A stretch of 63,982 bases of DNA, counting the filler, from Basidioascus undulatus (Eukaryota), in assembly GCA_000826855.1 (NCBI GenBank). It is 4 parts of 4 records of this genome, joined end to end, with 100 filler letters (N's around TTAATTAATTAA, not from the genome) between each part and the next. Parts side by side here need not be neighbours in the genome. Positions count along the whole stretch, not along the records: positions 49,684 to 63,982 come from JTLS01000743.1; 3 more parts are not named here. One strand, given 5' to 3'. A model generated the notes under the pieces. That model was not told the origin of the DNA. It searched no databases and saw only the letters and a program-made list of their open reading frames with translations. Shown one piece after another: positions 1 to 63,982 of this stretch. Within the stretch, counting starts at the first letter, position 1; each line of letters opens with the position of its first letter. The translations under genes were made by a program, and so were the position numbers.

Positions 1-578
1 GGCATCGCAGCACACTGGACCTGTAGTCTTACTGACGGGCTGCGGTTAGAGTGGGGAGGGGGAGAAGCAGAGGAGAGGGGGTGGGAAAGGGAGAGGACTT
101 TGGATCGCCTGGGGAGGTCTGGGGCTGCTGCTTGGGCGGTACGGGGAGTGTAAGATTAATGCTGGTTCTGTATTTTGTTGATGTTTGGAGCGCGGCGTGA
201 GGATTGGACTGGATCGGACTGCCATAAATCTTGCCTGCTTGCATCACCCGTCTTCTCTTGCCACAGCACCGCCGCGGGTGTTCTTTGCTTGCCGTCTCGC
301 TGTTCCCTCCAAGATCAATTACATGCACACAACTTGGCCTAGCCAAGTTGATATGCTTGTTTCGATGCCGATAGCAAAGATAGCAGGGTATGACGACAGT
401 TCAAGCCTCGAGGCGCTCGGCTACTCGTGTCGATCATCGAGGTCTTCTCTCTTCGCGCTCCACTTTCCTTCTTCTCTCTTTTCCCTTCCTCCACCAAACC
501 CCTTACTTTATCACTCTCTAAACCACATACCACCCACACCGCACCCTCCAGTATACCCCACACGAATCGCCACCGCGC

Positions 579-1640
579 ATGGCACCGCTCTCCACCCTCC
601 TGCGCCTCCCCCTGGCCGTCCTCTGGCGCGCACTGCTCGTGCGCCTCCCGCGCCTCGTCCCCCTCCCAATCCTGCACTACACCTCCCCGCTGGGCCCTCA
701 CCCCGTCCGAGTGCACCTCCCCTCGCGCGACCCCGGTCGGTCCATTCCCGTGCTCGTCTTCCTTCCCCCTACCTCCTCTCCCTCCTCCCACCCCGTGCCA
801 GTGCACCTCGACTTCCACGGCGGGGGATTCGTCCTCGGCTCGTGCCTCGAGGAAGCGCCGTTCTGTGCGCGGTTCGCGCGGGAACTGGGGGCGGTGGTGA
901 TCTCGGTGGACTACCGCCTCGGCCCCGTGGACAAGTTCCCAGCGGCGGTTCATGACGCGGAGGACGTCCTCCACTCCGTGCTTTCCCTCTCCGCGCCGCG
1001 GGAACTCAGCGCGCTCCTCGAGCCGCAGGGGCTGGCGCTGGACCGCGAGCACATCTCCCTCGGCGGGTTTTCGAGCGGCGGGAACTTGGCGCTCAATCTT
1101 GCGCAGTCGGTGGAGGGGTGGGCTTCGCCGTTCGAGGCTGGGAGGGGGAAAGAGGACAAGGAGGACGAAGTGGAGAGGGAGATACCGCTAGTGCTGTTTT
1201 ACCCCTCCTTCGACGCGCGCCTCCTTCCCTCTCAGCGCACGCGCCCGCCCAACCTCCCCCTGCCGCACCCCTTCTGGGCCTCGCTCTCCAACGTCCTCAT
1301 CCCAACCTACCTCCCGCGCCGTCTCGCCGCGCACCCGCGCGCCTCCCCGGGCCTCGCCCCGCGCGGATCCCTCCTCCCCGGCGCGCGGGTCCTGCTTGTC
1401 CTCCCCGAGCTGGATACCCTCGCGGGGCAGAGTGGGGAGTGGGTGGATAGGATGGAGCGGGAGGGAAGAGGGGGAGATTTGAGGGTCAGGAGGGTCGAGA
1501 GGGTTAAGCATGGGTGGACGCAGATGCCGGATCGGTGGCTTGGAGAGAGAGAGAAGGGGACGAAGGAGGAGGTGTATGCGGAGGCGATAAGGTTTTTGAG
1601 GGGGTTTTGGGAGGAGGTGGACGCGGGAAAGCAGGAGTAG
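579..1640 (+). CDS. Alpha/beta hydrolase, hormone-sensitive-lipase (GDXG) family esterase/lipase, intronless, 353 aa
   Basis: Oxyanion motif FHGGGF, VISVDYRLGP...FPAAVHD, nucleophile elbow GFSSGG, acid in ELDTL and His in VKHGW; single ORF preceded by a CT-rich leader. Confidence 0.9.
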   Translation: MAPLSTLLRLPLAVLWRALLVRLPRLVPLPILHYTSPLGPHPVRVHLPSRDPGRSIPVLVFLPPTSSPSSHPVPVHLDFHGGGFVLGSCLEEAPFCARFARELGAVVISVDYRLGPVDKFPAAVHDAEDVLHSVLSLSAPRELSALLEPQGLALDREHISLGGFSSGGNLALNLAQSVEGWASPFEAGRGKEDKEDEVEREIPLVLFYPSFDARLLPSQRTRPPNLPLPHPFWASLSNVLIPTYLPRRLAAHPRASPGLAPRGSLLPGARVLLVLPELDTLAGQSGEWVDRMEREGRGGDLRVRRVERVKHGWTQMPDRWLGEREKGTKEEVYAEAIRFLRGFWEEVDAGKQE

Positions 1641-4520
1641 GGAGGATAGACACTTGGACTTGGATGATCGCACTTTGGTTTCGCCACCTCTGTACTCGCA
1701 TTGGTGTCTGTTTGCCTTGGAGCATAGGAGTTTTCCTTGCTTGCCTCGCAGCGAGCTCTCAAATGCCACAGTATTGTGTGGAAGCGAATGCTGCGGTAAC
1801 ACTCCTCGTTTGACGAACTGCGGCTGTCCTTCCTTCGGGGCCGACGATGCTCGATGCGCTTACATTTCAGGCAATCTGGTTTGTGTAGGTCGATATGTCA
1901 GGCGGGCTGTGCTCGAAAGCGACTGCACTGTAACGGCTATTTCCAATCGCTTTCAGCCCGGCATGTTCAAAGCATGGGGAACAGCTTTCCAGCCCCCGGC
2001 GACATGTCATCATCTGCGGCCTAGAAGACTTGATACTGAGAGAGCATGACACTTTGTGTAAGAAAAGAACTCACCCGTTTGTTTGTGCGTCCGGCAACGT
2101 GCAACTTGCAACTTGGAAACGTAGCCAGCAGTTTGATGCTGTTCCCGCGCCGGGTGGCAATAAGACACCCTTGGTATGAACATTTTCTATGAACTAGCGT
2201 AAACCAAGCAGTGAGCCGTATCTTACACCAGGGAAGGAACGTGTTTGCAGTCTGGGATTGAGGAAGACGGATGATGCGGCGGACACGACCATGGTCCTTC
2301 CGTTCAGGATTCCTTAACGACCGCCCCTGCGGAGCTGGCGAGCGCATGAGTTATTGCAAATTTTAAATGATTACATGCCCAACACGGTTATGTACCTTCA
2401 CTGTACCAGCCTTCAGTGTGCCCAGCAAGCACGCTGCTCGCCTTGCCGCCAGCCAGTGAAGGACGAGCCTGGAAAACGAACAAGAGGTCTAGACTGGACA
2501 AATTATAACTAACAAAGCTTGACCCCCCGATCAACCGAGCCTGAGAAAGGACGTTACCCTGTTCCGTGTTCGCAGAGCAACCGGCAACTTGAGGCTCATC
2601 CTGCTCGTCGCACGTTTGTAAGCCCTTTCTCATCATGATTGGATTTATGCTGGTGCCATCACAGGCTCTCCTCCCTGGGGGTTCTGACTGGCTTATGAGC
2701 TTACGGACACTCCGTGACCGGCGATCCGACCGGCAGCTGCGAATTAGGAGTTAAGCAGTCGGGCAGCTGGGCGGATAGGGATAGGGTGGGAGTAACGGTC
2801 GCAGAAGGGGGTCTCCTAGGGTGTTGATATGGAATAAAAAAGAGTGAGTGTCCAACACAGTGGGTAGTCCGTCGTAATCCGCCCCGGGCTGTCTGACGTG
2901 GAGAGTGGATGAGGTGGAGCTGAGCTCAGAGACGGCCGCCATACAGTCGGACCGTCTCCGCGAGCTTGGAAGGTGTTATAAAGGGAAACAAATACCAACT
3001 ATCAGAGGCTGGAAGAACATTGTGCCGATGGCTGGCGTAAAACTCCTTGAGCTATCCGTTCCAGTTGCCTTCCGTCCACGCAGCGAACGTTGACACATCT
3101 CGGGAATGAGGAGCATCGGAACATTGGACTTGCTCTCAAGGATTACTGGAATTAAGTGGGCCCACCAAGTGTAGGGAGTACGGCTTTCGTCCCCTGCGTT
3201 CGTGACATCTCATAGGCCTGCGGGCCTTGGGATTCTGGTATTTATTGTTCCCGTCTCGCTTATTCCTAGGTTAAGTAATACTTTATTGTGCTATCTATAT
3301 ACGGGTAACTTCAATTTCAACTCTGCCTCCTAGTTGGGAATGCTACCTCTCCCCCCCCCACGCCGGCACCTGTAAAATGCCTTCCAGTCGTATCTTCCAT
3401 GCGCAGTGGCAAGCTACTCGGAGGAGATACATTTTGAGTTGGCATCCGAACTGTTAACCCTCGGCTGTGGCATCGATGCCGCTCTGTCATTCCTTGACAT
3501 TGGTTTATTGATCCTGTACATCCGAAGATGGCGAGAGTTGGCTCAATACTTATCTTATCACCGCTTTATCACTTGTGGGTCCTCTGTCAGCATGCTCACG
3601 AGCACAGTCAAAGCACGGCGCTGTGGCCTGCATAGCCTCCTGCCGTGGCTTAATGCAATTGCCCTGTGAGTCCGCCGCAGTCGCTCCTGGCCTGCTTCTC
3701 TTGAGTTCGTGCAACATGACAGCCTTACTTGCGTTTCATCGTTCAGATGTCATAAAATGCGCATAAGCGAACGGCGCCCTAATCAATGAGCCCCGTTCAG
3801 TGTTCCTGAACAGCATTGCCAGTGCGTGGCCCACCCGCAGCGTGCATGGCGGAGCCGCACAACTCGTGAGTGGGCTCATCAGGACGGAATGGAACATTGC
3901 CGTGATTCCCTTTGTGATTTTCACATGCTTGCTACGAAATTTCGGCGTTTTCTCCATGAGGAAGAAGACCCAAGAAGGTCCACTTGAGGTCCACCGGGCT
4001 TTAATGTGTTGCCTTGCCTATGGGATGGTCCTAGACGACCCTTCGTTCATGTGTGTGTTTAATGCTTCACGGGCAGGATGTATAGTGCTTCGCTTTTCGA
4101 AAAAAGTCTTCCATGTCACGGTTGAGATGGACAAGGCGTGGGGGTGTGTTGTGTGACTGACCAGCTTGGACCGTGACGAGCCAAGTCGCGGTGCGGTGCC
4201 CACGGCGGTTTGGCACGCCTTCCATGTCACCATAACCTTCAAATCGGCGCCCGCCGTAAGCACCGAAGCGCTTCTCCGACGCCATCCGTGTGTCGCGGAA
4301 AGTTCCGACTGCATGGCTCAGGGAGGCGGCGAAGACTGCACCGTGCACGCGTAACGAAATTTACGTGTGCCCGCCCGCCGTCGCCAGTTCGAACGATATA
4401 CAAGTGCAGCTGCGCGCTGCGATGCCTGCCTCCTTTATCTCTTTCAGTATTTTCGTTGACCGCTTCACTGTCACCAATCCATCACCCCTCGAGCGCGGTA
4501 TTACCCCCCGCTCTGCCACT

Positions 4521-7500
4521 ATGGCATCCCCCCAAGAGTCGTACGCCGACTCGGCCACGCCGACGGTCTATTCCATCACCAGTTCCCCCTCGCCTACCCC
4601 CGACGGACACCCTGCCCCCATCACCAACGAAAAGAGCAGCGAGAGCCCCGAAGGACTCGAGAGCGGCGTGAACGTCAAAGATGCCAAGGAGCAGTTTGCA
4701 GAGCTGCGCCGCGAGCTCTCTCGCCAGAGCAACCTGCACCGCATCGCGAGCAGGCAGAGCTCAGACCTCGAGAAGCAGGATGATGAGGACGAGTTCGATT
4801 TGCTGGAGTGTGAATATGGTTTCTGGGAGCGTGATTCAATCCAAACAATAGTACACTGACGGCCTTCACTTGACAGATATGGCAAGTCCATGGCGTTTGC
4901 AGGCTGCGGTACGATGTGACTGCGCTGGTTTCTGATGTTCGCACTTCCTGCAGCATGGGGCGAGCGAGGCCAACCAGGAAGCTGGCATTCGCCACAAGTC
5001 GGCTGGTGTTATCTTCAAGGTGCGTTTCTGTTGCAATTGTGAAAAAAACATGCACGCAGCTGACACTCCGGCTTGTTCCCCCGTTGCTTCTCGACAGGAC
5101 CTGAGCGTCATCGGAAACGGCGGCATGAAAATTCACATCCGGACTTTCCCTGGTTCGCTTCCGTATGTTTGAAGATCGAGACACCTCCGCTGATGTTTTA
5201 ATGTCTCTCCTATTCAGACGCGATCAAGGAGTTCATTCTCACTCCGCTGATCACGTTCGGCCCCTACTTCGGCCTCTTCAAGCCGGAGCCAAAGACGATT
5301 CTGTCGCGCTTGAACGGCGTCGTCAAGCCCGGGGAGATGGTCCTTGTCTGTGCGTCGTCATGTCTCAGTGATAGAGCCACCTGCCTATCTTGATTTTCGC
5401 AGTGGGCCGGCCGAACTCCGGATGCTCCACCTTCTTGAAAGCGATCGCCAACCTGCGCGAGGGCTACCTCGCTGTCGAGGGTGATGTTAGTTACGCCGGG
5501 ATCGAGGTGCGCCTAGAGTGTCTCATCAATCCCTCCGTGATCCCGGCGGTGCTCAAACGCTATGCGTCATAGGCCACCGAGTTCAAGAAGCGCTTCGCCG
5601 GCGAAGTATCCTACAACCAGGAGGGTGCGTTTGGTTGCCCCCCGCTGCGGGTATATCGGTTAGCTAATCCGTCGCAATTCGGTGGTCTTTCAGACGACGT
5701 GCACTACCCCACGCTCACCGTCGGCCAGACCATCGACTTCGCGCTTTCGACCAAGACGCCCGGCAAGCGTCTTCCCCAGCAGTCGCCGAAGCAGTTCCGC
5801 ACCGTTGTGCTCGACACGCTGCTCAAGATGCTCAACATCTCGCACACCAAGGGTACCTTAGTCGGGAACGAGTTCGTCCGAGGCGTCAGCGGCGGTGAAC
5901 GCAAGCGAGTGTCCATCGCGTACGTGATCCTGGCTTTCGGTCAAGAAGTAGACTGCAAGCGCTGACTTGCTGTCATGATGAACAGGGAGATGTTCGCTGC
6001 CCGCTCGTGCGTCGCCAGCTGGGACAATTCGACGCGAGGACTTGTAGGCTTCTTTGCTCTGCCGCTGATGAGCGACTGTGAGCTAATCCTAATCGCTTCG
6101 TCGCCAGGACGCATCCACTGCACTCGACTACGCCAAGTCGCTACGCATCTTGACGGACGTTTTCCAGATGACCAACTGTGCGGCTTTAAAAGATTTTTAT
6201 GCTGCTCCGCTTCCGCACATTTTCGACTGACTGAAGGCCTTGACAGTCGTGAGCCTGTACCAGGCTGGCGAGGGAATCTACCAGCAGTGCGCTTACGGCC
6301 TCGCATTCATATCTTTCAATCAGATATCTCGAAACTGATCCCTTGTCGTTTGTAGATTCGACAAGGTGCTCGTCATCGACGAAGGCCGGGAGATCTTCTT
6401 TGGTCCGGCGTCTGAGGCCCGCCGCTACTTCATTGACCTTGGCTTCCGCGTCCGTCACTTCCGTCCTTTTCTCTGTGACATTCGAGCGCTAAACAGGCGC
6501 AATTGGTGTGACTTCTTGCAATTCAGGACCTCCCCCGCCAAACCACCGCCGACTATCTCACGGGCTGCACCGACCCGAACGAACGCCAGTTTGCCGACGG
6601 CCGCGACGAGTCGAGCGTGCCTTCCACGCCGGAGGAGCTGGAAAGAGCCTTCCGTTCGAGCGCGCACTTCTCGAAGATGGAGGCCGAGCGTGCCGCTTAC
6701 GAGAAGCAGCTGGCGGAGGACAAGCACATCCAGGAGGAGTACGTTGATGTTAACCCTTTCGGCTGCTTGACGTTCAACTTACCTTTGTTGCCTTCAGGTT
6801 CCGGAGAGCTGTCCAGGAGGGCAAGGGCCGAGGCGTATCGAAGAAGTCGCCGTACACCGTCTCCTTCTTCGCCCAGGTTATGGCGCTCGCTCGCCGCCAG
6901 TTCCAGCTCAAGCTGCAGGACAAGTTCACCGTCTACTCCTCGCTGTTTAGTGCGGTCACTATTGCCATCATCGTCGGAACTGGTAGGCTCGCATCTTCCC
7001 CTTCCGGTTTCTACCTCGAGCTGACAGTCGGGGTTAGTCTTCCTCGACCTGCCTCAGTCAGCTTCGGGCGCGTTCACGCGTGGCGGTGTCATCTTCATCA
7101 GTGCGTCCATCAATCTTTTCACAGAGAGCAATTGTTAAAACTAGGAGAGGAACAGCTCTTCTGTTCAACGGGCTCTCAGCATTTTCGGAACTTCCGTCTC
7201 AGGTACGCAGACGCAGTGCGGCCTCATTGACAGCTTTTGCTCTCTGCGTCGTGGACACTTGCTGAATATACCCTTCCCGTATACCTAGATGACCGGTCGG
7301 CCAATTCTCTACAAGCAAGTTGGATTCCAGTTCTACCGGCCCGCCGCACTCTCTGTAGCCAACATCCTCGCCGATATTCCGCTGATGGCGATAATGGTAA
7401 GAAACCCTTTCGCGATGCACGCACGACCCCGTAACCTGTATCTTACACTTGGAAAAACAGGTCATGCTCTTCTCGATCATTATTTACTTTATGGCGGGAC

Positions 7501-10500
7501 TCGTCCGCGATGCGGGGGCTTTCTTCACGTTCTACATCGTACGCCGTCTTTCTATTGGGAAGTTTGAAGGATGCGAAGTTGATCTATGCTACACAGCTCA
7601 TCTTCATGACTCTCCTCGCAATGACTGCGTTCTTCCGTATGATCGGCACGGTATGCGTTAGCTACGACGTTGCAGCCCGTCTTGCGTCCTTGATCGTCAC
7701 TGCCATGGTTCTTTGTATGTCTATCAGCTTCGAACTTGTGCCTTTTGCGTCCTGCTGACTTTACTGTGTTTTAACAGACGCCGGATACATGGTCAGCTTT
7801 CAATAGCTACTTACGCTTCGACACAAGTGATGCTGACGCTTCGGCTGATACCTACAGGTCCCCGTCTTCGCTATGAAGCGCTGGCTGTTCTGGATCTAGT
7901 GCGTATTTTGTCTGATAAAAAAAACATGGCTGGGCGACTGCTGAAATGCTTGATCTTGACAGCTACCTCAACCCGCTCAACTACGGCTTCAGCGCGCTCA
8001 TGAGCAACGAGTTCAAGCGCCTGAACCTCCTTTGCGACCCGATTTACCAGGTTCCCGCCGGACCGGGGTACCCAACCACGCTCGGCCCCAACCAGGTCTG
8101 CACGCTCACCGGTGCGCGGCCGGGTGAGCTTTACGTGAGCGGGACGGATTACATTCGGGCGGCGTTCGAGTACGAGTGCGTTCGGATTGACCTATGTGAT
8201 TACCACGAGGGGAATAACTCTAACGCTTTCGGTCCATAGCCCCAAACACCTTTGGCGCAACTTTGGAATTTTAATTGTCTTTTTTGTCGGCTTTCAGACG
8301 ATCCAGATGGTCCTCACCGAGGTCATCGCGCACGGGGCGCACGCTTCGGCGGTTACCGTCTTCAAGCCCGAGGACAAGGACACCAAGGTCCGCAACCAGC
8401 GCCTTCAGGAGCGCAAGCAGGCGTTCCGCAAAGGCGAGGCGCAACAGAACCTCGAAGGTCTGGTGAAGAGCCGGAAGCCGTTCACCTGGTCGAACCTGGT
8501 ACGTTCCTCATTCCAACACCACCTTCTAAAACTAGACCTAACTTCGTCTACTTCCAGTCCTACACTGTTCCTGTGTCCGGTGGTCAGAAGCAGCTTCTTG
8601 ACAACGTGTATGTTCATGCCGATTCGAACCCCACACTCGACCGCAACTTACAATTTCGCCCTTTCGCCCTTTTCTAGGTTCGGTTACGTCAAGCCGGGAA
8701 CGCTTACGGCCCTGATGGGTGTATGTCTTTGCACTTTTGTTCCTCAGCCTCAGAGCTCGCTCAACTTCCGCCGTTCTTGCAGGCCTCTGGCGCCGGCAAA
8801 ACCACCCTCCTCGTAGGCGCTCCTCCGTCTTGCATGAGAATTGGAAGATCCAGATCGATACTAACGTCCGAGTTCTTTCCAGGACGTTCTCGCTGACCGC
8901 AAGACTATCGGCGTGATCACTGGCGAGATTCGCATCGCGGGTCGGCCTATCGGCATTGACTTCCAGGCCGGCGCGGCGTACTGCGAGCAGTTGGACGGTG
9001 CGTCTGTCCTTCAAAAATGGCGAGAACCATCATAGACATCGTATCTCTATCTCCAGTACACGAGTGGACTTCGACTGTTCGTGAGGCGTTGCGGTTCTCT
9101 GCGTACCTTCGTGTAAGCCTCGCATTAAGATGTGAGATTGCCGAAAGAAGGCTAACCGTGCCACCCACAGCAACCGAGGGAGGTCTCCCAGGAAGAGAAG
9201 GACGACTATGTCGAGTAAGTCCGTTCTCGAGAGGTTTGGGCCTTGCTCATCATTCCTTATTTGCGTTCGCAGGGAGATAATCCAGCTGCTTGAGATGGAG
9301 GACATCGCCGACGCAATGATTGGTTTCCCTGGCTATGGGTACGTCGCAACTTGATCTATCACCTTGATCGCCCGATCCGAGCTCATATTGCACTCACTTG
9401 CCAGTCTCGGCGTCGAGGCTCGCAAGCGCCTTACAATCGGGGTTGAGCTGGCGGCCAAGCCTCAGCTCCTGCTCTTCTTGGACGAGGTCGGTCCCGCTCA
9501 GTATACGCTTTCTACGACTTGACTGATGCATTCCGGCTTTACCTGCAGCCGACGTCTGGTCTTGACGGCCAGTCTGCCTACAAGTGCGTGCGCTCGCAGT
9601 CTGCTTTCCTCGCATCTACTGACACTTCGCCGCTTCCAGCATCGTTCGCTTCCTTAAGAAGCTCGCTGCCGCTGGCCAAGCGATCCTTTGCACCATTCAC
9701 CAGCCCAAGTGAGTCGAATTCAACTTCAAATCAATTGACTTACAGACACTCATCTCTTGGGACTTGCAGCGCCCTTCTGTTCGAGCAGTTCGACCGTCTG
9801 CTTCTCCTCGAGAAGGGTGGTAAAACTGTCTACTTCGGCGACGTTGGCAAGGACTCGCACGTCCTTGTCAACTACCTGGCTAAGCACGGCGCACACTGCC
9901 CCCCCGATGCCAATCCGGCCGAGTACATGGTAAGTCTGCTTCTTCAGTCCGCTCTACACACTGCCTTGTCACTCATTAATTCTGCCGGTGCAGCTCGACG
10001 CCATCGGTGCCGGCTCGAAGAAGCGCGTCGGCCCTAAGCCGTGGTCGCAGATCTACCTCGAGTCCGAGGAGTTCGCAAAGAACAAGCGGGTGATCGAAGA
10101 GTTCAACGCGCAGGCGCTGAAGGACTTCCCCGAATTGAAGCGTGCCACGAGCATCTGTAGGTCCCGCATTCTCTCGAGCCTGTGCTTTCGGAAATTGACC
10201 TGCCATCCCTCCTTGACTACAGACAACACGCCTTTTCTCTACCAGCTCAGGATTGTTGGAAAGCGTACGTTCCTGTCATTCTGGCGGATGCCGGATTACG
10301 GCTTCACCCGTCTGTGCGTTGCCGCCCGACTACTCTCTCGCAGTCGGGGCTATCCATGACTGACGTTTTGATCACTGCGTCTTCAGATTCTCGCACATGA
10401 TCATCTCTCTCCTGACGTCCCTCACTTTCTTGATGCTCGGAAACTGTGCGTAGCTTTATTCTCTGGCGAGGCAGGTTCAAAGATTGACCTTTCACTTCAC

Positions 10501-12027
10501 AGCCGTCGCCGATCTGCAATACCGCGTATTCGTCATCTTCAGTACGTTTTCCTCTTGGTTTCAGAAACTGATGGAAGTTCTGATAGATCCCTGTTTTTAG
10601 TCACTGCGGTTCTTCCCGCTTTGATTCTGGCCCAGGTTGAGCCTACGTACATCATGGGCCGCAACTGCTTCATCCGCGAAGACTCGTCGAGGGTACGTTT
10701 TTCTAATTAGCCATGACACGCATTCGTCTCGGCGCTTACAAGTTTCATCTCTAAGATGTACTCGCCCTTCGTCTTCTCGCTGGCGCAGCTCGTCTCCGAG
10801 ATGCCGAACAGTTTGCTCTGCGCAACGGCGTTTTTCTTGCTCCTCACCTACCCCGCAGGTTTCAACACGGCATCTGACCGCGCCGGCTACCAAGTAAGCT
10901 TCCTGTCCCCCTAAATTACACCTCCGTCTATACAGCTTTCTCATTAAATGTAACTTTCCACAGTTCTTCATGATTCTCGTCACCGAGGTCTTCTCCGTCA
11001 CGCTCGGTCAGCTCGTGGCAGCGCTCTCTCCTTCGATTCCCGTGGCTGCAATCGTACGTTGTCCGATGCACTGGCTTTCCCCGTAATATATGACTCAAAT
11101 CAACAACCTTCTACAGTTCAATCCGTGCGTCTTTGCACCGGTTCAATGCCTTTCCGCACTTGGACACTGACGGACTTCCGACGGCAGGTTCATCCTTGTC
11201 TTCTTCGCCCTGTTCTGCGGTGTTACGACTCCGAAACCCAACCTTCCCACGTTGTAAGTCAACTCCCGCATTATAGCACCCTCACACACTCGCACTTACC
11301 TTCTCTGCCCCAATCCAGCTGGCGCGTGTGGATGTGTGCGTCGACAACCCGAACTCGCCCGCCAATGTCTCGCTGACACATTCGCCATGTGTTACAGACC
11401 AACTCGACCCCTTCACGCGTCTCATCGGCGGAATGGTCACGACCGAGCTCCACGGCCTCGAGGTCCGCTGCAAGCCGGCCGAATTTTCAATCTTCCAGCC
11501 GCCGTCTGGGATGACTTGCGGGGAGTGGGCGCAGCCTTACGTTGAAGTGGCTGGTGGAGTAAGTCGAATGCTGCAATTTGTAAAGCTACCGGCACAACTC
11601 AATTGTTGCTCTTCAGTACCTCCGCGACCTGAACGCGACTCAGGACTGCGGGTTCTGCAAGGTGCGTCCCCCCGCCAACAGCCGAGCTGCACACTTTACT
11701 TACCTGCCTGATTCACCACAGTACTCCATGGGCGACCAGTTCTACATGCCGCTAGACATGGATTTTGACAATCGGTGGCGCGAACTCGTACGTCCGCACC
11801 GCATCTGCTTCGGCCCCACGAAAATCCCTTCCCCGTGCAGATGCTGACCGCCCGCCTTACCTCCCACAGGGGTACGTTTATGTTAATCTTAAATTAAAAA
11901 ATGACTGTTCCAGTTCTCTGAGACGTAAGCTGACGTGTAACTTTTCAGGATCATGATCGCTTTCACAGCTTTCAATGTCCTAGCTACCTTGGTTGCGTCC
12001 CACTTCCTCCGGTACTCGAACCGCTGA
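4521..12027 (+). CDS. Full-size PDR/ABCG (Snq2/AtrF-like) ABC transporter, about 49 exons
   Basis: Manual splicing gives NBD1 with Cys-type Walker [38 protein letters not shown]1; NBD2 [53 protein letters not shown]2 ending [11 protein letters not shown] at 12027. Confidence 0.95.
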
Positions 12028-12539
12028 ACGGGCCGCCCGCTCCTCTCAAACTTAGAGTCGATCCTTATCTGTCTCGTTTTCTTTTTTTGACTGTCGGCCA
12101 TTCCTTTCCGTGGTCTCTTACGGTAGCTCCGCGTCGAACCTATACATTTAATGAAACACAAGCACTGTCCCCAAGCATACTCCTCTGAACATCTTGACCA
12201 TATCTGTATCTATTCTACACAAACTATCTGTTCTATACATCGTTATGAACAATATTGCCATAGAAAACTTCTTCTCATCGTGCCCCTCCCGAGCGACGGC
12301 TACACGAACGTCAATCCCATCTGTGGGATCTCGTCAAACAGAGTGTCCAAATGCGACCGCATATTTTGAAGGAGGCCCAATCAAAGCAGACAATACTAGA
12401 AAAGAGTCAGACCGACGGATTGGCTCCGACTTCGAAGCTCGAAGGGACTTCAACGAGCGGGAAGCAGGGGAGCTCGTCCGGAGCTGGGGATGCGCGAAAG
12501 TCGTGCAAAGACTCTGACCATCGCACAGTCCAAAGAGTT

Positions 12540-12614
12540 CTCAGGCATTTAATGTCCTGGACAGCTGGAGGAGATTAAATGCCTGTCCAGGATCCAGGAC
12601 ATTAAATGCCTGAG
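12540..12614. repeat. 75-bp foldback: perfect 22-bp inverted repeat
   Basis: CTCAGGCATTTAATGTCCTGGA (12540-12561) and its exact reverse complement (12593-12614); the 31-nt spacer re-uses ATTAAATGCCTG and TCCAGGA. Confidence 0.9.
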
Positions 12615-14216
12615 GGTGCCGTAGGCGGTCTCCAGAATCTGGCTGCAGCCCTTTAGAGGCTTTTGTTCGTGAGAGCGACTCTAGCAGGCAGAGCTTTCAG
12701 CCCAGCATATCGCTGAGAGCATTGGCTGTTTTGGTAACAGTAACCGTGGATAACCCCACGCTCTTGAAGCCCGCTGGTAGCAGCATCGATCGAGAGTACG
12801 AGGAGAATAGATCAAAGGTCATCCTAGGCTGCGGTCCGGGGTTTGGATGAGGGCTGTTCTGTTTACGCAACCACTGAGAATATCAATCCTGAGAGTGTGG
12901 CTCGAGATCACAGTATAGTAAAAATACGAGCATGGCGCGTGCATTGCCGCGGATCCGAGCTATTGCCGCAACGAGTGACGACTCAGTTACTTATGAAGAT
13001 GCTCAAGCAGACAGGGCTCTCAGTAAGGTTTATAACATAGGGTAGGTCCTTTGGTAAACCTCATGGCAAGGTCAAACAACAGGGGCACTCAAAGGGCGTT
13101 GCTGGTTTCGGCGACTCTACGGCTACGAAGACCTTTAGTTTAGTACAAGGCCTCGAGAGTCAACCAATGACTGTACATGGACCGATTTTTAGGGTTGGCC
13201 TTTTCACATTTCATCTAAAGGCGCCAAGTGCTGCTCTCGAAATCGCATATTTGCTTCACGGTGCATCCACGTTGGTTGAAACGCGAAGGACTTCACCTTG
13301 TGGGAGGCGGGTTCAGGCTCCACTCGCAAGGATGTACCTGCCCGACATCATCACCATCGTATGTGTCTTATCAATGATTGTGGTCATCATGGCACGATAG
13401 CCGGTTTGACTCAGCTACTGGCGGAACGAGCGACGGAATGAACGACGGATATGCGCTGCAGTCGACTGCGCTACCCTCATGGTCCTCTCAATCTTCTCGT
13501 TGTAAGTATTAGAGTTTAACAGCTGTATTCGGGTACAATCCCAACCTTTATTAACTGTGTCTTGCCAAGAGTGCGTCACAACAATCACAAGAGCGCTGGC
13601 AGCGACGATCCCGGACGCGTCCCTTTGTCTTGATGGACTTTCACCCGTCGCTCCTGCACAGCGGCGTTCATTATCTTCTGGCGGGCCCCCCTTTCAGGAT
13701 GACGGTTTCGATCCGCACAGCACAACAATAGGAAAAGTAAGGCGTGCTGCGCGTATGAAAGCAACCACGCCGCTGCATCCGGGAGCGGACCGCGACGCGT
13801 CCGTGTTGGACTTGGACTGCCGCGCTAGACGTACTCTATTTAACGACAGCGTTGGCCGCTCCTCTCTAATCTCGCTCAACTTCGCCCTTGTTTCCCTCTC
13901 TCTCTCTCTTCCATTCCCCTCTTCCCCGCCTGGCGCTCCCTTCCCTTCTGTCCCCGTGTGCTTGCTTGCTCAACGACCCCCGCCCCCGACAATTGCTCTT
14001 TCCGGCTCGACTGGTTCGAACACCCTCCCGCTGCTGCGCCCGCGACCCCACCCTCAAACAGCTATCTTATCCACGCTCTACGCCCGACGCCTTACGCCTA
14101 CGCCCTACATCAAGACCTTCATAATACGTGCGCTGCTCCCTTGTGCCTTCTTGCGCGGGTCGGGACTCCAAATTGTATGCGTGCGTGGATGGACGACAGG
14201 CCAAGCAGCAACCGCT

Positions 14217-14775
14217 ATGTACACCACCTCCCCCGCCGACTTCGCCGCCGCCGCCGCGCCCTCTCGCATCCCTACGCCGATCCAGAAGCGCGTCCAGTTT
14301 GCAGCCATGACCAAAGCCGGTTAGTCTGCGCCTTCTCAATCTGCTTGGGTGGATGGGAGGGGCTGAGAGTAGCGGTGGGAACCATGCAGACCCGACCGCA
14401 CACCTGCCCTCGTTCGGCCAAGTCCTCTGCGAGCCATCGCGGCCTATCGTGACCATCACGCCCCCGCCGCCATCGCCCACCTCCACCAGCAGCAGCAGCG
14501 CCAGCAGCAGCAGCATCCCGCGCCTCGCTGTCCTGCCCTCGCTCGAGCAGATCCGCTCGCGCCTGGCGCTCGCCCAGCCGGCATCGCCGCCCCCCTCGCC
14601 CTCCTCCGCCGCGCGCACCTCGCGCCTCCCGCTGTTCCTCACTGGGCGCGCGCACGAGGAGCCCGCGATGCCCGCGGGCCGCGCGGAGGGGCGCGCGATG
14701 ATCTCCCGCCTCAAGAGGAGGCAGCGGTACTCTGCCCCGCCCGCGCTGCAGAACCCAGTCGTTCCCTTCGCTTGA
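14217..14775 (+). CDS. Small Pro/Ser-rich hypothetical protein (2 exons, ~160 aa)
   Basis: ATG 14217; intron 14320-14389 (GTTAGT...GCTGAG...GCAG) joins MYTTSPADF...AMTKA to DPTAHLPSFG...NPVVPFA in frame; coding-like GC3. No domain recognised. Confidence 0.6.
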
Positions 14776-15296
14776 GCTTGCACACGCACGCACACACATA
14801 GTTCCCCTTCCCTTGCCATCCCTTCATACCCACCTCCGTCGCTCCTTGCCCCCCTATCAACCCCCATTGATGATTTTGCGCCCTTCTCCTTCCTTTCTGC
14901 ATACACCGCTCGCCCGGGACTCTGGCAGTTCCGGGTGATCGACTATCGCTTGCGATCCCCTTTCTTTTTCACCCGTACACCACCCATACACACCCGGCAC
15001 GATCACCCCTGTAGCATTCATACCTTGCCCACACGCCCATTGATCATACCTAGTTGTTGCATGTACTACACCCCGGACCGTCGCTGGCTCCTGAGTGGAT
15101 CTTTGCTGCACCTCGAGAACTTCTACGGTCCGGGACTGTCAGACACGACACCACGAGGACGCCTTGACGCGAGAGCTGCAGGGAGCAGGCGAATGTCATT
15201 CAGCTGCAGCCGACGCGCGAAGTCACGTCTGGCGCGCGAGCGGGGCTTGATATCCGACCTCCATGACCTCCTCGCCTCCTTGCAGCAGCCTGCAGG

Positions 15297-16475
15297 ATGA
15301 GTGGCGCGCTCGACCCGTTTAAGCTGCTGAATGCGTGCTTTGATGACCTGTGAGTCGCCATTGTCCACTTTGCGAGTGCGCCGGGCTGAGCGAGACTGAC
15401 GGCGTGTCGGGAGGGCAGGTACGCGAGCTGCGTGAGCCCGAACTGGGGGCGGAGGGAGCTCAGCGTGGACGTTGTGGCTGGGGACGATGAGCAGAGGGAA
15501 GAGGAATATGGGCGGAAGCAGGTGCTGGGTGTTATAGATGGAGGCCAGGATGTGGTGGACGAGGGCGAGGGCGAGGGCGACGAAAGCTCGCCAGTCTCCA
15601 GGTGCGTCTCTCCTCCTGCTACTCTTCGCTACACCACAATCTCTGAACAAACCCCACAGATCACCCTCTCCTCCTCTTCACGAGTCACTTCCCCCGCCCA
15701 CATCCTCCCTACGGCGCACGCGCTCGTCCGCCTCTCTCCGCGAGCGCCCGGCCTCTCAGCGCAAGCGCCGGTCTTCGCCCTCCTCGCCTCCTCCTCCCCC
15801 TCCTTCGACCACGCGCACAAGACCGCCGCGCCGCTCTCTCCGATCCTCCGGCCCACCCACAAAGCCTCGCACACGTGCTGGACGCCCTGCCGTACCTGAG
15901 CGGCCGCACCCGCCCTCCCCGCCCGCTCCCCTCCCAAATCCATCTCCTCGCCTGACGCGCTCGCGCTCTCGCCTGCCGAGACCTCAAGTCCGAGACGCGC
16001 GGAAAGAGGAGGATGAGATCCCCGATTCGGAGAACGAGCGGCGGTCGGCCCGACTTCCTGGGCCGGCTGCGGGTCTGGACGTGCGGCAGGAGGAGGAGGA
16101 CGAGACGGAGGAGGAAGAGATCTTCCTCCCTCCTCGACGGAGACGTCGGCTTCCTCCTGCCCAATCCGTACCTCACGCACCACCACCCTCACCACAACCA
16201 CCACCACCATCCTCGCCCCCTCCCCCACCGCCTTCCCCCATCCTCTCCACCCGACGCCGCCTTTGCTTAGCCACATCGCACCGCGCACCCCGACCCGCTC
16301 CAGAGCCCTTCGCCTTCTCCAGACCCCGGCCACCGGCTCGGAGCATGCAGGCCGGCAAGACCGTGGACGTAAGAAGACTGTGGATGGCGTGGGCGCGGGC
16401 GCAGCGGATGGGCGAGAGGAGGGTCGTGAGGGCTACGGGAGGTGGGGATGGGAGAGGGGATGGGGATGGGGATGA
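15297..16475 (+). CDS. Pro/Arg-rich hypothetical protein, 3' end runs into a gap
   Basis: MSGALDPFKLLNACFDDL, intron GTGAGT...GCAG, YASCVSPNWGRREL..., intron GTGCGT...CACAG, then an open frame up to the N run. Confidence 0.5.
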
Positions 16476-16575
16476 NNNNNNNNNNNNNNNNNNNNNNNNN
16501 NNNNNNNNNNNNNNNNNNNTTAATTAATTAANNNNNNNNNNNNNNNNNNNNNNNNNNNNNNNNNNNNNNNNNNNN
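16476..16575. other. Assembly gap with TTAATTAATTAA linker
   Basis: N run, six-frame-stop linker, N run; 100 nt in total. Confidence 0.98.
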
Positions 16576-19195
16576 CCCCGCTCCCCCACACTTCCCACAA
16601 ACCTATCTCTCCCGCCTCCCCGGCGCGAACGGCGCGCTCTTCGCGCTCTCAGAGGCGCACCACCCGCTCGTACAGTTCGCGCCTGAGGCGTTGCGCTTAG
16701 GCGACGACGGCCTCGAGGGGCGGTGGACAGTCGAGGGCGAGCCGACTGTCCTTCCTGTTGGATTCGAGCCGCCGGGAGTGTTCCTAAGTATTGATGGGCC
16801 TCCTGCGGGCCGCGCTGGCTTGCTCGATCCCCCGAGTAGGGCGGACAGGGTCGCGCAGGCTTTGGGGAGGCTCGAGGAGGACCTGGCGCTCGGGCAGGGG
16901 AACCTCAAGTGGCTCGCGCTGGGCTCACTCCTCCTCGTCGTGATCGCGCTCGTTCGGGACAGGCGACGTCTTTCTCTCTCTTCCTCGTCCTCATCATCCT
17001 CCGCCTCCACCCTCTCCTCCGAAAAGCAACCCGCCGACTCTTCCACCCCGCCTGTCCGCTCGCACGACACCGAAGCGCTGGCCTCCTCGCATACGAACCG
17101 GCACGGGCTTCCCACCCCGCCGCCCGAGATGGACAAGAAGCCGCTCCCGCCGCCGCCGCCGGGCGAGGACGCCGAGAGCGCAGACGAGGTTGGTGGTGGA
17201 ACGCCGGGGAAGAAGAAGCGCGTGCGGCGGAAGCGCGGGAAGGGCGGGAAGGGCAGGGCGGAGGAGGCGAATGGGAATGGGCAGGGGAATGGGAAGGCGG
17301 CGCGCGAGGACGATTCAGCCTCGGCCGGCGCAGTTAAGCAGCTGGACGCCAAAGCGGACCCCCCGCCGATCGCGGCTCTCCCGGTCGAGGCGCTGGTCCT
17401 CTCGGAGGACATCATCGGTGCGTAGCGTCCCGACTCTATCTTCTCTAACCTCGCTAACTGGGCGCGCACGTGAACAGGCTACGGCTCACACGGCACGGTC
17501 GTCTTCAAAGGCTCGCTCCAGGGCCGCGCAGTCGCGGTCAAGCGCCTCCTGCTCGACTTTACCAAGATTGCGCGGCACGAGGTGGACGTCCTGCGCGATG
17601 CGGACGAGCATCCGAACGTCGTTAGGTGCGTCAAGCGGGCTGTGCGTCTGCGCATGAATCAGAGCTGACTTGTGGGCTTACGTCCAGGTACTTCCTTCAC
17701 GAGCAGCGCGCCAACTTCTTGTACATCGCGCTCGAACTCGTGCGCCTTCCTGGTTTCCCGTCATCGCGAGAGAAAGGCTGATGAGATTCGTCGTTCGTTG
17801 CGCAGTGCGCCGCCTCCCTAGCAGACATCATCGAGCGGCCCGCGCAGCACCGCGAGCTAGTGTGCGCGTTCTCGCCGAAGTCCGCCCTGCGCCAGATTGC
17901 CTCGGGCGTGCGACACCTGCACGCTTTGCATCTCGTGCACCGGGACCTCAAACCAGCGAACATCCTCGTCGCGCACCCGCGACGGGGCAGCGGGGGCGGG
18001 GACGACACCATCCGCCTCGTCATCTCCGACATGGGCCTGTGCAAGAAGCTCGAGGCGGACCAGAGCAGCTTCGCGCCAACTGCGGTTGGCGCGGTCGGGA
18101 CGAGCGGGTGGAGGGCGCCGGAGGTACTGAGGGGCGATGTGCGGATCGACCAGATCCCGGAGGAGGGCGAGGAGGGCGCCGGGGAGAGCTCGACGGCGGG
18201 GGAGGGCGATGCCGCTCCCGAAGGGAAGAAGGACTCGAGTAGAAGACTGGCGAGGTCGCTTGATATCTTTGCGCTTGGTGTGATCTTTTACTATGTTTTG
18301 ACGAACGGTGCGTTTTTTTGCTCTGTGTTAAATTCGCGCGGGACGGGTGGCTGACAGCGTTGCGGGCGGGCGGGCGGCAGGCGTCCACTGCTTCGGGGAA
18401 CGCTACGAGCGCGAGATGAATATCATCCGCGGCGAGGCGAACTTTGACTTGCTGGACGTGACAAACGAGGAGGGCGCCGAGGCGCTCGACCTGATCAGGG
18501 CGATGCTCTCTCCCGAGCCGCGATCACGGTGCGTCCCAGTCCCCAGCAACCTACCTCTTTTCCTATACACTCACCACGCTGCTGACTTTTTACTCTTCAC
18601 AAACAGGCCCACGGCCTCCACAATCCTCATCCACCCGTACTGGTGGTCGCCCGCGCGCCGGCTCGCCTTCCTCCAGGACGCTTCGGACCGCTTCGAAATC
18701 ATGGATCCGAGCGCGCCGACGCTCCTCGCGCTCGAGAGCGGCGCGAACGAGATCGTCGGGCCCGACTGGCACCGCCGCTTGGACCGCGTCTTCATCGAGA
18801 ACCTCGGCAAGTTCAGAAAGTACGATGGCAGGAGCTGCAGGGACTTGCTGCGCGCGCTGAGGAACAAGGTGCGTTTGCATCGCATTTAACACAAGCTGCG
18901 TTGGGCTCGAGAACTGAACGAGGATTGCGCGCGCGCAGAAACATCACTACCAAGACCTGCCGGACAACGTCAAGCGACATCTGGGGCCGCTGCCGGACGG
19001 GTTCCTGGCCTACTTGTGCGTATTGGACCTGGCGTGTTTCTTACCCCACCAAACTGCTCACCGCATCATCTGTACCTGCGCAGCACCCGCCGTTTCCCCA
19101 ATCTCCTCTTGTGGACGCACCACGTCGTCTCGACCACCATCCTCCGGAACGAACCATTGTTTGCTTCCTACTTCTCGGACGATCCGTTCTCGTGA
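16576..19195 (+). CDS. IRE1: Ire1 ER-stress sensor kinase/endoribonuclease (5'-partial)
   Basis: TM segment WLALGSLLLVVIALV, basic KKKRVRRKRGK, kinase GYGSHGTVVFKG/VAVKRLL/HPNVVRY/HRDLKPANIL/GTSGWRAPE/DIFALG, KEN RNase domain FLQDASDRFE...KFRKYDG...DLLRALRNKKHHY...TRRFPNLL; stop TGA at 19193-19195. Confidence 0.96.
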
Positions 19196-19699
19196 TTATC
19201 TTGCCATTGATTCCGTGCTTCCTTCTTTTGGACATTGTGTGCTTTGCTTGTTCTCTGTTGTACATTATCATGGATCCCCGTTCTTCTCTCCCGCTTGTGC
19301 AGCACCACAGCATGCTGCATGACACTTTCTGGGATCTCTCGCTTGTCTTTTGAAAGAGTGTGAAGGACTTGAGCCAGCACACTTGCCTGGTTCGAGTTCA
19401 CATATATTCCAAACGTTCTTTCGCAGTCTGGTCTACGAGCTCATCGTGGTCACACGACTTCTTCGCTGACCATTGCCGCGAAGATAAAAACCCTCCCTGC
19501 ATACCGTTCTAAGCAAGTCCTTCATGACTCGTTAGTCTCCATTCATTTATCTAACCTTGAATAATCATGCACAGGTTCTTGAACAATTATGAACAGAAAA
19601 GAAGACACACATCGAATGCCACCCTTCCGCAGCCCTTCACAAAGGCGCATTGCCACCTGCCTCCCCGCCCTGCAGCACCGGATCACTTCTCGCTCATAA

Positions 19700-20340
19700 C
19701 ATTTATGCGCTGACGGAGCTCCTTGTGACCTTCCAACAGCTGGATGTGCTCGTCCGGTGCGGGAAGCAGGTGTCGAGGTCGAGTATGAGCCCGGGTGCGA
19801 AGCGGGGATGTCCGAGATGGCCTCGTCCGTGGCGATCACGGCGTTGTCGTTACGCAGCGCCGAGATGGCGCAGTCAAGATCAACAGGTTTATCGATGGTG
19901 ACTTGAGCAAATTGCAGTTTATGGTGAGCATTCCAGCCAACGCAGAGAAGTGAAAGTTGGTACTTGGGTGTGTATGGCGCGATTCCGTCCCCATCCCAGT
20001 ACCCCATGTCCTTCAGGCGTTGTTCGCGCCGCCAGGAAAGGTCTGTAAGATGGGGTAAGTGAGCCCACACTCGTCTCAATGAGTCTTAACTTACCGATCT
20101 TGTACCCCACGAGGGCAGTCAAGTCACCAAGCCCGCGTGAGCCCAGCGTCCCAGTCCATGCGGCGGTGTGCAGACAGCTTGCAGGATGATGCCGCCCCCG
20201 AAGACGAGCCCGAGCTTTTAAACATCCACTGTCCAGTTGAAATGCCTCTATGCCTGCACGGCCTTCTTCTCTAACTCGACACGCGTCGTAGCGAACAGGC
20301 CGTGCGCAGCGTAATGCTGCTTGTCGCGTTCAGTCCAGGT
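19700..20340 (-). pseudogene. Degenerate relic of an unidentified gene
   Basis: Coding-like segments (WTERDKQHYAAHGLFATTRVELEKKAVQA*RHFNWTVDV*; DLSWRREQRLKDMGYWDGDG...) separated by a GTAAGT...ACAG intron, with in-frame stops. Confidence 0.3.
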
Positions 20341-21373
20341 GCTTGTGAAGTTTATCATGGTAGAGTGTATATGATGGGAGAGCCTGGGGGAAATGAGGAA
20401 AAGAAAGGCCATGTTGTGCTTTAGAGGTTTCCCGATGATGGAGAAAGGAAACAGGCAAAGATCGCGAGCAGCCGCATTTGGCTGAATCCGTCGGTTTCAC
20501 CCATTCCGCGGTTGTGCGATAGTGACGTGAAGGACCTTCAATACAAGAACGAGTTGCTCTGAAATAGACATATGAGAACTCGGTAGCGCTCATCGTTCAT
20601 GAAGATCCTGTTTGCATCGCTATGCGGGCACAAGCAAACGGCAACATTCAGTAGCTCAACTCCGGCTAGACAGCTGAGATGGGATAGCTAGGACGTACCG
20701 CCGTTGAGCTTCGGCCGTTTATTCCTTCCAGCCTCCGTAATTGCAGATGTTATCAGTGCCTCAGGGTCGTACTGACTCTCGCACTTCAAGGGAAGTTGGG
20801 TAGGGAAAGAGGAAAGCCTTTCAGTCATCAAGTCGACGTCTGTCCCCCTCCCCCTGTTGCCGCTGCAGAAGACTTCGGGAGGACGCAAGGCGCAGGCCTC
20901 GAGTCAATGCAGCCTGCCTATAGAATCACAAAATAATGCGTGACTTTTGAGAACGGAAGCAAACAGTGTGAAGGTTGGTGAAGGTTGGCAGAGGTGCCAA
21001 TGTCCGCCGAAATCGTGCTCCCCTGCGCCTGCGCTTTCATCCGTCCGACTTTGCAACTTCACTGGCGGTGGCCGGTTGCAGTGGCTGTGGCATAAGTGCA
21101 TGGCAGCAAGAATATATTATCTAATATTACAGAAAATGCTCGAAGCCGTGAGGAGAGCACGTGTGAGTCAACGATTCGACGTGACGGAAACGTCTACTTT
21201 TGTGTCAATCCAAGTGTGCTTCGTGCAACGTTGCCGTTCGACTCCTCTTCTTAACCGGCCACTCCCACCACGGATTCTCAGCACACATCTCATTCGGCTC
21301 GCTGCTTCACTCCGCGTTCAGCCATGCCTACTTCGCGTGAGATCGTCGTGCTTCCCTCTCACTGCCAGCCACG

Positions 21374-22164
21374 GTGGACGGTCGAAGACGAGGTCGAGCT
21401 GGGCATGGTGCAGCAGCGGTAGTCCGTATACTTCTTGGGCATTGGATTACGGCTTTCCACTTACGCCCCTTTTCAGGGAAGACACCCACAAACGCGCGTC
21501 AACGATCTGACCTCGTTTGGGGCATCCGTCTGGCACGGCGCCTTCAACACAATGGAGCTGCTCACGCTGTTGATGGAGAGGGCAATTTTTTGAAGAGTTA
21601 TGGGAAGGAGCGCATCTTTGACTCTGGACGTGGGTGAATGCAGTGAGCAGGCGGAAAGGGAGTGTGAGTTGCGCTCTGTGCGGTCTGTCGGGGACGCGGG
21701 TGTGTAGCAGGCTGACGATCCCATCTGCGATTGGACCCTCGTTTCACGCAGGTCTTACCGAGAGACGCCAGAGATACATGCCTTTGGAGGCGTCGTGCGG
21801 TATAGGCGAGGGGGAGGCCATCGAGCGTCTCCTTCATCGCAACAGCCCGATCACCGACCTCGCCGCCCGAGACGCTGCCGGCGCCGAGCGTGGCATTCGT
21901 CGAGGCTTCTTTCCCCGTCGCCAGGATGTGACCCCGACCCCTCCGAGCCTGTTCGACTACGTCTACAGTGAGAGTCTGTACTTTGCAGAAGACGCAACCG
22001 CGCGTGCTGACAGCGCTTCGTCGTCCCCCAGCGGCTTTCTTCGCTACTTCAGCTCCAGCGGACTCTTCCCCAGCACCTCCGCACCAACCTCCGAGCTACT
22101 ACTCTCTCGGAGCAATCTTAATCCAGCGCGGCTCAATCCCCTGGTAGATCCACAACTGTTCTAG
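21374..22164 (+). CDS. Possible small hypothetical or degenerate gene
   Basis: Intron-like GTGGGT...GCTGAC...GCAG links two open frames (...YGKERIFDSG / LTERRQRYMPLE...VDPQLF*); start not resolved. Confidence 0.25.
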
Positions 22165-23014
22165 CGTCCGAGTCGGCTGGCGGTGAAGTCCCTTGAAGCT
22201 TGGTCGGAACGAGGGGTTCTAGAGGCAGGTAAAAGGAAAATAGTCGGGTGGTGGAAAGGAGGCCAAGCTTGTATCGCGACACCTTGGCTTAAAGACATCT
22301 TACCCATTTGGCGCAGTAGCAGTCATTTGAAGGCTCAAGCGGACTGGCTCGTGTCCATGGCTTATAGTCCAGGAACAGCTTCCGGCGGACGGATACAGAA
22401 GGGATTGAGATGAAGTTTTCGAACAATCAGTTGGCCCATCGCGGCAACGAGACGCCGGTCCACCACCCCCCTTTTCTGCGCTGCAAGAAGAGCTAGGTAA
22501 GGATGGCTTGAAGGACTCCGGACAGCAGCCCTCAGTTCGCAGTCCCTGTGGACGTGATGGATAGGTCGGATCTCCTTTCACTTTGACAGTCCATTCGTAT
22601 CACTGAATAAACCCGTGAAGTACCTCTACCTACCATCCAGGTGTTGCACTAACGCGATTTAGCCCGCTCGCAACTCATCCAACTGTTCACTCCATTTGAG
22701 CTCGGTTCCCATTCAACAGGCTCTCTGCATCTGGGCAACTACAAAGAAACCTTTTAAATTGTGGGGAGTAAGTGTAGAATAGCCAAAAGCCACGGAAAAC
22801 AAACAGTCATCGCCTTGTTTCCGCCCGAGTGCCCGCGATAAGCAGCAGATTGCAGACGCAGCTGTGGAATTATATAGATGGAAGGGAGTGAATAGCGATG
22901 AAAGGATGGAAGACATACAGTGCTGGTTGCATCGTCGACTTTCGGAACAAGACAAGGGATCAGACACGCTTGGAAGGTAAACCAGAAGCGTCCCATATGA
23001 ACTTTTTCGAGCAC

Positions 23015-24090
23015 GCTGCCGTGTGATTTGGCGGGGTTGCCATTTTGCAAAAGCATATTGTCGCCTCCTTCCCTTGATTTCCAGCCGAGTTGCTCGGCAA
23101 ACTGCCGTGCAACGCTGACGCGCAACACGGCAGTTTGCCCTGCTGGTTGCCGTGTAGCACCGTAGCCAGCGCTGTGTGCCTTGTAACATGGCAAGCCTCC
23201 ACCTGGGCACTGCACCGTACATACAAACCGTACACTAATTTCAATATAGAAGCCTAGTAATTTCGAATAGGGTCTGGCTGGAGGCGCGGCCCACCATCCT
23301 TCTCAGCCAGACCCTTTAACGGTGATATCAATTCATCTTACTTGATTGTCTGAGTCAGGGGTATATAAAGGCTGCACACCATTTCTTTCCACCATCATCT
23401 TCTCTCACTCTCTCACCTTCGGCTGTCAAGGCTCTACTCGTCTTTAGGTGCGCCCTTCACACAACTCTTGCCTTGCTTGTGCTTCCATGCCAGTAACATC
23501 GTTATTGCTCTCCAGAGTGCCTCTTGGTGGTTCTACTTTACCTCAGCTGTACATCCTTTGAATCCCTTGCTGGTGCTAGGATCAGATGGACTTCGGCGGT
23601 GGTCATGTGGTTCAAGCTACCCCCGTTTGCTTGCAACTGTTCATGCATGTTCTTGTGATCCATTGGAAGCTCGTGTGTGGTGTGATATTTACAAGACCGA
23701 AAGCGAAAGAGCTAGCAGAATATTACGCAACAGAAGTGGAGGGCTGCAGTATAACACGGAGGATTGCGGTGCAAACCAGCAGGAGAATGGCAAGCTGCCG
23801 TGCCACACAGCACTGACAACGCATTATTGCCATGCTGCACGGCAGCTTCCCGCGCTAAAAGCCGTGTCGCACAGCAAACTGCCGTGCTGCCTGCAGTTCT
23901 CCGGTGTGTAATAGGGAGAACACGGCACAGCTTTCTGGTCTCTACGCAGCGATGCCTACCGTGCAAGCCTGCAGACGCACCCATAGTGCGCCGGCATGGC
24001 CGGCGACTCTCTGCTATTATAGTGCCATTCCATTCCCGGCATATTGTCGTGCATCGGCAGACATTTCCCCGCGAAAACCTTGCCGTGCTA
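23015..24090. repeat. Two clusters of GCCGTG/CACGGC motif repeats forming short palindromes
   Basis: 14-bp IR GGCAAACTGCCGTG 23096-23109 / 23126-23139; 12-bp IR AAGCTGCCGTGC 23792-23803 / 23837-23848; further single copies near 23017, 23149, 23861, 23881, 23921, 24082. Confidence 0.75.
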
Positions 24091-25268
24091 GACGACGAGC
24101 AATGCTCACAAAAGTTCATAAGGAAGCGTCCCATTGCATATCTCGCATTGCATTCCTGGCCAACCGCTAGTTACTACAAGACACCTTGAAAAATCACTTT
24201 CCTTGAAAACTTATGCTTCAAGTTACATATATCCGGGATGAGCTAATCGTCGGCGGACTGCATGGGTGCGACAGACCGAGTTGTATGCCGTCGGCACTTG
24301 TGCGTGCGGGACAAGGTCAATTTCCTGACTATCTACCGAGTCTTTCGGCTTAGATATCCTTGGAGAGCGCAAGGCTTCTGCTAGGCCTGAAAGTCTGTCT
24401 GACGGTCAACAATAAGACCGTGATTCATGCGCCCGGCGGCCCGGCCTGCCTAAAGCTCTCGCCTCCCATCTGGTCGTGGTTCCGCGGACGATGTCTAGGC
24501 TTTTCTGCACCAAGGTTTTCTGCCGTAAAACAGTCCCGAAGTGTCATTGCAGTCTGATATGGTGAGGGAGAAGGGATACCCGAGAGAAAAGCATAAGAAA
24601 TCAACGAGGGTCAGCTATTGAGCATCTGCAGACAGCGCGTCGAACCCTGAGGATGATTCTATGAGACACATAGCCTGAGCAATGTATTAAGTGTTTCCAT
24701 GCTCAAATGGTGTTAAGTGACTCCTAGTGCAGGTTAGCGACTGCAGGCCTGAGCGAGTCGCATGAGTGATTCGCCACCCGGCTTCCACCACCCGGCTTCA
24801 TCTGCGGAATGCAGTAATATCTTCTCATCGCAATGAGCGAGATAGCACGACCGATGTTCAAATCGCGGTGACCAGACAAAGTGTCGGGTTCGCGCGATGT
24901 TCTTCAAGTCGCGAGTGAAAGTTTGCATTAAGATGTTTTCGTGTCGTTGCAAACGTTTCCATGAGAATCAATGGGTCGACTACATCTGCAGCAAACTTTT
25001 TCTTCAACCTTCCGAACACCCACAGCAGATTCCAAGAGTCATGATGAGCCGTAATCCACATACGGCAAGCCGGCAGACGTGCTGCGTTCATCTCTGAAAA
25101 GACCAACAGTCAGAGCATCGCACACAAGTGCACGCAAGCAGCCGAGGTCATGCAGTCATGTATAAACATAATACAACGAAGAAGTGGTATCGTGGCAAAG
25201 GTAATCCTGTATGCGGGAAAACGTAGCGTGTGCGGGCAGGTCCGGGAGTGTTACATTAAGGAAGGTCG

Positions 25269-28200
25269 TTAGCGGCTCGACTTCTTGCGCGTCAGCCCGC
25301 CGCCGGGCAGATTGGTCGCACGGAGATCCGCGAGCGGGGCGCGCTTGACGGGATGGTGCGCGGCGAGCTTAGAGGCGGCGAGGACCGGCGCAGGACGAGC
25401 GTGGAGCTGCGGACTAGGCGCCGCGCTGTCGCCTGCGTTGGAGGAGCATGCTGAAGCCGACGACGGGCTCGAGCTGTACGGCGGTGCTGGCTCTTCGATG
25501 CTCGCCAGCTCTGGCGGTGCCGAGAACTGCCTCGGCCTCCCCTCGTCCGCGTCGAGCCCCGCACCCTCGCCGTCGTCCTCCGCGCCCATGCTCTCGATCA
25601 TGGCGCGCGCGTCGCCCAGACTCGCCGGTCGTGCCGCGCCGGCAGTGTGGCGATTCCGCCGGTGGGCAGCAAGAAGCTCCTCGCGCGGGCCGGTAAGCTT
25701 CCACTCGTCCGACGTGTGGACGCGCTTGCGAGGCGTCTCGCCGGTCGGGACGTCTTCGCGGATGCGCTTGTGGAGGAGTATGTGTGTGGAGGAGCGGAGA
25801 TCGGACACTTGCGAGAGAGTGGCTTGGTGATGCTCAGCCGCTGCGACGGCATGCGCGGAGGACTGGAAAGGGGCGCTGCATGTGAGAAAAGGTCCTTCCG
25901 CCGCAGTCGTGTGAGAGCAAGGGGACGCACGAGGTTGATAGATTGGTTGGAATGAGACGTAATCGCGTCTTGAGTGCCAGCGTACTGCTGCTTGGCGTAG
26001 CGGGATGATTCCCGAGCCGACGAGACGATGTTGTCGAGGGACGCCCGCTGCTCCGTTTGCGAGTCATCGGCAGTTCGTTGAGCTGCAATGAGCCGAGAAG
26101 TCAGCGTCCATCGGAATAGTCAACAGTCAGATAAAGCGCACCGTCCTGGCAAGCATCATCGACTTGCGCTAACCGGGTGTCCATATCGGACATGAGAGCA
26201 TCGGTGGAGGTGGTCAAGTCCGTCTGGAAGTTGCGTAATTGTGCGCTAGCGTGGTCGGACACCTCCAAGAGCAGCTGCGTGCAGAATCGTCAACAACCGT
26301 TCACGCGATATCGCTGAGAGTCGTGGATTGTGCAGCTCACAGGCGAAGTGTCCCCCCACGTCCGGAGCGCCTCCTTCGAGTCGTGCAGCCGCTTGTCCAT
26401 CTCGCCACACGCCGCCTCGGCCGCGACCAGCTTCTCTTCATGTGCGCTCCGGAACGCCTCTGTGCGATTCAAGCCCTCGTCGTTGCGCTGGCGGACGAAG
26501 CCGACTGCCTCCGACAGGCTCCGATGCCGCGCGTCGTCGAAGTCGGTCAGGAGCGTGGTGATGTTTGAGACGAGGTCGGTCCGAAGCTTGGTAGACTTCG
26601 CGCGCTCAGCTTCAAGGAGCGAAGCGAGCTGGTCGTTTTGGGCGCGAAGGCGAACATTCTGTGAAAGAGAAGGATATGAGATCAGCCAGGACTGTCAAAC
26701 GGGAAGACAGCGCGGCATCGAGAAGGTGTGAACTTACCTCGGCCGCAGTAGCATCTTGTGTAAGCTGCCTAGTCGCGGCGAGAGCGACTCGCTCGAGCTG
26801 AAGCTGGCGCTGAGTCTCGACCGTCGCGTTGACGGCCGCGTTCGTTGATTGCTCGAGCGTGTCCCGGACCTGAACTCGCAAAGCTGTCAATCGCAGTATC
26901 TCGGACGAAAAACAAAGAGGTGCAACTCACCTCGCGAACGTGCCGATCAACGTGCTCTACGACCCGCTCCACCATACTCTCGGCCTCCCCACGAAGCGCG
27001 TCCATGCGCTCGCGCAGGCCGTCAGCGAGTTCCGCGCGAGCTCTTCGCACGAGGTCGACGAAGGCGCGAGCTTGATTCGCAGACGCGTCGTGCTGAGTAT
27101 GAAGCGCATTCGCGAGTTCGACAAGTTGCGCGAGCGAGGCATCGATGCTGGCGGAGCCGTAGGAAAGACTCTGCAGGGAGGGCGTGAGCAAACGGCTCTC
27201 GAAGCAGACCACAAACAAAGGGAAATAGCCGCACTTGAACTTGTGCATCAGCGAATTGCCGACACTCTTGCTGGAGAGTTTCGGCGAAGGTGTCTTGCGC
27301 GGACTGGAAGTCGTTCGCGCGGGTGGAGAGGACAGACGCGAGCTGGTCGAGGCCGACGCCGAATTCTGCGACGGCTAGACGGTTCGACGTCTCGACGTCG
27401 GCCTTCCGGTCTGGATTCGACACAGTCAGGGCGGTCCGGCTCCGTCATGATCAAATTGAAAGACGAACCGATCTTCGCAAAGAGGCCGTTATTGTCGTCC
27501 CGGAGGCCGGTCGCCTTCGCGTAGAACTTGCCCTCGCCCGTCGCATGAGCCTGGCTGACGATCTTCTCCTCCTCGAGCTCCCTTTCCCTCTGCTCGAGCT
27601 CGTCGTGAGTCTGGCGCAGCACGTCTTCGCAGCCCTTAAGCTGGTCGCACATGGCGCGGATCTCGCTCTCCTTGATCGTGAGGAGCTGCGAGGATTTTTC
27701 GAACTGCTCGCGGACGCCGCGGAGCTCGAGCTCGGCCAGGTCGGCGGTGCGCTTCATCTCGTCGAGCTGGACCTTGCGTTGATGCTGCTCCTGCGACAAG
27801 TCGGCCCATGACTCGGACGAGAGGTAGATGCCATTCTTCTCGCGCGTAGCCTGAGATAAGCGCCAACCGTAAGCAGATGCGACAGAAGGAGCTGATATCA
27901 TTGAGGGCGACACGCACTGAGAGGTCGGCTTTAAGACGTTCGATCTCGGCGTTGTACTCCTGGAGGAGCGCATGCTTGGTCATGCGCTGGTTGATGTGCG
28001 GCTTGTTCTCGATTGACTTTGCGCGGAGCGCGTAGTCGAGGGTCGAAAGCGTCTCCTCGAGGTTGGCCTTGACGGGCGAGATGGTCGCGATGATGCAAGT
28101 TTTGGTCGATCCGCCGAGCGAGTCTTGCAGAAGACGAGTGAGCTTGGAGTCGCTGATTGGGGGTGAACGGGAAATGTCAGTTGAAGCGGAAGAGGGCTCG

Positions 28201-29709
28201 AAGAAGAGCGAGTCCGGCGCACCGGTACGGGATGCGGTCCTTCTGGTCGCCCTTGGCCTTCTTCTCGGTCTTGTCGACCAGCGCGCTGATGACACGGCCG
28301 AGGCTGAGGAGACTCTTGTTGATCATGCCCGCCTCCCGCGCCCGCTCGTCCACCGCGCCCGAACGGCTGACGTTCTCGGACCCGGCGAGATCGACGAGGT
28401 TGAGCTTGCCGGTCTTGATCAGGTCCTCGCCCTTGGACGACGTCTCCTTGACGTGGACGGTGATGGAGAAGATCGAATGCGAGCGACTGAAGGAGGACAT
28501 AGGCGAGTTAGCATCACAGCACATTGAAGCAGGCGATGGGGAGGTTGGAGACGTACGACGAGTGGTCGTTCATCTTGGTGGCCGCCATCTGCCGACGGTC
28601 CGAGCCCTTCCTCAACAGGTCGATCGCCGCAGACGCGTCCCGAACGACCGCCTCCTCGAGACCCTGGATGGAGCAGCCCTTTCTGTTGTCGTAGATCCGG
28701 AGGCCCTCGGGACGGCCGCCAGACGCGGCGCCGTGGCCCATCGGCTGCGTCCAGGTGATAGGGGGCGTGTAGTCGGAAGAGAGAAGGTCGCGCAGCTCCT
28801 CGTTGTAGAGCTCGACGAATGAGACGCGGACGCTGAACTCGGTGCCCTCGGCCGCGAGCTTGCGGAAGATGGCCTCGAGGGCGCGAGGGATAATGCCGGC
28901 GTGGGTCGAGAGACCGCCGAGAGGTTGGCGCTCGAGGTCGCCGGCCATGGTGTACCTGTCCCAGCCAGATCCCTGTTCAGACCACCTCTCACCCATGAAT
29001 GAATCCACGTCACGCGACGCACGTTTTGCCCGTTCCCGTCTGTCCATACGCAAAGATGGTGCAGTTGTAGCCGCGCAGAGTCTCGTCGACGAACGAGTCG
29101 ACGACCTCGTCATAAACGAAGGACTGGTCGATCTCAGGCCCGAGGACGCGGTCGTACGCGTACGTTCTGCTGATGAGCTGAGGGGCGATGCCGAGGGTGA
29201 GGGCGGAAGAGGGACCGGCGGCGGAAGAGAGTGAGACGGGGCAGGTCTCGACGGAGAGTTCTTGTTTGACAGCCTTGCCGTCGGCGTCCCCTCCGTTGGC
29301 AGCGCCGATGGTGACTACGAGGGGCGATGCGCCTCGGATCTCCTGCTCTGAACGGCCGCTGAAAGCGAGCAGGGTTTGATGAGCCGGCGAACAGACATCG
29401 ATGAAAAGAGAAGCAGGCTCACCGACACCGGACGACAACCTGAATGTTCCCGCCAGCCCCATTCTCCCCCGTCCCCCTCGTCTCCTTGGTCGCCGCCGCT
29501 GGAGCTGGCCTGGTCCTCGCTCCTGCGGCAAGCCTCGAAGTGGTAGAGTCGCGGCCCTGCGCAGAGGATGCGGCTGTTTCGGACTGGCCGCCGCGGGGGA
29601 TGCGAGAAGAAGACGGGGGGTTTCGAGAGGAGGCGGAGAGGGGAGGACGAGAGGATGTGGATGAAGAGGAGGCCGCTGCCGCAGGAGCGCGGCGGGTCGG
29701 GGCGGCCAT
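25269..29709 (-). CDS. bimC: Kinesin-5 (BimC/Cin8/Eg5 family) mitotic motor
   Basis: [26 protein letters not shown] (P-loop), [62 protein letters not shown], coiled-coil stalk, BimC box PTGETPRKR and D-box-like [11 protein letters not shown] at the C-terminus. Confidence 0.95.
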
Positions 29710-30353
29710 GAGCGAGCGCGTCGGGAAGCCGGACTCGGGCGTCTGCGCGAATTAGACGGCGAGGTTTCGCTGAGGGTTCACGGCGGTGGCCTAGGCCGCG
29801 GCGTACTGGATGATTCGAGTAAAGGCGGAGGGGCGCGGGCAAGGGCGCGGTGGACGAGAGAGGGAGAACGCGAGAGAGAGCGAGCGTGAGATGACAGGGT
29901 GTTGATTGATAGACGCGGTCGCGACTTGGCAGAAATCAGCTGCACGTGACCATTCGCAGCGCTGTCGCTGCCTGTGTAGGTCTGCCTGTGTTGGTCTGTG
30001 TGCACGCAAACAACAGCTGGAAACTACCAATACTTGAAAATAGATAGAAATCTGGCTAATTGTTGTACATCAACTTGAGCGGTGATAGCGTCGTGGGAAG
30101 ACGATTTTTGTCCCCCAGTGCAATAGTGGCACTCCGGTGCAGCTTGGGTCATGCAAAACGTATCCTTTCCTCTAACCGCCTATGTCAATCATTACACGAA
30201 ACACACTTTAATGTGAAGAACGAAACATCTGATCGACGCGCAGTGATATTTGCGCCTCAACGGCATGCTATCCAAACAAATCATGCTCACTCGTGCCCGG
30301 GGTATCACATTGATTGCAGGTTATCAGTCCACCATTGTCTATTTTACTCCATA

Positions 30354-32036
30354 TTAGACTAGCGTCACGTCCGATTTCTCCACTTCCAGCACTTCCGCGA
30401 TCTCGTCACGGAGACTCTCCTCGACCGGCCGAGGTCTGTCACGCACGCAACCGTGAGGACCGGCTCGAACCCCAACACTCCGAAGACCGGACTCACTTGA
30501 AATCCAGCTCCCGCCTCGCCTTCTTCGTGCTGAGGGAAAAGACGCCCTGCAAGCGCGTGCCGGGTTTGCCCACAGGCATGCGGGCGCTCAGCTCGGGGAA
30601 GTAGCGGTGGAAGACGTCCGCCAACTGCCAAGTATTGAGCGACAAGCGTCAGGACTAAGGAGTTCGAGAGTTCGTAAACTTGATAAACTGTACGCACCAG
30701 CTGGTTGTCGTACAGCCCCCCAGCAACGATGAACCGGCCCTCCTTCCCGAGCTCCCATGCACGGACATGCGCCTCGGCAACGTCGCGCACGTCGACCACG
30801 TTCGGGTCGTTGACTACCGGAAGCTCGACTACGCTCGAGTCGAGGCTGAGAGCGGGGTAGATGATGCTCTGCGGATTGTCCATCAGCCTGATTGGAGGCA
30901 GCGAGCGACGTGATTGAGAAGCGCGCACCTTGGAAGACGTAGGGAGGGCAGCGACAGTGGACGGGCGGAGGAGAGAAGGGCCGATGATGACAGGCGGGGT
31001 GAAGGTGGTGAACTTGAAGTGCGGCTTCTTGTCCTGGATGAATTCCCAGGCAGCCAGCTCGGCGTATTTCTGTGGCCAGCCTTGGGAGTCAGTTCGCGGC
31101 TCAACGGTGAAGTATTCGCGCACGGACCTTCGATGCGAAATAGCTGTATTGGAAGAATCAACACAGGGTCTCAAGTAGTACATCCTGTTAAAAACTTACC
31201 TTAAGATCGCGTTGGTCGGCTGGAACCAATGAAGATCAGTTGGGCGGGCAAGGGTGGAGGAGCGGCAGTGTCAACGCACGTCCTTCTCGATATCCTCGAG
31301 CGTGACCCCATTGTAGTCCATCTCATCGTATACCTTCCCATCCTGGAACGGCCCACGGACGGGGTCGAACGTGACGAGCCCTCCCGAAGAAGACGTAGCG
31401 ATGACATGCTTGACGGAGGGCTGAGCGGCAGCGGCTCTCAGGATGGAGAGGTTGCCTTGGACGGCGGGTTCGACGTAGTCCTTAATGCCGTCTTTGTTTC
31501 AAAAAAAAAAAAAAACCCCGTAAGTATTCGGATTACAATTGTGTGAGTAGGGCAGGTAACGGACGCGTTCCGTCTGTGCAACTTCGGTGTCAGTTGCACG
31601 TACTTATGCGCGGAGCGAGCCAGACGCACTGAGGTGATAGGGTGAGGCATGGTGAATGATGGCGTCGACGTCTATAGAGCACGGTGAATCAGTTTATATC
31701 TTGATTTATCAGGTGAGATGAGGCGCACCAGCCACCGTTTCCACCCACCGCTCCTTCGAGTCTCCAAGCAGGTCGATGGTCCTGAACGACAGCTTCTTGT
31801 TGTCCACGAAAGGCTTGAACACCGGGTGCTCCACGACACGCTTAATCTGCTCCTCCGTCTGTGCAGTCCCGCGCACGATGTGCCCAGATTGAAGGAGCCG
31901 CAGCGTTGTATACTGCCCGAGGAAGCCTGGATCGCAATCGCACAACGCGTCAGTGAGTTGGCAGCCGAGTGACCAGCGAGCGACCATCGAGCGGACCGTT
32001 GGCGCCCGTGACGAGGAAACGCGATGCAGTCGACAT
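30354..32036 (-). CDS. NAD(P)-dependent epimerase/aldehyde reductase (Gre2/Ari1-like extended SDR)
   Basis: FLVTGANGFLG, HIVRGT, IIHHASP, VKHVIATSS, YFASKKYAELAAWEF (YxxxK), PPVIIGP, VVDVRDVAEAHV after removing canonical introns. Confidence 0.9.
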
Positions 32037-33034
32037 TATGAACGGATGTTCGGTAATGGTTAGTCGGAGAGGAAAGGGATGGGAATGCTGGGTGGCGCTG
32101 GAGGACCTGGTGCAGGCAATAAGACAAGGTTGACGCGTGGTGGAGGTTGTGCTGGCACAGTTCCGATCGGGCTGCAGTCACCGCCATCACGAGACGGCGA
32201 CAAGGCGTGCTATCTTTCAACCGATATCTCCTGAGCGATTTAGCCTCGTAGAAGCGCGGCGTGTAGGCGTGGCACGACTGTGGAAGACGAGTCCCGGAGC
32301 CCATCCCCGACCATCCTCGAAGGTGGCGCTGAGTGTTCAGGCATTCGAACAATCTGATCCTTTCAGAAGGTATATGCGCCAAATTACTCGAAAACAAATC
32401 CGACTTTGCTGTATCAAACATGTGCTCCGGCTCATGACTGTTTCACGCAAGGTTGAAGTTTCACTACTGGCATCGGCTTGAGGATGCACTACAGTTCGCT
32501 GTTGGGGCCAAGAGCCATCGCCCAATATTGGTGGAGGTGCCACTTTCAAACGACAGTGAATTTGCCTGAATGCGGATCAACAGAAGGCCGGGCCTCAAGG
32601 CACGCTCATGCACACTTCCATGAGTTGTGTGACAACCATTACCGACTCTCAGTCACCTTTCTAAACATTCAGCCAGACAGTTTCGTTGATCAATGACATA
32701 TGTACTGAAGCTATTACTAATTGCAAACCATGGTACCCTCAACCTGTCTACCACCAGACGAAGTACCCTTCTGCCGCGGCGTTGGCTGCGCGTCATTCAG
32801 GCCCACTGTTCCTCTCTTACCGCGGTCATCCTCGCTGTGGCCCTCATTCGCCTTTGATAGATTTTCTGAATTCTCAAGAGACTTCCTGATTGCTCACTAT
32901 TAGGCCGTAAACTGGTGCCCTTCAAAGCCAGGCACATTCTCTATGGGAGCACGTCCGAGACAGGTCAGCGACAACCTTAGCTTAGAACGTATCGCGGAGC
33001 AGGGTTCGAGAAGAACCCCCCCCCCCCCCCCCCC

Positions 33035-33134
33035 NNNNNNNNNNNNNNNNNNNNNNNNNNNNNNNNNNNNNNNNNNNNTTAATTAATTAANNNNNNNNNN
33101 NNNNNNNNNNNNNNNNNNNNNNNNNNNNNNNNNN
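33035..33134. other. Assembly gap with TTAATTAATTAA linker
   Basis: 100-nt N/linker block preceded by a poly-C run. Confidence 0.98.
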
Positions 33135-34188
33135 TGATTGGTGGCCTCGGAGTTACGGACCAGACGAGTTCGTGCGCGGGGCGATGGACATCTTCAGGTG
33201 GCATCCGCTTGCGAGCGTCAGCAAGGACGGGTACGACGCCCTCGCTGAGGCGCTCGCCCTCGTTGCGGACATCGTTGCGTTTCGGGGACCGCACATCAAC
33301 CACCTCAGGCCGCGGACGCTGGACATCGACGCTGTGCAGGGAAGCATGGCCGAGCGGGGGTGCGTTGCTTCTTTCTCTTCAAAAGTTTATTCGCGATTCC
33401 CTTGTTCATCCAACCCTACTGACGCTCTCCCTCCTCTCGGCCTGCATTGGTTCAGCATCTCCCCGAAAGAAACGATAGGCCCGCCCGTCCAGACCGTCCC
33501 CATCCTCCTACGCCAAACGTCCTTCCGCTCGCGCTCAGAACCCATCAACTTCCCCACTGCCTCCTCTTCCCCTCCCACCTCCTGCACCGCGCCGGTCACC
33601 GACAGCGTCCCCGGCTCGCACACCGCCCGCTTCGGGGAGATCGAGGCGCGCGGGTGCGCGCTCACGCGCAAGGGCAAGGCGCTGTAAGACCGTGCACAGG
33701 CCATGGGGGAGCTTTGAGGGGTTTCCGTATAACGTGCGGGTGATGTGGGAGGAAGGACTCGCATGGGTCCGGTACACCGTGCAGGAGGGCGCGAGCGAGA
33801 GACTGGAGAGACCGGCGGAAGGGAAGACGGTAGCGCGTGGAGGGCAGGTGGATCACGTTTGAGCTGGTTATTTATGAGGGCTTCCTGTGTCCGCTTTTCC
33901 CCCTTCCTCCCTCAATCTATCTCCAACGTGTTCAGTGCTCACGCCCTTTCGCCGTCTGCGACGCACCCGACAGACCCGTATCAGCAGCCTGGATTTTCCA
34001 CTCGAATATCTCTTCCTCCCCCTCGAACTAGAGCAACGCGACCCGCGCGCAGCCCAACAAATTTGCGTTTTGAGGAGGCGCTCGGGAGGGACGTGCTGGA
34101 TGAGATGGAGTTGTACGAGGCAGAGGAGCGGAGGTCGTTGAAGGCGTGCTTGGAGTTCTGGGGACTGAAGGGGGATGGCTGGGAATGA
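33135..34188 (+). pseudogene. DUF1338 / YdcJ-HglS (2-oxoadipate dioxygenase-decarboxylase) homologue, C-terminal half, disrupted
   Basis: Motifs DIFRWH, GPHINHLRPRTLDID, PILLRQTSF, HTARFGEIEARGCALT, GLAWVRY, IYEGFLPVSAA, FEEALGRDVLDEMELY; TAA at 33685-33687 where LYD is expected, plus at least two frameshifts. Confidence 0.8.
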
Positions 34189-35761
34189 ATGCAAGTTCCT
34201 TTGAGCAGTATCAGATGGATATCGCTTCATTCGAACTCTCGGCAACTCATCAGATTGTGGGTGCCGTATCGCCACGAAGTTAAGCAAGCCGACGGCTCTC
34301 AAGGTGGACAAACGTTGCACGGCGGCTCTCTGTTGCTCGCTTGAACTCACGTGTGTGTAAAGTCTTTTTCCAGCCAATGAAGGCCACCGCGTACCGACAA
34401 GGGATACGCTTCTGTTGAGTGTAAATGGCGTGCATACAAGTGCATCAAGCCACTCGCGAAACTACTCAAACAACACAAAAAACGCCTGCTCTCAACGCAC
34501 GGTCGCCGCCCGCGCTCTCTCCCTCCCCCTCAAAGCCAGCGCCAAACATCGCGCCAGACGCCGTATGCGTCGTCCCGTGCTCGTCGCCCACGGGGGCCTA
34601 GTGCATCGGTATCCACCCGATCTGACCGCCAATCCCGACGCTCACGCTCCATGCTCGCAGCTGCAGCGCTCCGGGGCGGATGAGCGGTGGTGGGACTTGA
34701 AGCATGCAAGGCTGGCCCGGTCATCCACATCGATCTGCCGCGGACCGCTGACGCGCCACTCATCGTTGGTCGAGAGCTCGCTGACGAAGCGCTTGACGAG
34801 CGCGGCTATCGCAGGGGACGGGATGGGAGGAATCCACCTGGGAAGAGCCGGCCGACATTGTGGGCAGGAGAGCTGTCGCTGCCACGAGCAGCGTGAACGT
34901 CAGTACCGCAGGGGCACACGTCCAAACGAGGAGAAACACACAGTCGGGGTGCTTCGGAACCTCTGGCGCAGGCATGAGGCGCAGGGCCACGTGTCTGTAT
35001 CATTTGGAGTCAGAAATTAGAACAGCTGCTTGGTGCGAAAAGACGAGAGGCTCACCCGCAAGGCGAGCACGCTACACGGCAAGCGAGGAGTTGCGAGCAG
35101 CTGCGAACGTGCGCACGGTAGTGTGAGCGCGCATTGTCCAGGCAGGAGAGGTTCAGATCAAAAACGCTTACAGAGGACACAACAATTCCGCTGTGGAGAC
35201 GCCCAGGCGGACAGTCGCGTTCGCAAAGGCGGACCGGGACGTCCTCGCGCAAATCTAGCGGCTCAAGAAGAAGCTGGAGGAAATGCCACAGCACAAATGC
35301 CGAGCTGGGCAGGCTCTGCGGATCATTGCTCTGTCCGTGTCGAGGTGAGCGTGCACTATTTTGGCTCTCTTCCATACCCTCCTCTCGTTTCATCGCCTAT
35401 CATCCTCATCGCTCACCCCGCGTCTTTCACCTGGACGCAGGATGACAGCCCGCCCTCCAAGGAGCAGGAGGCGGTGGCGAACAGGCAGGGGGACGCGGCG
35501 GATAAGTCGGGCATGGCCCAGCCCGCCACGAAAGCCAACGCCGGGACGGGCGCAGCTATCAAACCCCCTTTTACGCGCGCTCCCCAGCCGTGGCCATCAC
35601 AGAAGGTCAGCCACTCCACCGAATTGGCCCTCTTTCTGGCTCGGGCCCGATGTTAGATCCCCTTTTCTCTCGCAGCCTCTGCTTTCTTCGCTTCCATCTT
35701 CGCTGCGGAGGTGCGCTTCCGAAGCTGGACTCGCGTCTCTTATCGCATTGCTCTACTCACA

Positions 35762-36755
35762 TTATTTCGGCCGATTTTCAGAATTCAACAGGTCCAAGTA
35801 CTCGCGCCTCTTCATGGTCTGCTTGGTGATGCGCTCGAGGCGCTCCTCCGCCTCCGTCGCGACGCGCTTGCGCGCCGCCGTCCTCCTTCTCCCTCTGCTC
35901 GGCCTCCTCCCGCTTCCTCCTCTCCGCCGCCTTTTTCGCCCGCAGCTCAGCTTCCTTCCTCGCCTTCTCCCGCTCCGCCTTCGCCTCCTGCCGCCTCTCG
36001 GCTTCCTCCGTCGACCGCCTCAGCGCCTCCTCGGCCAGGCGCACCCGCTCAGCTTCCGCCGCTGCGCGTCGCTCAGCTTCCTCCTTCTCCCCGCGCTCAG
36101 CCTCTGCCTTAGCCTGCCGTTCCTCCTCCTCCTTCGCTCGCCGCGCGGCGTCTTCCTGCGCCTCCTTCTCCGTCGAAGCCTCCACAGCGCTGCTGAACAT
36201 CTCGTTCATCTTCGCTCTGTGCGCCTCAGCCGCCGCCAGCTGCTGGACAATGAAGGCACCAAAGTCGCTCGGCGTGCTGCCCGTCCACGAAGATTCGGTC
36301 GCGGCACCGTGCTCCTGCGAGTCGAGCGAGGGCTATTTCTCGGACTTGATGGTAAGGTCGACCGCCTCGGGCGTGAGCGCGCTGGAGAAGGTCGAGCTGT
36401 GTGGCAAATTCAGAGATTTAACGCTGTGTCTTGAGGGCAGAAGGATGGGGAAGCAGGCGCACTGATGAGAGGGTGCAAGTGACGGGGATGACCTCGTTCG
36501 CGATGCCGAAGACGCCGCACTGCTCGATGAGGATGCGCGAGAAGCCGGCGTCTTCCGAACGGCCTGCTTCAGCAACACCCTGCAAGGTCGAAAATTCATA
36601 CCTGTGTCGGATATGAGCCATTGCTGAACCCCGTCCTCAGCATCAGCGCAACTCCCTCAAGCTCGCACACCAGCCCCTGCAAGATTCGCACGCACCGTGA
36701 TGCCCTTCCTGAGCTTCGACAGCGGCTGGGAGCCCTTCAAGCAGAATGACACCAT
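35762..36755 (-). pseudogene. Orphan coiled-coil (E/R/K/A-rich) protein gene with lesions
   Basis: Spliced 5' exons lead to ...DLTIKSEK-TAG(36333-36335)-PSLDSQEH...MNEMFSS... charged helix; apparent frameshift near 35880 before ATEAEERLERITKQ...RPK*. Confidence 0.45.
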
Positions 36756-37268
36756 CTTCTTCTCCAGCGCCCCACCGGCCACGCCTGCACCGTCAAAAGC
36801 AAAACTGCACATCGCCCTATCCACCCTCACGCGCACGGGTCAGTGACCACGCCAGTACCCAACGGCAAGCAGAGGGCGCACCTCTGCAGCGGGGGACTTG
36901 GTGTCGGCGCTGGACCGGCCCAGAGGCGTGTGCGAGCGCGCTGAGGGTTTGGTGGATGGAGATTTGGGCATCGCCTGAAGGTGATGGTGGTGGGAAGACA
37001 AGAGCAGTGTCTTGAGGACAAGCGCGCCTGCAACGTGACTGGTTGTCTCGAAAGATGCGCAAATCCGCGGGTATCCGTGGGGTATCCGCGTTTCGTCCTC
37101 ACTGCACTATCTGCCGACACGGGTGTAGTTGAAAATTTCAGAAAATCAGAAAGAAAGTTTAGGAATTCACACTCGGCGGGCCCTGGATAAGAAAAGATCA
37201 AGGAAACAGGCGATTACCTGGCTGCCGGATTTCAGGATCGGAAGTATTGTGATCCGCCAAATTCATGT

Positions 37269-37361
37269 GACCAGATGGCCGAGTGGTTAAGGCGACAGAC
37301 TAGAATGCGTTCTAACATCTGTTGGGCTTTGCCCGCGTAGGTTCAAATCCTGCTCTGGTCG
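37269..37361 (+). tRNA. tRNA-Ser(AGA) with 11-nt intron
   Basis: Acceptor GACCAGA/TCTGGTC+G, D arm TGGCCGAGTGGTTAAGGC, anticodon arm ACAGA-CT-AGA-A-[37306-37316]-A-TCTGT, long variable arm GGGCTTTGCCC, T arm GTAGGTTCAAATCCTGC. Confidence 0.97.
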
Positions 37362-38757
37362 CATTATTTTGCCTCCCTGCCAGAGAGCCCCTTGCCATTG
37401 GACAGGGGCCCCATATTCGTTTTGTGCCCCTATGCCGCGGCCGTAGGCAGCCACCTTTAGACATCTTCATCGGCTATACAACGCAAAATGAGTTGCTTGT
37501 TGTACCAGCCCAGTCGAGGCTGCGGCATACAGCTTGTCGTCACTTACACGTCCGAGCCCGATTGATATGCGCAAGGGTAGTTCCACCTGAAGACCTCAAC
37601 TGACGACTGGCGGGGAGCTGGAAAGTTCTTCTGGCGCCATGCGTATCACGCATGCGTGGAATAGCATGCAGTCCAAGTGCGCGTGTAGACAACTTGGGAG
37701 TTATAGGTAGCGTTGCATGTACAATGTAAATGTCCAGGTACAACGAGTGAAATACTGTTGTTCAACATTTAATCAAAATTCCGAAAAAAAAGAACGTCTG
37801 CGATCTTGTTGAACAATTCACAGGGGGACAGGAAGTGCTCTTAGACCTCAGACCTCATACCTCAGGGTGGTCGGCTGAGGTCAGGCTCTGTTTCAGGGCC
37901 GCGTGCCCTCTCTTATTCCCCTCCGAGGTAATCAGAGAACCGAAAAGAAAAAATTGTGAAGGGTATCCTGCGGCCTTCAGGTACTGCACTGGCGGGGGAA
38001 CACAACACAACGCTGTCAGGCTACAAGTTGTCCGCTTCAAGCAGACAATATCCAACAATCGCCTTTCCCCGCTAGGATTCCTAATGTTAACGTCTCCGCC
38101 CCGGAGCAGTTGAGCCTCCCTGAAGTGGCCAACCAAAACTGTTGAGAAAGGCGCTGATCGGTTGGGAGCTTGCGTCCTGCCCCCGGCACGTCCCCAGTAG
38201 TTTGCGGTCCGCGTTGGAATGCTGACGGAGAGGCATTGGCAATGGTAACTTCGGCTCAATGGTAAGCCTCCGTGCTTGTGGATGGAAGTCTTCGGGTGCC
38301 GACGAAATTCCACCCTTCTTGTGAGCGTGGCCACAGCCTGAGAGGTCGCGCTGCGACGAATTCACGTACTCTGCCCACCGCCTTAGCTCAACTTTCTCCC
38401 TAAGCGCCCGCCTAGATACGACCATTCGGTATGATTTATTTATTGTAGGATCCTCACAGGAGTCCTTACAAGAAAATGAAAGTGGGCGGCAGGTGACCCC
38501 GTTTATTTCAATCAGAATTCAACGCGTTTCATGTTGACAGCGGCCCGTGCAAGCTGGTTTCGCTGGGCCGCTCCTCGGACGCTCGTCCTTCGAGCTTGCG
38601 GTCGTTGGCGTCGTTCTTGCGTTCCCGCGCTCGGGCCCACAATCTCCCTCTCCTCCTACTTCTGCTCACGCACTCCCATCATATCCAAGCGAAATCTTCA
38701 TCGAAAACGGCGACACCAGCTCACACACCGGGCCTCTGAGTCGAGCCGACACCAGCG

Positions 38758-41700
38758 ATGCGGCCCCCCTCGGTCGCGTCTTCGACGTGCTCGGGCTGGA
38801 TCGACTCTGCTGCCGAGTCGGACGACGAGGGCTACCAGCGCCGGCTCAAGCGCATCAGCCTGCTCAGCGACGAGCTGGACCCGCTGGACAGGCTCGAGAG
38901 GGAGCATGAGGAGGAGCAGGGGCTGGTCGAGGGCGCGAAGAGCACGCGGAGCAGCGCGATGAGCTTGCCTAGCAAGGAGGGCACAGACGAGGACGCGGTC
39001 ATTGGCGAGGCGATACCCGCTTACAGGTGCATCCTGATTTCCCATATATATGGTTTGTTGCAAGACAGCTTACGTGATAATGAATTTGGATGAAATTGAG
39101 CAGGACCCGCTCAGAGTCCATCGATCTCCGCTCGACAGCGTCTTCCTCCCCCTCAGCCTCAGCCTTCCCGCGCACCCACCGCCCTCTCGCGTCAACATCC
39201 ACAGTCTCCACCCTCGAATTCCCCACTCCCCGCGCCGAGTTCGCCAAGCCCGCCCTGCAGCTGTCCTCCCGGCCCTCGCCGCTCGCACGCCAAGTCCCCG
39301 ACGACGTCCCGCAGGAGATCGAGCTGTCGGAAGATGACGAAGACGAGAGCAGCGACGAGGAGGCGGGCGTCGTCCTCCTCGAGCGCGAGCCGGGGATCGA
39401 CGGCCCCCAGAGTCCGGGCCTTGCGCTGCCGAGTCCTGTTCACCGAGCGGATCGCGAAAGCCATGTCGACCCGTTCCAGGGCAGACCGCTGTCCATCCCT
39501 TCCTCGCCCCCTGCCATCGACGCTCCTCCCGAGCTTCCTCCACCCCCGCTGCCGGCCAATCCCCATTCACGACCACCCCCTCCTCCCCGACCACCGCGCT
39601 CGCCCTCACGGCTCTCGCTCGTTTCCTCTGCGCACTCTTCCTCCCAGCGCCTCTCAATCGCCTCCCAATCCGTCACCTCCCTCACCCTCCCTCCCTCCAA
39701 CTCTCTCTCTCCCGTCGCGAATCCACCATCTCCTCTTCCCGCCCTCGCACGCTCACGTTCCAACACGCCGCCCGAACCCCGTACCCCGCCCGATGTCGGC
39801 CAGGGGAACACCTCTGCTACCACGAGCCTAGACGACCTCGCCGCTCGAGCCGTACGCTCGTACGACGACCTCCGGCGGGTTCCCTCTCCCGCAACATCTT
39901 TCGATGACCTTCACCACCCGCACCCGCACCTCCTCACTCGCAAATCTTCCACCCTCACCTCCACCACGCACAACTCCGACTCCCTCCGCTCCATCATCGA
40001 GCAAGCCCACCCTCCCCAACCGCCCGCCCCGCCGCCAATAACCGAGCTCCCGCAACCGCAACCGCAGCCGCAGGCCCAGCGGCGTGACCGACGGCACCGC
40101 GACTCTGCCCTCACGTTCGGGTCGATTGACGTCTCGTCCTCCCCGCGCATGCCCGATATCTCCTCCCCACGCCTCTCCGGTATCGCAACTCCGCCGCGCA
40201 ATAGCGCCACCTTGCGGTCAGGCCGCGTGCGCGCGAGCACGGCGAGCTCGCAGGACGCGATCCCCGAGGCGCTGCAGCGCGGGCTGAGCATGTCGACGAT
40301 GGCAACGGTCAACACGTCTTCGCACTCGCACGCGGGCGCGCACCTCAGCCGCTCATCCACCTTCCTCACGAGCTCCGGCCTCTCCCACTCCAACTCGTCC
40401 TCCGCCCGAAGCAGAGCGACAACGTTCGGCCGCCGCATGCCGCCCGTCACGCAGAGCATGGCTAGCTATCCCGACCCCGAGCCCGGCTCCAACCGCTCGT
40501 CCGGTGTCCCCCGGCAGGACTTCTTCGACTGGGACGACTCGTCCTCCGAGTGCTCCCACGAGCACTCGTCCCCCCCGCCATCCGCCATCAGTGGCGGGAG
40601 CGCGCAGAACCCGTTTGGGGACTCCGCGCGCTCGCGGAGCACCAACTCGCTCGGCCTCAGCAACTCGTCGTCCTCTGCGCGCACGCGAAGGTCGACGCTC
40701 TCGTCCCCGGCGAATGGCGCGTGGCTGAGTTTGGCCAGTCCGGCCGTGGGGAGCTTTTCAGCCGCAGGGCAGGTGTACGGGCCGGGAGGGGCGGCTGCGC
40801 AGGGAAGTGAGATCTTCTGGGATGACAGCGATGAGGACGAGGCGGCGGAGGAGGACGAGCCGGTCAGCCCAGAGATGGTGAGTTCGTTTCAGCCGTACCG
40901 CCCCCAGTCCGGCTGTTTATCTTACCCTCTGGGCGGACCAGTTCCTCGAGATGTACGCCTCCACCGAAGGCAGCGTCGACCTCGGCCGGCACCACTCGCG
41001 GATGTTCAAGCTCGAGCGATCGCTCGGGCCCGGCGCAGCCAGCGCATACCGTGCCTCGACCACGCTCCCCTCCGCGCTCACGTCCGCCCCGAACCCCATG
41101 GCCGGCCCGACGCCCTACCCGCGCTCGACGGCTCCGCGGCCCACGTCGCACCCGTATGCGCCCGGCCGCCCCTCAGCGAGCATGCCGAGCCTCCTCTCGT
41201 CGTCCGTCTCGAGTCCCGACCTCCGCACGAAGACGAGCTTCTCGAGTACGGGAAGCGACAGGGCACTACTTGCGCTGGAGAGGGAGAGGGGCAAGCTGCA
41301 GAGCGTAGGGGAAGTGAATGAGTTGGAGACGACGAACGAGATTCCGGAGGAGGAGAAGAGGGCGGCGCTAGCGCGGGTACGCGTCTTTTCTGCTTTCAGT
41401 AAGCGGAGTGGATGCTGACGCTGCTGGGATTGGATAGACGCGCAAGCTGCAGTCCCTTCTCGGCGAGTCCCTCCCGGCAGGCGCGATCCGCACTGGCGTC
41501 GGGCACGCGCACACGCAGTCGGAAGAAACCATCCACGCCTCCCCGCCCTCGACGCATCGTCGTGCCCTGCGCTCAACCGACACCACTCCGGCGCCCTCGT
41601 CACGCTCGAGCCTCTTTGGTCTTCGCTCAACGGGCGTCAAGTCCCCGCCGCCGCCCTCCCAGCGCGTCACGTCCCCGCCGCCGCTGCCGCCATCGCAACG

Positions 41701-43340
41701 CGTCACCTCGCCCCCTCCGCCCGTGACCGAACCGGCCCCGGGTCCGCGCCTGCCGAGCATCCGCTTCGACCGCCTCTCGGAGGAGGACGAGGACGCGCTC
41801 GAGGCGCTCCGCCGGCGCGCGATCAGCCCCGTCCCGAGCAACCGCCTCAGCTTGATGGCGAGCTTTCCGGTCCCGCCGGATAGTCCTGAGATGCACGGGC
41901 GTGAGGACGAGGACGAGGACGAGGACGAGGGGGGCGGGTACTTGCAACCCCAGGCGACGGCCGTGAAAGGAGCTTCAAGGGCCCGCACGAGCAGCGACGT
42001 CAGCCAGCTGACGGTTGCGACGAGCGTCGTTGCTGTGCCGGATGAGGATTCCGAGCGGAGGGAGAAGCTCGCGAAGTTGAGCAAGGTCAACGCGTGGCTG
42101 GGCGAGAAGGTGAGGCGCTGCTCGAGACTTTCTGCCTTAGGTTTCGAAAGCGTGTTACTGAAATAATTCATATCAGGTCCCCCCGAACCTCGTCATCAAC
42201 ACCGTCTCTTACCCTCCTCCTTCCTCCAGCGCCACCGCCTCTGCCCGCTCCGCCTCGCCCTTCGACCGCCTCCGCACAACGTCTCCGCCCACCGCGCCCT
42301 CCTCCTCGGCGCTGGCGTTCACGCCCACCTCGCCCGCAGCGAGCACGGAGAGCCAGAAGAAGCGGCTGGGCGGCGCGGGCGGGACGTGGAAGTCGATCAA
42401 GAAGCGCTTCGGCGGGCTCAAGGGCGGCAGCGGAGGGAAGGGCGCCGACGACCCTTACGCGGGCTGGGCCCCCCCCCCGCCAAATATGGTTCAGGTTGAG
42501 GACGATGAGGCCGTGAGGGGACAGAAGATGGCGCGGATGCAGCGGGCGAGCAAGCTGGAGAAGGTGCGTGTTCGGTTGAGGGTAGCTTTAGTACGGTGAG
42601 GGCGTGAGGCTGACGACCGAATGTTATTTTTCAAGCTATTCGGTGAGACTCCACCACAGCATCTGCACGGGACGCCAAATCGCCGTCCAGCGATTAAGGT
42701 CGTCCCTCCCCCGCGTACGGTGTCGCTCTACTCCACCTCCTCCCTCGTCTTGGACGACGTCGACGGGCTTTCGTCGCGTCGCTCCTCTCGTGCACATTCA
42801 CCTTCTCCAGCGTCCTCCCCGTCCCCCGCGCCGCCGCCAGCTGCCTCCTCCCCGCACATCCCCATCACCGCTCCGTCGCCCTGTCCCTCCGACCTCTCCA
42901 CGCTCCAACAATACCGGCACTCGCTCGCCTCACTCCAGTACCTTCTAGTGCGTTTTTCTCGACTTCCTGTCCATAAAACGGCCTCTTACTCACCGGAATT
43001 CGATTCCTAGGACAATGACAAGGATTCTCTCAGAGAGCTGATGGCCTACGTCGTTTTCGACGCTCCGTCAGACGAAGCACCGCCCGACGCCCTCGTCACT
43101 CCTCCTCCAGTCGAGGAAGACCCCTTCGCGGGCAACCCGATGACGCTCGTGCGCAGCCGGAGCGCGAGCAAGTCGTGCGCGAGCACGAGTCACGCCCAGC
43201 TGTTCATGGGCCTCCTCAAGGAGATCCAAGACTCTGCGAGGGAGGATGCGCAGAAGGGAAGGCTGGCCGACGGCGATCTGCAAGAGCTCATGCTGGGGCT
43301 TGGAGTGCTTGGCAGGAGAGGATCGGAGTTGGGCGCTTGA
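38758..43340 (+). CDS. Large Ser/Pro-rich, mostly disordered hypothetical protein with four KL..(L/F)G motifs
   Basis: Six canonical introns join the open frames 38758-, 39103-, 40942-, 41439-, 42177-, 42637- and 43011- in frame; stop TGA at 43340. Confidence 0.75.
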
Positions 43341-44550
43341 GCACGCACAACACACGGGCTCGTTCTTTCGCCTCGCCTTGGCCGTTCTTCTCCAACTCTT
43401 TCCTTACCCCACTCTCCGTCTCTCGCGTTTCCTCCGCCTCATGTACGCACCCAGGATTCGCCTACACGCTCATTATCCCCTGTCTCGCTCTCTTTCGACT
43501 TCTGAATCCATCGCAACCTGCCTTTCTCACAGCTTCCGCATCGTATCGTATACCTTCCAATCACGAACTACATTCATACCCTCCTTAGCACGTCATTTTC
43601 GTGTTCCTGTTCGTCATACTCTAATGATGCATCTTTCGCTGTCGTGGCTTCCAAGTGCACGGCCGTAACAGTAATTTGACGGTCCGAGCCGATTTCTGCA
43701 AGCGAAACTCGCACACTTTAGAAGATATGAAAATGGGCCGCTGCTCGGTGTCGCTTCGCAGCTAACATGAAGGAGGTTGAGCTTGACCGTACAGGCTAGG
43801 ACCAGCTTGTTCTTTCAGCTGTTTCTTAAGGATTACGAAATAGAAATGAACAGCAATCGTATTCAGCAGGGAAAGGACGGGTTAAATTGAGTATTCTGTT
43901 CTTGTCGCGAACACTTCCCGGTGTTGACAGTGGCTGGCTCCCCTCCAGTGTTCGTCGTTCATATGAGTCCGATGTGCCTCGTACGCGGGAATCAATTTGC
44001 ACACATTCAGGTCGGCACTTTGAGGCGCTGCCATTGCTTTCAAGCTTGGAGAGTTTGGCTCCGGAAGGTCCAGGACGATAGAGAGCGTATTCGCCTGCTG
44101 GTACTTTGACTACTCACGCTCGTTTCCCCAACTCAAACTCAATGTTCTTAAAATCCTTCAGATAGACTATTTTCTCTGAAAATATAGATGTTTTATTTCC
44201 AGACTCTCCCGCTAGAGAGCATTTGCAAAGCCTCGTGTTTGCGTCGGCGCGATCTTCAGCTGCTCCACTCCTTCAATCCCTCTTCCTTCCCGAGTTCTTT
44301 CCAAGTGAGATTGGAGCGAAACCTTTGAATGCCCCGGCTTGAACCAGTTCCAGCCAGCATAAAGAGAGATGCTCAGCGAACTCGCCCACTCGACACTCCT
44401 CGTTCCTGGCAGCGTACGACAGACAAGCGAAGTTTCAAGACAAGGCCTCTCAATTAGATTGCTAGATTTCTCTCGAGGGAAATACGATTCTGCCAAAGGT
44501 ACATGCGCACGTCTCGGACATTCAGGCCTACAGCTTCGCTACATCCGTGC

Positions 44551-45756
44551 TCAGACTGAACTCCCGCCATTCCGCAATTCCTTCAGCATCTGCTTGCAGA
44601 CACTTTCGACCCCCTCAAGTGCGTCGCTGCCCAATATTGTGCAAGTTGGGGACGTCCTCGCCCTTCGCCAGATCACAACTTCGATGATCGCCCCGGCCAC
44701 GCGTTTCGGGTCGCCGGGCGCCTGTTCGTAGATGTGCGCCCACTCGGCGTACTTAGGCTCAGGAAGCGGCTCGTACGCTGAAATCATGTTGGCGGCTACC
44801 TTCCCGTGTTCTCCCTTTAGAGTGGTTAATGCAATCAGTAAAGATCCATGAGCAGAGAGGTTACAACCGCGCACGATGTGGGTCCGGAAAAAGCCTGCGG
44901 TACGAGAAGAGGATCTCAGCTAGGTTCCCATTTCTACAAGACCGTCTTTACAAGACGATCTTACCAGGCTCGAATCCACAACCTTGATACCGCACAGCTT
45001 GAGCTCCCCCGAGGCCCGCAGAAAACGCTGGTGTTGGTCGTTGCTTTGCTGTCAGCTGCTGGCTCAGCTTCAATGATGCAGCAAACCATGTACGTACCTC
45101 GTAAAGCGTGTTTGGCTGCGCTGTATCCGGTAGCAGGAGACGAGGGGAACCAGCTCAGCATAGTGTTGATGTTGAGAACCCAGCCCGACTGGCGAGCGCG
45201 CATATGCGGCAATAGGACGCGAATAATACTGACTGTAGCACGGTGCGGCCACAGAATCTTTTCATCCCGGGTGTCCAAAACTGGCCAACAAGCAGAAATG
45301 GTGCCTACGGTGTCCAAACACGTCCGTGTCGAAAATCGCCGCGGTCTCCTCATGCCTGGACCCGCCACCTCTCAGACCAGCTCACGTCCGCTCGCTGAGT
45401 ATGGAAAGAAAAAAGCAGGCGTTGTTGACCGAGACACCGACGTGGCCATATACCTAGGTGGCTTCCGAGACAATCTTCTGCAGTTCAGCGGCCGGGGCCG
45501 TGACATCCAGTCGCAGCGGGTGCGTGCCGCGCGCGACGAGCGGTTCAAGAGTCTCGGGTTTGCGTGCAGTCACAATAACCTGGTTTGCCTCGTCCAAGAG
45601 GGCTAGTGACAAGGTTGAGGAGCTTGCAGTGTTTTAGGTGGTAGGTGGGGAGAAGCGTGCCGGAGGCAGAATGAAGGGAGAACACACTTAGTGCAAGTGT
45701 CTGACCAAGCCGGATGAACAACCCGTGCTGAGCCATACGAGAGAAGAAGAGGACAT
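44551..45756 (-). pseudogene. Classical short-chain dehydrogenase/reductase pseudogene
   Basis: LVWLSTGCSSGLVR, VIVTARKPETL, LRLDVT, in-frame TAG 45454-45456 before VYGHVGVSVNNA, LLPHMRARQSG, YSAAKHAL, PGDPKRVA, ILGSDA. Confidence 0.85.
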
Positions 45757-46884
45757 GGAGGTGAACGCTTTGGAACTGCGGGTCACGTTTAGGTGCTGAG
45801 GACGAGGTGAGAAAGCGAAGGGTAAGGCGGAGAATTCCGAGAAGACATGGGAGTTGGCGGCCGGTTGCCTTTCAGCGGAACTATCCACATCCGAAACCCG
45901 AGATTACGAGTATGCAGAGGAGCTTTGATACTCTGAAACCCGAGGGTATTACCCGATGGAGACTTCGTAGTCTCAGAAACGAGGAAGGCCAGGGGAGCTC
46001 GGCGATCAACCGCGATGGCGACCCCGCAGCAATCACTCATCACTCCGTACAAGGCGATGTGTATCTGAATGAAAATAAAAGGTCCGAAGGGATACATGTA
46101 CTTACTTCCCAGAATTCTACGCTGCGGACCTGTTCAGCCGCCCTTGGTGAAACTGCCGTCGGGACACCACTGGAAGTTTTCAGAAAGAAGGGACCGAGCA
46201 CTGAGGAGAACGTCTCAGCAGAAGGAGGAGATTCATGAGAAGCTAGTTCTCTCACTCCTCTGTAACAAGCAGCTATATAAAGAAGCCCGAGGAACACCCG
46301 GAGGGACACCAAAGAGGAGCGGCCGTTCGGGGTCAGTTGTGGGGCAGCTTTGAATCCAATATACATAATGATGGACTACGGTCGACTATCCTTGGCGGTG
46401 ATACCCCGGTCTACCATGTGCACTTCAACATGTATTACAGCAATCTGACCCTTTAACCGCAAGGCTATATTCCGTCTCCGTTCGCATATCCACCGTCGGG
46501 TGTTTCGTGCCGCCTTGTGCTGCACGCGAACGAACTTGCATGAACCGGACGTCGACGGTACACGCTTCTCTTCCTGTCCAGCTTTTCCCCATAGTATTCA
46601 GGTTTGGAGAACGCGTTTTTCCACCTCTACAGTTTCAGTCCAGAAACATTGCACCCAATGAAGGATTGGACAAGCGTGAGCGAGCAGACCCGTCATGCTG
46701 GTGATTACGTCTCCTTGTGCCTCTCTGCTATGGACAGCCTTCTCTGTTAAGCACCTTTCGAAAGAAAAGCTTTATGGTTTCTGGGATTTTTGGTGCGTCG
46801 TATACTCGAGGCATTGGCTGTCCTGCACGCAGCACCTGTCAATGCGCCTTGCTCATGGTTACGGCTCCTGAAGGGCCTATACGT

Positions 46885-48700
46885 TTAGGAGGTGATCCTC
46901 ACCTTCCCCACGTCTACAGTGGCGCCTCCTTACCGGGAAATTATCTTTCAAATGGCTCATGGCTCTTTACATCGTCAACCGGCTCGCGTGAGTTGGTTTC
47001 ATTCGTGGACTGTGCGGCGCTCGACGGGACACATGTTTATATTCGTGTCGGACCACGCAGGTTGGCGCTGGAGTTGGGTCTGTATCCCGGTAAGCACGGA
47101 TGTTCTTCTTGTTCCGAAATCGTTTGGAAGGAATGCTTACGTCATGAACAGCTTTGCTCAAGACAAAGGTACGCCGACCGGGAGCGCCCCCTCAACTTGA
47201 TGCTTTAGCGTGCTCAAAACGACGTGAATGTCTGACAGACCCAGATCAACGGCGATGGTAAGACATGGGAGCTATGGTATGGTTAGAAGAAGCCAATTCT
47301 GCTCACGACGATGTGGAGCAATGCAGCAGTCCTCAAAGCCAATACAACGATGGTCCCCGTCTACACCGCCGCGTCCAGTGCCATCTTCATGCTTCGGTGC
47401 GCCAATCCTATGAGATCAATAGCGCAGGTTACCTTATATTTTCCCCCTGTGGTCTCGTCCGCCAGGACACCAGCGTTATGGAGAGGCAAGCGCATTGTGG
47501 GCGCCGTCCTCATCGTTCTTCAGCTCGGACTGGTAAGTGATAGATCCAACTGCATATATTTCTACTTCTCTTGACGCTTACTCGACATTGCTTGGAAGCT
47601 GGCTCTGTGGTGCCGTTTGCCGGCAGCCACAAACGCTGCGTGAACGGGTCAGGCCTGAGAGGTCAACAAGGAAGTCTCTGTCTGTCAGACCAGATTTTGT
47701 GTCTCGTACGCTCCGCACCAAGATTTAGAGCGTCCTCTACCACAAATTACACGCTTGGCAGCCGAATGTGCATACAGTTCCGTTGCTCTCTTTTCGTCCG
47801 TATGCAGCTCGCTCCATCTAAACCTTTCTTCTCTTCAGCTTTGTGCTTTGACGCTATATGCGCGGGCCTTCAGATATACAAGTTGTTGAGGGTAAATTCC
47901 GCGGTCCCCGGTCGGAAAACGTTTGGGGTAGTGAATAGTCTAGTGTCTTCTTCGGCAGCTGCTGTTGTGCCTCTTGGCTGACGAGATGTGATAATGCGCC
48001 GAATTACAGGTTCAGATCCTCTTCCGAGACGGCGTTGCCTACCTAGCAGCCGTAATTGTCTTGAACTCTGCCTGCATTGTTGTGTGGGATAAGGCTAGGT
48101 CTTTTCTCTGTCATAGAGCACTTCCATGAAACTGATGTCGTCCTGTTCTCAGCGCTATCCCTGAACCGTGCGGTAGGTTCATCTCAGGATGATAAACCGC
48201 CCCGTGATTCTGATGCAAGTGACAACGGCATCGTCAACGCAGATGCGCTACATGTTCGCGGTGCGCTGTGGCTTCGACTTTTGCCGATTGTCGTCTTCGT
48301 CTCTCTTCAGGTGCTGACAGGTTCGGACTATTCATCGCAAGGTCCCGTTCGTCACGACAGAGGTTGTCATGTCGTCGGTGAGCCTCCAATTCTTCATTGC
48401 TATGCTATTGGTAGATTCCGTCCGTAGCTGATCAATTAGCGTGCAATGATTCACCTTCACACCTAGAGATGGAGTAAATCATCTCACATGTTACGGCAGT
48501 CACCCGGAAGTGTAGGAACTTCAGGCTCACTCGAGGTTTTACAGCAATACCACCGAGCGCGAGCGCGAGCTCTCTATATTCCCGCGCGCTGCAAACCATC
48601 GGCGGCCACAGCGTCCCTCAAACCAACCTTGAAGGAGAAATTCCGGTCAAGACCAGCAATTCAGGTCGTATCCGAACTTGGATTACTCACCGGAGGAGAG
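46885..48700 (+). pseudogene. Basidiomycete DUF6533-like multi-pass membrane protein, probably degenerate
   Basis: Exon pieces EVILTFP / WRLLTGKLSFKWLMALYIVNRL (frameshifted), AASSAIFMLRTPALWRGKRIVGAVL, LCFDAICAGLQIYKL, QILFRDGVAYL; boundaries approximate. Confidence 0.45.
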
Positions 48701-49358
48701 ATACGCCCCTTCCGATGCGTCGGGCATCCCTTTGCAAAAAGTGTCTTCTCTCCCTTCTGACCGCGTTTGACCAGACGTGCCGTGCTGTTGTTTCCCCATA
48801 CTGGCTCTTGAAAATTCTATGCACATACAGCAGATTTTTTCGTACAAAGGCGCATTCGGATTTTGATATGTCGGACTGCTTGAGCGATTTGGATGAGCCT
48901 CCGAACTGTACTGCGATGGGGCGTAGCTATACTGCATCGCCTGGGTCCTGATTAAGAGAGAATAGGTGCTAGTTGGACAAGCCATTGGATGGAATTTTTG
49001 AGGAGCCACTATGCTCATTTTTAATTCTATCCTTGCTGTCATGTCCAGTTTCCCATCCTTTGCACCCTGGCAGTGTACACGACTGCGTGGCAACTTGCTT
49101 CCCGGTGGTTTCCGAAGTGCAATTAACCAGTCTACTCTGTTCTTCTCCTGAAAGGTAGAAGAATTTTTTCAGTCATTGAGAAATTTCGCCTCCGGTCTTC
49201 GCAAAGTGTGCTTGACGAGACAAGCACTGCGTTCCCCACGTCGCTGTACAACCAAGTTCATCCTCATCCCTGCCACAGCTGCAAACGGCGCCAGGCTGTG
49301 CCAGAGACGTGCAAGTGGCAGCACTTCAGATTGCCTCTGTTTACCAGTACTCCATATT

Positions 49359-49583
49359 CAAACCCCAGCAAGAGCTCCTGCAGATCGCCCTCGGCCAGCC
49401 TTCCCTTCTGCGATCCTCCCTCGCAGAGTCTTCTTGGATCTCCTTGAGGAGGCCCATGAACAGCTGGGCGTGACTCGTGCTCGCGCGCGACTTTCGCGCT
49501 CCGGCTGCGCACGAGCGTCATCGGGTTGCCCGCGAAGGGGTCTTCCTCGACTGGAGGGGGAGTGACGAGGGCCTCGGGCGGTG
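49359..49583 (-). repeat. Inverted, diverged copy of the last exon of the 38758-43340 gene (source ~43078-43302)
   Basis: Reverse complement matches CACCGCCCGA...GAAGACCCCTTCGCGGGCAACCCGATGACGCTCGTGCGCAGCCGG...GCTGGGG with scattered substitutions and three small indels. Confidence 0.92.
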
Positions 49584-49683
49584 NNNNNNNNNNNNNNNNN
49601 NNNNNNNNNNNNNNNNNNNNNNNNNNNTTAATTAATTAANNNNNNNNNNNNNNNNNNNNNNNNNNNNNNNNNNNNNNNNNNNN
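49584..49683. other. Assembly gap with TTAATTAATTAA linker
   Basis: 100-nt N/linker block. Confidence 0.98.
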
Positions 49684-50962
49684 TGCCGCTGCGCACACCG
49701 AGATCCCTCCCCGCGTTCGACCGATCACGCACTACTCCTCTCTTCCCCTTCCGCTTACCTCCTCCTCAACGGCCCTCCACCCTCCGTCATCGCGCTCGCG
49801 CGCTCTCAACCCGCCCACAGTCGCCGCGATTCAGCGTCTCGCGGCGCGCGAGCCCGTGTCCAGCTTCTCGGCGTGCTTTGAGGGGATCCATCGCTTCTTT
49901 GCGGAGAAGGTTGATGAGGGCGTGGAGCGGAGGAAGGCTATGGTTGGGGGAAAATACAGGCCAAAGGTTCCCGGCGACGACTGCGGAAACGTGCCGCTGG
50001 AAATCGTGCGCGGGTTGGACGAGTGGGTGGCGACGCTGGAACAGGTAGGCCGCTTCTCTCGCATTCCGTAAAAAGCCTTGCTGACTTGGGGTTCTGATCC
50101 TTCGTCCCCCAGGACGGCAAAGTATCCGGTCCGTCTGCACCGTTGCAGTCCTTGTTTCGTCAGCTGAAGTAGTGCAATTGCCCCAGGAAATGTTCTCGGG
50201 CAGATCTCGCAGTGCTTGAAGGACATGGAGGATGCTCTGACGGTGTGCGAGAAGATCCTCACGACTCCGCTGCCATAGTTCGTCCTCGTTTTCGCTCTGC
50301 CGTTTCAGCGACGGGCTAACTTGGGGGACGGACGCCGACAGCGTCTTCGCTGCTCACCTTCGGTCAGCCTAACGCTCGACCGTTTATTTTCTCGCGCTGA
50401 CATTTGTTCCGACTGGTTGGACTGAAGCCAGTCAGTTGTGTTCATCCCTTTACAGCCTGGAAAGGTTTCTGATTAAACGACGCTGTGCTGCAGCACGGTC
50501 TGGCTCTACCTCATCCTCCTGCCTTTCCAGCTTGAGAAGACGATCCAGTGGCTGACCATACCCGGTACTCCCGCCGCAATTTTGACTCTCGATCCCTGGG
50601 CTGATGCAACTTGCAGGCCTCACGATAGCGGCGTTCTTCTTCCTCGGCTTCATGTCCGCTGGTGGTCCGTCCCTCACTCTCCTTTTCTCCCATGCCTTCC
50701 TGCAACTCAACTCTTAGTACACACGATGTACTCCTCCAGCTGAACTACAGCAGCCTTTCGGGTATGACGCGAACGACATCGACTTGGACTCCATCTGCGA
50801 CCAGAGTAAGCTATGCCCCGTCCCTTCGGTTCCGTCTGCAGCCCGACTCAGTCGCTCCCGCTTTCGAACGCAGTCATCGCCCGCGACATGAAGGCGCTTC
50901 TGGACCACCGCAAAGTCGGGCATTCGTCGCCGCCGTGGAGGAATGGGGGTTTGCGGGCGTAG
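49684..50962 (+). CDS. Bestrophin-like (UPF0187/YneE) anion channel, 5'-partial
   Basis: Spliced: GNVPLEIVRGLDEWV, LTVCEKILTTPLPYVFAAHLRHTVWLYLILLPFQL, WLTIP, AAFFFLGFMSAG, ELQQPFGYDANDIDLDSIC. Confidence 0.88.
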
Positions 50963-53735
50963 AAGGGGATCTTGTCGGCCAAAGAATACATCTTGAAAGC
51001 GTTGTCGAAGTTTGGTCAGTTGTTGTCTGCAGCTTGCCCGGTTAAATCCGTTGAAGCTGGAAGTCGCTTTGAGTCAGATTGAAGCTCAGCAATCGAGCAC
51101 AGTCGTGCGCAGTCGAGCAAAGTTGCAGAAAAAGAGAGTCCGTTTGTGATCGCGACCTGGCGGATTGCGTTCTGCCAGAAGTGCACAAGTTCTCTATTGA
51201 TCCGGAACAAACAAGATGTTGCTAAGCCAAGAACTTCTTTGTTGACGTCCTGACTGAAGTTCAGTATCAAGAGCGCTGACAAGACTGGCAAGAGTGTCGT
51301 GTGGTGCATTTACCTCCGGCGATGCAGCGTTTCGCAAGGCCTCACTCCCACGGCCCACCTCACATCTGCACCCGGACAATCATTGGCTATCGAAGGGAAA
51401 TTTCAGCGACCCCCCGATGCTGACTATCTTGGCGCAGAATCCCAGCCTCATTCAGCTTATCCAGCTTGCGCTCAAGTCTCTGCGGTCTTCGGGTCTTAAC
51501 GAGAAGCGCTGTTGTTCCTACAGCCGCCTTTCGTTTAGTGTCCCATCTTGACGAACGGCCGGGTATTTACAAATAAGTTGGCCACTCTCTTTGGGCTGGC
51601 ATCACTTCCAGTCGTTATTCAACGGCCGTCTGCCTTACCAACGCTCACAGTGCAACGCTCGACACAACCGCCGCCGCACACGGATGATACCGGCAAGCCA
51701 CGTCCATCGACTGTACTTCATAAACGTAAGTCCTAGTCCTTCCTGACAAGGAAAAGAGTAGTGCTGCATTCTCGCGCTTTCCTCTTGCGGTCAAAATGCT
51801 TGCGGTTACTCGATGCAGGCAAACAGGTCAACACTTTCATAGGGTTAGGGTTACAATGCATGCGAAATAAGGGAAAGGAAGGTACATGCATCAGCCGACG
51901 CCCGCAGCCCTCACGCTCCGCCATCCCAGCACCCCAAAGGAGCATCCAGGCGGTGTGAAGCGCGCACGTCATCGAGGCAACCACCCGAAGGAGGCACAGA
52001 AGTTCTCGGCGGAAGGGAGGGGGATTGCGAATCTTCGTCGCCCGTGTAACGAGGTGGCAGATGTAAATCTACGAGACTGGATACTTCCTATAGAATATGA
52101 TCCTATGGAGTACCGTCATGAAGAAAGGGGACGGGTCGTGGGGCGAAGGGTATTTATGGGGCAGAGTAAGGTTTGGTCCTGTACAGTTCTGGCAAGGTGC
52201 GAACGCAGCTCGTTAAGGTTCAGCGTCGTTCTCCGGCCTCCCCTCGACGATCGTGAGTAACGCGGCTGTTTCTCTCAGCAGATACGCTGATTGGAGGACT
52301 AAACCACATCCATATTCACATAGCAACCCTTGATGTGCTGGAACCTCGGAAAGCGGCGCGGCGGACATGATGCTTTCTTGCCTTACCCGCGTCACACCCT
52401 CACCTAGTCCACGGCTGCCACCCACACTGCCTAAGCCGACTCTGAATCTTTGTTAAGCCGCATTCAAACAGGACTCAATACCGAACTATGACCTCTTCGC
52501 TCGACCGCTAATTTTCGGGCATTTTTGGGTCGGGCCTCGCAGCTCTTCCAATTCTTGGTTCCAACTCATTCGGTCTTTCTCTTGCGTTCACGCAGGCGTA
52601 CTGACTTCGACTTTTCCTTGTTCGGCCTTTCAGCGCCTCTTCTGAGGGTCAACACCTTTCATCCTCGACTCCTTGGAGCTTTTCGCCATTTGCTCAACTG
52701 CGCGTCGGCGCGGCCTGTTGACCTCTTTGTTCATCTCCCTCCGTCGCCTCAGCTATCCATGCACATCCATGGGCCTTCTATTAAGCACTTCATTTATTTA
52801 AAGCTCAGGCTGCCGAACTCGCTCTTTCCCCGATCAAATTCCTGGTCCAGCTGCACTCTGCGGCCGTCTTCTCTCGCGTCTAATATCGACGCGGGACTCC
52901 TCCTTTCGCACCCAAGCTGGTCTGGGCCGGCGCTATCCACATCCGGAGTGATTTACACCGTCGCTCTCTTCGTATTCTATAAGCCGGCTTCTCGCTGCTT
53001 GTGCAGAGTCGCCACGTTCGCTACCACAACTTGGCAGCCAATGCCTTCCCTAACCCGACTACTCGACGCTCGACCTCCCCCTCCCCATCACTTCGCCGTC
53101 GTCACCACCCAAACTCTTCCGGTCCTACAAGCGCTTGCCCTCTCACCGCCGCCGCTGAGCGACCCGCGTCGCCTAATCGTCTGCTTGTGAAGCTGCGCCA
53201 AGGTCTCTTTTGCACTGATTTTTGGGAGGGTTTCTTGCCTGCACCCTTGGTTCTCAACAGTACTGTTGCACTATCTCTATTCACCGACATTGATTGCTAA
53301 AATTCTGAGCATGTTTAACACAACGCGGATTCGAAACTGTCGCGCTGCCGCCATTAATTGATCCGCAGAACAAACGCTTCCTTAATCAAGCGGTTTACAA
53401 AGTATCCCTGAAACGTCAAATGTCGCTATATGTCTTGATGTTAATTATTTTTAAAGTTTTAAAATGAGCCATGGTCAAGATCAGCGCTGTCAGGACCCCG
53501 GAGGCACTGCGGTGCTTTCACTCTTTCCCCAACAGCCAAGAGCCGCTATTTGAGAAACACATGGCAAAACTCCTTTGTTCTGTAAGGCAAAGCAACGGCG
53601 ACATTCCTCGGGGGCAGGCGTGAAGGGGCAGAGTTCGAGACATGACCTGCGAGTGAGCCGCACTTTACCACAGGCCTCTACCACAGGCCTCTCTTCTCCG
53701 CACTCCCTCATCTTGAGACTGCTTAGATTGTCCAA

Positions 53736-54563
53736 ATGTCTTCCGTTCACAACCAGGGTCTCATTGAACGGTTTAATGTGGGACGTGAGCGCCTTCGACG
53801 TTTGCTGTCGGCGCCGTACTTTCACCACACTCTCTTGTTGCTGGTGAGCCTTTCGCTCACATAGTGGAGTCCCAAGTGCTCTGACGAAACGCTCAAAGTT
53901 TCTCCCCCAGATCACGTTTGACACCATCTTGTCTTTCACGGAAGTCGCCTATGTCTACCTGCGTGACCAGTGCGCCGAGTGCCGGCATGAAGATCCCACC
54001 TGGGTGGAAGTCATGCACGCCCTCTCGCTCTGGATAATCACACTGTTCCTGATCGAGGTCCCTCTGGAGCTTGTAAGTAATGAATTTAACCATCTGGCGC
54101 TCTAGAACTCACTCGTATGAGGTGCAGATCGCGTTCGGGACAGCGTTGTACACCGCAGGCCCGCACTGGTGGCTCCACATCCTTGACACGTTGCTCATCA
54201 TCACGAGCTTCATTCTCGAGATTGTGCTAAAGGTGGAACAAAGATAATGAGGAGCATAATAAATATCCCAAGTCTCACTTCTGTTTTCTCATCAGGGTCG
54301 CGAGTCGGACCTTGCTGGACTCCTCATCGTACTTCGACTCTGGCGCATCGTGAAGCTAGTGGGAGGTGCAGCAGTAAGATTGTAGCTGCTAAGCTTCTGG
54401 GAGACAATTAAATCTGACTAAGCTTTCACTTAAGGTTGGAGTTGGGAAGGGGGACGAAGAGCTGGCTGAACGAATAGAGCATCTGGAGGCTGAGCTGGCG
54501 GCGATGCGCGAGGGTGAGCGGCTTCAGCGAGCGGACGAAATGACAGGCGGACCACCCAAGTAA
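53736..54563 (+). CDS. Hv1: Voltage-gated proton channel Hv1 (HVCN1-like), 193 aa, 5 exons
   Basis: Exons 53736-53843, 53911-54072, 54128-54232, 54296-54373, 54435-54563 splice in frame; S1 FHHTLLLLITFD (Asp), S2 LFLIE, S3 HILD...SFILE, S4 LLIVLRLWRIVK, C-terminal coiled coil; no pore domain. Confidence 0.92.
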
Positions 54564-55545
54564 TTGCTGGAGGTATACATATAAATATGCCCGATATTAC
54601 TCGTTCTACCAGGCGAAGCGATGAGAGCCATGACAGTGGCAGTTGTCCCTCTGAAGTTGTCCTTCTGAAGTTGCTCGATTGCCGGGTTGTAGAGTGCCGG
54701 CTGTCTGAGCTTGCATATCAAGCATCACCTGAGCATTGTCTAACTCAAACTTACTCACAGAAACGGTCCTGCTCGCAGCGTGCGAATAGGCCGTCCAACT
54801 TATCTAGTAGGCGGTGGATTCGCAGTCAAGCCAGTTCCCTTACCTTTCCTTACCTGGTTCGACCGTACCAGTTCTCGGAAACGATGTACACACAGACCAA
54901 CTACATTCGCACTGGATGCGGTTGACTGCAGTCAGAACTCAGACTGTGCATATTTGGCGCTATCTAGCAGTGTGACGAGGTGATAGGCACTCACCCGGCC
55001 GTGTCTTCTCCTCGAAACGGCCGAGACGGGGGCCGAAAGATTAAGAGGCATGGGCACATGCCGATTTGCCGCGCGGCAGTCGGGAGATCATGGTCGGGAT
55101 CCGGATGTGGAGATTATTGCGCACCGCCAGGGGAAGGTCCGGGACCAATCGATGTCCAACAGAGGGCATAAAACACAAACTCTCTCCTCGAGCTTGAAAG
55201 TTTGAAGTACGGTCGGTTGGACACAAGGTCGTGAGGACTTCCTTGACCACAAACCGCACCTGCATGCTCTCCATTGACTGCGGTTGTCCATAGCTTGTTT
55301 CCCTCGAATTTGAGTGTTCGACATCGGGCGCCGGAGTGTGCCGAAGCCATTCACGGCACTGTAGCGGCGTTGGTTGGCCACCATTGCTGCCAGTCATCCC
55401 GCATGCCTCATCATCCCAATTTAAGCATCTCGTGCGGGGTTATCGACGATTTTGAGATGGACGGCTGCAGCTCCTAAGCTCTCGGCCACCATCATCTTTC
55501 CCTGGTGTAACATCCTCCCCGCTTCGCCCACTTCCCACAGTTCAC

Positions 55546-58500
55546 ATGGCGGCGCATACCCACGACGAGAAGCATCCGAACTCGCCGCCGCGCTCGACCA
55601 GGAGCTCGTCCGAACCGACCATGGTGGGATACGCTCCCCCGCCGGGCGCGATGGAGGAGGGGAAGGTTGCGTTTGTGCCGTATAGGGGAGAGGGAACGGC
55701 GGAGAACCCTTACATCGTGGATTGGTTGGAGGGCGAGCGGGATAACCCTCAAGGTGCGTTCCGAAACGCGCAGCTTTCCGCGATAAGGCAACGCTGAACG
55801 TGACGTGTCGCTGTGTCTTTCTAGCTTGGGGGAAGGTACGCAAATGACAAGGTATTATTATAGAGCTCATGCTGAACCGGCTCTGGTTGTAGACTCGCAA
55901 ATGGTCAATCACTCTTGCAAACGCTATAGCGACGTTGTGCGTTGCTTTCGCGTCAAGCGCGTACAGTGGCGGTGCTGCAGCCATGGTCAGGTACTTCGAG
56001 GTCAAGCAAATCAGTGCGTTCCTGTCCTGAGAATTTAGCGTTGGCGAACCGGACGCTGAACGATCGCCTCCCTGTCGCGGTGGACAGTCATTGTCGCCGG
56101 AATCACAGTCTTTGTGCTGGGATTCGCACTGGGACGTGAGTACTCCGTTCCACCATCCGTTCGCCCTGATTTCTGACTTGGGGGATACTCTTGCAGCGTT
56201 GCGTGCGTGCTATGCTGATTGCTGTCGCGACCACCCGGCACTTTACTGACATGTTTGCGCATCAGTTTGGGCGCCACTGTCGGAGATGTGTTCGTCGTCA
56301 TTTGCGAATCACGAGCATGTCGAAGCGACTGACTGGTGGCTGCAGATGGGCGGAGAAGAATCTTCATCGTCAGCTACGGCCCGTTCGGTGCGTCTCTGGC
56401 TGGATCTGGGTACTGTTCTTGCAAGCATCTGACAGCGCCTCGCCAGCCATTTTCAACATCGGATGTGCTCTGGCACGCAACATCGGTCAGCGGTCGCGTC
56501 TACCCTTTTAACAGGGCGCCATTTTGACGCACGTGTGCTTTCCAGAGACCTTGCTCGTCTGTCGCTTCTTCGCCGGCTCATTCGGCTCGAGTGTACTCGT
56601 TAACGCAGGAGGCGTTCTGGCCGACAGTAAGGCGGACTGGGTCGTTGTGCGTTTGGCGCCAAGCTGAGTGGTCTTTTGTCCAGTGTTCCCCCCTCAAGAG
56701 CGCGGCATCGCGACCGTCTTCTTCGCGCTGGCTCCTTTCATGGTAAGAACAATCTGCATTGTCCCTCCGAGCTGGTGCTGATAATATCGTCTTTTCTGTG
56801 CACAGGGCAAGTCAGCAGGTCTTTGCACCCATGAACCATGCTAATCTTTCTCTTGCTCGGCACCGCTCAGGTCCCGTTCTCGGTACGCCGTCCGCAACCT
56901 GCTGAAAATTTGAACGCGGTTCTCACACACGCAGTTGCTTTCTAGGACCGATCTGTGGTGGCGTGCGTCTCGCATAAACCCGAATAAGTTGAAATTCGTG
57001 CTGACGGGCCCGGCTTCCACAGTTCCTATCGTACGCGTCCTGGCGTGACATCTGTATGTCTGGGCGCCTATCCCGGGAGGGGTACATCGTCGCTGAACAC
57101 CCCATCCACTGCAGTCTGGCTGCTCTTTGCCTTTGCCGGGGCGATGTTCATCATTACTTTAGTTCGTCTCCGAAACCGCCTACTGCGCTGCGCGGGCGCG
57201 GTGCTCATGCCCTCGACTTCGTCCGGCAGGTCATCATGGACAAGGAGACGTACGCGCCCGTCCTTCTCCGCCGCAAGGCAAAGAAGCTCTCGAAGGAGAC
57301 AGGCAAGCACTACGTTGGCAAGTACGATGAGGGCCTTGTCTTGAAGAAGAGCGAGATCTTCAAGGTCAACTTGACCCGGCCATGTTCGTCACACGTCTTT
57401 CCCATGCACCGCTCAAGCAGAGTCTGACGCTCCATTTGCGGCCACAGTTGTCCTGCTCTTCCTTGAGCCTATTGTACGCTGTGACCACAGCGCTCCTCAT
57501 TCGGCATGCACGGTGTCTCATCTCCACATCTGCAGGTCCTGTTGATCTCGATCTGGCTCGCCATCGTCTACGCGAGTTCTTCCTGCCTCACCGCCTCCAT
57601 TGCGACTAGCACTGACCTGGACTCGACCTCACAGGGCACGCTGTATCTGTAAGACCAGAGCAGCCGTAAAGACGGACCTCAAGCCACCAAGCTGACTTAA
57701 TATGCCTTCACTCGTGCAGCTGCTTCGCAGCGTTCCCGATCGGTATGTCGCAGAGTACCTCTCAACGTCACGACTAGAGCTAACTAGCGTCGACATTCTT
57801 CTTCCACCCCAGTCTTCCAGTGGGCTTCTTCGACATTGCGACTCTGGAAGCTAAGCAGCTCACCTGGCGTGTCATCAGGCAGGAGGAGCGCGGCTGGGGT
57901 CCAGGTGTCGGAGGGCTCGCCTTCATTGGGATGGGCATTGGCATGGTCCTCGGCGCCTTCCTGGCACCCATGACGAACCGGGTGCGTCTCGCTCTGCGTA
58001 GATGCGGCCTTTCGCCGTACTGATCCGATTGACCTACTCGGTTGTCGCGAACAGATGTACGTCAAGGCGTGCGAGAAGTCGCCGACTGGTCGCGCACCGC
58101 CCGAGGCCCGCCTGCCGATGGTCTGTATCGCCGGCGTGCTCCTTCCCATCGGTCTCTTCTGGTTGTGCGTAATCTCTCGATGCCTGCAACTCCAAGAGCA
58201 AGAACTGATCTGCTTTTGCAGTGCATGGACGACCTTCCCATCGGTGCACTGTATGTGGTAGTCAGGCTTCATGCGACGATGTCCAGTTCAGCGCTGACAT
58301 CCTCGCTGCAGGGATCGTCCCCATCATTGCCACAGTTCCCTTCGGCATGGGCATGCTCATACTCTTCACCGGTTCGATTAAGCGAGCTTGGCCCACTCTC
58401 TATTTGCTCCTCTCGCGCCGCTGATCGTGCCTCTGGAACAGCTACCTCATCGACGCCTACCTGCTGTACGCCGCCAGTGCCCTCGCCGCAAACTCGGTTC

Positions 58501-58952
58501 TGCGCAGTCTTTTCGGCGCCGTGTTCCCCCTATTCACTTCCGACGTGGGTTTGCCAGCCTCTCTTTTCAGTCGTGGCTGCCGCTCACCTGTTCGTTTCAA
58601 CGCAGATGTACCACAACTTGGGCACGCAATGGGCTAGCTCCATTCCCGCGTTCCTGGCTCTTGCATGCGTTGTAAGTGTCGCGACACCAACCACTAGGGA
58701 TCCCCACGCTTACCTGGGACAAACGAAGCCCATTCCTTTCGCCTTCTACAAGTGGGGCGCGAAGATTCGCGCAAAGGTACGTTTCGCAGTTTGTCCACAG
58801 ATTCTCGTGATGGACATCCCTAGTCGTTTCCCTCCCGTCCGCAGAGCCGCTACGCACCCAAGCTCCCCCTCGCCCCTCTGCCCCCGCAGGAGGCGGAGCC
58901 AGAGCCAGAGCTGGCGGAGCAGATGAAGGTCGAGCCGGAGGAGAGGGCATGA
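55546..58952 (+). CDS. MFS drug:H+ antiporter (DHA1 family), highly fragmented by introns
   Basis: [54 protein letters not shown]...[68 protein letters not shown]. Confidence 0.94.
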
Positions 58953-59739
58953 GCTTTTACTCTACAGGAACACTTGGCTTTCTGTTTGACTCACATTTTA
59001 CACGGGCGCTTTTCTTCATTGGACCTCATTCTTCTAATTCGCGTCTGGCCCTGCCGACCTTTATCGTTGGACGAGGGCTGGCCTTCGTCCCGGAGGAAAT
59101 GCCTCTAGCATCTTCGCATTTGCGCGCTGTGTTATTGCGCCATACCCAATAGACAGCGTTCGCTATATCATGCATGATATTACTAACATATCTAAAATTA
59201 GCTCTGCCCAGTGCTGCTCGTCTATGGTCGTTAGACGGGAACGGATTCAGCAGTGGCGACACTCTTTCTTGAACGGTGTCGGCGATTTCGCTTTTCTTGC
59301 CTCCTACACGATGTAGACCGGAGTCAGTGTAAGCCAGTGCATGAACGCACTATCTCATCTGATAGCCATAATCGTCTACCCCCCTGCCCCAAGTCAAGAT
59401 CAGACATCCACATCGCCCAGTGCGCTGTCGTACTACCGCGGCTTCACGTCCCTGTATACCGCACCGATTGTCTGGAAACCGTTGGAACTCAACATTCTTC
59501 CTGATGCGCCAAAACGTTGGTAAGTCTGGATTTTAGATCCGCAAAAAGCAATCACTCTCGTCCACGCAATCTGCCATACAGCTTTCCGTCCGCAACGTTC
59601 CTCTCAGCCGTCCCCCGAGCGTGGACGCTGACCAGATCACGTCCGCTCTCATTGCCTGCATAGTTATCTTACCATCTATTTCTTCCCTCTCACAAATCCC
59701 CAAAAATAATCTTCCAGCACCCTACTACTCTCCACCGAA

Positions 59740-61182
59740 ATGATGAAAGCCATCGCCCTCTCCTCCTCCGCCTCCGGCCCAGATGTCCTTCACGCCGTGC
59801 AGCTCCCGGCCCCCACTCCTGGGCCCAAGGAAATTCTCATACGCCTCAGGATAGTATCTCTATGAGAGGTCTTGCTTTGTACGCTCCCAATTCTGAGCAC
59901 TGAGTACGGAGGTGAGCCTCGCAGGAACCCTCTCGAGATCAAGATCCGTCAAGGCACCTGGGCTGGGGGCCAACTTCCCGTACGCTCTTTCCTCCTCCGC
60001 CTCACCGTCATTGACGATTTTTTACATTTCCACCCCCCTCCCAGCCCGGCTCTGTACTCGGCTTCGATCTCTCCGGCACGATCGTCTCGCTCGGGTCAGA
60101 CGCGCAAGCTTCACGCTTGATTCCTCCATTCCAACAGGGTCCAACGCCGAGTTCGCCGTGATGGATTACCGCGCTGTGGCCCGCAAGCCTGAGCCGGTGG
60201 GCTGGGCGGAGGTCGCCGCGATCCCCCTTGTGGGGCTTACGGCGTGGGAGATGTTGGTGGAGGGGATGCAGGTTAAAGGGGGGGAGGGGGCGTGGTTGAT
60301 CGTCAACGGTGCGTGAGGTTTTCTCTCCATCTCCGAATGGAATTGGGAAACTGATTATGGGAAGGCATACAGGTGTGGGAGGCGTGGGATTAGTTGCCAT
60401 CCAGCTCGCTCGTAACGTCCTGGGCGTGAAAACAGTCATTGCGAATGCGTCGCGCCCCGAAACGTCTTTTTGCCTCCTTCCATCCTCTACCCATCATCAC
60501 TCACCTTTCTTAATCTTCAGAGTCAATCACGTCCGCACCCTCGGCGCAACGCACACGATCTCGCACCGCTCGCCGCTGAAACCTCAGATCGATGCGCTCG
60601 GCCTCGAGGAGGTCAAGTACGTCGTAGTGCTGGCGACGATTACGAAAGACCTTTTGGATCAGATATGGTCCTCTCCCACCTCAACATGTTAACTTGTCGT
60701 AAGCTTATGAGACGGGAAACAGGCCATCGGCCTCCTCGATCCCCGCGGGAAGATCGGACTGGCGGTGCAGGGCGCCCCGGACGCGTACGGGGGGCTCGGT
60801 AAAGCACAGGGCAAGGGTTTGTCCTTCCACTGGGGTACGTATTTCCTCCGCCCAAGATCCAGCAAGTTACTGAACAAGTTGGGGATCAGGATTCGTGTTC
60901 ACCAAGCAGCTCTTTTCCCCGGAGGTGCACCTCGCCGAGCAAGGCGCGGCGCTCGCGCAGCTCGCGCACTCATGGACGAAGGGAAGATGCGGCCGCGGAC
61001 ATCGTGACTAGGCGGATGCCGCTGACTGTTGCCGGGCTGAGGGAGGCGCACGAGTGTGAGTTTGCCTGAGATCGATGACTGGCGGGGAAGGGGCTGACGC
61101 GCTTGTGGCGGAACTACCAGTTTTGGAGAGTGGCAAAGCGTTCGGGAAGATCGTGTTGGGTCACAGCCCAGGTCTCGCATGA
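59740..61182 (+). pseudogene. Zinc-type alcohol dehydrogenase-like / quinone oxidoreductase (MDR superfamily), disrupted
   Basis: MKAIAL, PAPTPGPKEILIR, NPLEIKIR, VLGFDLSG, GSNAEFA, AAIPLVGLTAWEML, NGVGGVG, ASRPET, LREAHE/LESGKAFGKIVL; missing the GDEV segment, frameshifts near 60110 and 60965-61000, two intron donors read AT. Confidence 0.8.
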
Positions 61183-61915
61183 GAACAGGACCAGTGCACG
61201 CGGAGGATGCTACTCTCTTCCCCTCGACGGTGACACTCCAGTCCCAGCTGTCCCTGTATGGTGGGACTGGTTCCGCTTGAGCCTGCCAGGTTTGAAGGAT
61301 GCTTGATGTCCACATGAGACTGCCGGCAACCGACGCAGCTTCCACATTATAACATACTTGTGATTTGATCAGCGTGCTTCCCTCCTTTCGTCCAGATTCT
61401 GTTGGACGATTGAACAAATGTCCATTCTCCCGGCCTCGAGTCTTTTTCACCTCGGGCGCTCGGCCGGGACCGTCTTGCGTACTCCCGCCAGCATGCCATG
61501 TCGGCTTACCCGCACCGTTGCGGTGTTACGGTCCTGTCCTGGAAGCGAACATTCTGTGCAAGCCCGCTGCATCGCTATAGAGGCCATACAGTACTCTACC
61601 TGTGGCGGTACCCACATGCTATAGCGCTAGACGGACCGTGCAGTTGCTGTAGTCAGAAAACACCAAGGAGCAGTTGTCTTGCAAGCTGAGCGACGGCGGG
61701 AACGCTTTGAAAGTCATTGCACATCTGATAATTGAGAGCTTTACATAGTGTTTGTTGGCCGCGTGTCGGCAATATCGCCAGCGTAAGCCAACTACATGGC
61801 AGCGACAGCCACCATTCGCGCCCTGCTCCCTGTCCCTCGAATTGAAGCAGATCATGAACAGCTCACGCACACAGCATCCCTGTGCTGCCATCCGCAAAGC
61901 AGAAAGATCTATCAT

Positions 61916-63055
61916 CTATCGAGCCCATCCGACGCCCCCACTCGTGTCCCCGTCCGCCACCCTCCCGCCCTCGGCCTTCTCCGCCGGCGCGTCCTCGACG
62001 AACCCAAACTGCCCGCGGTTCCAGTGCTTCTGCGTGCGCTTGTTGCCCGCGCCCTCGCCGTAGAGCTTCGCCCACTTGCGGAGGTCCGGGAGGGTGCCCA
62101 TGTCCTACAGGACAGGAAGGGTTGGGCATGTGAGCAGGACAGGTGATGGGGAAGGGGAGAGAGAACGCACCTCGGACGTCGACGGAGACACCTCCTTGAG
62201 CGCGCGCTCAAAGTGCGACATGGCGAGGACACGCTGCGGGGCGGGCGGCTTGCTAGTGCTCTCGGCGCTTGTGCTCTCCTGTGCAGGAGCAGCCCCGGCC
62301 TCTGGAGCGGCGGGAGCAGGCGCCTCGTCTGCGAACGGCGCAGGACCGACCTCCACTGCCTCGGCGGCAGGCGCAGGCGCAGGCTTCTCCGCCTCCGCCT
62401 TCGTCTCCGTCTTCTTCTTGAGCCACGGCACGTCGACGTTCTCCTTGAGCGCGATGAGCGCTGCAGAGACACATAGCTCTGCCGCCCCACCCGCATCACC
62501 CAAATAAGCCTAGGTCCGACACCGCCTCGAGAAAGAGGGGAAGGAACGCACGCTTAAGGTCCGAGCCCGAGAAGTACTCGGTGCGCTTGGCCAACCCCGC
62601 AAGGTCCACGTCTGGCGCGAGGTGCTCGTCCCGCAGGTGGATCTCGAGGATCCTTTGCCGGTCCTCCTCGCGCGGGAGGTCGACCAGGAGGCGCCGGGGG
62701 AGACGGCGGAGAAGGGCGTCGCTACCACGAGCCACCAACGCCCCATGTCAGTTGTTACCAGCCCAGCAGTGGAAGAGCGAGGACGGGGGCAGGAAGAACG
62801 CACTCGAGGTCAAACGGCCGGTTCGTCGCGCCGATCATGACGATCCCGCCGCGCTCGCGGTTGTCCGACGGGCTGTTCAGCCCGTCCAGGAGCTGGAGCA
62901 TCTCGGTCACCTGTGGTACCCACGCCATCCTTCATCAGCTCCTACTCCCATTGCTTCCCGCCGGAGAAAGAGAGAGCGGGAGGACCGACACACCATCTTC
63001 CGATGCGCCTGATTCGAGCTGTCTGACCGCCCGGACGAGCGGCCCGAGACGAGCC

Positions 63056-63086
<31 letters not shown>

Positions 63087-63982
63087 CGCGAGGCGGCGCG
63101 CGAGCGTGAACATCGCGCGGACGAGCTTCTCGCTCTGTTCCATTCCCCATCACCATTCCCGTCAGTCCACCTGCCAACCAACGAACCAATAACCCGGAGG
63201 CGGAAAAGCCGAAAACGAGAAGGGAAAGGACGAAGGGGAGTGGGAAGAGAATGGGGGGGCCGGGGCGGGACCAGAAGGAAGAAGGTAGAACATGAAGCTG
63301 TTGAACGCACCTCGCCCAAATACATATCCAACAAATCCGACGGCTTGATCGAAATCATCCGCGCGCCGCTCTCGCGCGCGAGCGCGCGCACCACAAGCGT
63401 CTTGCCCGTCCCCGGCGGGCCGAAGAGCAGCGCGCCGGTCGTCGAATGGTTCTTGAGCACGCCTGAGGCGAATGCTTGGGGGTAGCTGGTTTGTCCCAAT
63501 GCATCAAGTCAGTTCTCGGGAACCTCGAATTCTCGTACTTGGAAGGGGGAGGGTGGGGTGAGGAGGAAGGGGGGAAGGGGAAGAGTGAAAAGGCGTACAG
63601 CAAAGGAAGGGACACGATCGACCGCAGTGCGTCCGTCGTCTGCTCCGGCAAAAACGCATCCTCAAACGTCGTCCCCACCCGCCTGGCATCCACAATAGCG
63701 CTCAACAGTCTCTGCTCATGCTGCCCCAGATCCTCAGCCGCCTTCACGCGCTCCACCACCTCATCTTTCTCTCCTTCTCCCCCGACGCCGCCCTCCGCAC
63801 CATCGACTGCGTCAAGCTCGGCCGCAGCCAAAGCAGCCGCCGTGCGCTCGCCGGTTGCATTCGCCCATGCGCGCCGCGCGGCATGCGAGGCGCGCAGGGT
63901 TGCCCAGGCGCGGGAGAGGGTGGGGAGGGTGATTGGCTGGGAGGGGGAAAGGGAGAGGGAGAGGAGGGAGAGGGAGAGGATG
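61916..63982 (-). CDS. Msp1/ATAD1-like AAA+ ATPase (long fungal form), 5' part outside the window
   Basis: [13 protein letters not shown] (Walker A), [14 protein letters not shown] (Walker B), [26 protein letters not shown] (SRH), [30 protein letters not shown]. Confidence 0.92.

Follow-up and report, generated by a model that had tools for sequence, protein, structure and literature searches.

Positions 53736-54563 (+) of the window, that is, the whole stretch of 63,982 nucleotides of Basidioascus undulatus DNA analysed here (filler included), hold an intact five-exon gene, whose introns split a single 193-aa frame. Translation of the coordinates exactly reproduced the model of the sequence-only reading, with five exons, four GT-AG phase-0 introns and a 193-aa product. 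The exons measure 108, 162, 105, 78 and 129 nt, every one divisible by 3, and the introns 67, 55, 63 and 61 nt, all of them GT...AG and in phase 0; the frame ends with the stop codon TAA at 54561-54563. The features of the locus, with the predicted roles of the residues in an Hv-type voltage-gated proton channel, are the following.

53653-53726 (+): upstream GT...AG stretch, intron-like; non-coding for the channel protein
53736-53843 (+): exon 1, Met1-Leu36; N-terminus on the cytoplasmic side and beginning of S1
53844-53910 (+): intron 1, 67 nt, GTGAGC...CCCAG, phase 0
53911-54072 (+): exon 2, Ile37-Leu90; S1 with Asp40, S1-S2 loop with C57-x2-C60-x-H62, and S2 with H72, F82 and E85
54073-54127 (+): intron 2, 55 nt, GTAAGT...TGCAG, phase 0
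54128-54232 (+): exon 3, Ile91-Lys125; S2-S3 linker and S3 with D110 and E121
54233-54295 (+): intron 3, 63 nt, GTGGAA...ATCAG, phase 0; four in-frame stops
54296-54373 (+): exon 4, Gly126-Ala151; S3-S4 loop (R127) and S4 with R139, W141, R142 and K145
54374-54434 (+): intron 4, 61 nt, GTAAGA...TTAAG, phase 0
54435-54563 (+): exon 5, Val152-Lys193 and TAA; Gly-rich S4 linker and short heptad-like C-terminal helix

No intron can be read through, because in-frame stops are found in all four. A branch-site-like motif, CTNAC, precedes the 3' end of each intron by 16-26 nt, and the GC content is 0.569 in the exons (GC3 0.675) vs 0.431 in the introns. The locus yields only stop-to-stop ORF fragments of at most 85 aa, and the gene is therefore missing from ORF lists; prokaryote-style lists of this kind miss small, intron-dense genes encoding eukaryotic membrane proteins.

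The junctions were evaluated in a splice test, in which one junction at a time was moved within +/-45 nt and only in-frame, stop-free variants were kept (n = 38). These variants were scored with an HMM built from 122 homologues, the protein of the window being left out. The five-exon model obtained the top score, 185.9 bits, and the 37 other variants were rejected for their lower scores against the same HMM, the runner-up reaching 178.7 bits. The profile score of this predicted model lies far beyond chance, and its MAFFT alignment to the homologues is ungapped at all four exon junctions. When the whole window was searched by tblastn with the spliced protein for a second Hv-like copy, all other matches had E >= 0.49. 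A scan for bacterial promoters and terminators, irrelevant for a eukaryote, stayed at chance level.

Gene structure in relatives and surrounding sequence

Three metagenome loci encoding homologues (L001-L003) were used for the comparison of gene structures, their introns being deduced from GT/AG sites and the reading frame. The S1-to-S4 region is one exon in all three. Intron 1 of the window, which precedes the S1 Asp codon by three codons, is shared in position and phase with L001 and L003, and none of the three loci has introns at the places of introns 2 and 3 of the window. The deduced Hv introns in L001 and L003 (~2240-3020) are two only. Since the homologous loci have only two introns, the lineage of the window has two extra ones in the voltage-sensor region. 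The last deduced intron of the homologous loci lies 8 nt upstream of intron 4 of the window and is in phase 1, an offset that looks like intron sliding or independent gain.

The intron-like stretch at 53653-53726 had been proposed as a possible extension of the N-terminus or of the 5' UTR. The N-terminal extension did not hold: there is an in-frame TAG at 53724, and an upstream ATG at 53642 joins out of frame. Relative to the aligned homologues, the model is ~20 residues short at the N-terminus, and its first residues align with the conserved motif that opens them. The stretch may represent a 5'-UTR intron. A tandem duplication of 13 nt x 2.1 lies inside it (53666-53692), and another of 14 nt x 2.4 is located ~80 nt past the stop codon (54641-54673). 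At the other end of the protein, where the sequence-only reading noted a coiled coil, there is only a short heptad-like run, whose best register places hydrophobic residues at 7 a/d positions within the final 43 residues; compared with the aligned homologues, the C-terminal helix is ~8 residues short.

Pfam was run on 54 long stop-to-stop ORFs around the channel gene, and the families found near it, adh_short, ADH_zinc_N and AAA fragments only, include none with a functional link to the channel. The adh_short fragment lies at 44964-45371 (-) with E 6.1e-6, just under the cut-off; the ADH_zinc_N fragment at 60300-60689 (+) with E 1.8e-4, also under the cut-off; and the AAA ATPase fragment at 62945-63508 (-) with E 4.6e-11, above it. 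These fragments are probably exons of intron-split neighbouring genes. The longest ORF thereabouts by far, a stop-to-stop ORF of 745 aa at 39084-41318 (+), has no Pfam family at E <= 0.001. An antisense stop-to-stop ORF of 152 aa at 53490-53948 (-), which overlaps exon 1 and intron 1, matched no Pfam family and is interpreted as a chance ORF in GC-rich DNA. A run of N at approximately 49585-49640, ~4 kb upstream of the gene, places X in ORFs on both strands and is read as an assembly gap.

Homology and conserved residues

The exon-4 ORF (40 aa) was used as the search seed and returned two fragments, one of which, P0002, carries the source name 'voltage-gated hydrogen channel 1'. P0002 led to 130 longer relatives at E <= 0.001, 120 of them listed. 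Among the matches listed, many are voltage-gated hydrogen channel 1 (UniRef) or carry PF00520, and the organisms named are all mushroom-forming fungi, of genera that we take to belong to the Agaricomycetes. The homologue sample (n = 122) is biased, as it was seeded by one fragment and has mushroom-forming fungi only among its named organisms.

Compared by phmmer with the sampled fungal Hv proteins, the spliced protein matched 122 of 122, with a top score of 151.9 bits. Against P0007, a Suillus luteus protein of 223 aa, it scored 143.9 bits, with 77/163 identities (47%) by blastp. SlHv1 is the 223-aa S. luteus protein used in the fungal proton channel recordings of 2021 (PMC7910559, in part), and P0007 is taken to be this patch-clamped channel, judged by species and length (223 aa). 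The links of the window protein to Pfam and to solved Hv1 structures are transitive, through P0007, which matches mouse 3wkv with E 1.5e-16 and human 5oqk with E 3.4e-14. By this route no non-Hv sensor came nearer, TPTE2 (E 1.7e-3) and Ci-VSP (0.3-0.6) falling far behind Hv1. P0007 and P0043 are barely above the Ion_trans cut-off and match the voltage-sensor part of the profile only; the homologues cover positions 2-105 of its 241 positions.

Four hydrophobic stretches were located at ~29-49, 67-97, 105-127 and 130-149 of the 193-aa protein, which is collinear with whole fungal Hv proteins, in agreement with the voltage-sensor-only architecture proposed earlier. Homology supports the reading of the locus as an Hv-type voltage-sensor-only channel gene hidden by introns.

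Searches with single exons yielded less. Pfam gave no family at the cut-off for single exons, and an ArfGap candidate for one of them (E 0.016, 15.7 vs 28.7 bits) was rejected as merely reflecting the CxxC. With exon 2 the word-index search returned no candidate, and the PDB search with this exon alone no match. Exhaustive phmmer with exon 2 gave 2 matches, the sole true Hv relative being P0123 (E <= 1e-3, 41% identity); P0124 (433 aa, with Cys/His-rich repeat units; E 3.8e-4, 6 stretches) was rejected as a spurious, composition-driven match to the loop.

The motifs quoted in the sequence-only reading were all found: S1 '..ITFDT..' with Asp40, the loop DQCAECRHED and S4 RLWRIVK. Human columns were assigned via two alignments, the window protein with P0007 and then P0007 with human Hv1, and the human numbering was counted along the 5oqk chain with the S1 Asp set to 112, its number in PMC10377628. 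This numbering is self-consistent, because the count gives I127, H140 and H193 (PMC7910559, in part) and also Trp207, a residue so numbered in the title of another paper. The transitive alignment via P0007 places the main residues as follows.

Asp40: human Hv1 D112 column
Glu47: human Hv1 E119 column
Arg54: human Hv1 D123 column
Cys57: human Hv1 I126 column
His72: human Hv1 H140 column
Arg127: human Hv1 H193 column
R139, W141, R142 and K145: human Hv1 R205, W207, R208 and R211 columns

Conservation was counted in a 123-row alignment of the 122 homologues and the window protein. The column of Asp40, the S1 selectivity-filter position, holds Asp in 113/122 homologues, and that of Phe82 holds Phe in 120/122. 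Glu85, Asp110, Glu121 and Arg139 occupy columns with the same residue in all 122 homologues, Trp141 and Arg142 columns with the same residue in 121 of them, and Lys145 a column with Lys in 120. The human residues F150, E153, D174 and D185, which we take to mark the charge-transfer centre and counter-charge columns, correspond to F82, E85, D110 and E121. Human S1 Asp112 is the selectivity-filter residue, and an acidic S1 residue together with the S4 Trp sets Hv apart from Ci-VSP, which is described as lacking both (PMC10377628, in part). Both discriminators are carried by the window protein.

The S4 segment reads R139-L-W141-R142-I-V-K145, in accordance with the signature RxWRxxR/K. The RxWRxxK form noted in the sequence-only reading is present; it is the normal fungal motif and no special feature of this locus, with Lys general at the third S4 charge of fungal Hv proteins (PMC10377628, in part), and so this Lys is no novelty.

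A tree was built by FastTree (LG+gamma; 122 rows >= 150 aa, 215 columns). The terminal branch of the window protein measures 1.90 substitutions per site vs a median of 0.18, and its median distance to the homologues is 3.17 vs 1.50 among the homologues themselves; its nominal sister is P0023, with support 0.77. The mean blastp identity to the homologue set is ~43%. Of the 36 columns with a conservation of at least 95%, 29 are unchanged in the window protein, and each of the other 7 carries a conservative change (D>E, L>V, I>V, P>A, F>L, T>S and E>D). Retention at this level, with conservative changes, speaks against decay and in favour of a gene under constraint, in a lineage other than the one sampled. 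The P>A change is Ala100, which stands where Pro is found in 122/122 homologues; in addition, Ile91 stands where Trp is found in 101/122.

Outer-face cysteines and histidines

The loop with CxxC and His noted earlier is present, but only part of it is unusual. The column of Cys57, the first loop Cys, holds Cys in 120/122 homologues, and this residue is therefore family-wide; what sets the window protein apart is the second Cys and the loop His. The S1-S2 loop (53-67 in the model) has exactly one Cys in 118/122 homologues and two in 2/122 (as CGC and CDC), and CxxC occurs in 0/122. A loop His is found in 19/122, mostly right after the Leu that ends S1. A further outer His had been missed, H72, at the human H140 column, where His occurs in 0/122 homologues (Ala 63, Ser 50, others 9); His one residue past this column is found in 55/122. 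As far as these alignments indicate, Cys60, His62 and His72 are particular to the window protein within the 122-homologue sample.

The extracellular Zn2+ site of animal Hv1 has His at both the H140 and the H193 column (PMC7910559, in part), presumably together with acidic residues of S1 at E119 and D123. In the window protein this site is incomplete: of the four positions, those of H140 and E119 are filled, by H72 and E47, and those of H193 and D123 are occupied by Arg (R127 and R54). Because Arg occupies the H193 and D123 columns, and the canonical site is thus incomplete, an effect of Zn2+ or of the redox state is put forward here as a hypothesis, and any effect of Cys60, His62 or His72 on the channel is likewise hypothetical.

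In the available part of PMC7910559, the Zn2+ block of the recorded fungal channels is weak (<20% for SlHv1 at 100 uM, and <60% for AoHv1), which is attributed to their having no His at the H140 and H193 columns. The same source, in part, locates the conserved loop Cys close to human I127 or at it, in the presumed interface between subunits, and describes the S1-S2 loop as dominating the voltage range and kinetics of fungal Hv channels.

Two proposals can be made for the additional residues. Cys57-x2-Cys60-x-His62, together with His72 at the top of S2, may form a putative Zn2+ site, which, if true, would make the channel sensitive to Zn2+, unlike SlHv1 and AoHv1. Alternatively, Cys60 may cap the conserved interface Cys57 in the same subunit, as a putative disulfide; subunit coupling would then be altered, and the opening voltage range would follow the extracellular redox state, since the activation range of fungal Hv channels is determined by the S1-S2 loop. 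The acquisition of an extracellular switch of either kind, for metal or for redox state, seems to us rather unlikely.

Interpretation and comparison with known channels

At the level of sequence, the gene structure, the membership in the Hv family and the retention of the core residues can be regarded as demonstrated. We propose, with high confidence, that the locus is an intact, intron-split fungal gene and that it encodes a voltage-gated proton channel of the Hv type, within the Basidiomycota-like (SlHv1-like) group. The Basidiomycota affinity is suggested by the S4 variant, the linker and the 47% identity to SlHv1. We infer that the gene is expressed and that its product conducts protons and dimerises.

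By homology with characterised Hv channels, the protein would consist of a four-helix voltage-sensing domain without a separate pore domain, so that protons would cross the sensor itself. Asp40 in S1 would act as the selectivity filter. The gating charge would be carried on S4 by R139, R142 and K145, together with W141, and F82, E85, D110 and E121 would provide the charge-transfer centre and the counter-charges. The channel would open by depolarisation and an outward pH gradient. The Gly-rich linker and the short C-terminal helix probably pair two subunits, and the conserved loop Cys57 would be placed where S1 ends on the outer side, in the presumed interface between subunits.

Other explanations of the locus have to be weighed against this one. 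The product might be an Hv-derived voltage-sensor-only protein that does not conduct (TMEM266-like), or a diverged paralogue with another role. The long branch, the ~43% mean identity to the sampled fungal Hv proteins and the unusual outer-face residues W77, W104, W105, C60, H62 and H72 would fit this explanation, as would the report that some Hv-annotated proteins have lost channel hallmarks (PMC10377628, in part). We consider it very improbable: the hallmarks lost in such derivatives are kept here (the S1 Asp, the S4 Trp, R1, R2 and K3), all 7 changes at highly conserved columns are conservative, and the window holds no second Hv-like copy. The same long terminal branch could also belong to an unexpressed or decaying copy, that is, a young pseudogene still looking intact, and so could the P>A change at position 100, in a column invariant in the 122 homologues. 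Yet the 193-codon frame is open over five exons, with canonical GT-AG introns and branch-site-like motifs; the GC3 of 0.675 vs an intron GC of 0.431 suggests constraint at the codon level; and 29/36 near-invariant columns are kept, with the 7 changes conservative, so that the probability left to decay is very small.

It is also conceivable that the gene encodes an Hv channel and that the model is wrong in detail, by an extra 5' exon, another start or another intron 4 junction. The model tops the 38 in-frame variants (185.9 vs <=178.7 bits) in spite of the weak intron 3 donor (GTGGAA) and of the last intron of the homologous loci, 8 nt upstream and in phase 1. The intron-like GT...AG stretch at 53653-53726 and an N-terminus ~20 residues short of the aligned homologues would leave room for an extra 5' exon or another start; against these stand the in-frame TAG at 53724, the upstream ATG at 53642 that is out of frame across that stretch, and the alignment of the first residues with the motif that starts the homologues. 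An error of this kind is improbable in our judgement, and the five-exon gene for an SlHv1-like proton channel is the reading retained for the comparisons below.

Voltage-sensing phosphatases (VSP/TPTE) and TMEM266 share with the window protein the four-helix voltage sensor with S4 arginines. They differ in having no acidic S1 residue, no S4 Trp and no proton conduction, as described in the available part of PMC10377628, and the window protein is without the phosphatase domain of VSP/TPTE.

Animal Hv1/HVCN1 channels, represented by human 5oqk and the mouse chimera 3wkv, have the same four-helix, sensor-only architecture. By transitive alignment, the human residues D112, E119, H140, F150, E153, D174, R205, W207 and R208 are matched in the window protein, and D185 is present as Glu; the differences are Lys at the R211 column, Gly at the N214 column, and Arg at the H193 and D123 columns. 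Identity between fungal and human Hv proteins is 20-29% (PMC7910559, in part).

The first description of fungal Hv channels dates from 2021, and no more than two are known from recordings (PMC7910559, in part). AoHv1 of Aspergillus oryzae, of the Ascomycota type, has the RxWRxxK S4 in common with the window protein, and it has a short coiled coil at the C-terminus, to which the heptad-like run of the window protein may correspond. Its S4 is of the R.WR..K..E form, and it is described as being without a linker between S4 and the coiled coil; the identity between AoHv1 and SlHv1 is 25.7% (PMC7910559, in part). Having both the G variant and the linker, the window protein groups with the SlHv1 type, AoHv1 being compared here by its description.

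The closest of these known systems is SlHv1 of Suillus luteus (Basidiomycota), with 47% identity over 163 aa, ungapped junctions and the S4 motif R.WR..K..G in both proteins (PMC7910559, in part). Both also have the conserved S1-S2 loop Cys, the Gly-rich S4 linker, the C-terminal helix, and Arg at the human H193 column. On the other hand, the window protein has a shorter N-terminus and a C-terminal helix shorter by ~8 residues, and it has Ile91 for the common Trp and Ala100 for Pro. It adds Cys60, which produces the CxxC, and the loop His62, and it has His72 where SlHv1 has Ala86 at the human H140 column. As hundreds of orthologues are annotated, one more Hv gene is not news in itself. The modest value of this gene lies in natural variation within the S1-S2 loop region, which is the region highlighted for fungal channels in the available part of PMC7910559: since neither the second Cys of the CxxC nor a His at the H140 column was seen in the 122 homologues, the window protein would offer a natural test case for the published hypotheses on the loop and Zn2+.

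Follow-up and report, generated by a model that had tools for sequence, protein, structure and literature searches.

The DNA analysed here is a stretch of 63,982 nucleotides from Basidioascus undulatus, filler included (the window). On its plus strand, positions 55546–58952 carry a DHA1-like MFS transporter gene which starts with an ATG at 55546 and ends with a TGA at 58950–58952. The gene model was built from the sequence together with the joints found in contigs of a public run, X3, and comprises 29 exons, 28 introns and 547 codons. For exons 3–29 the lengths of the X3 contigs correspond to the exon sums of this model; the junction between exons 1 and 2 is inferred only. The mean exon length is about 57 nt, and seven exons do not exceed 17 nt (11, 6, 1, 12, 17, 14 and 7 nt).

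A Kyte-Doolittle scan of the 547-residue protein revealed 12 distinct hydrophobic segments, the fifth of which (TM5) contains GPVLGPICGG. Antiporter motif C has the form G-x3-G-P-x2-G-G, and we take the TM5 sequence to be this motif. By tblastn, residues 60–516 of the protein were aligned with the metagenomic sequence L004 at 41% identity (E 1.4e-122). L004 is nearly devoid of introns, matches Pfam MFS_1 at E 8.9e-39 and has its closest solved structures in the efflux pumps EfpA, yeast Qdr2 and EmrD. Judged by its sequence, the encoded protein resembles MFS drug:H+ antiporters. Pfam searches with six single exons of the gene remained blank in all six cases because these exons are too short, a homologue search with the 51 residues of exon 16 gave no match, and no paralogue of the gene was found within the window.

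Between exons 10 and 13 the gene has an unusual layout. The window reads ...TTCATG (ending at 56742), GTAAGA...CACAG (ending at 56805), G (56806), GCAAGT...CTCAG (ending at 56870), GTCCCGTTCTCG and GTACGC. Exon 10 (56684–56742, 59 nt, covered by X3 record 4) ends in GCT CCT TTC ATG. It is followed by intron 10, in the gene model a GT-AG intron of 63 nt in phase 0 (56743–56805). A branch-like CTGAT, assigned by motif match only, occupies 56778–56782 of this intron, and its A56781 lies 24 nt before the 3' end. Exon 11 consists of one nucleotide, G56806, as given by X3 record 4 and the reading frame. This G stands directly after the acceptor AG and directly before a GC donor (CACAG/G/GCAAGT, 56801–56812). 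The modelled intron 11 is a GC-AG intron of 64 nt in phase 1 (56807–56870); its donor GCAAGT is near consensus with a G at -1, and a branch-like CTAAT, again a motif match, is found at 56841–56845 with A56844 26 nt before the 3' end. Exon 12 (56871–56882, 12 nt, GT CCC GTT CTC G) makes up most of the loose end of X3 record 4 and is also contained in the first part of X3 record 5. Downstream of it are intron 12 (56883–56945, 63 nt, GT-AG), supported by the X3 joint 56883→57023 which carries a 17-nt exon, and exon 13 (56946–56962, 17 nt, from X3 and the gene model), which finishes GPICGG. All of these features lie on the plus strand. The sequence-only reading had described a lone G between two introns, each with its own branch-like site and the downstream one of the GC-AG type. 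This layout agrees with the sequence to the base.

G56806 and the GT at 56871–56872 form the GGT codon of Gly214, with G56806 as the first codon base. Gly214 is the first glycine of G-x3-G-P-x2-G-G. With G56806 the frame is open over 547 codons and gives APFMGPVLGPICGG, whereas without it the frame is shifted and meets a stop at codon 248. The earlier claims that the exon is required by the frame and that its inclusion restores motif C are thereby borne out. When intron 11 is retained, an in-frame TAA inside CTAAT follows after 12 codons.

Transcript evidence was obtained from X3, a run of 16 million letters which stems from the same sample as the assembly X2 and whose kind is tagged 'DNA?', a guess. 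Over the transporter gene X3 showed 20 joints, of which 15 were listed. All 12 single-intron joints among those listed are bounded by GT..AG or GC..AG, and four double skips each hold the letters of a micro-exon in between (6, 16, 13 and 7 letters). None of the X3 joints is present in X1 or X2, two assemblies that cover the locus. Since the joints match introns exactly and micro-exons sit inside the double skips, X3 acts as cDNA, and we infer that it is cDNA in nature. Three stretches of the X3 contigs correspond to sums of consecutive exons: positions 156–313 of record 4 to exons 4–8, positions 269–374 of record 5 to exons 17–21 and positions 470–568 of record 6 to exons 24–25.

X3 record 4 (440 nt, depth 7.06) was found to read across the one-base exon. 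Its alignment covers exon 10 up to 56743, and beyond this point come 13 loose letters, GTCCCGTTCTCGG, made up of exon 12 and the first nucleotide of exon 13. Position 56626 of the window is at record position 74, the 59 nt of exon 10 occupy record positions 15–73, the extra G is at position 14 and the loose end takes up positions 1–13. Had the extra G been absent, the aligned part would have extended to 56744 and left 11 loose letters. The mature RNA, as represented by this one assembled contig with a depth of about 7, consists of exon 10, G and exon 12. The cDNA expected from the sequence-only reading (ATG, G, GTCCC...) was therefore read in an assembled contig.

At the beginning of X3 record 5 (depth 8.2), the terminal 7 nt of intron 11 directly precede exon 12, which in this contig has already undergone splicing to exons 13 and 14. 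Consequently, some RNAs lost intron 12 before intron 11. The X3 contigs showed no depth over 56744–56863, including the interior of intron 10, and neither intermediates with just one of introns 10 and 11 removed nor lariats were seen among them. Positions 56743, 56806 and 56870 are all G, so the mRNA sequence alone cannot tell which of the three stayed in the transcript. This choice was approached through the lengths and splice signals of the introns.

The 26 other introns of the transporter gene, with introns 10 and 11 left out, served as the reference set. They measure 56–74 nt with a mean of 62.9 nt and a standard deviation of 5.4 nt. The 63 nt of intron 10 and the 64 nt of intron 11 correspond to z values of 0.0 and 0.2, respectively, while a single intron of 127 or 128 nt would have a z value of 12. 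Position weight matrices (PWMs) for the splice sites were built from the same 26 introns, and leave-one-out scores were used for comparison. The donors of introns 10 and 11 scored 4.8 and 4.3 (mean of the gene 6.2, standard deviation 2.2, minimum 1.5). For the acceptors, scores of 7.4 and -0.2 were obtained (mean of the gene 4.5, standard deviation 2.8, minimum -5.1). Although weak, the intron 11 acceptor falls inside the range of the gene. A YTRAY motif 13–31 nt from the acceptor was found in 14 of the 26 other introns and also in introns 10 and 11. GC-AG introns account for 3 of the 28 introns. Besides intron 11 these are two contig-supported introns, one starting at 58382 (X3 joint 58381→58442, listed as GC..AG) and one starting at 57572 (GCGAGT), the latter deduced from X3 contig arithmetic.

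Taken together, we consider it very probable that G56806 is a real exon of a single nucleotide within a fungal MFS transporter gene that is very rich in introns; the exon seems to be constitutive. The best of the other explanations, although improbable, is the removal of one non-canonical intron of 127 nt, either TA..AG (56744–56870, keeping G56743) or GT..CA (56743–56869, keeping G56870). Such an intron would yield an identical mRNA, all three candidate bases being G, and it agrees with the lack of one-intron intermediates in the X3 contigs. Its length, however, is 12 standard deviations out for this gene. The shifted sites which it requires scored -12.9 (TA..AG) and -9.6 (GT..CA) on the PWMs of the gene, and the listed single-intron joints are GT..AG or GC..AG without exception. 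Furthermore, the single intron would have to contain a complete internal acceptor, one base and a donor by chance. Taken alone, the motif YAGNGYRAGT (10 nt) is nothing rare, as the window holds 4 matches where 3.5 are expected; within its context, however, a chance origin is most improbable. We simulated 200,000 introns of 128 nt whose interior followed a first-order model of the introns of the gene. An internal AG/N/GY as good as that observed, with both halves of 56–74 nt, occurred in 24 of them, about 1 in 10,000, and in 4 when a branch-like motif was demanded as well. At the most lenient thresholds the frequencies were 1.0% and, with the branch motif, 0.2%.

A second explanation calls for no unusual splicing at all. 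It states that a G at the edge of an exon is missing from the assembly and that a single ordinary GT-AG intron of 128 nt is excised. This is very improbable, since X1 (2014) and X2 (2025), which come from different studies and samples, show no differences over 3,601 nt. Compared with the window from 55400 to 59000, both had no other letters and no gaps. One of these two assemblies may itself have supplied the window and would then not be independent of it. A missing base at a flanking exon end, named beforehand as an outcome that would overturn the one-base exon, is unlikely in view of this exact match. In addition, the 128-nt intron would again be a 12-standard-deviation outlier, and its internal splice signals would be an unlikely coincidence.

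Equally doubtful is a main product with a longer in-frame micro-exon that uses the donor GTCTTT at 56819, with the one-base form as a minor species. Such a micro-exon would comprise 13 nt (56806–56818) or 7 nt (56812–56818), and both variants leave the frame open. However, the assembled contig has the one-base form, and 56744–56863 is without contig depth. The longer forms would insert GKSA into the motif or convert G to SAG; none of eight relatives shows an insertion at this place, and in the donor scan GTCTTT at 56819 scored less than 2. Finally, the idea that the polymerase slips, or that editing takes place, and adds the G once a single 128-nt GT-AG intron has been removed has a negligible probability. 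No observation speaks for it, we know of no such process in fungal nuclear mRNAs, and the arguments from intron length and internal signals against a single intron apply here too.

If G56806 is an exon of its own, introns 10 (GT-AG) and 11 (GC-AG) would be ordinary short introns of the U2 type, each excised in its own splicing reaction with its own donor, branch-like motif and acceptor. Joined to the GT of exon 12, the leftover G would then complete the GGT codon. In fungi, recognition of short introns takes place across the intron. At this locus the AG with which intron 10 ends would lie inside the stretch from -3 to +6 that serves U1 pairing at the donor of intron 11. Because of this overlap the two introns are probably not committed together and are probably taken out one after the other. 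Either order of removal would leave the remaining intron with full signals, and the donor of intron 11 scored 5.1 in the context created by removal of intron 10. In plants, the introns upstream of micro-exons are more often delayed (PMC8831610). Skipping of the G or retention of intron 11 leads to a premature stop, so both erroneous forms are probably cleared by NMD. Ordered splicing and a regulatory NMD switch had been put forward as inferences in the sequence-only reading; the one hint in this direction is X3 record 5, from which it follows only that intron 11 can persist longer than intron 12. A regulatory role of exon 11 splicing is possible, although nothing found here supports it.

The relatives available for comparison, L001–L008, are distant metagenomic sequences with about 35–42% identity and not true orthologues. 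All eight have a Gly at the position of Gly214 and no inserted residues ahead of it. The motif G-x3-G-P-x2-G-G is kept in seven; L008 is short of two residues further on. L001 has a single intron of 88 nt (2791–2878) in phase 1 inside the matching Gly codon, which is the position of intron 11. Its next intron is two codons off that of the transporter gene; just one intron position is therefore common to both genes. This common position could be ancestral or the result of parallel gain at a G/G site. L003 and L004 have no intron at the Gly214 site; in L007 and L008 an intron lies 4 nt upstream of the position of intron 10, and in L005 and L006 one is located between GPVV and GGF.

An intron duplication or an introner-like repeat as the source of the pair is not supported, since introns 10 and 11 resemble neither each other nor other sequence of the window. 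Their alignment to each other scored 0.0 (mean of all 378 intron pairs -2.7, standard deviation 4.6). No copies of the two introns were found elsewhere in the window, where the longest exact match was 12 nt. One might propose that the one-base exon arose when an intron was gained one base upstream of the older phase 1 intron whose position is shared with L001. In the same proposal the pair now acts as a kinetic checkpoint that tunes the transporter mRNA through slow or ordered removal, the weak GC-AG member and NMD of the forms that skip the G or retain intron 11. We regard this scenario as unlikely.

Several known systems invite comparison. In stwintrons an inner intron interrupts a splice signal of an outer intron, and nothing is left in the mRNA. 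Fungal stwintrons are pairs of adjacent or nested short introns that need ordered removal, and the locus described here resembles them in its two adjacent short introns, which are probably taken out one after the other. A stwintron was nevertheless ruled out because introns 10 and 11 each have intact signals and the G is retained. At Drosophila ratchet points, recursive splicing takes place at zero-length exons within very long introns (PMC6110457, PMC13149111). The similarity is that an acceptor abuts a donor and that stepwise removal regenerates a usable site. Ratchet points, however, leave 0 nt behind, whereas one base stays here and the introns are only about 63 nt long (PMC6110457, PMC13149111). 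A recursive splice site with a zero-length exon was excluded, as one G remains in the transcript.

One-base exons themselves are on record in plants and fungi. The one-nucleotide exon (A) of Arabidopsis APC11 was proven by substitutions that reappeared in the cDNA (PMC4674806), and in plants two conserved clusters of one-nucleotide exons are reported, APC11 and VPS55 (PMC8831610). These exons are constitutive, as G56806 seems to be, and share with it that they are required by the frame and overlooked by annotation (PMC4674806, PMC8831610). They differ in that the plant exon is an A flanked by larger, unequal GT-AG introns and is conserved in land plants, while here a G is flanked by introns of 63 and 64 nt. 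In Fusarium CYP621A, AG/G/GT is found in a Gly codon within a region of 139 nt, about twice the median intron, and is backed by SRA reads (PMC12940212). Like the present exon, it is fungal, consists of a lone G after AG and before G, belongs to a Gly codon of a conserved motif, is required by the phase, has a combined intron region about twice the usual length and is supported by transcripts (PMC12940212). In contrast, its downstream intron starts with GT (AGGGT) and its G lies in the middle of the codon, whereas here a GC-AG intron follows and the G opens the codon. Moreover, CYP621A is an ascomycete P450 gene in which the exon is kept across 20 orthologues, while the exon described here belongs to an MFS gene (PMC12940212). 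A long-read annotation of Coprinopsis cinerea lists 13 one-nucleotide exons in 13 genes, and on the axis of its Fig. S2B MFS InterPro families appear among those enriched in micro-exons (PMC12230235). This fungus is likewise intron-rich with many micro-exons; the source provides a catalogue only.

The sequence-only reading had called one-nucleotide exons rarely documented. Rarity is a fair description, but the phenomenon itself is already in print (PMC4674806, PMC8831610, PMC12940212, PMC12230235). G56806 joins a known, still small, class of one-base exons. Among the literature found, with the 13 genes of Coprinopsis cinerea outside its scope, no one-base exon followed by a GC-AG intron is described. 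If the kinetic-checkpoint scenario were true, the locus would also be the first described case of this arrangement.

An exon of one base is beyond gene predictors and most read aligners. Since predictors cannot place it, the annotation would show the transporter as frameshifted or truncated, or as a pseudogene. G56806, which has transcript support, brings in a third gene family and thereby favours the recurrence of one-base exons in intron-dense fungi over their being mere curiosities. With a length of about 130 nt, the locus is also a compact natural substrate on which to ask how the spliceosome handles an overlapping acceptor and donor. Its main importance thus lies in genome annotation and in this compact splicing substrate.

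The MFS gene, a DHA1-like transporter model at 55546-58952 (+), is extremely fragmented, its 547 codons being split over 29 exons. The 1-nt exon, G56806, is accompanied by micro-exons of 11 nt (55825-55835), 6 nt (56197-56202), 12 nt, 17 nt, 14 nt (57635-57648) and 7 nt (57813-57819), all on the + strand. Those of 6, 17, 14 and 7 nt occur in transcript contigs as the letters between two removed introns, and the 12-nt micro-exon forms the loose end of record 4, a contig of X3 (a public run labelled 'DNA?' whose intron-precise joints point to cDNA). If the weak donor GTCTTT at 56819 (+) were used, the micro-exon could instead be 13 or 7 nt long within 56806-56818 and still keep the frame; neither version was backed by any contig.

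Elsewhere in the window, ORF translations judged by eye from their motifs look like a putative ABC transporter (8100-10050, +), an Ire1-like kinase/RNase (17780-18890, +), a kinesin motor (27600-29800, -) and an AAA ATPase (62940-63510, -). The exons of these putative genes are much longer than those of the MFS gene. N runs at about 16480-16580 and about 33090-33135, where the translated ORFs show stretches of X, were read as scaffold gaps.

GC donors were found on the + strand in 3 of the 28 introns of the MFS gene, starting at 56807 (GCAAGT), 57572 (GCGAGT) and 58382 (GCGAGC). The share of GC-AG introns is usually quoted as roughly 1%. The share of GC starts in this one gene is well above that value.

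L001 is a distantly related MFS homologue from a metagenome contig of 143 kb, and in it a single 88-nt intron (2791-2878) lies in phase 1 within the motif-C glycine codon matching that of the window. Its position is that of window intron 11.

At window 56864-56883 (+), record 5 of X3 starts with the final 7 nt of intron 11, while introns 12-14 are already removed. This transcript contig is an incompletely spliced RNA that retains intron 11 longer than the neighbouring introns downstream of it.
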